Source of the DNA: Thermoplasmatales archaeon SW_10_69_26
GTDB lineage: Archaea > Thermoplasmatota > SW-10-69-26
Direction of reading: 5' to 3'
Assembly (NCBI GenBank): GCA_003009755.1
Contig: PXUB01000011.1
Coordinates: 1-33,321 of the forward strand
DNA: 33,321 bases
How positions within the stretch are numbered: the stretch's first letter is position 1; each line of letters starts with the position of its first letter. Below, one piece after another: positions 1 through 33,321 of this stretch. The position numbers and the translations under genes were made by a program. The notes under the pieces are model-generated. The model was given only the letters and a program-made list of their open reading frames with translations. It was not told the origin of the DNA and made no database searches.

Positions 1-246
1 CTCGTCCTCGTGGGTCGGGAGGATGTCGACGATCTTGATGGCTTGCTTCCGGGTGACGCGGTCGAGGTCGGTGAGCTCCGCGAGCAGCTCCTCGGCGTCC
101 TCCTTGCTGCCGAGGCGATCGAAGGCCTTGGCGTGGTCCAGCGAGAGCTTCTGCTCGTAGGAGAGCTCGCCGCGGTTGGCGCGCTCCTTCTCCAGCAAGT
201 GATGGACCTCCGGGATGCTCAAGGCCTCGGCGTCGTCGAGGGGCAC
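1..246 (-). CDS. rpoF: DNA-directed RNA polymerase subunit F (Rpo4), 3' end cut off by the window edge
   Basis: Hand translation of the minus strand from GTG at 246: MPLDDAEALSIPEVHHLLEKERANRGELSYEQKLSLDHAKAF...AIKIVDILP. The ELSYEQ and KIVDILP motifs are typical of Rpo4. It lies directly downstream of rpl21e, the usual archaeal order. Alternative GTG start at 255. Not in the ORF track. Confidence 0.9.
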   Translation of the reverse strand, partial: MPLDDAEALSIPEVHHLLEKERANRGELSYEQKLSLDHAKAFDRLGSKEDAEELLAELTDLDRVTRKQAIKIVDILPTHEDE

Positions 247-251
247 CGCGA

Positions 252-542
252 TCACTCCTGCGGGACCAGGTGCTCGGGACCGGCGATCAGGGTCTTCTCC
301 TTGCCGCCGTCCGTGAAGGAGACGAGGAACGCCTCGCCTTGCGTGCCGGAGATCGTCCCGGTGACGCCTTGGAACCGCGGGTGGGGCATGGCATCGTGGA
401 CGGACGAGTCGATGTCGACGCTGACCCTCTGTCCCTCGTCGAAGTCGCGGAGCGTGTGGGTTACCGGCGGCTCACCCTTGTCGCGAACGTCCTTTCGGAG
501 CTTCTTGCGGGACGAGTTCCGGGACCCTTTCGATCGCTTCAT
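252..542 (-). CDS. rpl21e: 50S ribosomal protein L21e
   Basis: MKRSKGSR..SRKKLRK, MPHPRFQGVTG and GGKEKTLIAGPEHL motifs; sits between pus10 and rpoF. Confidence 0.97.
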   Translation of the reverse strand: MKRSKGSRNSSRKKLRKDVRDKGEPPVTHTLRDFDEGQRVSVDIDSSVHDAMPHPRFQGVTGTISGTQGEAFLVSFTDGGKEKTLIAGPEHLVPQE

Positions 543-546
543 GGAA

Positions 547-1824
547 TCACTCCTCAGCTCGGATGGTGGCGTCGAGCGCTGACGGCCCGCCGACGTCGAC
601 GACGTCGAGCGCCGTGCAGCGTGCGCCTACGTCCAGGAGGCCGGCGAGCGACGGATCGCTGCGGCCCTCGTCCCCGCTGACGAGCTCCTTGATGTACAGA
701 CCGGCGTCCCCTTGGAGGAGGAAGCGGGCCTGGAGCCCATCGTCGCGGCGGTGGACGAGCAAGCAGCGCGTCACGTCGCGGTGGCGGGTCTTGTCGGCCC
801 GCCGGTGCGCGACCCGGGAAGGGGTCCGCTGGGCCACCTGGGTACCTTCCAGCATGTCACTCACCTTGAAAAGCGTTTCTGTGGGCACGGGGTCCTCGAA
901 GGCCACCTCGGCCGCGTACGTCTTCCGCCCGCGGTGGCCTTTCACCTCGCTGACCGCGTCCTTGTCCACGAACGCCAGCTCGGAGACGGAGACGGCGGGC
1001 GCAGCGCACGTGGTGATCGCGCGCCGGAGGACGTCGAGGTTGACGAACCGGCGGCGCGGGTCGGGCAGCTCGAGCACGAACGGTCGGCCCGAGCCCAGGC
1101 AGCGGGCGTCGACGTCCTCGCGCCCGGCGCCGTGGAACGTGGCTTCGCTGGCTCCTGTGGCTTGCTTGGCGGGGGCGGCGACCAGGTCCTCGACGCTCAG
1201 GATGTAGTTCAGGCCGCTGGCCCCGCACTCGGTGCAGCCCGTGCCACGGCAGTTGCGGCACGGCCACCGGGTCTGCGGGATGCCGCGCACGTGCTTGCGG
1301 TAGCGCCCATAGATGAACAGGGATTTGTGGACGTGGTCGACGTGGTCGAAGCGGGTGTCGAGCACCGCGTTCACGTCCGGGCCGTCGAACTCGACGGTCC
1401 AGTTCTCGCGCCCGATGCCGCTGTGGCGGGCCTCGACCTGCTTGCCGATCTCGCGGTTGAGCTCGGACTTGGCGGACTCGGTGTCCTCGGCGCCGATCGC
1501 CTCCCACACCATCTCCTCGCGCTCGAGCACGTCCGGCGGGACCCGGGTGCCGACGAGGAACGTGTCGAAGGCCCAGCCGGCTAGGTCGGCCTCGACGACG
1601 TCCCGCATCCGGTCGACGCGGCCCATCAAGCCCTCGCAGACGTGGCACTCCTCGGGCGTGGTCGTCTCCAGATCGTGTTCTTCGACCAGGATGCGACCCC
1701 GCTCGTCGTTGCCGTACCCGAAATCGACGCGGGCGAAGCACCGGCCCAGACAGTGCTCGCACAAGCCCAGCTCGGCGGCCTCGCGAGCGGGTTCGGCCAA
1801 CTGCGGGTCCCGGATGTCGCCCAC
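547..1824 (-). CDS. pus10: tRNA pseudouridine(54/55) synthase Pus10
   Basis: N-terminal CxxCLGR, GRYRKHVRGIPQTRW, catalytic FHGAGREDVD, QRTPSRVAHRRAD and GLYIKELVSGD motifs. Has a CRNCRGTGCTEC zinc-finger insert. Confidence 0.96.
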   Translation of the reverse strand: MGDIRDPQLAEPAREAAELGLCEHCLGRCFARVDFGYGNDERGRILVEEHDLETTTPEECHVCEGLMGRVDRMRDVVEADLAGWAFDTFLVGTRVPPDVLEREEMVWEAIGAEDTESAKSELNREIGKQVEARHSGIGRENWTVEFDGPDVNAVLDTRFDHVDHVHKSLFIYGRYRKHVRGIPQTRWPCRNCRGTGCTECGASGLNYILSVEDLVAAPAKQATGASEATFHGAGREDVDARCLGSGRPFVLELPDPRRRFVNLDVLRRAITTCAAPAVSVSELAFVDKDAVSEVKGHRGRKTYAAEVAFEDPVPTETLFKVSDMLEGTQVAQRTPSRVAHRRADKTRHRDVTRCLLVHRRDDGLQARFLLQGDAGLYIKELVSGDEGRSDPSLAGLLDVGARCTALDVVDVGGPSALDATIRAEE

Positions 1825-1946
1825 GCCGGCCCCAGGCAGCCAGTGTACTTGGGTGTGACGGGCGCGGCCGGTGCTGCCGGGCCCGGTTTAGCATGGTGGT
1901 CCCACGCTTTTTCCGGCTGGGGCCGGTTCGTCCGATGGGAGCTGCC

Positions 1947-3173
1947 ATGCGAGGCCGAGCGTCGACCCTCGTCGCCGTCGTGTTGTTGGTGACCGTGCCG
2001 TGGACCGCCGCCACGGCCGCCGACCCGATCACCGAGACGAACTGCCGGTCCGGCGAACCCCAGACCGACGCGACGACCTGCACGGCCGGCGAGGGCCACC
2101 ACCAGGGCACGCTCGTCCAGCACGCCAACGAGCGGGATCGCTACGAGCTCGACCCGCCACCGTCCTCGCTGGTTCGCATCACGATCGAGGCCGAAGGCGA
2201 GATCGAAGCCCAGCTCGTCGATCCCGACGGCACCACGCGATCGCTGGGCGACAACACGTTCGGCCCGATCGAGCTGACCGCGGTCAGCCAGCCACAGGGG
2301 ACGTGGACGCTCACGATCCAGCGCGAGGGAGACGGGGCCGCGACGGTCGGCTACGCCTTCGACATCGCTTACGAGATCCACGACCACGTCGCAAGCGTGC
2401 AGACCGAGGCCGGCGACGCCGCGTCCGCGATCGCGTCCTTCCCGGACGAGGGCTTCAACCACCTGGAGCTGCGCTACGGGACCGACCAGGACGCCGTCGC
2501 CGAGCAGATCGCGTTCTTCCAGCTGCTCAGTGTCGAGCTGCCGAGCGGCGAGGAGGGGTGGTTCGGCCGGTCGCTGCAGGCCTACGGGGGCTACGGCGCC
2601 GCCCCCCACGTCTGGACCGAGGGGACGCCGCCCAGCGAGGTCAGCCTCGACCTGCCGAATCCCACCGTCGACGAGGGCTCCATCACCCTCTCGATCGAGG
2701 CCGACCACGGCTTCGAGGTCGCCTACGGCCAAGCCCTCTCGCTCGGCCACACCCAGCTCGAGGGCTGGGCGATCTGGGACGGTCCCGACGAGGCCAGCGT
2801 CGACCTTAGCGGCGACGACCCGGCCGCCTTCGAACGCCTCGACGACTTCGAGGACGGCGAGGACGGCTACGGGATCCAGGCTGGCAGCTTCGCCTACGCC
2901 GAGAACCTCACCACCACCTACGAGGCGCCCGAGGACCACGCCACGTTCTTCTCCGTGAACAGCTACACCCCTGCCCACGCGGTCGAGCCCACCCACCTGC
3001 AGGTCCACACCCCCGAGGGCGCCAGCGAGGACCACATCGGCGACGGCGTCGATATCCGGTTCCCGCCCGAAGCCGGTCCCGGCGCCTGGCAGGTCGACGC
3101 CGTCCACGCCGACGGCAACGAAGGCGACACGATCCGCATGGCCGCCGCCTCGTTCCCGTTCACGGTCACCTGA
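1947..3173 (+). CDS. Secreted acidic hypothetical protein (beta-rich; possible PPC/jelly-roll-like domains)
   Basis: The ATG at 1947 gives a signal peptide, MRGRASTLVAVVLLVTVPWTAATAA (ORF open from 1893). Acidic composition and typical codon usage; segments such as LVDPDG..PQGTWTL and GPGAWQV. The domain call is inference. Confidence 0.7.
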   Translation: MRGRASTLVAVVLLVTVPWTAATAADPITETNCRSGEPQTDATTCTAGEGHHQGTLVQHANERDRYELDPPPSSLVRITIEAEGEIEAQLVDPDGTTRSLGDNTFGPIELTAVSQPQGTWTLTIQREGDGAATVGYAFDIAYEIHDHVASVQTEAGDAASAIASFPDEGFNHLELRYGTDQDAVAEQIAFFQLLSVELPSGEEGWFGRSLQAYGGYGAAPHVWTEGTPPSEVSLDLPNPTVDEGSITLSIEADHGFEVAYGQALSLGHTQLEGWAIWDGPDEASVDLSGDDPAAFERLDDFEDGEDGYGIQAGSFAYAENLTTTYEAPEDHATFFSVNSYTPAHAVEPTHLQVHTPEGASEDHIGDGVDIRFPPEAGPGAWQVDAVHADGNEGDTIRMAAASFPFTVT

Positions 3174-3192
3174 CCCCGCCGGGCGCCTTCGA

Positions 3193-3210
3193 CGGGTGGC
3201 TCGCCACCCG
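3193..3210. terminator. GC-rich inverted repeat after the stop codon, possible terminator
   Basis: CGGGTGGC-TC-GCCACCCG about 20 nt after TGA 3173. Confidence 0.35.
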
Positions 3211-3267
3211 CCCTGCCTCCCCCGAGCTTAAGACCCCCTAGGCGTACGCTTGCCTGGAGAAGCCGCC

Positions 3268-3603
3268 GTGCCGTTGCCCAAACGAGCCATCGAGATCACC
3301 TCGCACGCCCAACAGCGAGCCTTCCACCGCTTGCGGCTCGAGAGGGGCGAACGCACCCACTGGATTCGCGAGGCTCTCCGCCAGGGCGACTGGTACGAGA
3401 ACCCCGACGAGCGCGACGAGTTCCTCGTCGTGCATCGGGCCAACAACAAGCCCGCCTGCCTGACGGTCGCCGCCGAGGACCGCCAGCTCACCGTCACGAC
3501 CGTCTACCCGATGAAGAACCCGGGCAAGATCCGCGCCTACCGCCAGCACGGCCCCGAGCTGGACGCCGAGGACATCGCGGAGCGGTACCGCATCCGGCGG
3601 TAG
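3268..3603 (+). CDS. DUF4258-like small basic protein (putative RelE/BECR-fold RNase toxin-like)
   Basis: IEITSHAQQR near the N-terminus and LTVTTVYP near the C-terminus match the DUF4258 pattern (HA..R ... xTVY). TATA-like CTTAAG at about 3227. Start uncertain (GTG 3268; ORF open from 3250). Confidence 0.6.
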   Translation: MPLPKRAIEITSHAQQRAFHRLRLERGERTHWIREALRQGDWYENPDERDEFLVVHRANNKPACLTVAAEDRQLTVTTVYPMKNPGKIRAYRQHGPELDAEDIAERYRIRR

Positions 3604-3939
3604 GCCCCGACCCTTCCCGGTTTCGAAGACGGCGGTTAGGTGCCGGTGCCAGCGTCGACCCAAGGTCCCTATCCTGGCAAAGCGTCGTAGACTGGAGGGA
3701 TTGGGTCCCCTCGTCCTTTCAGACGTACGGCTCGACGACCGACAGTGGGCCTTCCGCGGGCGCCATCATGTTCGCCGTCGCAAAGATCCAAGATAATACT
3801 CGATGAGCAGGAGAGGAAGAACCCAGAAGGGCCCACGGGTCCCTCCTCGGCCGGCGGTCCCTGACCTCCGCACAGTCCCCTCTCCGTTTCCCAACCGCAG
3901 GGACCAAATCTCCTACACCCCGATCGTCGTCCGCGGACC

Positions 3940-4830
3940 ATGTCTCCGTCACGGATGACGAGGGTGCTGCTGGCCGTATCTCTCGGCTTGGTGGCGTTGA
4001 CCGGCTGCACCACCCCCACCGGCCCGGACGCCGGCGAAACCCCGACGGGCTCCTCCGAGCTCTCGGTCGAGGAGGCTTACCTAGCCCACGTCCCGAGCGA
4101 GGGTATCCCCAGGATGCCCTACGATGCCACCGTCGAGCAGGGAGACGACGTCATCTTGCTCTTGCGAGACGTCGGCCCTTTCTCGCAAGCCCCCGATAAA
4201 GACCGCCGAGGAGCCGCGTTGAACCTCGTCGTCCGGGACGCGGAGGGCGAACCCGTCCATCGGTACTCGGCCAATGTGACGCTCGGCGAACCGGAGGCCA
4301 CCGGATTCCAGATCCCCTGGAAGGCGGTGGACGCTCCAACAAGTGAGTACACGGCCGAGGCCACGGTCACGGACAAGGTCACCGGCGACGAGGTCAGCGT
4401 CGAACTGGATCTGGCGATCGTCGAGACAGTCGACCGGAGCCGGAGTTCGTTTGGAGCCTCGGGCTGGACCTACCTCCTCGACAAGGGGGAAGGAGGGCCC
4501 ACTTTCAGGCCGCTTGCAACGTATCCGAGCGGCAGCGAGGTCCAGTTCGGGCTCGTCGATGTGGGCCCCTTCGCCGAGGGGGAGGACGGCAACCACCACC
4601 CGGCGGCCTCGCTGACCGTCCGTGACTCGGACGGCAACACGATCCTGTCGGAGAACACGACCTACGAACCCCAACGAGCGCCGGATGGCGTCTTCCCAGC
4701 TTTGACGATGGAAATCGGTCTTCCGGCCTCCGAAACGCCGGGCAACTTCACCCTCTCGATGACGGTCGAGGATCGCATCGAGGGTTCGACGACCGAAGAG
4801 ACTCGCGAGTTCGAGATCTTCTCACGGTGA
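3940..4830 (+). CDS. Lipoprotein with two tandem homologous beta-sandwich-like domains
   Basis: Lipobox LVALTGC. Internal duplication: LRDVGPFSQ..AALNLVVRDAEG..YTAEATVTDKVTG versus LVDVGPFAE..AASLTVRDSDG..FTLSMTVEDRIEG. Confidence 0.75.
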   Translation: MSPSRMTRVLLAVSLGLVALTGCTTPTGPDAGETPTGSSELSVEEAYLAHVPSEGIPRMPYDATVEQGDDVILLLRDVGPFSQAPDKDRRGAALNLVVRDAEGEPVHRYSANVTLGEPEATGFQIPWKAVDAPTSEYTAEATVTDKVTGDEVSVELDLAIVETVDRSRSSFGASGWTYLLDKGEGGPTFRPLATYPSGSEVQFGLVDVGPFAEGEDGNHHPAASLTVRDSDGNTILSENTTYEPQRAPDGVFPALTMEIGLPASETPGNFTLSMTVEDRIEGSTTEETREFEIFSR

Positions 4831-5032
4831 TCCCGGCCGCCGTTCGAGGCCGAACCGGGGACGCCAGCAACCCCCGGCCGCCCGCGACGACTGCCCTCCA
4901 ACGGTCGCTCAGCGACACCCCGAGAGGCCCGCTCGCTGTGGGCCCTCCGTGACGTCGACGAGGACCACCCCCAGGTGCCGAGCCGACAGGGGACGGGCCG
5001 AAACGCTCTTGGGCTCACAGCCACGCTGCCCG

Positions 5033-7165
5033 ATGATGAGAGGCTGGAGGCTCGCCACGCTGACCGTGCTCGCGCTGGCTGCCCTCGCCGGCTGCATCGG
5101 TACCGACGAGGTCCTCGACCGGCAATCCGCCGCCACGGACGCGCTCGATCCCACCGACGTCGAGGCGCCCGACGAGGCCGAGATCGAGGAGACCGAGGAG
5201 GGCGTCCGGGTCCTGCTCGAGGCGGTCGAGCTCCCGATCGAGCACGAGATCCAGGTCCCGGAGGACGCCGAGATGGTGCGCGTCACCGCCCACCACGCCG
5301 ACGAGGACCGAGCGATCTTCCCGGTGCTCGAGCACGCCGACACCGGCCACCACCGCTGCTACCCCTCGATCGCCGAAGCTTGGAACGTCGGCGTCAACGG
5401 CACGACCACGTGCGCGGCCCTCACTGCCCTCGACGGCGACAACGCCACCTGGAAGCTGTCCGTGAACGCGGCCACCACCTCCACGGACTTCCTCGTCTCG
5501 ACGCCCGTCGTCTCCGCGTTCCCGCAGAGCAGCGATCAGGGCGTCGCCGAGCGGGTCGCGATCGACTTCGTCGCCGACGCCGACGACGGCCTCGTCGACG
5601 AGATCGACACCGAAGCTCTCTCCGAGCCCCACCACGAGGTCGGCGACACCAGCTTCCACGAGGTCGAAAGCCACGACGGCTCCCAGCTGTGGGTCCAGGT
5701 CACCACGCCGGCCGACGACGCCCACGAGGCCTACCCCACCGTGATGGTCTCGACGCCGTACACGACCGGCGATCGGCAGACGAGCGAGCGCGTCTACGAG
5801 GACTACGTCAAGGAGTTCGTCCAGCGCGGCTACGCCGTCGTCATCGCCGACGTGCGCGGGTTCGGCCGCTCGGACGGCTGCATGGAGGTCTGGGGCCCCA
5901 ACGAGCAAGCCGACCAGGCCGAGCTCGTCGACTGGATCACCGACCAGGACTTCAGCGACGGCAAGGTCGGCATGACCGGCGTCAGCTACCCCGGGACGAC
6001 GCCCATCCAAGCCGCGGTCCAAGCCCCCGAGGGCCTCGAAGCCGTCGTCAGCATCGCCGGCGTCCTCAACGCCTACAAGGACTGGCACTTCGGCGGCGTG
6101 CCCAACGGCGAGTCGATCGGCAGCCCGATCGGCTACCAGACGATCGGACTCACCGCCACCGGCGAGGACCCCATCGAGCGCGCCACGGACCAGGCCAACG
6201 GCGTCTGCGATCCCTCGCTCGTCGCCCGCGCCAACGATCCGCGCGCCGTGCACGACGAGTTCTACGAGGTCCGCAACTTCACCGCTCGCGCCGACGAGGT
6301 CGAGGCCGCCGTCATGGTCGAGCACGGCTACAACGACGTCAACGTCAAATCCGCCATGCAGCTCGACTGGTTCAACGACCTCGACGTCCCCAAGGTCGGG
6401 ATGTTCGGCAACTGGCACCACCAGTGGGCCGCCCGCGCCGACGAGGTCACGATGCGCGTCGCCTGGATGGACCAGTTCGTCAAGGGGGAGAACCTGGGCC
6501 TGGCGAACGCCTCGACGGCATCGGTCACCGCCAACGGCGACCGCTACCGCGAGACCAACGCCTGGCCCGACCCGGCCGCCGAACCGCAAGGCTTCGCGCC
6601 CGACCTCGACGAGCGCAGCCTGCAGGCCGAGCCCGCCGAGGGCAGCGGCGAGGCGCAGATCCTGTTGACCGGCACGAGCAACGCCGAACCGCTCGCCCGA
6701 GCCGCCGGCGAGACCAGCATCGAGCTGTCGACGACGCTGAACGAGACCGTGCGCGTCGCCGGGCAACCCTACCTGTCCCTCGACGTGACGCTCGAGGGCG
6801 CCGAGAACGCCTACGTCGGCGCCGACCTGCTCCACGACGACGGCGACCACGTCCAACGGGTCACGTTCGGCTGGACGAACCTCGCCCACCGCGGCAGCCA
6901 CGACAGCTACGAGCCGCTGCAACCCGGCGAGCGGGTCACCGTTCCCTTGCCCTTCCTCCCGGGCGAGCACGTCTTCGAGGAAGGCGACGAGCTGCGGCTC
7001 GTCGTCCAGGGCGTCACCGAGGAGGACTGGTTCAAGTACCGACCCGGTCAGCCCGGCCAGCTCGTGCTCCACGGTGAGGGCACCCAGCTCACGCTGTCGA
7101 CGCTGGACGAGGGCGCCTACGAGGCGACGCCGACGAGTGCCACGCCCACCCAGCTGTCCGGCTAG
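5033..7165 (+). CDS. CocE/NonD family serine hydrolase (peptidase S15 / X-Pro dipeptidyl-peptidase-like), lipoprotein
   Basis: Lipobox ALAGC; STPY, RGYAVVIADVRGFGRSDG and the nucleophile elbow GMTGVSYPG; HGYNDVNV and GNWHH fit the catalytic Asp/His regions; PepX-like C-terminal domain. Confidence 0.9.
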   Translation: MMRGWRLATLTVLALAALAGCIGTDEVLDRQSAATDALDPTDVEAPDEAEIEETEEGVRVLLEAVELPIEHEIQVPEDAEMVRVTAHHADEDRAIFPVLEHADTGHHRCYPSIAEAWNVGVNGTTTCAALTALDGDNATWKLSVNAATTSTDFLVSTPVVSAFPQSSDQGVAERVAIDFVADADDGLVDEIDTEALSEPHHEVGDTSFHEVESHDGSQLWVQVTTPADDAHEAYPTVMVSTPYTTGDRQTSERVYEDYVKEFVQRGYAVVIADVRGFGRSDGCMEVWGPNEQADQAELVDWITDQDFSDGKVGMTGVSYPGTTPIQAAVQAPEGLEAVVSIAGVLNAYKDWHFGGVPNGESIGSPIGYQTIGLTATGEDPIERATDQANGVCDPSLVARANDPRAVHDEFYEVRNFTARADEVEAAVMVEHGYNDVNVKSAMQLDWFNDLDVPKVGMFGNWHHQWAARADEVTMRVAWMDQFVKGENLGLANASTASVTANGDRYRETNAWPDPAAEPQGFAPDLDERSLQAEPAEGSGEAQILLTGTSNAEPLARAAGETSIELSTTLNETVRVAGQPYLSLDVTLEGAENAYVGADLLHDDGDHVQRVTFGWTNLAHRGSHDSYEPLQPGERVTVPLPFLPGEHVFEEGDELRLVVQGVTEEDWFKYRPGQPGQLVLHGEGTQLTLSTLDEGAYEATPTSATPTQLSG

Positions 7166-7971
7166 TCCACGAACAGCCACCGCAGGATCCGGTCCTGCGT
7201 CCGGTCCGGCAGCCAGCCCAGGGCTCGAGTGCCCAGCGAGGCCAGCCGTCCCACCGGGACGCGCGTCGGCGCTCGTCGCGCCGTCAGGCACCGCTCGATC
7301 GCGGCCGCCACGTCGTCCGCCGTGACGGCCGGCAGTCGCTCGAGGATCGCCTCGGCCACCCGCTCGTAGGACTCCCGGTGCGGGCTCTCCTCGACGTCCA
7401 CGTGCTCGGCGAGCAGCTCCCGCGAGCGCGCCTGGAACCCGGTGGCGACCGGCCCCGGCTGGACGAGGCTCACGTCCACGCCGGCGGGCCCGATCTCGGT
7501 CCGCAGCGTGGCCGCGGCCGCCTCGAGCGCCGCCTTGCTCGCGCCGTAGGCCCCGTAGAAGGGAACCTGGGTGCGCGCGGCGAGGCTCGAGACCATCACG
7601 ACGCGGCCCTCGGCGTCGCGCAGGGCCCCAGCCAGGGCCCGCGTCAACGTGGCTGGCCCCACGACGTTGACCTCCAGTTGCTCGAGCCAGGCCTCCCGGT
7701 CGAGGTCCTCCACCGCGCCCGGGACGCCGATGCCGGCGTTGTGCACGAGCCCGTCCAACGGCTCCGAGCCCACCTCCGCGGCCAGCGTCTGGATCTCGCG
7801 CGGCTCGCGAAGATCCAGCCCGATCGCCCGGGCCCCGCGATCGTCGAGCGCGTCGCGATCCTCGGCCGAGCGGGCGGTGGCCCACACCTCGAACCCCTCG
7901 GAGAGCAACCGCTCGACGGCGGCCTCGCCGATGCCGCTGGATCCGCCGGTCACGAGCACGCGCTCGGCCAT
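7162..7971 (-). CDS. Short-chain dehydrogenase/reductase (SDR)
   Basis: VLVTGGSSGIG, HNAG, catalytic YGASK and VQPGPVAT motifs. ATG at 7971. Confidence 0.95.
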   Translation of the reverse strand: MAERVLVTGGSSGIGEAAVERLLSEGFEVWATARSAEDRDALDDRGARAIGLDLREPREIQTLAAEVGSEPLDGLVHNAGIGVPGAVEDLDREAWLEQLEVNVVGPATLTRALAGALRDAEGRVVMVSSLAARTQVPFYGAYGASKAALEAAAATLRTEIGPAGVDVSLVQPGPVATGFQARSRELLAEHVDVEESPHRESYERVAEAILERLPAVTADDVAAAIERCLTARRAPTRVPVGRLASLGTRALGWLPDRTQDRILRWLFVD

Positions 7972-8043
7972 CGCCCGCGCAAGCCCGGCGTCGTTGAAAA
8001 CGGCCGCGATTCCGTCCAACGCCGAACGAGCCCGCGAGTTGGC

Positions 8044-8049
8044 TTTAAG
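8044..8049 (+). promoter_or_regulatory. Archaeal TATA-like box upstream of the 559-aa gene
   Basis: TTTAAG in a very GC-rich background, about 35 nt before ATG 8085. Similar boxes occur at about 9803, 17289, 18791, 21836 and 24682. Confidence 0.55.
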
Positions 8050-8084
8050 TAGCTACGCGCCATCGGGTTGCTCGGAGTGGGGCG

Positions 8085-9764
8085 ATGCTGGGGCAACGAG
8101 CGCTGGAGGCAACGCTGGGGATCGAGGAGCCCGTCTCGGTCGAGCCGAGGGAGATGGCCGAGGACCTCCGCATGACGCGGTTCCCCGACGAGAAGGGCGA
8201 CCCGACCGAGCAAGAGCAGGCCTTCGCCGACGAGCTCGCCACCACGTTCGCGGATCTGGGCGTCCAGATGGTGGACTTCGAGTCCACGCTCGAGCCCCCG
8301 CCGATCGGACGGGCGCTGGGTTGGCTCACGGACGGTGCCCGGCGGATCGTCGAGGATCCCACGCGTCTGCTCGGGAACGGCTCCGACAGCCACGAGGAGA
8401 CGACGACGCCCGGCCTAGCCGCGATCACGGACATCCGCTGGGGCGCCAAGGTCCAACCGGGCACCAGCGTGCTCGCCGCCGGCGAGGGCGAGACCGGCGA
8501 CCTGCCCGTGGACTACATGGGCGACTTCCGCGACGTCACGATCTTGACCGTCGTCGAGCGACCCGGCGACGTCGAGGAGGGCATGCCGTTCACCGACCAC
8601 TACGAGCGCGCGCTCGAGCTGTTCGCCCACCACATGACGAACGTCGTCGTCGGCGTCGGCGACGAGCAGTGGTTCATCTACAACTTCAACGGCTCGCACC
8701 CGTTCTACGCGATCGACGGCGACCGCGAGCACCAGATCCTGCACTCGCTGGTCCCCAAGCTGGCCGCCCCGATCCGGCCCCCGACGCTCTCCGAGTTCAC
8801 CATCGCCGAGCAAGCCTTCGACCCCACCGACGACACCCACCAGCCGCTGGTCGAGGACCTCGTCGGCTCCGGACCCCTGCTGGAGGAGACCGGGCTGTAC
8901 CCGGAGGGCATGGACCTCGACGACCTGGAATGGCGCAACGACTTCTACCGGTGGGCCGGCAAGATCCACCTCGACGACCGCACCGGCATGAGCTACGGGT
9001 TCCTCGCCCGCCAGACGCCCACGGCTACTGTACCCGGCCGCGAGCCGGGGGCCTTCGCCGAAGCGACCGGCACCCGGCCGGCCGATCCCGGCGAGGCTTT
9101 CTGGGTCGACGGGAACCTGCACGTCACCCTGGACCTGCCGGAGGGTCCGCTGGTCGTGCCCGTGCCGGAGGTCGAGGTGCTCACGCTGGCCAGCGGCTGC
9201 GACAAGACCGACCCCCACCCGCGCGAGGACCTGGTCAAGGTCGGCCTGCGGGACGGGCAGATGCGCATGGCCACGCCCGAGGGCGTCGAGCTGGCCGAAG
9301 GCTACCGTCCCAGCTTCGACACGCGCGTCATCCTCGCCCACGCCGTCGGCAACGCGCTGGTCGCCAGCGTGCTCGAGCACCGCGAGGGGACCCACGTCTT
9401 CGCCGACGATCTCGCCGAGGAGGGCATGGCGCTGGTGCACTGGCACGGCTACCTGAACCCCGACCACGTGCCCGAGGGCTGGCACGTGCACGGTGCCGAC
9501 CGGCCCCACGTCAGCTGCGGCACCCCGCAAAGCGCGATCTACGCGCTCGACGGGAAGCTGGCTGCCTTCCGCGAGGCCCGCGAGGACGGGCTGGACTTCC
9601 AGGGTGACGTCCACATCGAGCCCCAGCACGGCACGAACCTCACCCACCGGACGCTGGCGGACGTGGGTGAGCTGCTGAACACAGACGACGTCGCCGGCCT
9701 CGGCAACGAGCACCTCGACGCCTACGAGCCGCCGGCCGAACCCGAGGCCGCGCCCACGCCGTAG
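8085..9764 (+). CDS. Uncharacterised protein with an unknown N-terminal domain and a C-terminal class II aldolase/adducin-like metal-binding domain
   Basis: In order: LASGCDKT..PREDLVKV (cf. ITPSG.DK..L..EDLV), RPSFD (cf. KPSSE), ALVHWH (HxH), SCGTPQSA (cf. PGT.ELA) and EPQHG (cf. L.NHG). This is the motif order of the FucA/RhaD/MtnB family. Confidence 0.65.
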   Translation: MLGQRALEATLGIEEPVSVEPREMAEDLRMTRFPDEKGDPTEQEQAFADELATTFADLGVQMVDFESTLEPPPIGRALGWLTDGARRIVEDPTRLLGNGSDSHEETTTPGLAAITDIRWGAKVQPGTSVLAAGEGETGDLPVDYMGDFRDVTILTVVERPGDVEEGMPFTDHYERALELFAHHMTNVVVGVGDEQWFIYNFNGSHPFYAIDGDREHQILHSLVPKLAAPIRPPTLSEFTIAEQAFDPTDDTHQPLVEDLVGSGPLLEETGLYPEGMDLDDLEWRNDFYRWAGKIHLDDRTGMSYGFLARQTPTATVPGREPGAFAEATGTRPADPGEAFWVDGNLHVTLDLPEGPLVVPVPEVEVLTLASGCDKTDPHPREDLVKVGLRDGQMRMATPEGVELAEGYRPSFDTRVILAHAVGNALVASVLEHREGTHVFADDLAEEGMALVHWHGYLNPDHVPEGWHVHGADRPHVSCGTPQSAIYALDGKLAAFREAREDGLDFQGDVHIEPQHGTNLTHRTLADVGELLNTDDVAGLGNEHLDAYEPPAEPEAAPTP

Positions 9765-9843
9765 CCTCGCCGCGGAGGACCGGGGCTCGCCGGGGCGAAG
9801 GGTTAAGTCCGCGGCAGGACGTATCGCGGTCGGAGGCGAGCCA

Positions 9844-11808
9844 GTGGATCACAGATTCGGAGTCGTCCTGGTCGCGATCGCGATGCTGACCGTCCCCGCG
9901 TCCGCGATCGCCGGGGACGGCCACAACGCGATCGAGGCCGAGGGTGTCGCCGTCGAGAACGACGACCAGCACGAGACGAGCATCGCCTTGCCCGCCGATC
10001 CGGGAACGGGCAGCTGGGGCCCCGAGCTCGACGGCGAGGTGCCGGCCGTCAACCTCGCCGTGCTGCCCGGCGGCCAGATCCTGTACTACAGCGGGGTCGA
10101 GGCCGACGAGAGCGAGGACGAGGCCACCGACCTGCACTTCATCTGGAACGCCACCCCGATCCAAGGCCGCAGCCGCGTGGCAACGATCGACGGCGACTCG
10201 ATGTCCGTGGCCACGCCCACGCCCGCCAGCGGTGGCTACTACGACCTGTTCTGCAGCGGGACCACCGTCACGCCCGAGGGCCTCACCCTCGCCCCCGGCG
10301 CCACCGAGTACTACACGCTCGACGACGAGCCGCCGGCCAACCTCCTGACGCCGCTGAAGGGCTGGAACCAGACGCTGTTGTTCCCGCTGGACCCCGTCGA
10401 CGACGACCGCGACTGGATCCAGGGCCCGGACATGGCCGACGACCGCTGGTACCCCAGCGCCCTCCAGTTGCCCGACGGGGACACGCTGGTCGCCTCCGGT
10501 ATCCAGACGCTGTTCTACCCGCACACCTACAGCACGAAGCTCGAGACCTTCGACCCCGACGAGCCGGCGAAGGGCTGGGAGACGATGGACACCTCGTTCC
10601 GCGTCGGGCCGGCCACGGTCGACCAGAACCTCGCCCCCGAGCCCGACACCGGGGTCCAGCTCGCCGACGAGACCCACCAGGGCCTGCCGAACCTGCCGAT
10701 GTACCCCCGCCTGCACGTGATCCCGTCCGGGCCCAACGCCGGCGAGGTGCTCTACACCTCGAACGGCGACTCCTGGGGGCCCTTCGGCCACCACCCCACC
10801 CAAGCCGCCTGGGGCCACTTCCAGACGCTGGACCCCGACTACGGCGAGTGGGAGCTCCATCCGCGCAGCAACGTCGGCCACCGCCACCTGGGCACGACGG
10901 TCCCGATGATGGTCGACGCCGAGGACCCCGAGCCGCGCTACCTGTCCTTCGGCGGCACGATCCAGCAGAGCACCGCCGCCACGCCGACGACCGAGATCGT
11001 CGACGCCTCCGCGGAGATCGTCACCTCGCAACCGACCGACCCGATGACGATCCCGCGCTGGTCGGTGAACGGCGTCCTGCTGCCCGACGGCAGCGCGCTG
11101 GCGATCGGCGGCTCCACCTACGACAACGTGGTCGCCTACGGCTCGCCGACCGTCGGCCCGCTCAACGTCGAGCGCTTCGTGCCGAACGAGGACGGCACCG
11201 GCGGCGAGTGGGAGATGGGCCCCGCGATGGAGAGCCTGCGCGCCTACCACAGCACGGCGGTCCTGCTGCCGGACGGCCGCGTGCTCGTCGGCGGCCACGT
11301 GCCCCTGCCCGCCTTCCACGACGCTCAGCGCGGCAACGGCAACGCGCAGCCGACCGACGAGACGTTCCAGATCTACGAACCCGGCTACCTCGACCGGCCC
11401 GACGAGACCCGGCCCTCGGTCTCGGTCGACGCCAGCGCCGAGGCGGCGGTCGATCTGCCCGGCGAGACCGCGCTGCACGTGCCCGAGGACCAGGCGACCT
11501 TCACGCTGAGCGTCGACGGGCTCGAGCACGGGCTCGACAGCGTCGTGCTGCGCAAGCCCGGGGCGACGACGCACCAGTACAACGCCGACCAGCTCGGCGT
11601 CGAAGCCAACGTCGTCGACACCGATCTCACCGACGGCTCCGGCACGGTCACCGTCGAGGCCCCCCACGATCTGGCGATCCCGCCCGGGCACTACATGACG
11701 TTCGTCAACGAGGACACGCCGGAGGGAACCTACCCCTCCAAGGCCGCCTGGGTCGCGCTCGGCGACGACGTCACCGGCGACGCCCCCGGGGACGGGTACG
11801 CGGACTAG
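9844..11808 (+). CDS. Secreted galactose oxidase/glyoxal oxidase-like copper radical oxidase (AA5-like; kelch propeller plus C-terminal Ig-like domain)
   Basis: Signal peptide; DLFCSG (cofactor Cys), RWYPS (cofactor Tyr), RAYHSTAVLLPDGRVLVGG (Tyr/His copper ligands), TTHQ (His ligand), PMYPRLHV and IPPGHYMTF. Confidence 0.9.
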   Translation: MDHRFGVVLVAIAMLTVPASAIAGDGHNAIEAEGVAVENDDQHETSIALPADPGTGSWGPELDGEVPAVNLAVLPGGQILYYSGVEADESEDEATDLHFIWNATPIQGRSRVATIDGDSMSVATPTPASGGYYDLFCSGTTVTPEGLTLAPGATEYYTLDDEPPANLLTPLKGWNQTLLFPLDPVDDDRDWIQGPDMADDRWYPSALQLPDGDTLVASGIQTLFYPHTYSTKLETFDPDEPAKGWETMDTSFRVGPATVDQNLAPEPDTGVQLADETHQGLPNLPMYPRLHVIPSGPNAGEVLYTSNGDSWGPFGHHPTQAAWGHFQTLDPDYGEWELHPRSNVGHRHLGTTVPMMVDAEDPEPRYLSFGGTIQQSTAATPTTEIVDASAEIVTSQPTDPMTIPRWSVNGVLLPDGSALAIGGSTYDNVVAYGSPTVGPLNVERFVPNEDGTGGEWEMGPAMESLRAYHSTAVLLPDGRVLVGGHVPLPAFHDAQRGNGNAQPTDETFQIYEPGYLDRPDETRPSVSVDASAEAAVDLPGETALHVPEDQATFTLSVDGLEHGLDSVVLRKPGATTHQYNADQLGVEANVVDTDLTDGSGTVTVEAPHDLAIPPGHYMTFVNEDTPEGTYPSKAAWVALGDDVTGDAPGDGYAD

Positions 11809-12443
11809 GCCCGGCTTGCCTGAGGCAGGCCCAGCAGCAGCGCGCCGGCGCCCAGGACCAGGCCGATCGCCGCCAGCTCGGGCAACGGCAGCGAGGTGCC
11901 GCCCAGCACCCGGCCGACCAGGCGGATCGCCAAGGCCAGGCCCGCGACGGCGAGCACGCCGACGGCGATCGCCGCCCGCGCCTGGCCGCGAGCCGTCTCG
12001 GTCACCGGAGCCAGCGCCTCCTCCGTGATCCCCCGTTCGAGCAGGTCCTCGCGGAACCGCTCGTGGGCGACGTCGAAAGCCACGCCCAGGCTCAAGCCGA
12101 GAGCGGCCAACGACCCGGCGAGGCTGAGCAGATCGATCGCCGGGCCCGGGCGAGCCCACGGAACGCCGAGGAACGCCAGCACCTGGCTCGTGTGCAGGTT
12201 GGCCCCGATGGCGGCGCCCAGGCTGGCGGCCAACAGGACCGTGGCCGGTGCGGGCCAGGCCAGGCCCTCGGCCACGAGCTGCAGCACGGCGAAGACCGCC
12301 GGCAACGCGATCCAGCGGATATCGATCGGGACGTAGGCCGGCCTGACGGGCGGCATGCCGGCCACAAGCGGCGAGAACAGCAGCCCGGCCGTCGCCAGCA
12401 CGCCCACGAGGGCGGCCACCGCGATGCGGTGGAGACGCGTCAC
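11805..12443 (-). CDS. Integral membrane protein (last gene of the MoxR operon)
   Basis: About six hydrophobic segments; start overlaps the stop of the DUF58 gene by 4 nt. Confidence 0.75.
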   Translation of the reverse strand: MTRLHRIAVAALVGVLATAGLLFSPLVAGMPPVRPAYVPIDIRWIALPAVFAVLQLVAEGLAWPAPATVLLAASLGAAIGANLHTSQVLAFLGVPWARPGPAIDLLSLAGSLAALGLSLGVAFDVAHERFREDLLERGITEEALAPVTETARGQARAAIAVGVLAVAGLALAIRLVGRVLGGTSLPLPELAAIGLVLGAGALLLGLPQASRA

Positions 12444-13720
12444 CGGGCCATCACCCCCTTCGCCAGTGCACGCTCGAGGCCCTCGGCCCCGTCGGCCAAC
12501 CGGTGCACGCGAAGCACCGAGGCTCCGCGCTCGCCCAGCACCTGGCGGGCCTCCTCGACCTGCAGGGCCTGCGCCAGCGCCTCCTCGGGTCGCGAGGTCG
12601 GCGGCTCGGGCGCCAAGACGTGGACGGGGACCGGGCGTCGGGCCGTGGAGGCGTGCGTCTGCACGCGGCGCACGCCCTCGAGCAGATCCTCGGTGTGGGC
12701 CTCCGGACGGGTCACGACGAACACGAGCGGCTCCTCCTGCGACAGGAAGCCCTTGACCCGCTCGACGGCCGCCGCCAGACCCTCCTCGGCCGAGCCGGCT
12801 TCGACGCGGGCCAGCGAGCGGGCGATGATCAGCTCCTGGCGGGAGCCGGCGTCCGGGTAGAAGGTGTCCGGCGGCTCGGTGTTGAACGTCGTCCCACCGA
12901 CCCTGTGCCCGCGCTGCGTGAAGTGGTGGACGAGGGCCAGCGTGATGTCGATCGCGTCCTCGAGGGCCGTGTCCAGCGTGGAGCCGACCTCGAGGTGGCG
13001 GCCGACGTCCAGGAAGAACCAGACGTTCTTGCGGGCCTCGGGCTCGTACTCGTTGACGATCAGCTGGGTCTCGTCGGTCGAGCGCTTGGCGGTCGCCTTC
13101 CAGTTGACGAACTTGAGCGGGTCGCCCTCGTGGTACTCCCGCAGCTCCTCGAACTCCGTGCTGGCCGGCCCACGCGAGGCCGGGTCCTCGCCGACGCCGT
13201 GGTCGGCCGGGCCCCGCAGGCCCTGCACGGTGCGCAGCGGGCGGGCGACGGTCTCGACCGTCAGCTCCCGCCGGGAGCCCCGAGCAAGCGTCTGGGCGGG
13301 CCCCACCAGCAACGGGTGGACGCGGTCGAGCCGAGCCGGCGCCAGTTCGAACACGCCCCGGCGCGGGGAGGCGACGGTCAGGTGCTCGGTGAGGGTCTGG
13401 CCGGGCTCGACCAGGCCCAGGTTGGCGTTCTCGACGCGCAGGAACGTGTCCGGCAGCGGTTGGTGCACGATCCCGACGTATGGGCCCTCCCCGAGGGTGG
13501 CCTCGAGACCGAGCCCGATCGGCGAGGAGCGCTGCACGCGGTCGGCGCCCACGTCCAGGTCCACGCTGCCCTCCTCTTGGGCGCCTTCCCGGACCCGGAC
13601 GAGCACGAGCACCAGACCGCCGGCCAACACCAACAGGGCGACGTTGCCCAAAAGCAGGCCTGCCACGGCGGGCAGGAGGGCGACGAGCACCAGCGACCGC
13701 GAGAGCCGGGTGTGCCTCAT
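12440..13720 (-). CDS. DUF58 domain protein (MoxR-associated)
   Basis: N-terminal transmembrane pair; EFEELREYHEGDPLKFVNWKATAK and NEYEPE..VWFFLD motifs. ATG at 13720. Confidence 0.92.
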   Translation of the reverse strand: MRHTRLSRSLVLVALLPAVAGLLLGNVALLVLAGGLVLVLVRVREGAQEEGSVDLDVGADRVQRSSPIGLGLEATLGEGPYVGIVHQPLPDTFLRVENANLGLVEPGQTLTEHLTVASPRRGVFELAPARLDRVHPLLVGPAQTLARGSRRELTVETVARPLRTVQGLRGPADHGVGEDPASRGPASTEFEELREYHEGDPLKFVNWKATAKRSTDETQLIVNEYEPEARKNVWFFLDVGRHLEVGSTLDTALEDAIDITLALVHHFTQRGHRVGGTTFNTEPPDTFYPDAGSRQELIIARSLARVEAGSAEEGLAAAVERVKGFLSQEEPLVFVVTRPEAHTEDLLEGVRRVQTHASTARRPVPVHVLAPEPPTSRPEEALAQALQVEEARQVLGERGASVLRVHRLADGAEGLERALAKGVMAR

Positions 13721-13760
13721 CGTCGGCGCGGAGGGTCCCTCGACGTTCGCAGGGGGAGGC

Positions 13761-14767
<1,007 letters not shown>

Positions 14768-14771
<4 letters not shown>

Positions 14772-15727
14772 GTCGTTCCTCCATCCAGCTCGTCCAGGTC
14801 CACGTCCAGGATGTCGGCCAACGCCACCCGGCGAGCGCGGTGGGCGGGCAGGCCCTCCTGCTGCAGCTGTCGGATCCGTCGCTCGAGCAGCTGGCCGTCG
14901 GCGGGGCTGTCGAGGGCTTGCTCGACGCGGTGGGACAGCGACCGGGCGTCCCCGCCGGTGAGGACCTGGTGCACGCGCTCGGCCAGCGGCGCGGCCACGG
15001 GGTCCGGCAGCTCGTGGACCGTCTGCTCGTGCACGCGGTGGCCCTCGCGGATCTCGGGATCGGTCTCGGTGACGGTCGCCGTGGCGACGGCGACCAGCAC
15101 GGCCGCGATCGCGGTCCAGTAGGTCAACAGCGGGCCGAAGGGGAGCACGGGCGCGGCCAACAGGGCGAAGGTCAGGGCCAGGGTCCCGGCACCGCCCAAA
15201 AGCGTCCACCGGGTCCGCGTCGCTGGGCGCAGGGCGAACACGGTGACCAGCCCCCAGCCGGCGGCGGCCACGAGCCCCAGGCGGCCCAGGATCGCCGTCG
15301 ACTTGGCCAGGGTCACGAGCACGGCCAAGATCACGACCAGGCCGACCGTGGCCAGGCCGGCGATGCCCTTGGCCAGCGATCCGGCCGGCACCTCGGCCTC
15401 CATCGTCCGCCCGGCTCGGTGCTGGGCCAGGTCCACGAGGCCGAACGCGATCACTGGCAACAGGACCTCGGGCCGCAGCAGCGTGGTCAGGTGCAGGGGA
15501 GCGATGGCGACGGTCAGCCACGCGACCGATCGCACCGCCAGGCTGTGGCGCGGCACGAAGCGCGAGGCCGCGTGCACGATCACCGCCGACGCGAGGTAGC
15601 CGATCAGCGGTCGAACCGGGGCCTGCCCCCAGGAGGCGAAGGCCACGCGGCCGCCGACGACGAACGCCAGCGTCATCAGGGCGAGCAGGACGAGGTGCGC
15701 GATCGGAGGCCGCCGTGCGTTCGTCAC
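14768..15727 (-). CDS. Polytopic membrane protein with a soluble C-terminal domain
   Basis: About eight hydrophobic segments; 4-nt overlaps with both neighbours suggest translational coupling. Confidence 0.75.
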
Positions 15728-16659
15728 CGTGCGACCTCCCGAGCCGGCCCCTCCCCCAGGAGACCGGTCGCGGCGATCGCCTCGTACACGGTCTCGTAGG
15801 TGGCGCGGTCGACCGCCTCGTCACCGTACATGGCGACCTCCAGCTCGACGGCGAGGTCGGCCAGCTGGCTGGCGTCGACGTCGGACAGCGTGCGCAGCTC
15901 ACGGCACAGTTCCCGCGGCGTCGAATCCGGGCCGACGTCGAGCCCAGCGCGCGTGGCCTGGTCCTTCACGCGCTCGAAGAGGTCGCCGACGACGGCCTCG
16001 TAGGGGGCCACGCGACCGCGCAGCGTCGTCGAGGTCGGCTGGGCGCGCGGGTGCGAGAGCTCGATCGTGACGTTGAACGCGCCCTCCTCGGCGAAGGTGA
16101 CGGTGTGCTCGAGCTGCGTGCCCGGCATGCGCTTGTGCACCGTGCCGGACCCGGAGGGGCCGTGCACGTCGATCGTGACCTCGAGCTCGCGTGCCAGGTC
16201 CTCGGGCTCGGCTTCGACCACGAGCGGCAGATCCTCGCCGGGCGCGATCGCCGGTCCGGCGCTCAGCGGCGAGTGGACCCGCACCTGCAACCGGGCGCCC
16301 ACCTCGTCCTCCGGCTCGGGCGGAGCGTGGCCGTTGTGGACGCCCTCGGGCGTGGACGGCTGGGGCGAGGGTTCGTGGTAGGGGGCCAGATGCACCGATC
16401 GTCGCGGGATGTCGGAGCCCAGCGCCTCCCGAGCGTCGTCGACGATGCGGCGCCAGGGGACGTGCAGCACCGCGCTGATGCCGAGCCCCAGCGCCGAACC
16501 CCACGCCAGGCTCGCCTTGCCGGCCGGCGGGTAGCCTGCCGGGCCCAGCGCCTCGGTCACGAGCGCGATCTGGACGCCGAGCGCGAACGCGGTCGCGGCG
16601 AAGGCGGCCGGCACGTAGCCCTTGCGCTCGGGCAGGCCCAAATCGTGGGCGAGCGTCAT
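15724..16659 (-). CDS. Membrane-anchored protein with an Ig-like segment and a C-terminal DUF4129-like domain
   Basis: Start at ATG 16659 (MTLAHDLG..); two transmembrane segments; C-terminal GLDVGPDSTPRELC..LAVELEVAMYG resembles the DUF4129 T.RE...E...YG pattern. Confidence 0.7.
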   Translation of the reverse strand: MTLAHDLGLPERKGYVPAAFAATAFALGVQIALVTEALGPAGYPPAGKASLAWGSALGLGISAVLHVPWRRIVDDAREALGSDIPRRSVHLAPYHEPSPQPSTPEGVHNGHAPPEPEDEVGARLQVRVHSPLSAGPAIAPGEDLPLVVEAEPEDLARELEVTIDVHGPSGSGTVHKRMPGTQLEHTVTFAEEGAFNVTIELSHPRAQPTSTTLRGRVAPYEAVVGDLFERVKDQATRAGLDVGPDSTPRELCRELRTLSDVDASQLADLAVELEVAMYGDEAVDRATYETVYEAIAATGLLGEGPAREVAR

Positions 16660-17255
16660 CCGGACCCTCCTGCGCACGAGGCGAGCACGATCACGTACGT
16701 CAATCGATCGTAGTTGGCCGTGCGGTGGGTGAGCTCGGCGGTCCACTCGCCGGTCTCCAGGTCGTCGCCGGACACCGTGGAGGTCCGGTTGACCTCCGCC
16801 TGGCGCCCGGAGAGGGCCTCGTGCTCGTAGCTGAAGCTCTCGGTGCCGTTCTCGTGCTGGAGGCTGGCCTCCAGCCTCCCGTCGAGGTTCTCGATCTCGA
16901 GGGCGACGCCGATCCCGATGTGCGTGTCGTTCACGGTCACGGTCGCCTGGGTCCCGTCGACCGTGCGGTTCGGCGAGCTGGGATCGTCGGGATGGTTCCA
17001 GACGGCGGCCGGTTCGGTCTCGACCTCGCACTGCGGGCGCGCGCCGGCGCCCTCGAATGACCGGTTGCCCTCCGGCAGGTCCTCAGGCGGGGTGGCGTTG
17101 GGCGGATCCTCGGGAGGCTCGCGGTCCCAGTCGGCCGGTTCCAGGATCACCCGGTCGGCGGTCTGGGCGGCCTTCTCGAGGACGCCGTTCGTCACCGGTG
17201 CTAGGGCAAGCGTCAGGGCTGCCAGCACCGCGAAGACGCGCGTGGTGTCCTCCAT
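16656..17255 (-). CDS. Secreted or membrane-anchored hypothetical protein, first gene of the MoxR operon
   Basis: ATG at 17255 with a hydrophobic N-terminus, Pro-rich linker and beta-rich domain with two Cys. AT-rich TATA-like segment at about 17289-17296. Confidence 0.7.
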   Translation of the reverse strand: MEDTTRVFAVLAALTLALAPVTNGVLEKAAQTADRVILEPADWDREPPEDPPNATPPEDLPEGNRSFEGAGARPQCEVETEPAAVWNHPDDPSSPNRTVDGTQATVTVNDTHIGIGVALEIENLDGRLEASLQHENGTESFSYEHEALSGRQAEVNRTSTVSGDDLETGEWTAELTHRTANYDRLTYVIVLASCAGGSG

Positions 17256-17382
17256 GCCCCGACTCAGCGTGCTCCGGTTCCGTCTGCAGATATAAAGGCT
17301 TTGCCGAGCGAACCTTGCAACGACCCGCCCTTCGACCGGGTCCGGCCGGGCTCCTTTGTACCAGCGGGGCGCTTGGTCGGGC

Positions 17383-18249
17383 GTGCTCGTCGCAGGGTCC
17401 ACCGCCTTCGACACGCTGGCCCGCGTCGAACGGTTCCCCACCGAGGAGGAGGCCATGAAGGCCGACGAGATCGCCTCCGGTGCCGGCGGCTGCGGCGCCA
17501 ACGTCGCCCGCGGGCTGGCCCGCCTGGGCCACGAGCCGCGGCTTCTGTCGGCCGTCGGAGCGGATTTCGCCGATAGTTCGGCCAAGCAGGCTCTCGAGGG
17601 CGACGGCGTGGATCTGGGACGGCTGGTGCGTGTCGAGGACGAGCCGACGGCCGCGGCGATGATGGCCACCGACGACACCCTCCAGCAGACGATCATCTAC
17701 GACGAAGGGGCCACGCCCCGCATGCGCGAGCTCGAGCCGATCGAGGCCGAGCTGGGCCACTTCGCGCCCGGCGAGGTAACCGCCTACCCCGAGCTGATGG
17801 CCGCGGTCGACCGCGTCGTCTACGATCCCGGCCAAGAGGTCTTCTACCGCCCCACCGAGGAGGTGATGGCACCCCTGGACGAGGTCGACGTGCTCGTCGT
17901 GAACGAGCACGAGGCCGAACAGCTGGCCCCCGCCGTCGGCGGGCTCGAGACGCTGGCTGACGAGCTCGAGGGCCTGGTCGTCACGCACCAGGGAGGCCAG
18001 CACGTCTACCAGAGCGGCGACCGTGTCGAGCTGGACGCCGTGGAGGCCGACGTCGTGGATCCCACCGGCGCCGGGGACGCCCACTGCGCGGGCCTGGTGC
18101 ACGGGCTCGCCGAGGGTTGGCAGCTGCCCGAGGCCTGCCGGTTCGGGAGCGTGGTGGCCGCCTGCGCGATCGAGAGCGTCGGCGCTCAGCGCGGCCTGCC
18201 GACGCGCGACGAAGCCCAGGCGCGGCTCCCAGGTGCCAAGAAGACCTGA
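17383..18249 (+). CDS. PfkB/ribokinase family carbohydrate or nucleoside kinase
   Basis: GGCGANVARGLARLG, VGAD, YDPG, VNEHE and DPTGAGDAH motifs. Start uncertain (17356 or 17383). Confidence 0.93.
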   Translation: MLVAGSTAFDTLARVERFPTEEEAMKADEIASGAGGCGANVARGLARLGHEPRLLSAVGADFADSSAKQALEGDGVDLGRLVRVEDEPTAAAMMATDDTLQQTIIYDEGATPRMRELEPIEAELGHFAPGEVTAYPELMAAVDRVVYDPGQEVFYRPTEEVMAPLDEVDVLVVNEHEAEQLAPAVGGLETLADELEGLVVTHQGGQHVYQSGDRVELDAVEADVVDPTGAGDAHCAGLVHGLAEGWQLPEACRFGSVVAACAIESVGAQRGLPTRDEAQARLPGAKKT

Positions 18250-18260
18250 GGCTCGCCACC

Positions 18261-18784
18261 TAGCCTGCCGGACGTTATCTGCTCAAGTCTCGCCGCCCTC
18301 AGAGGTTCGAAGGCGCGGAGCGGGACCGAAGGTCTGCCCGGATCAAAGATCCGGGCTCTCCCGAGGATCCGCCCTGCGGGCAGGGATCCTCGGGACTTGC
18401 CCCGAAGGGCAAGTCGAGGGATTCGCGACAACGCCTGCCACAGGGCCAACCGCGGAAACGACGTCATCGGGCGTCCGAGCAAGCCCCCCTTGTGTGGGGC
18501 TTGCGAGCTGTACGAGCCGCCCCGGGCGGCTCGTGCTTGTGAGGTCGGCCTCGCGGAGAGGCGCAGCACGGATCGACGATCCGTACGCGCCACAGACGGC
18601 CGGTGGCCGTCTCTGGCGCCGGCGTGAGGCGCCCCATCTCGTTGTCGCGCCCGGAGATCTCGCCCGAGGGCGATCTCCGGCGCGTCCGAACCCCCTGTGG
18701 GACGGCCGGAGCCTCGTCGGCGTTCGCCGTCTTGGAGCTGCTCGCCGAGGGGTCCGAGGGCCCTCGCCCGTGGCCGTCGGCGGG
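18261..18784. ncRNA. Large, highly structured non-coding element of unknown family (copy 1); structured RNA or ssDNA element
   Basis: About ten hairpins (e.g. 18336-18356, 18359-18395, 18394-18415, 18479-18504, 18510-18536, 18568-18584, 18589-18617, 18651-18680). Long-range helices 18424-18433/18640-18649 (perfect 10 bp) and 18296-18317/18681-18701. No credible ORF. Homologous blocks recur from 33152. Confidence 0.6.
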
Positions 18785-18790
18785 AACACC

Positions 18791-18796
18791 TTTAAG
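18791..18796 (+). promoter_or_regulatory. TATA-like box upstream of aRF1
   Basis: TTTAAG immediately after the structured element, about 100 nt upstream of the aRF1 ATG. Confidence 0.55.
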
Positions 18797-18893
18797 GGGC
18801 TCCACATTCAGGAGGAGATGGATGCCCTGCGTCCGTCGCCGTCCCCGTTGACGAGCGGCCCGGGCCAGGGACGCCACCTTCTGGGGGTCCTGC

Positions 18894-20147
18894 ATGGCCA
18901 GCGACGAAGAGCAGAGCGAGCAACGTGCCCGCTACGAGTTCAAACGCATCCTCGAGGACCTCGAGGGCGTCCGGGGCAGAGGCACGGAGCTCGTGTCCCT
19001 GTACGTGACCCCGGACAAGAACCTCAACGACGTCCGCAACCAGATCTCCAGCGAGATCGGCGAGGCCCAGAACATCAAGTCTAAGTCCACGCGCAAGAAC
19101 GTGACCTCGGCGCTCGAGGTCATCGAGGGCGCGCTCAAGAACTACAAGCAGACGCCCGAGAACGGGCTCGTGTTCCTCGTCGGCCACAAGTCCGCCAAGG
19201 GCGATACAACCGAGATGGTCCGCCACGTCCTCGAGCCGCCCCAACCCGTGCCGGTCAACCTCTACCGCTGCGACAACACCTTCCACCTCGACCCGCTGGC
19301 GGGCATGATCGAGGACGCCGACGCCTACGGGCTCGTCGTCATCGACCGCTCGGAGGCCTCGATCGGGGTCTTGCGAGGCGAGCACGTCGAGACGCTGCGC
19401 CACACCCAGTCGATGGTCCCCAGCAAGCACACCGCCGGCGGGCAATCGCAGCAACGCTTCGAGCGCCTGATCGAGGAGGCCGCTCAAACCTACTTCCGAG
19501 ACGTCGCCGAGCAGGTCAACGAGCTGCTGTGGACCCGACGCGACAAGGAGATCCAAGGCCTGCTTGTCGGGGGCCCCGGCCACACGAAGGACGAGTGGCT
19601 GAAGACCGGCGAGCTCCACCACGAGCTCGAGAAGAAGCTCGTCGACACCTTCGACACCGGGTACGCCGACGAGTACGGGCTCAGCGAGCTCGTCGACCAG
19701 GCCCACGACACGCTCGAACAGCGAGGCCTGACGCGCGAGAAGGACCTCGTGGACGAGTTCCTCGCCGAGGTCCGCCAGGAGGGCGGCAAGTTCAGCTACG
19801 GGGAGGACCAGGTCCGCAAGCGCCTGCGGATGGGCGCCGTCGAGACGCTGTTGCTCTCCGAGTCCCTGCGACGCATCCGGGCCGACCTCGTCTGCCCCGA
19901 GTGCGAGCACCGGTTCCAGCGCACCACCGACGAACCCGATCAGTTCCGTCCCTCGCCCGCCGCCTGTCCCGAGTGCGGCGAGGAAGCCGAGATCGAGGCG
20001 GAGACCGACGTCGTGGCCGAGCTCACCGAGCTGGCCGACCAGCGAGGCACCGACGTCGAGCTGATCAGCGAGCAAAGCGAACAGGGCCAGATGCTCGTCA
20101 ACGCGTTCGGCGGCGTGGCCGCGATCCTTCGCTTCCGCATCAGCTGA
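18894..20147 (+). CDS. prf1: Peptide chain release factor aRF1 (eRF1 family)
   Basis: GRGTELVSLY, NIKS, YRCDNTF and GGQSQQRFER motifs; C-terminal CPEC..CPEC zinc-ribbon insert; FGGVAAILRF. Confidence 0.98.
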   Translation: MASDEEQSEQRARYEFKRILEDLEGVRGRGTELVSLYVTPDKNLNDVRNQISSEIGEAQNIKSKSTRKNVTSALEVIEGALKNYKQTPENGLVFLVGHKSAKGDTTEMVRHVLEPPQPVPVNLYRCDNTFHLDPLAGMIEDADAYGLVVIDRSEASIGVLRGEHVETLRHTQSMVPSKHTAGGQSQQRFERLIEEAAQTYFRDVAEQVNELLWTRRDKEIQGLLVGGPGHTKDEWLKTGELHHELEKKLVDTFDTGYADEYGLSELVDQAHDTLEQRGLTREKDLVDEFLAEVRQEGGKFSYGEDQVRKRLRMGAVETLLLSESLRRIRADLVCPECEHRFQRTTDEPDQFRPSPAACPECGEEAEIEAETDVVAELTELADQRGTDVELISEQSEQGQMLVNAFGGVAAILRFRIS

Positions 20148-20197
20148 CCGGTGCGCGAACCGGTCAGTTGAAGACCCCGACGGGGACTGGCGCGCCC

Positions 20198-20920
20198 GTG
20201 CTCGCCGTCGACGCGCTCAGGATCCTGACCGGCGCCTCGATCCTCACCTTCGCCGCCGCCTGCGACATCAAGTGGCGGCGCGCACCCGACGCCGCCTGGG
20301 GGGTGATGGCGGGCATCGGTGCCGTGCTCCTCGGCGTCCAGGCGTGGCTGGAACCAGCGTTCGTCGCCACCTACCTCCCCTCCCTCCTGACGGCCGGCAT
20401 CGTCGCCGTGCTCGCCATCGTCGGCTACCTCGGCGGGCTGATCGCCGGTGGCGCCGACGCCAAGGCCCTCGTCAGCCTCTCCATCCTGGCCCCGGTGCCG
20501 TTGGACGTGGTATGGACGGTGCCGCTCGAGAGCATCCTGCCCCTCGTCGTCACCGCGATCGCCAACGGGCTCGTCGTCGGGTTGGCCGTGCCCATCGCCC
20601 TGCTGTTCGTCAACCTGGCTCGCGGGGACGTCGACGGCTGGCGGACCCTGCTCGCCACGCGCGCCCCGACCGAGAACGTGCGCGAGCGGGTGACCTGGCC
20701 GCTGGAGTACGTCGACGAGGAGGGCGAGCTCGTGACCGTCACGATGCCCGGCAACGTGCCGGTCGACGGTTTCGACCGCGACGCGGTCCTCGACGCCGGA
20801 CGCGAACGGGTGTGGGTCTCGCCCAAGATCCCGTTCCTGGTGCCCTTGACCTTCGGGTTCGCGATCAGCGTGATTCTCGGCGACCCGCTGGCGGCCGGTC
20901 TAAGGCTCCTCCTCGCCTGA
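20198..20920 (+). CDS. A24 family prepilin/prearchaellin peptidase (PibD/FlaK-like)
   Basis: ACDIKWRRAPD (first catalytic Asp), IAGGADAKAL (GxD) and VWVSPKIPFLVP; multiple transmembrane segments. GTG start at 20198 inside the longer ORF call. Confidence 0.9.
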   Translation: MLAVDALRILTGASILTFAAACDIKWRRAPDAAWGVMAGIGAVLLGVQAWLEPAFVATYLPSLLTAGIVAVLAIVGYLGGLIAGGADAKALVSLSILAPVPLDVVWTVPLESILPLVVTAIANGLVVGLAVPIALLFVNLARGDVDGWRTLLATRAPTENVRERVTWPLEYVDEEGELVTVTMPGNVPVDGFDRDAVLDAGRERVWVSPKIPFLVPLTFGFAISVILGDPLAAGLRLLLA

Positions 20921-21811
20921 GGGCTCCATCGCCGTCTCGTCCTCGGCGGGGGCATCCTCGTCGACGCGTGTCAGCGTCTTGATCTCGCGCGTGCTACCGT
21001 CCTCGGGCGTGACGCCCAGCTTGGCCACGCACAGATCGCCGGGCTTGGCGTCCTCGGGGGCGCGCACCATCATGTAGACGGTCCGGTCCTCGTCGGGCCC
21101 CAGCTCGAGGCTGGGCAGCGTCGTCAAGGCGCTCCAGCCCTCTTGGACGTCGGTGACCTCGAGTTCGACCTGCACGGCATCCGAGCCCTCGTTCTCCAGC
21201 TCAATCGGGTAGCTCGTGCCCCGGCCGGGCTGCACGTCGCGCTCGCTGTCCTCGCAGGCCGCCCCGACCCGGGGCTGGCGGTTGCGGTAGACGACGGGCA
21301 CGCCGACGACCGTGCCGGCCACGATCGCTCCGAACACGATCCACGCGACGGGCAGGCCGCCACCGTCGCCGCCCTCGGCCACCGGTGCGTGCGTGAACGC
21401 CAGCGAGACCGTCTGCGTCGACTGGCCACCCGAGTTCGGGACGTCGCACCCGTAGTCCTGAACGTTGGCCTGCAGCTGGGCGTCCCGCTCGACGTCGCCC
21501 TCGAAGCGGACGTCGACGTCGATCTCCTGGGTCTCCCCGGAGGCGATGCTGACGGGCTGTTCGGTGGGTGTCCAGTACCAACCGCTCGGGAGCGGGGACG
21601 TGATCCGGAAGGTGCCGTCGGCCTCGAAGTCACCGGTGTTCTCGGCCACGAACGTGTAGGTCCGTTGCTCCCCGGGATCGAAGGGTCCCTGGGGGAGGTC
21701 GTCGGCTGCCGACAGGGTGAGCTCGCAGTTGCCCTGTTCGAGCTGGGCCGCCGCCCCCATGGGAGCCAGCACGGCCACGGCTAGCCCCAGCGCGATCCCG
21801 AGGTTCCGCAT
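20900..21811 (-). CDS. Single-pass membrane protein with COG1470/NPCBM-associated-like Ig domains on both sides of the transmembrane helix
   Basis: Signal peptide from ATG 21811; PGEQRTYTFVAENTG..LPSGW; transmembrane segment VAWIVFGAIVAGTVVGVPVVY; then PGRGTSYPIELENEG..EGW..LELGP..VRAPEDAKPG. Confidence 0.75.
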   Translation of the reverse strand: MRNLGIALGLAVAVLAPMGAAAQLEQGNCELTLSAADDLPQGPFDPGEQRTYTFVAENTGDFEADGTFRITSPLPSGWYWTPTEQPVSIASGETQEIDVDVRFEGDVERDAQLQANVQDYGCDVPNSGGQSTQTVSLAFTHAPVAEGGDGGGLPVAWIVFGAIVAGTVVGVPVVYRNRQPRVGAACEDSERDVQPGRGTSYPIELENEGSDAVQVELEVTDVQEGWSALTTLPSLELGPDEDRTVYMMVRAPEDAKPGDLCVAKLGVTPEDGSTREIKTLTRVDEDAPAEDETAMEPSGEEEP

Positions 21812-21952
21812 AGCTCCCTCACGACGAACCGCCAGCTTAAGGCCTTCGCAACGTCCCATCTCCCGGTCCGGCCCGATCCGCGCTCCTCGGGCGGAAGTTT
21901 CGGCTCACCCTGCAAGCAGGATACTTGCCTTCACGGGCGGGCAATAGCTGCG

Positions 21953-24199
21953 ATGGCTGTGGCCACCGAGGGGTTCGCGCTCGCCGAAGCCGAGGAACGG
22001 CCCTACCAGACGACGATCGCCCGCCAGTGCTATGGCCGCAACAGCCTGATCGTCCTCCCGACCGGGCTCGGGAAGACGATCATCTGCGCGCTCATCGCGG
22101 CACGCTACGTCGACGACGGGGAGCGCGTGCTCGTCGTCGCCCCGACACGGCCGCTCGTCGACCAGCACGCCGAGACCTTCCGCGAACAGCTGCCCGAGGC
22201 CGACGTCCGCGCCGTCACCGGCGACGACCGCCCCGCGGACCGCGGGGACCTTTGGACCGAGACCGACATCGCCGTGGCCACGCCCCACGTCGTCCGCAAC
22301 GACCTCTACGCCGACCGCGTCGATCCGGCCACCTGGGGCCTGCTCGTCGTCGACGAAGCCCACCGCGCCGTCGGGAACTACGCCGCCGTCCCCGTCGCCC
22401 ACCGCCTCCGCGAGGAGGGTTGCCGCATCCTCGGCGCCACCGCCTCGCCCGGCAGCGACGTCGACCGGATCGAGGAGGTCTGCCAGACGCTGGGCATCCA
22501 GCACATCGAAGCCCGGGGCCGGTGGGACGACGACGTGGAACCCTACGTCGAGCCGGTCTCGATCGAGTGGGTCCGCGTCGGGCTCCCCAACACGCTCGAG
22601 GAAGCCGCCGCCAAGCTGCGCGAGACGGCCGAGGACCACGTCGACGAGCTGCGCTCCACGGGCCTGTACAGTTCACGGTTCCTCAAACGCGGCCCCCTGC
22701 TCGAGCTGCGGGAGGAGCTGCGTGGCCGCCTCGAGGAGGACCGCACGCGCTCGATCTCGGACGCCCTCGACCACGTCGGGCGCGCGCTCAAGCTCCTCCA
22801 CGGCGTCAAACTCGTCGAGACCCAGAGCACCGCCGCCGCCCGCGAGTACCTGGAAGACATCGCCAACGAACGGGACCAACGGCCCCCCGAAGCTTTCCGC
22901 GACGCCCGCCGGCTGCTCGACGGCTACATGGGCGAGCACCCCAAGATGCGCCGATGCGCCTCCGAGCTCGAGAACACCGTCGCCGACGGCGGCCGCGCGC
23001 TCGTGTTCGTCCAGACTCGCGAGACGGCCAGCGCTCTCGCCGACGCCCTCGACGAACGCCACCGCCTCGACGCCGACCTCTTCGTCGGCCAAGGCGGCGA
23101 GGACGGGCTCACCCAGGACGAACAGCTCGAGCGCATCGAGGCCTTCCGCGAGGGCGAGACCAACGTCCTCGTCTCCACCAGCGTCGGCGAGGAAGGCCTC
23201 GACATCCCCGACGTCGACCTCGTCGTCTTCTACGAGGCCGTCGCCAGCGCCATCCGATCGATCCAGCGCCGCGGCCGCACCGGCCGCGATGCACGCGGCC
23301 GCGTCGTCGTCCTCATGGCCCGCGGCACCTCCGACGAGGCCGCCTACTGGACCGCCAACCGCCGCGAACAGCGGATGCGCGAACTCGTCCGCGAGCTCCA
23401 GGCGAACGGTGAGGATCCGGACCCCGTCATCCGCGAGAACCCCTCGACGCCCACGACCCACGAAGACGCAGACGAACCGCACATCATCGTCGACCACCGC
23501 GAGCTCAACGGGACGATGGCTCGCCTGCTCTCCCAGGAAGGCCTCTCGATGGAGCCCTCGACGGTCGGCGTCGGCGACCTCATCGTCTCCGAACGCGTCG
23601 TCGTCGAACGCAAGACGCCCGAGGACTTCGTGGAGAGCATCATCGACGGACGGCTCATGGACCAGGCCCGCACGCTGAAGAAGAACTACGAGGCCCCGAT
23701 CGTCGTCGTCGAAGGCGATCCCTTCGCGACGCGCTTGGACGTCTCGGATGCGGCTATCTCCGGGGCGATCGCCGCGCTCGGCAGCTCGTTCAAGGTGCCG
23801 GTCCTCACCGTCGAAGACACCCGGCGCGCGGCCGACATCGTGGCCGCGATCGCCCGCCGCGAGCACGATGAGGGCTCCGGGCCGCCCAAGCTCCGCCACG
23901 AGACCGGCGGCCGCAGCCTCCCGGAGAAGCAGCAGTTCGTGCTCGAGGGCCTGCCCAACGTCTCGTCCACGCTGGCCCGCCGCCTGCTCGAGCACTTCGG
24001 CTCCCCCGCGGAAGCCCTATCCGCCAGCGAGGAGGAGCTGGAACGGGTCCGCGGCATCGGTCCCACGACGGCAACGGCCATACACGAGGTGCTGCATGAG
24101 CGCACCGAGACCCCGTGGCCGACCGAGAGCTCACCGTCCACCCCTCCCCCGGCGAGCACAACGCCCTCTGGTACTGGGCAGGGGAAGTCGGTTTCCTGA
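21953..24199 (+). CDS. hef: Hef: DEAH helicase fused to an ERCC4/XPF nuclease
   Basis: LPTGLGKT, DEAH, GATASPG, TSVGEEGLDIP and IQRRGRTGR; IIVDHRE, GDLIVS..VERKT nuclease motifs; tandem HhH (LPNVS, VRGIGP). Confidence 0.95.
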   Translation: MAVATEGFALAEAEERPYQTTIARQCYGRNSLIVLPTGLGKTIICALIAARYVDDGERVLVVAPTRPLVDQHAETFREQLPEADVRAVTGDDRPADRGDLWTETDIAVATPHVVRNDLYADRVDPATWGLLVVDEAHRAVGNYAAVPVAHRLREEGCRILGATASPGSDVDRIEEVCQTLGIQHIEARGRWDDDVEPYVEPVSIEWVRVGLPNTLEEAAAKLRETAEDHVDELRSTGLYSSRFLKRGPLLELREELRGRLEEDRTRSISDALDHVGRALKLLHGVKLVETQSTAAAREYLEDIANERDQRPPEAFRDARRLLDGYMGEHPKMRRCASELENTVADGGRALVFVQTRETASALADALDERHRLDADLFVGQGGEDGLTQDEQLERIEAFREGETNVLVSTSVGEEGLDIPDVDLVVFYEAVASAIRSIQRRGRTGRDARGRVVVLMARGTSDEAAYWTANRREQRMRELVRELQANGEDPDPVIRENPSTPTTHEDADEPHIIVDHRELNGTMARLLSQEGLSMEPSTVGVGDLIVSERVVVERKTPEDFVESIIDGRLMDQARTLKKNYEAPIVVVEGDPFATRLDVSDAAISGAIAALGSSFKVPVLTVEDTRRAADIVAAIARREHDEGSGPPKLRHETGGRSLPEKQQFVLEGLPNVSSTLARRLLEHFGSPAEALSASEEELERVRGIGPTTATAIHEVLHERTETPWPTESSPSTPPPASTTPSGTGQGKSVS

Positions 24200-24654
24200 C
24201 GGTCGTGGCGAACTACGTCCTGATGGCGTTGGCCCGCCTCAGCCCGTCGTTGCAGGTCAAGAACTGGCTGTATCGCCGGATGGGGATCGACGTCGGCGAC
24301 CACGTCAGCGTCGGGTTGGAGGCCACGATGGACGTGTTCTTCCCAGAGCTGATCTCGATCGGGGCCGATTCCATCGTCGGGTTCGACAGCGTCATCCTCT
24401 GCCACGAGTTCCTCGCCGACGAGTACCGCACCGGGCCCGTCGAGATCGGCGAGGGCGTCTCGATCGGTGCCAACGTCACGATTCTCCCCGGGGTCGAGAT
24501 CGGGGATGGCGCCACCGTCTCCGCACACAGCCTCGTCAACTGCGACGTCCCAGCCGGCGCCTTCTACGGCGGCGTCCCCGCCCGCCCGCTCGACGACGCC
24601 GACGGGGGTGAGCCCGAGGAGGCCGGGGCCTTTTCCGGCCAGGACACCCGTTGA
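24115..24654 (+). CDS. Hexapeptide-repeat (left-handed beta-helix) acyltransferase
   Basis: KNWLYRRMG, DVFFPELISIG..ILCHEF..GPVEIGEGVSIGANVTILPGVEIGDGATVSAHSLV..GVPARP. GAGGTG SD before ATG 24115. Confidence 0.9.
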   Translation: MADRELTVHPSPGEHNALWYWAGEVGFLTVVANYVLMALARLSPSLQVKNWLYRRMGIDVGDHVSVGLEATMDVFFPELISIGADSIVGFDSVILCHEFLADEYRTGPVEIGEGVSIGANVTILPGVEIGDGATVSAHSLVNCDVPAGAFYGGVPARPLDDADGGEPEEAGAFSGQDTR

Positions 24655-24761
24655 CCATGCGCATGTTGGGAAAACACTATGTATAAGGCTCGGATACCGC
24701 TTTGATTACCAGCCGTCCCAACGTTACCTTCCTGTAGCGCTTGGACAGCGAGGTGGTCGTC

Positions 24762-25025
24762 ATGGATTCTGAAGAGGAGCGCCTCCGACAGGTTACGACC
24801 GTGATCGATCAGTTGATCGAAGACAACTCCGTCCCCCGGAACATCCGGAGAGGGGCTGAAGACGCTAAGGAGCGTCTCCTCAACGAGGACGAAGCCCTCG
24901 ACGTTCGCGTGGCGGGGGCAGTAAGCACCCTCGACGATCTCGCGAACGACCCCAACATCCCTCTGCACGGTCGCACCGTCATCTGGAACATCATCAGCGG
25001 TCTCGAGTCGATCTCCGCGAAGTAG
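24762..25025 (+). CDS. UPF0147 family protein
   Basis: DNSVPRNIRR..A, LDDLANDPNIPLHGRTVIWNIISGLE; GAGGTGG SD before ATG 24762. Confidence 0.92.
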   Translation: MDSEEERLRQVTTVIDQLIEDNSVPRNIRRGAEDAKERLLNEDEALDVRVAGAVSTLDDLANDPNIPLHGRTVIWNIISGLESISAK

Positions 25026-25089
25026 GCCCCATCGTCTACCGGCGGATTTTTAGGGAGATGGCATTTTCGCCCTGACAGAGGTGGTATCG

Positions 25090-25251
25090 ATGATCATCAA
25101 CAAGAGCAGGGTGAAAGAGGCAGCCGGCGACTTCCGTGTGAGCAGTGACTTCTACGAGGCCCTCGACGCGTTCCTCGTCGAGGAGATCGACAAGGCCAAG
25201 GAGCGCGCCGACGAGAACGGCCGCTCCACCCTGATGCCCTACGACGTCTGA
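25090..25251 (+). CDS. Short archaeal histone-fold protein, 53 aa (DUF1931 / face-to-face alpha3-truncated type)
   Basis: Hand translation: MIINKSRVKEAAGDFRVSSDFYEALDAFLVEEIDKAKERADENGRSTLMPYDV. Contains the histone RVS and RA..NGRxT...D motifs; GAGGTGG SD. Below the ORF-track size cut-off. Confidence 0.9.
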   Translation: MIINKSRVKEAAGDFRVSSDFYEALDAFLVEEIDKAKERADENGRSTLMPYDV

Positions 25252-25271
25252 TCGCCGGGCATCACCCGATC

Positions 25272-25341
25272 GTCGGCCTCACCGGCTGACCCCTCTCCTC
25301 TTCCTTCTTCTTCGATACCGGTCAGCACCGCCCAGGCCGAC
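25272..25341 (+). terminator. Pyrimidine tract inside a stem-loop downstream of the histone gene
   Basis: GTCGGCCT/AGGCCGAC and GCTGACC/GGTCAGC stems enclose the tract CCTCTCCTCTTCCTTCTTCTTC. Confidence 0.45.
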
Positions 25342-25433
25342 CGATGAGTCCCGCGGCTGTCTGAGAGCGGACTGGCCCCCCGACCGCCGCGGATCCTCCA
25401 GGATGCCGCTGGCGCTAGCGATGCCCGGATTCC

Positions 25434-25489
25434 GTACGGACCTCGCTATCGCTCGGTCCGTACTCGCACGCGAGCCGAGCGAACGCTCG
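25434..25489. repeat. Cluster of three short palindromes (REP-like) between convergent genes
   Basis: GTACGGACC/GGTCCGTAC around TCGCTATCGCTC, then CTCGC-AC-GCGAG and CGAGC-GAAC-GCTCG. Confidence 0.45.
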
Positions 25490-25496
25490 TCCCTCC

Positions 25497-26450
25497 TCAG
25501 TCCCGGATACCCTCGTTCTCGATCTGGAACACCGACTCGCCCTCGGGCAGGTTGGGCGCGTCGATCAGGCGCGCGATGCGTTTCCCGCCGCGGGACTTGC
25601 GGAGGTAGACGCGGTAGGTGGCGGTGTGGCCGACGATGTGGCCCCCGATCGGGCGCGTGGGGTCGCCGAAGTAGGCGTCGGGCTTCGACATCACCTGGTT
25701 CGTGACGGCGACGGCGGCGTTGTTGACGTCGCTGAACCGCAGGATGTCGTGCATGAACTTGTTGAGCTTCTGCTGGCGCTCGGCCAGGTTCCCGCGGCCG
25801 ACGTACTCGGCGCGGAAGTGGCTGGTGAGGCTGTCCACGATCAGGCAGCGAACGTCGTTGTCGCTCTCCTTGGCCAGGTCCAGGGCCTCGTCGGCGAGCA
25901 GCATCTGGTGGTGGCTGTTGAACGCGCGAGCCACGTGGATGTTCTCGAGCGCGTCCTCGGGATCGATGCCGACACCCTCGGCCATCTGAGCGACGCGCTC
26001 GGGTCGGAAGGTGTTCTCCGTGTCGATGATGATCGTGTCGCCACCGAGCCCCCCCTCCTCCTCGGGGAGCTGGGTGCTGACGGCGAGCTGCAGCACGACC
26101 TGGGTCTTCCCTGACCCGTACTCGCCGAAGAACTCGGTGATCGACTGCGTCTCGATGCCGCCACCCATGAGATCGTCGAAGTTCTCGGATCCCGTGGTGA
26201 CCTTCGAGATGTCCTTGCGACGGTCCATGATGTCGGTGCCGGTCTCGAAGCCACCGACGTCGGCCTGCTCGCGGGCAGCTTGGATGATCCGGACGCTGGC
26301 GGCTTCCCCGACCTCGGCGGTGTCGGAGAGGACCGAGGGGCTGGCCACGGCGATGGCCAACATGTCGTCGAAGCCGGCATCGGTCAGCTTCTCAGCTGTC
26401 GCGGGCCCGACACCGGGCAGCTCCTGGAGGTCTTCTTCGTTGTCGGCCAT
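25497..26450 (-). CDS. radA: DNA repair and recombination protein RadA
   Basis: N-terminal Hh[64 protein letters not shown] and [12 protein letters not shown]. Confidence 0.98.
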
Positions 26451-26580
26451 GTATGGGTCTCCTGCGGCGAGAAGCCGCGGTGAACGTCTTCAACCAGCGG
26501 TATGAGAGGGGCCTTATTGAATCCATCCGCGGAGGGCGGTGGAACCTTCCATGCTCGCCGGAGGGGCGGCTCGCGAGCGG

Positions 26581-27120
26581 TCAGTCTTCCCTGGCATCCT
26601 CGCCCGAGCGGATGCGGGCGTCGCGACCGGTGTGGAGCTCGACCTCGTCGCGGCGCTCCTTCGTGTACAGCCCGTCGAAGCGGACGAAGGTGCCGGGATC
26701 GACGCCGACGACGTCCTGGATGTGGTCGTCCCACATCGTGATCTCGTAGACCCCCTTGTCTCCCTTGACGCGGGCATCGGTCACGAACCCGGTCGATCCG
26801 TCGTCGCGCTGGAAGGTGCGCGTGGGCTCGACGCCCAACAGCTCGCCCTCCACGATCACGCCGTCCAGTCCGGGCTCGATGTCCTCGGGCGCCAGCACCT
26901 TCGCGTAGTCGGGGGCGACCAGCTCGGCGTGCGGGGCCGCGTCCATCTCGTCGAGGACCGTCAACGCGGCGACCTCCGGCGTCAACAGTTCGCCGCTGGC
27001 GCGCACGAGCTCGCCGACCTCCTCGAGGAAGGATCGCTTGTCGGTCTGTTGCTCGGCGCGCTCGATCAGCTCCTCGAGCTCTTCGCTGTGTCGCCCGAGA
27101 CCGGCCATCGTGGGTGTCAT
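26581..27120 (-). CDS. OB-fold ssDNA-binding (RPA/SSB-like) protein with an N-terminal helical domain
   Basis: VEGELLGVEPTRTFQRDDGSTGFVTDARVKGDKG...ITMWD..ELHTG matches the archaeal RPA OB-fold pattern; directly upstream of radA. Confidence 0.8.
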   Translation of the reverse strand: MTPTMAGLGRHSEELEELIERAEQQTDKRSFLEEVGELVRASGELLTPEVAALTVLDEMDAAPHAELVAPDYAKVLAPEDIEPGLDGVIVEGELLGVEPTRTFQRDDGSTGFVTDARVKGDKGVYEITMWDDHIQDVVGVDPGTFVRFDGLYTKERRDEVELHTGRDARIRSGEDARED

Positions 27121-27539
27121 GCGTCCTCACCTCGCAACGTTTCGATCGGCGTCGACTGGCGCGGCAGATCGAACAGCGTCCGGTGGCGGCTCGTCTTGAT
27201 CGGGTAGCGCTCGCCGGCCAGCGCCTGTCGCAGCAGCTCGTGCTTGTCGATCAGCGCGCGAGAGTCCCACGTCTCGACGATGATCGTCGGTTCGAGGTAA
27301 TCCACACAGTAGCAGGGGATCCGTCGGCAGCCCAGCTGCTGGAGGGCGTGGAAACGGTGGTGCCCGTCGAGGATGACCTCGGTGGCGCGGTCGACGAGCA
27401 CGGGCTCGTGCACGGCTCCGTCGGCGCGGATCCGCTTGGTGAGCCGGTCGACATCCGTCTCGTCGACCTCTTCGTGCGGGGTCAACCGACCGACCGGGAG
27501 GAGGGTATAGTGAGGTGCCGAACCCGTCAATCGGGCCAT
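27117..27539 (-). CDS. ParB/Srx N-terminal domain protein (SerK/SbnI-like)
   Basis: LTPHEEVD, EPVLVD and VILDGHHRFHAL..LG..IP motifs. ATG at 27539. Confidence 0.8.
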   Translation of the reverse strand: MARLTGSAPHYTLLPVGRLTPHEEVDETDVDRLTKRIRADGAVHEPVLVDRATEVILDGHHRFHALQQLGCRRIPCYCVDYLEPTIIVETWDSRALIDKHELLRQALAGERYPIKTSRHRTLFDLPRQSTPIETLRGEDA

Positions 27540-28159
27540 CCTCCGGCCATCTTCTCGCCCTCCATGCGGCGGAGGCCGAGCTCGCGGCGGACGTCCGCGC
27601 TCACCATCTCGCCCCATGGGAACGTGAAGAACGCCATCGTGCGCGGCGGCTCGCGCCGCAGCAGTGACACGAGGCTCTCCACCAGCGAGGTTTGCCGACG
27701 CTTCGTCAACGGTCCGACCTGGGCATCGTCCAGCAGAGCGTCGACGCCGGCGCGGGCCCGGTCCTCGACGTTGGCGCCCTCCGCCCGCTTGACCGTGCGC
27801 TTGATGCGGCGAGCTTTCGACAGGCCGACGCTGGATCGCGACCCGATCGGATGCAGGTCGGCGTCGTTGTCCTCGGCCCAGTTCACGATGCGCTGGTAGA
27901 CCGTGAGCGGCGGCTCCTCGGCTTCCTCCTCCATGTCGGCCACGTGCGCGGCGAGGAACGGGTCCTCGACCTCGTCGCTCTCCAGGGAGGTCATGTCGTC
28001 GACGGTCAGATCCAGGGCGATGGTGTCGGGATCCATCCGATCGATCAGATCGGTCACGGACGAGATGGTATCGGGGGCTCCGAGGACCATGTCGCAGGTC
28101 ACGAAGGTGACCTGGCCGACGCTCCGGTGGACGTGCATCGCCGACGACGATGCGGCCAC
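27527..28159 (-). CDS. Hypothetical protein, weakly TraB/GumN-like
   Basis: Coding-like acidic ORF overlapping the next gene. IDRMDPDTIALDL recalls the TraB 'I....PD.V.VEL' segment, but the conserved residues are degenerate. Confidence 0.6.
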   Translation of the reverse strand: MAASSSAMHVHRSVGQVTFVTCDMVLGAPDTISSVTDLIDRMDPDTIALDLTVDDMTSLESDEVEDPFLAAHVADMEEEAEEPPLTVYQRIVNWAEDNDADLHPIGSRSSVGLSKARRIKRTVKRAEGANVEDRARAGVDALLDDAQVGPLTKRRQTSLVESLVSLLRREPPRTMAFFTFPWGEMVSADVRRELGLRRMEGEKMAGGWPD

Positions 28160-28281
28160 CGTGCTGAAGGTTTTGTGGTCGTGCCCCGAACGGGTAGGTT
28201 CGCTTCGGGGAAGAGGGGAAAGGCGAGCCCCGCCCGGTCGCCCGGGCGGGCCATGCAGGGACCGGCTGCCTCAGCAGCGGC

Positions 28282-30744
28282 TCAGCACTCCGAGTAGCCG
28301 CAGCCGTGGCACTTCACGCAGCCCTCTTCGTAGACCAGCATGGCCGAGCAGTCCGGGCACTCCGGGCTGCGGCCGCGGCTCACGAGCTCGGCCGCCTGGT
28401 CCGTGTCCTCCTCGTCGACGGTCTCCTTCTCGGCCTCGGTGTCCGTCTTGACCGTCGCCTCGCCGTGGGCGCCGGTGCCGGGGCCGTCGGCGAAGGTGTC
28501 GACGCGGGCCTGGATGCTCTTGCGGAACTCGCCGGAGAGCTGGCGTTGCAGCGCGGTCGCGAGCGCGTCGGGGACCGAGTAGATCTGCTCGCCGTGGTCC
28601 CAGGCGATCTTGGGCGACCGGATGCCCTCGAGCTGCTCGACGATCTCCTCCACGGGCACACCGGAGCGCAGACCCAGCGAGATCAGGCGGGCCACGGCCT
28701 CGGTGAACGACGCGGTGTAGCCGCCGCCGCGTCCGATCTGAGCGAACACCTCGAAGAGGCCACGCTCGTCCTCGTTGATGGTCACGTACAGGGAACCGTA
28801 GCCGGTCTCGATCTTCTGCGTGGTCCCCATCGTCACGTCGGGGCGCGGGCGCGGGGTCGTCTGCGGATCCGTGACGGCCGAGGGCTCGGCGGCACCCTCG
28901 GTCGTGACGGGGGCCTGGGCGGCCTCCTCGGCCTCCACGGCTTGGGCCTCGGCGTCCTCGTCCCCCTCGCTCTCCTCTTCGGAGATGAGGATGCCCTCGC
29001 GGGAGCTCTCTCGGTAGACGGTGACGCCCTTGCAGCCGAGCTCCCAGGCGTACTCGTAGACCTCCTTGACGGTCTCCACGTCGATGTCGGCGGGGAGGTT
29101 GACCGTGCTGGAGATCGCGCTGTCGACGTAGGGCTGCAGCGTGCCCTGCATCTTGACCCGGAAGAACGGGTCGATGTCGTGGGCGGTGACGAAGAAGTCC
29201 GGCAGCTCGCCCTCCTCGTTCCCGGTCGCGTCGCGGTACTCCTGGACGAGCCGGTGGTCGACCTCGTAGAACTCCTGGCTGAGGCTCTCGCTGCGGCGCT
29301 GGTACTTGAGCTGGAAGATCGGTTCGACGCCGCTGGTGGTGCCGGTGAGCACGCTGCCGGAACCGACGGGAGCGACGGTGAGCAGGGCCACGTTGCGGAG
29401 GCCGTGCTCGGCAATCTTGTCCTTGATCTCCTGGGGCAGGCGCTGGACGAAGGGTCGGTCGAGGTGCTCCTCGGCGTCGAAGAGCGGGAACGGCTCCTTC
29501 TCCTTGGCGATCTCGGTGCTCTCGTCGTAGGCCCAGTTGCGGATGCGCTCCATCAGCCGGTCGACGAACGCGATCGCGTCGTCGCTGTCGTACTTGATCC
29601 GCAGCTTGGCCAGCATGTCGCCCAGCCCGGTCACGCCGAGACCGATGCGGCGCGTGTTGCGGGCTTGCTCGGCTTGCTCCTCGTGGGCGTGCAGGGGGAG
29701 GTTGTACTCGACGACGTCGTCGAGGAAGCGCACGCCGGTGCGGACGGCGCGCTCGATGCCGTCCCAGTCGACGTCGGCGTCCTGCTGGAACTCGCCTTCG
29801 ATGAAGGAGGCGACGTTCACGTGGCCCAGGGTGCAGGCGCCGTTGGACTCCAGCGGCTGCTCGCCGCAGGGGTTGGTGCCTTCGACGGGGGCGCAGTACT
29901 CGCTGGGGCTCTCCGCCTTGACGTTGTCCCAGAACAGGATGCCGGGCTCGGCGCTCGCGTGGGCGCTGGTGATCATCTCGTCCCACAGCTCGCGGGCGTC
30001 GACCGTGTCCTCGACGCGGCCGACCTCCTCGCTCTCGTAGTGGAGGGTGTACTCCTCGCCGGCCTGGACGGCCTCCATGAACTCGTCGTCGACCTTGACG
30101 CTGATGTTCGCGTAGCGGACGGAGTCGAGGTCGTCGCTTTTGATCGAGACGAAGTCCTCGATGTCCGGGTGCCAGACGGGGCTGGAGATCATCAGGGCGC
30201 CACGGCGGCCGTGCTGACCGATCGTGCCCGTCGTGGTGCTGAACAGCTCCATGAAGCTCACGGCGCCGCTGCTGGTGCGCGCCGCGTTGTTCACGGGCGT
30301 TCCCTGCGGGCGCAGGACACCGATGTCGACGCCGTTGCCGCCGCCGTAGGAGTACGTGCGAGCCGCCGACTTACACCAGTCGAAGATCGCCTCGAGCGAG
30401 TCCTCCTCGATGCCCGTGTAGTAACAGTTCGTGAGCGTGACGTCGCGCGGGTTGCCGGCACCGTGCAGGATCCGGCCGCCGGGGACGAACGTGAAGTCCT
30501 CGAGCAGCCAGTGGAACTCGTCGAACCAGTGCGATTGATCCTCCTCCACGGAGGCCATCGCTTCGGCCACGCGTTCCCACATCTGTTTCGGATGGGTCTC
30601 GATGAGACCCTCCTCGTCCGTCTCCAGCGCGTACTTCTCGATGAAGCACCGCGCTTGAAGCTCGTCACCGTCGAAGTAGTCCAACGCTTCCTGAGGCAGC
30701 TCGTCGGGCGAGCTTTCCTCTTGTTCTGTTACCACACTAGCCAT
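28282..30744 (-). CDS. nrdJ: Class II (adenosylcobalamin-dependent) ribonucleotide reductase with a C-terminal TSCPD-like/zinc-ribbon domain
   Basis: FVPGGRI, TLTNCYY, GGGNGVD, QHGRRGALM, TNPCGEQPL, RRIGLGVTG, VAPVGS, ISSTVNLP, CKGVTVYR; ends CPDC..EEGCVKCHGCGYSEC. Confidence 0.96.
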   Translation of the reverse strand: MASVVTEQEESSPDELPQEALDYFDGDELQARCFIEKYALETDEEGLIETHPKQMWERVAEAMASVEEDQSHWFDEFHWLLEDFTFVPGGRILHGAGNPRDVTLTNCYYTGIEEDSLEAIFDWCKSAARTYSYGGGNGVDIGVLRPQGTPVNNAARTSSGAVSFMELFSTTTGTIGQHGRRGALMISSPVWHPDIEDFVSIKSDDLDSVRYANISVKVDDEFMEAVQAGEEYTLHYESEEVGRVEDTVDARELWDEMITSAHASAEPGILFWDNVKAESPSEYCAPVEGTNPCGEQPLESNGACTLGHVNVASFIEGEFQQDADVDWDGIERAVRTGVRFLDDVVEYNLPLHAHEEQAEQARNTRRIGLGVTGLGDMLAKLRIKYDSDDAIAFVDRLMERIRNWAYDESTEIAKEKEPFPLFDAEEHLDRPFVQRLPQEIKDKIAEHGLRNVALLTVAPVGSGSVLTGTTSGVEPIFQLKYQRRSESLSQEFYEVDHRLVQEYRDATGNEEGELPDFFVTAHDIDPFFRVKMQGTLQPYVDSAISSTVNLPADIDVETVKEVYEYAWELGCKGVTVYRESSREGILISEEESEGDEDAEAQAVEAEEAAQAPVTTEGAAEPSAVTDPQTTPRPRPDVTMGTTQKIETGYGSLYVTINEDERGLFEVFAQIGRGGGYTASFTEAVARLISLGLRSGVPVEEIVEQLEGIRSPKIAWDHGEQIYSVPDALATALQRQLSGEFRKSIQARVDTFADGPGTGAHGEATVKTDTEAEKETVDEEDTDQAAELVSRGRSPECPDCSAMLVYEEGCVKCHGCGYSEC

Positions 30745-31222
30745 GTTTCGGTGTCACCTCATTAGAATCGTGGGTCGAGGGACCCAGCTGTTCGAGCTCC
30801 TGGACGAACTGCGTGCCGTCCGAGAAGTCCTTGTAGACGGACGCGAAGCGTAGGTAGGCGACCTCGTCCACGTCCTTGAGCCGGTCGCAGACGATCTCGC
30901 CGATCGTGTCGCTTTCGACGATCCGCCCCGCGCGGGAGCGGAGCTCGTCCTCGACGGCGCCGATCAGCGCCTCGAGCTCGTCCTCGTCTACCGGTCGCTT
31001 CTCGACGGCTCGTCGGATACCGGCAGCCAGCTTGTCCCGCCGGAAGGGCTCGGTCTGCCCGTCGCGCTTCTCGACCTCCACGTGGTGGAGCTTCGAGCGC
31101 TCGTACGTGGTGAACCGCTCCCCGCAGTTCTCGCACTCTCGGCGACGTCGGACGCACGCGCCGTCGTCGATGTTCCGCGAGTCGACGACGCCGGTCGATC
31201 CTTGGCAGTAGAGACACTTCAC
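30737..31222 (-). CDS. nrdR: Transcriptional repressor NrdR
   Basis: MKCLYC..VVDSR..RRRRECENCGERFTTYER, ATP cone VEKRDG..EPFRRDKL and DEVAYLRFASVYKDF. GTG start at 31222. Confidence 0.96.
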   Translation of the reverse strand: MKCLYCQGSTGVVDSRNIDDGACVRRRRECENCGERFTTYERSKLHHVEVEKRDGQTEPFRRDKLAAGIRRAVEKRPVDEDELEALIGAVEDELRSRAGRIVESDTIGEIVCDRLKDVDEVAYLRFASVYKDFSDGTQFVQELEQLGPSTHDSNEVTPKHG

Positions 31223-31266
31223 GACGGGCCCATCCCCTCGAACCGCGACACGGCCCCGCGGCCCCC

Positions 31267-31282
31267 ACCCAATATGTAGGGG
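31267..31282. promoter_or_regulatory. NrdR box (operator) upstream of nrdR-nrdJ
   Basis: ACCCAATATGTAGGGG fits the bacterial NrdR consensus acaCwAtATaTwGtgt at all the upper-case core positions. Confidence 0.7.
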
Positions 31283-31320
31283 GAACCCTCGGCACCGAGT
31301 ACGAGACCTCGTACCGACAA

Positions 31321-31336
31321 CCCCCATATTAAGGCC
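31321..31336 (-). promoter_or_regulatory. TATA-like box overlapping a weaker second NrdR-box-like site
   Basis: CCCCCATATTAAGGCC on the plus strand (TTAATATG on minus), 54 bp from the first box. Confidence 0.45.
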
Positions 31337-31477
31337 GCCGGATCTGATTCGCGTATCGGGGGGGACATCGACTGTTTCAACTGGAGTCATGCGGGCTCTC
31401 GCGGACCCAGGGGAGACCACGCCTGTTCCTTCACCGTGGATCTGGAAGGTGACCGGAAGTACCGGCGGCGAGCCGGG

Positions 31478-31852
31478 TCAGTAAACGTAGACGGTCGGGG
31501 CCAGGTAGACGACCAGGAGGAAGAAGAGAGGGTAGGCGGCGGCCGCGAGGGCGAAGCGGTAGGCGGGAGCAAGCTGGGCCGTCGTCGCGTGATGGACGGC
31601 CGTCGCGACCGCGAAGAGAAGCACCGAGAGACCGAGCGCGGAGAACGCCTGGGACTCCTGATCCGTCAACGGGACGCCGAACACCGTGTAGTAGGTCCCG
31701 CTAGGTCCCATGCAGTTCTCGTCGTCTGGCTCACAGCCCCGTTCGCGGTCGACCACGCCGGTCGCGACAGCCGCCGCGACGATCACGGCGACCGCCAGCG
31801 CGGCCGCGGCCGTGGCCACGATCGCGCGGCGGGCCCTCGGGTGCTCCTCCAT
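31478..31852 (-). CDS. Small membrane protein with three transmembrane segments
   Basis: ATG at 31852 (MEEHPRARRA..); three hydrophobic helices; loop with a CEPDDENC Cys pair. Confidence 0.65.
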   Translation of the reverse strand: MEEHPRARRAIVATAAAALAVAVIVAAAVATGVVDRERGCEPDDENCMGPSGTYYTVFGVPLTDQESQAFSALGLSVLLFAVATAVHHATTAQLAPAYRFALAAAAYPLFFLLVVYLAPTVYVY

Positions 31853-31859
31853 CGCGATC

Positions 31860-32300
31860 ACGTCGAGTTTGGCGGGCTCGATCGTTGATGTCGTTGTTGC
31901 TCGCCGCGTCCTCGACGTCGCTCGTGGCGTAGCCGTGGCTGGACCAACGGCATCCCTGGTCGTAGTAGTCCCGCAGGCTGTCGTCCTCGCCATCTTCGAC
32001 CATCTCCGTCAACCGGTGGTCCGAGGGGTCCGAGGACTCGCCGTCGGAGGCGGAGTCCACGACGTCCCACAGCGTCCTCGCCACGTTCCACTCGTTGTCG
32101 TCTCCCTGGGCGGTGCTTCCGCGATCGCTGCTCTCGATGTCGTTTCCGTTGTCGTCGTCCCCGTCCGCTCCCGGAACCCCGTCGTTGCCGAGGCGAGTGC
32201 TTCGTCGTGACCGCCGTCACCGTCGGGCCCGGGATCGCCATCGACAACGCGTCCAACTGCGTCGGCATCGCGACCCAGGCGCCAAGCGTAGCCTCGAGCG
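31860..32300 (-). pseudogene. Probable degraded fragment of a secreted Asp-rich protein gene
   Basis: A coding-like acidic frame (LGNDGVPGADGDDDNGNDIESSDRGSTAQGDDNEWNVARTLWDVVDSASDGE..NNDIN) follows an in-frame TGA with no early start; the acidic reading appears to continue upstream in another frame. Boundaries approximate. Confidence 0.4.
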
Positions 32301-32362
32301 GGGCCTTGGCGATCCAGGAACCCACCGCAACGGATAAACTGGGCCGTGGGCTACGGCCGGGC

Positions 32363-32998
32363 GTGCGCGTGCTCCTGCTGCTCTCCGGCGGCATCGATTC
32401 ACCCGTGGCTGGACGCTTCTTGCAGGAGAACGGCCACGACGTCGCCGCCTTGCACTTCAGCCAGGAGCCGTTCACCGACGCCTCCCCCGAGGACAAGTCG
32501 GCCACCTGCGCCGACCACCTCGGCATCGAGCCGTTGTGGGTGTCGCGCGCCGGGGAACGCTTCGGCGAGCTGACGAGCACGTGCGAGCATCGGCTGTACT
32601 TCGTGCTCTCCAAGCGGTTGATGCTCGCCGCCGGTGACCGCCTGGCTCGCCGGGAGGGCTTCGACGCGATCGCGACCGGCGAGAACCTCGGCCAGGTGTC
32701 CTCGCAAACCCTGCAGAACCTCTCCGTCATCCACGAGGCCACCCAGCTCCCGGTCCTGACACCGCTGTTGGCCCTCGACAAGGACGAGATCGTCGACGCC
32801 GCGCGCGAGTTCGGCACCTACGAGATGTCGACCGGGCCGGAGATGTGCGACACGCTGGGCCCCGACCATCCGGCGACGGCCGCCGACGTCGACGAGATCA
32901 CCGAGGCCGAGGAGGCCACCGACCTGGACGAGATGGCAGCCGACCTCGTCGCCGAGGACAACCTCGCCCGCGTCCAACCGGAAGCCGTCTCGGCTTGA
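32363..32998 (+). CDS. ThiI-family PP-loop sulfurtransferase/adenylyltransferase domain only (no NFLD/THUMP)
   Basis: MRVLLLLSGGIDSPVA, KRLML, IATGENLGQVSSQTLQNL, PLLALDKDEI..GTYEMS..GPEMC..HPAT. GTG at 32363; the upstream extension in the ORF track looks non-coding. Confidence 0.85.
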   Translation: MRVLLLLSGGIDSPVAGRFLQENGHDVAALHFSQEPFTDASPEDKSATCADHLGIEPLWVSRAGERFGELTSTCEHRLYFVLSKRLMLAAGDRLARREGFDAIATGENLGQVSSQTLQNLSVIHEATQLPVLTPLLALDKDEIVDAAREFGTYEMSTGPEMCDTLGPDHPATAADVDEITEAEEATDLDEMAADLVAEDNLARVQPEAVSA

Positions 32999-33151
32999 GG
33001 TCAGCCGACGACGAGCCCAGCGAGACGCTCTCGATAGGCCGCAGTGGATCCTCCTTACCTTACCGATGCTCCCCTAGGGCCGGTCTGTGAATCGTGGTGC
33101 ACGCCAGGTTTGCGCCGAACGCAGAGATGCGAGGGAGCCGACCGACGAGCT

Positions 33152-33321
33152 TAGACTGCCGGACGTGTTTTGCTTACGCTCTCGCGCCGGTCTCGGGAGA
33201 CCGGGCACGGTCTGCCGAGAGGACGAGCCCGGAGGGCTCGTGCGAATGAGCGAGGCAAGGTCGCGGAGCCCGAGGAAGGAAACCCCGAAAATTTCCGACC
33301 CTCCGGTGGTTGCAGGCCCGC
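33152..33321. ncRNA. Second, diverged copy of the structured non-coding element, probably truncated by the window end
   Basis: TAGACTGCCGGACGT is 14/15 identical to 18261-18275. Followed by TGCT..TCTCGC, GACC..GGTCTGCC and ACGAGCC-loop-GGCTCGTGC..TGAG..GGC..TCGCGGAG in the same order as copy 1; hairpin CCGGTCT-CGGG-AGACCGG. Confidence 0.55.

Follow-up and report, generated by a model that had tools for sequence, protein, structure and literature searches.

The base-paired gap between pfkB and aRF1 in a halite Thermoplasmatota archaeon is very probably a copy of an IS630-type MITE

The pfkB-aRF1 gap and its fold

What occupies the gap between a pfkB-family sugar kinase gene and the gene for archaeal peptide-chain release factor 1 (aRF1) in the Thermoplasmatales archaeon SW_10_69_26, a gap that is almost fully base-pairable? 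A sequence-only reading had delimited an array of hairpins enclosed by long-range helices at 18261-18784, and had suggested a functional folded nucleic acid of no known class. We analysed the locus within a stretch of 33,321 nucleotides, here called the window. According to our analysis, positions 18261-18700 are very probably a copy of a non-autonomous DNA transposon, an IS630-type MITE. The evidence gathered here comprises a repeat family, its termini and their polarity, a transposase partner, a related population in which this site lacks the element, and the strand symmetry of its pairing.

The pfkB-family gene (17356..18249, plus strand; Pfam PfkB, E 9.4e-45) ends with the stop codon TGA at 18247-18249, and the element begins 12 nt past it. 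Downstream, aRF1 is encoded at 18894..20147 (plus strand; Pfam eRF1_1/2/3). Synteny of the two genes is retained in all five family relatives examined, each of which has a BRE/TATA-like motif ~100 nt before aRF1. In the window, this box (ACACCTTTAAGGG) lies at 18788..18800 on the plus strand; it is native rather than supplied by the element, and would be the aRF1 promoter. The element was found in the gap of none of the five relatives: the gap measures ~140-150 nt in two of them, and ~20-35 nt separate the pfkB stop from the aRF1 TATA box of relatives G002 and G003.

The ten local hairpins described before are real, each being found by reading of the sequence, by repeat search or in minimum free energy (MFE) folds. 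Sequence reading and repeat search agree on perfect arms of 12 nt (18359-18370/18384-18395), 11 nt (18512-18522/18524-18534) and 9 nt (18394-18402/18407-18415, 18479-18487/18496-18504 and 18651-18659/18672-18680), and also on arms of 15 nt with a 93% match (18587-18601/18605-18619). The hairpins at 18324-18334, 18336-18356, 18548-18562 and 18568-18584 are present in the sequence and drawn in MFE folds. Of the enclosing helices, the long-range one (18424-18433/18640-18649) was recovered by the repeat search as a perfect 10-nt match, whose left block recurs in other copies, and the outer helix (about 18292-18317 with 18681-18705) appears within the RNA MFE structure. The proposed terminal helix (18264-18274/18775-18784) was not confirmed: it is absent from the MFE structure, and its right arm lies outside the element.

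This ordered pairing is not random. The 644-nt gap folds with a z score of -5.3 on each strand (20 shuffles per strand), and for 18261-18700 the RNA fold reaches z -6.5 on the plus and -7.35 on the minus strand, with none of 100 dinucleotide shuffles as good on either; two coding controls of 440 nt gave -0.7 and +0.4. Folded as DNA, the same segment scores z -8.15, again with 0 of 100 shuffles as good.

Signatures of catalogued RNAs were missing, as the sequence-only reading had stated. Rfam gave no match at gathering score in the window; in 18150-18950 its hits were at chance level only (E of at least 0.25; best 20.1 bits against a threshold of 70), and it gave none on seven family copies and the insertion sequence locus described below. 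With no Rfam match, a group II intron and RNase P or SRP RNA were rejected. ARAGORN found no tRNA in 18150-18950; a whole-genome run with introns made 74 calls, 38 of them intron-bearing and many longer than 1 kb, and was deemed unreliable in this GC-rich DNA. Regular direct repeats are missing too: a CRISPR array was discarded on finding only five two-copy families of 11-17 nt with irregular spacing. All five open reading frames across the gap are without Pfam match, and indels between copies are not multiples of 3, which disposes of a protein-coding reading. A replication origin was set aside, since on reading the sequence neither an AT-rich unwinding region nor repeated origin boxes were seen. 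None of the outcomes named beforehand as refuting a folded nucleic acid (a significant Rfam match, folding no better than shuffles, a conserved protein frame) occurred. The assignment to no known class nevertheless fell, on the comparison with the genome and its relatives: the sequence is not unique but belongs to a multi-copy family of a known class, the MITEs.

A dispersed family with an IS630-family partner

When searched against its own 2.8-Mb genome, the pfkB-aRF1 gap yields 70 matches; ~25 copies cover 18255-18345 and 10-15 cover 18612-18700. BLAST delimits 105 family-like intervals, 20.2 kb in total or 0.72% of the genome, a count that includes short and possibly spurious matches. We catalogued 100 filtered termini beginning TAGACTGCCGG, of which 52 form 26 pairs and 48 are unpaired. 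The paired copies span 83-1345 bp; 25 of them fall within 83-672 bp, and the 26th (1345 bp) holds another open reading frame. Nearly all family termini start and end with TA, and 23 of the 24 oriented pairs combine one L-type with one R-type end. The arms inside these termini are related as well, since 30 of them align over 105 columns with a mean column identity of 81%. The family is thus dispersed, non-coding, multi-copy and small, as MITEs are. TA would be the duplicated target, with an empty site seen for none of the two-ended copies. Roughly one in three assembly breaks is accounted for by the family, which has matches no more than 300 nt from 30 of the 98 contig ends. Among the unpaired termini, 25 of 48 point at a contig end, and 23 are internal copies that are one-ended like the copy studied here.

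The genome contains a single IS630-family insertion sequence (G000:C32:89545-90676), which is 1132 bp long, flanked by TA and bounded by TAGACTGCCGG at both ends. Compared over 40 positions, its ends agree with those of the MITEs at 24-32 and with each other at 28. The first of its two open reading frames carries HTH_33/HTH_32 and the second DDE_3 (E 9.3e-23); the NCBIfam IS630 profile is matched by ORF1 over positions 9-133 (96.6 bits) and by ORF2 over 146-293 (89.5 bits). The frames overlap at -1, with an A7 run at the overlap, and the split transposase could reflect programmed frameshifting or a dead gene. No other DDE_3 locus occurs in the assembly. By these sequence matches, the MITE termini are shared with the insertion sequence and a cognate IS630 DDE transposase appears to be available, which presumably mobilises the family in trans.

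Under the proposed scheme, the MITE family would derive from this insertion sequence. Members are bounded on either side by the terminus TA-GACTGCCGG and have two arms of ~115 nt, homologous and inverted, each with a hairpin slot; the centre between the arms holds further arm-complementary blocks, and short perfect-palindrome cassettes optionally occupy fixed slots. In this scheme, the nested long-range fold seen earlier arises from the inverted arms pairing with each other, and the palindrome cassettes make up the hairpin array. Relative G002, of a second genus, carries two full copies of the same architecture as the home-genome family; as a point against the scheme, its 89%-complete assembly yielded no related transposase.

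A mosaic of intergenic palindromes with a varying number of hairpin modules also recalls REP/BIME-like sequences or derivatives of IS200/IS605 (a PATE, or an omega-RNA end), which would depend on a Y1 transposase for movement or be linked to TnpB. However, IS200/IS605 elements are without terminal inverted repeats and TA flanks, whereas the family has true terminal inverted repeats and TA flanks, as in the IS630 element. Moreover, the 95%-complete assembly gave no match to PF01797 (Y1) or PF07282 (the TnpB zinc ribbon), both of which were detected in control genomes; the other usual sources of palindromic repeats are therefore removed, and we regard such an origin as very improbable.

Returning to the window, the IS630-type MITE reading assigns the element in left-to-right orientation to 18261..18700 (plus strand), on the grounds of its own-genome matches, a metagenomic contig joint and its fold z scores; the right end is missing as assembled. 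The left junction is a TA dinucleotide at 18261..18262, presumed to be the IS630-type target, nearly all family termini beginning TA-G. It opens a left terminal inverted repeat (18261..18295, plus strand) that the terminus catalogue places in the 'L2' subtype (TAGCCTGCCGG...CTCGCC), and 18260-18340 shows 96% identity to C14:19422-19501 and C18:3873-3953. In the alignment of 30 arms, the left arm (18261..18433, plus strand) is homologous to, and inverted relative to, family right arms; both the outer and the 10-bp helix have their 5' sides in it. The inner part of the right arm (18590..18700, plus strand; 97% identity to C35:19132-19242) supplies the 3' sides of the 10-bp helix (18640-18649) and of the outer helix, and contains the hairpin at 18651-18680. 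The following 18701..18785 is a spacer outside the element, which is not family-related and is retained in a contig without the element. A second family copy, of right-arm type, occupies 33152..33321 (plus strand) and runs into the end of the window and contig.

The unit is 18261-18700 and not 18261-18784 because family homology stops near 18700-18705, the tail at 18700-18790 is not significantly like family right arms (in local alignment, 132 of 200 shuffles reach its score), and in one contig 18701 follows straight upon 18263. A search allowing one mismatch found the left terminus at 18261 and no right terminus in this copy, which by itself therefore answers to only half of the definition of a MITE. 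Having lost its outer right arm as assembled, the copy is therefore probably immobile, and presumably it has no dedicated host function. It would have inserted into a TA between the pfkB stop and the native aRF1 promoter.

Contigs from four metagenome runs (X1-X4) were compared at the locus, and among those listed none spans the whole stretch. In a related population the element is absent from this site: a 260-nt contig of X4 joins 18263 to 18701 with 2 letters between them and carries a single TA at the left junction. This joint has at least 115 nt on each side, with 0-2 other letters, and is known from one contig of depth 2.6 in one of the four runs. In X1, contig depth over the element is several-fold to ~16-fold that of the flank. 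The junction 18700/18701 of the window is not crossed by any contig piece listed in the four runs, so that the truncation is known from the assembly only. To the left of 18701, the right-flank contigs of X1, X2 and X3 carry 46, 30 and 49 unplaced letters; moreover, a contig of X1 that matches the window exactly over 18605-18700 diverges after 18700. In these samples the element may end differently on the right, possibly with a complete end. Scanning metagenomes with 29 bases from the right flank produced no match. The terminus followed by CTCTCGC gave 12, none with family arms, and these may be chance matches for 18 specified bases.

That the gap holds a single-copy structured RNA gene, or a riboswitch-like leader specific to it, is next to inconceivable. 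Only the fold statistics and the unique centre (18430-18540) speak for it. The sequence is multi-copy, absent from the site in X4 and from the gap in five of five relatives, and without Rfam match; the unique centre is an optional cassette skipped in all four runs. A strand-specific structured RNA gene is disfavoured as well, pairing being no better on one strand. For 22 oriented elements, G·U pairs number 170 against 165 between the strands, the mean energy difference is +2.2 (sd 8.8), and in 10 of the 22 it is the L-to-R strand that folds more stably. This lack of strand preference argues against a single-strand RNA gene.

Hairpin cassettes and paired change

Much of the hairpin array is optional. 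A 64-nt cassette with two palindromes (18336-18356 and 18359-18395) occupies 18337..18400; it is skipped by a joint 18336->18401 in four of four runs, absent from C14:19422 and C18, and present in C41 and C14:16713. The next hairpin (18394..18415) is the canonical 'slot' hairpin of the arm, found at the same position in 30 arms with compensatory variants. A central cassette, again of 64 nt (18477..18540; hairpins 18479-18504 and 18510-18536), is bypassed by a joint 18476->18541 in all four runs; this cassette, within the centre at 18430-18540, is the only part unique in the genome, with no other own-genome match. Two further optional hairpins (18568-18584 and 18589-18617, together 18568..18617) are crossed by joints 18559->18615 in X1 and 18563->18622 in X3, and are present in C35 with extra nested hairpins. 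The lengths of the indels between copies (64, 55, 58, 278 and 437 nt) are in no case divisible by 3.

Does such an array grow by accretion? In that case, short perfect palindromes, notably GGATC-N3-GATCC, would be independent tiny mobile or templated insertions that colonise non-coding DNA including MITEs, as opposed to being lost from a long master copy. The genome holds 50 GGATC-N3-GATCC hairpins inside and outside family loci, similar hairpins occur in relatives G003 and G005, both without the MITE arms, cassette boundaries coincide with whole-hairpin boundaries, and the extra hairpins of C35 lie within the loop side of a hairpin which the window has in uninterrupted form. On the other hand, cassettes show no consistent target duplication (3-6 nt flanking repeats by eye), no Y1/RAYT or TnpB enzyme was found in the assembly, and of 337 perfect hairpins only 41 fall in family loci, and ~175 would be expected by chance. 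We hold accretion to be rather unlikely.

In the arm hairpin, five of seven pairs are changed on both sides, with 49 cells both-sided against 1 one-sided; cells are paired in 91.3% of cases, compared to 70.0% in shuffles, and 0 of 500 shuffles reach this value. Of the 71 pairs predicted across ten full elements of two genera, 17 are changed on both sides. The 10-bp long-range helix is without robust covariation, its variant in the window being compensated and the same right-arm variant in C35 not. Intrastrand template switching in quasi-palindromes is a mechanism described in the literature; here, template switching together with slippage loss of whole hairpins would keep the palindromes perfect. 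We infer that they are maintained by such DNA-level processes and not by RNA selection.

Structural conservation nevertheless exceeds the need of a decaying transposon, and the fold could be selected. The family might be a MITE that is also under selection as a folded nucleic acid, be it an ssDNA or RNA fold that transposition or its regulation requires, or a 3'-end module whose terminal TAG is a stop codon and whose hairpins and right-arm T-run terminate or stabilise transcripts. Compensatory changes keep hairpins and internal helices paired across copies and two genera; by rough ORF calls, 15 of 52 element ends supply the TAG stop of the abutting frame, and convergent genes flank 10 of 26 elements; and the window copy follows the pfkB stop by 12 nt. 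However, a function of RNA from one strand should favour G·U pairs on that strand, and no strand asymmetry is seen. Gene contexts are mixed (11 tandem, 10 convergent, 3 divergent), the ORF calls are crude (GC3-filtered stop-to-stop frames), whole hairpins are gained or lost between near-identical copies, and matched terminal-repeat changes are also expected if one transposase binds both ends. We judge this additional selection to be decidedly unlikely. It is also unlikely that both features coincide, i.e. that the multi-helix fold, with perfect-palindrome cassettes exchanged at its fixed slots, is selected as a transposition structure or a portable 3'-end module, and that the GATC mini-palindromes are a separate, undescribed insertion unit of these halophilic Thermoplasmatota. 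A portable module would land in the TA of stop codons, restore a TAG stop and add a structured terminator or stabiliser.

Significance and comparison with known elements

The IS630-type MITE reading removes a false lead, in that the pfkB-aRF1 gap holds no new RNA class, and it documents, for an uncultured Thermoplasmatota lineage that dwells in halite, a high-copy MITE family and its single IS630-type parent. The strain-level insertion polymorphism could serve to track populations, and the family offers a natural case of gain, loss and paired upkeep of perfect palindromes inside a DNA transposon. Should proper gene calling bear out the pattern of stop-codon-restoring insertion, this would illustrate how an element that targets TA can persist in a genome of 69% GC.

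Among prokaryotic IS630-derived MITEs, MITEEc1 is named as an IS630-type MITE of ISfinder in part of the text of bioRxiv 10.1101/2024.01.18.576219. The family described here resembles this group in being short, non-coding and multi-copy, with terminal inverted repeats shared with an insertion sequence and TA at both junctions. It differs in its ~115-nt arms, arm-complementary centre and optional palindrome cassettes, and in its host, an uncultured halite Thermoplasmatota archaeon, with the architecture kept in a second genus.

Like the present family, Correia elements of Neisseria are TA-flanked inverted repeats beside genes that form stable hairpins when transcribed; they have RNase III and IHF features. 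Unlike it, they are bacterial, about 100-155 bp long and not known to carry hairpin cassettes. BOX elements of Streptococcus pneumoniae and BIME/REP sequences of enterobacteria are modular intergenic repeats with a variable number of hairpin modules, a number that varies between copies in our family as well, but they are not known to have terminal repeats of IS630 type or TA flanks. RAYT (Y1) transposases, to which REPs are tied, were not found in the assembly studied here.

Stowaway MITEs and IR/DR-type Tc1/mariner elements live in eukaryotic hosts, target TA and have long inverted arms. The family described here shares with them a putative TA target, the long inverted arms and the transposase superfamily; it differs in that no repeated transposase-binding sites were identified within its arms. 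The IS630/Tc1/mariner superfamily is discussed in a portion of PMC13343696.

For Archaea, a survey reports, in the part of its text considered here, 18,091 MITEs in 1,015 archaeal genomes and cites those of Sulfolobus (bioRxiv 10.1101/2024.01.18.576219). Our literature search turned up neither this family nor its host lineage and found no paper on MITEs of halite Thermoplasmatota, and the supplementary tables of the survey, outside its scope, may list the family. Like other archaeal MITEs, the present family consists of non-autonomous insertion-sequence derivatives in an archaeal genome.

Folding and repetition of the pfkB-aRF1 gap

A gap of 644 nt separates pfkB, at 17356-18249 (PfkB in Pfam, E = 9.4e-45), from aRF1, at 18894-20147 (eRF1 domains 1-3 in Pfam). 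It contains the hairpins named in a sequence-only reading: a repeat search returned perfect arms of 9-12 nt at 18359/18384, 18394/18407, 18479/18496, 18512/18524 and 18651/18672 as well as a 15-nt arm pair (93%) at 18587/18605, and the remaining short ones are readable in the sequence and drawn in the MFE folds. The same search recovered the perfect 10-nt long-range helix (18424-18433/18640-18649). The ordered, non-random pairing claimed there also held, folding of both the gap (z = -5.3 on both strands; 20 shuffles per strand) and 18261-18700 lying far below shuffled sequences. For the latter, z was -6.5 on the plus and -7.35 on the minus strand, with 0/100 dinucleotide shuffles equalling it, versus -0.7 and +0.4 in two length-matched coding controls; under DNA parameters it reached -8.15 (again 0/100). 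The fold of the tail and leader (18701-18893) is unremarkable (z = -1.9, equalled by 5/100 shuffles).

No Rfam match within the window reached its gathering score, and in 18150-18950 there was only sub-threshold noise (top score 20.1 bits against a threshold of 70). ARAGORN detected neither tRNA nor tmRNA in that region, and none of five gap-crossing ORFs matched Pfam at E up to 0.1. What had been taken for a folded nucleic acid of no assignable class is instead repeated through the genome: although genuine and better than chance, the pairing reflects how an IS630-type MITE is built, and the window copy is, as assembled, a one-ended member of this family.

The window's own genome was searched as 2.82 Mb in 49 contigs (69% GC, 95% complete). 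With the gap as query, we obtained 70 matches spread over many contigs; 18255-18345 is represented in about 25 copies and 18612-18700 in 10-15, and segment 18430-18540 is unique within the genome. A search for the terminus TAGACTGCCGG (at most 1 mismatch) gave 119 matches, of which 100 were left when a downstream TCTCGC block was required. Fifty-two of these form 26 inward-facing pairs of 83-1345 bp. Among the 48 unpaired termini, 25 face a contig end at most 700 nt away, and 23, the window copy included, are internal one-ended copies. Because family matches crowd contig ends (30 of 98 have one within 300 nt), the true copy number exceeds the assembled one. BLAST with the elements delimited 105 intervals; together they span 20.2 kb (0.72% of the genome), though some short ones may be spurious. 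A second family copy, of the right-arm type with slot-D hairpins, occupies 33152-33321 and reaches the end of the window, which is the end of its contig, C11.

Architecture and the IS630-family element

Twenty-four pairs were oriented, leaving out the 83-bp pair at C32:8127 and the 1345-bp pair on C36 with a foreign ORF. As 23/24 carry one L-type and one R-type end, the element has polarity. The first ~115 nt from either end are homologous to each other (30 arms, 81% mean column identity), running from the terminus through CTCTCGC, a CCTCAGG/GTCTGAG block, a GGAGCC...GAAGG block and a hairpin slot to TCGA..GGCGACAACG. The 10-bp helix forms between the left-arm GGCGACAACG block and the corresponding inverted block of the right arm, and the outer helix of the window copy is likewise arm against arm. 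The smallest copies (101 bp) consist of a pair of arm stubs and nothing more. In longer copies whole cassettes vary at fixed slots, and the centres of these copies, read by comparison of copies, hold further blocks complementary to each arm, which therefore allow alternative, mutually exclusive helices.

Two further loci were observed. At C36:10814-12158 a family copy is divided by ~1 kb with a 246-aa ORF, which by eye we take to resemble an IS6/IS240-type transposase; if it is one, this would be a nested insertion. At C6:200-620, two copies of a different hairpin-rich repeat unit, unrelated to the MITE arms and containing GGATC-GAA-GATCC hairpins, lie ~260 nt apart.

The family's 11-nt terminus also bounds both ends of a TA-flanked IS630-family IS of 1132 bp (C32:89545-90676), the probable parent of the family. 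This IS specifies an N-terminal HTH protein (HTH_33, E = 1.9e-20) and, in the -1 frame, a DDE_3 domain (E = 9.3e-23); the NCBIfam IS630 model is matched over profile positions 9-133 by the first ORF (96.6 bits) and 146-293 by the second (89.5 bits). Where the two overlap there is an A7 run, the usual kind of slippery site, and we infer that programmed frameshifting would join them. Compared with MITE ends, those of the IS agree at 24-32 of 40 positions, and with each other they agree at 28/40. The assembly has no other DDE_3 locus; Y1 transposase and TnpB domains were absent from it in searches that were positive in control genomes.

Insertion sites, locus history and distribution

The context of 26 elements (24 pairs, the window copy and the IS) was assessed with GC3-filtered stop-to-stop ORFs as rough stand-ins for genes. 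By this measure 25/26 overlap no ORF, with 11 tandem, 10 convergent and 3 divergent contexts, 1 contig edge and 1 overlapping. At 15/52 ends an abutting rough ORF terminates exactly on the element's terminal TAG, at both ends with convergent ORFs in C2:21913-22264 and C14:7756-7856. Such ORFs suggest that insertions may survive in a stop-codon TA and restore the stop.

The order pfkB then aRF1 is kept in all five same-family genomes, and the element is absent from the gap in all five. In G002 and G003 the gap measures merely ~140-150 nt, and 20-35 nt separate the pfkB stop from a conserved ACACCTTTA(A/T) box, which the window has at 18788-18800; in G001, G004 and G005 it is occupied by unrelated small ORFs. 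The pfkB-aRF1 gap is an insertion hot spot.

Among the small ORFs we observed an acidic protein of ~90 aa in G001 and G004 (L018, L017); that of G005 (L021) is rich in Cys and has a signal-like N-terminus. The BRE/TATA-like ACACCTTTA box, ~100 nt upstream of aRF1, is common to all six genomes (window; L017-L021). The aRF1 leader (18786-18893) has a small conserved hairpin (11 predicted pairs, 4 changed on both sides, consensus energy only -6.8), which may be a weak leader element.

The stretch was found in halite metagenomes (runs X1-X4). In one X4 contig (260 nt, depth 2.6), only the two letters GC lie between 18263 and 18701, and its two sides of 137 and 115 nt have 0 and 2 other letters. 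This contig is an element-free allele; the element therefore extends over 18261/18264-18700, and 18701-18785 is flank. In the simplest reading, the element would have inserted at the TA and then lost its outer right arm with a few flank bases. The putative right-end truncation is read from the assembly alone: among the contig pieces listed for X1-X4, none crosses the window-form 18700/18701 junction, and X1 depth in that bin is wholly explained by two contigs ending or beginning there. An X1 contig identical to the window over 18605-18700 continues as the copy on C35 does, and right-flank contigs carry 46 (X1), 30 (X2) and 49 (X3) unplaced letters. In the X1-X3 samples, the right end at this locus may thus differ and could be complete.

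The host archaeon belongs to the Thermoplasmatota, and its aRF1 is 44-49% identical to the best named relatives. With the window gap as query, MITE arms were matched in 0/30 relatives; a full element matched one of 20 other class genomes, G002, of a different genus in the same family. Its two full copies (L071:812-1214, 403 bp; L073:1207-1604, 398 bp) have TAGACTTCCGG on both ends, with a concordant G-to-T / C-to-A change in the two terminal repeats, and share the module order and the internal helices, in which differences are compensated. No close transposase homologue was found in the 20 genomes, two having homologues at 30-36% identity, and none related to that on C32 was found in the G002 assembly (89% complete). 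Scans of JGI metagenomes yielded no further family members. Three unrelated JGI sequences (L088, L092, L093; ~42% GC) show TA + GACTGCCGG ... CTCTCGC; they may mark where other IS630-type elements end, or 18 bases may simply have matched by chance.

Hairpin cassettes and maintenance of pairing

Contigs in all four metagenome runs skip 18337-18400 and, separately, 18477-18540, and in single runs 18560-18614, 18564-18621 or 18341-18618 is skipped; these contigs are family copies differing by whole hairpins. Within the genome, copies at C14:19422 and on C18 are 96% identical to the window left arm without its first two hairpins, which are present on C41, the second with a compensated change. The C35 copy, 97% identical to 18590-18700, carries additional hairpins, nested next to one found intact in the window. 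Over the whole genome, 337 perfect hairpins (stem at least 9, loop 3-8) were counted versus an expectation of ~175 from block shuffles; the family's 0.72% accounts for 41 of the 337. GGATC-N3-GATCC hairpins (50) occur within and outside the family, and similar ones in relatives without MITE arms. Separately, C1:123180-124020 (L069) holds a tRNA-Ser(UGA) (Rfam tRNA, 63.7 bits) whose 5' portion is repeated 3-4 times upstream of it, each repeat leading into hairpins and the portion in inverted form; downstream lies a tRNA-like 3' part broken by hairpin-bearing inserts. Possible explanations are integration scars, tRNA-derived foldback repeats or multi-intron genes.

Across 30 arms, the 7-pair arm hairpin has 91.3% of its cells paired versus 70.0% in shuffles (0/500 as high, a test in which related sequences can outscore every shuffle), and slid controls pair at no more than 57.8%. 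Both sides have changed in 5/7 pairs, with 49 two-sided changes versus 1 one-sided. For 10 full elements, 2 from another genus, RNAalifold predicted 71 pairs, 17 of them changed on both sides. One of these sits in the terminal repeat (G-C in 8, U-A in 2 elements) and would equally be expected if a single transposase recognised the two ends. Neither strand is favoured in pairing: for 22 oriented elements, one strand has 170 G·U pairs and the other 165, stability is greater for the L-to-R strand in 10 of them, and ~72% of bases are paired. DNA-level maintenance of palindromes fits better than RNA selection because of the perfect Watson-Crick stems, the near absence of one-sided intermediates and the strand symmetry; a selected ssDNA fold or a two-strand function is a possible alternative. 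DNA-level maintenance might proceed by template switching within quasi-palindromes, a process that may keep the palindromes of this family.

IS630 is among the IS families of archaea, Thermoplasmatota included, and is grouped with Tc1/mariner (PMC13343696). According to a survey, 1,015 archaeal genomes hold 18,091 MITEs, and ISfinder includes an IS630-type MITE (bioRxiv 10.1101/2024.01.18.576219). A full-text literature search found no paper on MITEs of halite Thermoplasmatota; supplementary tables of the survey may include such elements. Known systems with which the family can be compared are the Correia, BOX, REP/BIME and Stowaway elements.

Follow-up and report, generated by a model that had tools for sequence, protein, structure and literature searches.

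Correia elements (CREE) of Neisseria are inverted-repeat elements of about 100–160 bp that are flanked by TA, lie between genes in roughly 100 or more copies per genome, and have known effects on promoters and RNA processing; to our knowledge, they have no known resident transposase. Insertion sequences of the IS630 family usually have a length of about 1.1–1.2 kb. IS630 and ISY100 insert into the dinucleotide TA, which is duplicated in the process, and the N-terminal domain of the transposase binds the inverted repeat (PMC2170065); a title cited in the reference list of the same paper names 5'-CTAG-3' as the target of IS630. MITEs are described as small elements without open reading frames that have terminal inverted repeats resembling those of insertion sequences, a short target duplication and many intergenic copies, and whose transposase is provided in trans (PMC3718332). 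The elements SMN1 and SM3A of Sulfolobus, which depend on ISC1733 and ISC1058 and not on an IS630-type element, are given as archaeal examples (PMC3718332), and MITEs are counted among the mobile elements of archaea (PMC13343696). Here we report a family of gene-less MITEs with about 100 loci in the genome of an uncultured archaeon from halite, which was very probably spread into CTAG sites by a transposase of the IS630 family, encoded either by an element on another contig of the same assembly or by a relative that is now lost or unassembled.

The assembly comprises 2.82 Mb on 49 contigs, is 95% complete and has a G + C content of 69%. The stretch of DNA that was analysed (33,321 nucleotides, hereafter called the window) is an entire contig (C11), and parts of it were contained in 10 metagenome runs of halite from three studies; no RNA data set containing this DNA was listed. 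The gene of the archaeal release factor aRF1 (18894–20147, plus strand; Pfam eRF1_1/2/3) identifies the host as an archaeon. The window carries two copies of the repeat. One begins at 18261, downstream of the gene of a PfkB-family sugar kinase (17356–18249, plus strand; Pfam PF00294, E = 9e-45) and upstream of the aRF1 gene, with 11 nt between the stop codon of the kinase gene and the TA of the repeat. The other begins at 33152, where its TA is separated by 153 nt from the stop codon of a gene encoding a ThiI-type protein (32207–32998, plus strand; Pfam PF02568, E = 4e-45), and takes up the final 170 nt of the contig (33152–33321). A promoter-like box located before the aRF1 gene, at about 18779–18800, is kept in a relative from another genus of the same family (G002). 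ARAGORN placed an 89-nt tRNA-Val(CAC) on the minus strand at 17851–17939, within the reading frame of the kinase, which is probably a false call. In four halite runs, the summed contig depth at 18028–19083 and 32812–33321 was 4–30 times that of neighbouring genes; the raised depth fits multi-copy repeats, and other strains or species present in these samples may have contributed to it.

The family is defined by a terminus of 34 nt, TA-GACTGCCGG…CTCTCGC, of which 110 were detected in the genome with a profile that covered the initial 36 nt, 95 of them with E values of 0.001 or less. The termini begin with TA in 101 cases and lack it in 9, although TA was partly built into the seed of the search; the base outside TA was not part of the profile. 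This base is C at 82 of the 101 TA-starting termini in a genome with 69% G + C, which points to CTAG as the target. Neighbouring termini on opposite strands form 31 inverted pairs with lengths of 100–1345 bp, 24 of which have TA at both sides. All but two of the pairs are gene-less elements (29 pairs, 100–672 bp), the others being a 1132-bp insertion sequence on contig C32 and a 1345-bp element on contig C36 with a nested gene of the IS6 family. The remaining 48 termini are unpaired, and 26 of them face a contig end that is at most 614 nt away.

Masking of the assembly with a library of the 29 complete copies yielded about 100 loci, which together cover 21,592 bases (0.77% of the assembly). 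As many as 25 of the 98 contig ends, including the right end of the window, lie inside a repeat of this family. The first search pattern, TAGNCTGCCGGACGT, had 20 exact matches in the genome and 36 matches when up to one mismatch was allowed, and the pattern ACGAGCC-N3-12-GGCTCGTGC had 10 matches, 9 of which were located within family repeats. Both patterns were derived from a first-pass annotation of the window, which had anticipated additional copies across the genome, and these were found. The same annotation had observed that the similarity between the two window copies begins sharply at TAG, which is explained by TA being the duplicated target. A link to tRNA genes was not apparent, with only 1 of 57 located within 300 nt of a family locus.

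Family copies occur in both orientations, and several of them, among them the copy at 18261, are one-ended. At least six end subtypes were distinguished, and the two arms of an element belong to different subtypes. Alignment of the arms showed that all types are homologous over about 78 nt; the score of the B arm against the short form of the A arm, taken beyond the terminus, was reached by 8 of 2000 shuffles. No two fully assembled copies exceed 95% identity at full length, a ceiling that is biased because the assembly would break at identical copies, and arm pieces elsewhere in the genome are 97–100% identical to the arm in the window.

Three of the copies have unusual interiors. The longest (C36:10814–12158; locus L032, 315–1659; 1345 bp) contains the gene of a 238-aa IS6-family transposase, which matched NF033587 with 84 bits, below the cut-off of 125; the copy owes its length to this IS6-family element, which is nested in the MITE. 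In a 672-bp copy (C14:16713–17384), the A-type arm is split by about 340–350 nt that are not part of it and may be a nested insertion. A 201-bp copy (C7:46837–47037) has a run of 8 N in the middle of the element, so that its interior is only partly readable.

The copy at 33152 is the left arm of an element that runs off the contig, and of its termini the left one alone is present. It opens on the plus strand with an A-type terminus (33152–33185; 34 nt with the duplicated target TA at 33152–33153; profile E = 9e-10), which is followed by a short sub-terminal linker (33186–33193) that is kept in the long and short forms of the arm according to their alignment. Next comes a 53-nt double-hairpin unit (33194–33246), which is present in long arms but not in short ones, then a conserved sub-terminal segment (33247–33286), and finally the start of the variable interior (33287–33321), which the contig end cuts. 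Copies diverge past 33286, and loose contig ends behind this position were found in four runs. The segment 33247–33286 has its homologue in the sub-terminal part of the B, F and E arms on the opposite side, and the inverted repeat therefore reaches about 78 nt. In 10 other copies, 33152–33193 is joined directly to 33247 and the positions that follow, which identifies 33194–33246 as an indel; the short form is also visible in three runs, as loose contig ends behind 33193. The 135-nt arm (33152–33286) has 20 more full-length copies with an identity of 79–96%.

The remainder of the element at 33152 is absent only because assembly ended within the repeat. The window and contig C45 overlap by 29 nt, the end of the former being identical to the start of the latter, which is the sole link of this kind, and C45 continues up to C45:614, where it has a B-type end with its TA, so that joining the two contigs would yield an element of 755 bp. 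The join is unproven, since the two flanking genes are on different contigs in all five of the relatives compared. None of the longest of the approximately 1,350 metagenome pieces listed crosses the copy at 33152, one contig (X1) ending at 33178. An empty site for this copy was not found among the metagenome contigs, where a search with the ThiI-type protein returned two distant loci with 26–29% identity.

The copy at 18261, which is likewise on the plus strand, begins with an E-type terminus (18261–18293; profile E = 1e-4), in which TA occupies 18261–18262 and C at 18260 completes CTAG. Over 80 nt, this copy is 96% identical to copies at C14:19422 and C18:3874. The terminus is followed by a sub-terminal arm (18294–18336) that is homologous to F and B arms, with scores reached by 0 of 2000 shuffles in each case, and by a 64-nt double-hairpin unit (18337–18400) that is also present in F-type arms but not in other E-type arms. 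The hairpin-rich interior (18401–18700) includes a further 64-nt double-hairpin unit (18477–18540), which is unique within the assembly, and ends in a hairpin at 18700 without a right terminus. The region 18590–18700 is 97% identical to the interior of a complete element (C35:18816–19391), which completes the hairpin that is cut at 18700 and continues with a full right arm, both of which are absent from the window. Since the likeness stops in the middle of a hairpin while the complete element continues, the right arm of the 18261 copy was deleted. No right terminus was found for this copy, and 18701–18778 had no match elsewhere in the genome.

Metagenome contigs document forms of the 18261 locus without individual units, joining 18336 to 18401 in four runs, 18476 to 18541 in three runs, and 18559 to 18615 in two runs. 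A single contig (X2; depth 4.55), which was placed at 90% likeness, passes from 18263 to 18701 with two other letters in between. In this allele of a related strain, the element is absent and CTAG is present at the site. The comparison covers this one site, and as the 18261 copy lacks a right end, the allele has no clean TA at the junction on that side. The same two flanking genes are only about 140 nt apart in the genomes G002 and G003, compared to 644 nt in the window.

The similarity of the two window copies to each other is more limited than had been proposed. The first-pass annotation aligned them in three collinear blocks, and the corresponding strings are present at the positions that it gave. 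The best local alignment of 33152–33321 with 18261–18700 consists of the first block alone (33152–33185 versus 18261–18293), with a score of 32 that was reached by 4 of 1000 dinucleotide shuffles, and a profile of 21 other copies, from which the window copies had been excluded, matched 18261–18293 with an E value of 0.0016. With this block removed, the similarity of the loci does not exceed chance, since 279 of 1000 shuffles gave a score as high as that observed (22). In the 33152 copy, the second and third blocks fall on the double-hairpin unit 33194–33246. The second block had been mis-paired: in the alignment of family arms, 18324–18338, which is part of the sub-terminal arm, aligns with 33272–33286 and not with 33199–33216. 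The counterpart proposed for the third block, which involves the unit 18477–18540, is not supported, as CGCGGAG (at about 33262–33268) aligns with about 18315–18321 instead of 18552–18558; a profile match at 18501–18558 was marginal (E = 0.1).

Copies of the family differ by 74 indels of 30–400 nt, many of which are double hairpins of 51–65 nt. Target duplications around the hairpin units were sought and rejected, as the mean length of flanking repeats at the 74 indels was 1.2 nt, compared to 0.8 nt in controls. The possibility that the units are dispersed repeats in their own right was also rejected, since the four that were tested are located only in family arms or nowhere else; the unit 33194–33246, for example, always occurs in the same context inside its arm type and is therefore not dispersed alone. 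We read the double-hairpin units as gains and losses that mark subfamilies, not as a second mobile element, and the approximately 170 extra nucleotides of hairpins in the 18261 copy, which had been pointed out in the first-pass annotation, are better read as subfamily-specific indels of such units. It is improbable that the units (33194–33246, 18337–18400, 18477–18540, 18560–18614 and others) were made by a separate process of hairpin-pair gain and loss that acts in the spacers of this genome and for which MITEs are the preferred substrate, or that the interiors have been co-opted by the host, downstream of genes, as signals for RNA 3' ends or RNA stability.

The candidate source of the transposase is located at C32:89545–90676 (locus L031, 546–1677) and has a length of 1132 bp, counting both flanking TAs. 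Its transposase contains the domains HTH_33 (72.6 bits), HTH_32 (48.7 bits) and DDE_3 (81.1 bits), all of which scored above the Pfam cut-offs. The two halves of the protein matched the IS630 model NF033545 (299 positions) at positions 9–133 with 96.6 bits and at positions 138–293 with 94.2 bits, each slightly below the cut-off of 100 bits, which applies to the whole protein. The gene consists of two frames that overlap at eight consecutive A and must be linked by a -1 shift, so that the element lacks a single intact transposase reading frame; the break may represent programmed -1 slippage or a dead gene. No other DDE_3 gene was found in the assembly, and a query with the transposase protein matched only this element.

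Between its left and right ends, the C32 element has 27 of 34 positions in common. With the ends of the MITEs, the two ends share 24–27 of 34 positions in the case of types D and E (22–27 across E-type ends), and 20–25 of 34 in the case of types A, B, C and F; for the two copies in the window, the values are 23–24 (A-type end at 33152) and 22–23 (E-type end at 18261). Judging from these ends and from the transposase family, the C32 element is probably the driver of the MITE family. Since the A-type end at 33152 shares only 23–24 positions with the ends of the insertion sequence, another transposase may drive it or may have driven it.

With its TA flanks and its length, the C32 element resembles IS630 of Shigella sonnei, ISY100 of Synechocystis, and the IS630/Tc1/mariner group in general. 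It differs from IS630 and ISY100 in the -1 shift at the run of eight A, in its host, an uncultured archaeon, and in its sequence: among 331 records of IS630 transposases from plasmids, all below 60% identity, none exceeds 36% identity to its catalytic half. A search of species representatives with peptide patterns revealed no close relative of the transposase, and among 20 genomes of the class, just 2 had a relative, a distant one with 31–35% identity.

Each element consists of two inverted arms with 34-nt termini that enclose a variable, hairpin-rich interior without genes, and the observations suggest the following mechanism. A transposase of the IS630 family, encoded by the full-length element C32:89545–90676 or by a relative now lost or unassembled, would bind the termini via its N-terminal helix-turn-helix domains, excise the element, and reinsert it at the TA within CTAG, whereby TA would be duplicated. 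The termini with their TA and CTAG context, the inverted pairs, the transposase family, the relatedness of the ends and the allele without the element are observed; we infer that movement is by cut and paste and that the C32 transposase may still be acting on these ends. The 18261 copy has lost its right arm by deletion and would no longer be able to move.

Whether the family is still moving is the only point that separates this explanation from one in which the repeats are fossils: they would have been spread by an IS630-type element in the past, the C32 gene would be a frameshifted pseudogene, the copies would be decaying, and nothing would be moving now. We consider this possible but doubtful. 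It agrees with the reading frame that is broken at eight A and with the presence of only one transposase copy, but programmed slippage classically has just this arrangement, in which the -1 frame comes after a run of A. The ceiling of 95% on identity between full-length assembled copies would also suit decaying repeats, yet short reads do not allow copies that are nearly identical to be assembled, 25 of the 98 contig ends lie inside the repeat, and the arm pieces of other copies reach 97–100% identity to the arm in the window. The 9 termini without TA and the one-ended copies, including that at 18261, are further signs of decay, against which stands the related strain that carries the 18261 site without the element.

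The two other explanations concern the nature of the repeats and have to account for their hairpins. The first-pass annotation had offered, as one of two readings, a paralogous family of structured non-coding RNA genes, in which the hairpins would be the functional product and the copies paralogous genes. The copies do lie in intergenic DNA and are predicted to fold strongly (z = -2.96 for 33152–33321 and, as DNA, z = -8.15 for 18261–18700), but strong folding of a single strand is expected of elements that are built from inverted arms, and hairpins are usual for MITEs for the same reason. Among the 24 pairs predicted across 21 arms, there is one clear compensatory change, located in the second hairpin of 33194–33246 (A-U in 12 and G-C in 9 of the 21 copies), and one change from G-C to U-G; 22 of the 24 pairs are without a double change, and covariation contributes only -0.27 kcal/mol to the consensus fold. 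The support for selection on structure is thus weak, and the argument from conserved stems with variable loops was weakly founded, the second and third blocks having been mis-paired between the two copies. No Rfam family matched at the gathering thresholds on either strand of the whole window. An RNA gene family would also have to be reconciled with the use of both strands, with two inverted homologous arms that have TA and CTAG flanks, with lengths of 100–672 bp, with whole hairpin units that come or go, and with the absence of the element from a related strain, and it is extremely unlikely. The annotation's other reading, a non-autonomous mobile element, is supported by the inverted termini, the TA and CTAG flanks, the IS630-type element with related ends, and the allele without the element.

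A mobile origin of another kind would be that of REP-, BIME- or REPIN-like repeats or of palindromes derived from IS200/IS605 elements (PATEs), which a Y1 (HUH) transposase mobilizes in the form of single-stranded hairpins. The G + C-rich hairpins in intergenic spacers and the gain and loss of double-hairpin units of 52–65 nt recall this class. However, the 95%-complete genome has no match to Y1_Tnp (PF01797), to which control genomes responded, and the long terminal inverted repeats and TA flanks of the present family are features that the class itself does not have. In addition, the hairpin units are absent outside the arms, and the repeats that flank the 74 indels do not exceed chance. There is very little probability that these repeats belong to this class, and MITEs spread by an IS630-family transposase remain by far the better description.

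Relatives of the family were sought in other genomes. A BLAST search with a 139-nt arm had no match in any of 40 relatives, and the pattern of the 34-nt terminus had none in 185,579 species representatives, among which the source genome is possibly not included. The sequence CTAGNCTGCCGG occurs 75 times in the source genome, compared to 9 times for a reversed control, and 0–6 times in each of the other 20 genomes of the class, near the values of their own controls. A single match was found in the genome from another genus of the same family (G002; locus L085, contig C8, at about 22388, minus strand), namely a hairpin-rich element of about 590 bp, both ends of which resemble the ends of the C32 insertion sequence and whose two flanks are TA and TT. 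Relatives of the family thus exist, and its expansion is specific to the source genome among those that were searched.

Like other MITEs of the IS630/mariner type (e.g., the TA-flanked Stowaway elements of plants), the present elements are small, flanked by TA and without open reading frames. They differ from known MITEs in their sequence, in the unlike subtypes of their arms, and in interiors that are unusually rich in double-hairpin units. They can also be likened to Correia elements, by description only, with the difference that a candidate insertion sequence is present in the source genome. Based on the sequences that were searched, the repeats appear to be MITEs, an ordinary type of element, and the sequence family itself appears to be new.

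A conspicuous repeat of an uncultured archaeon from halite is thereby given a concrete and ordinary explanation, and the finding opens no new biological question. Repeats of this family account for a quarter of the contig ends of the assembly, including that of the window. Hairpin-rich spacers in the source genome should be checked for TA-GACTGCCGG termini before new RNAs or repeat classes are proposed, and the 34-nt terminus, together with the single IS630-type transposase, is a candidate genetic tool for salt-adapted archaea.
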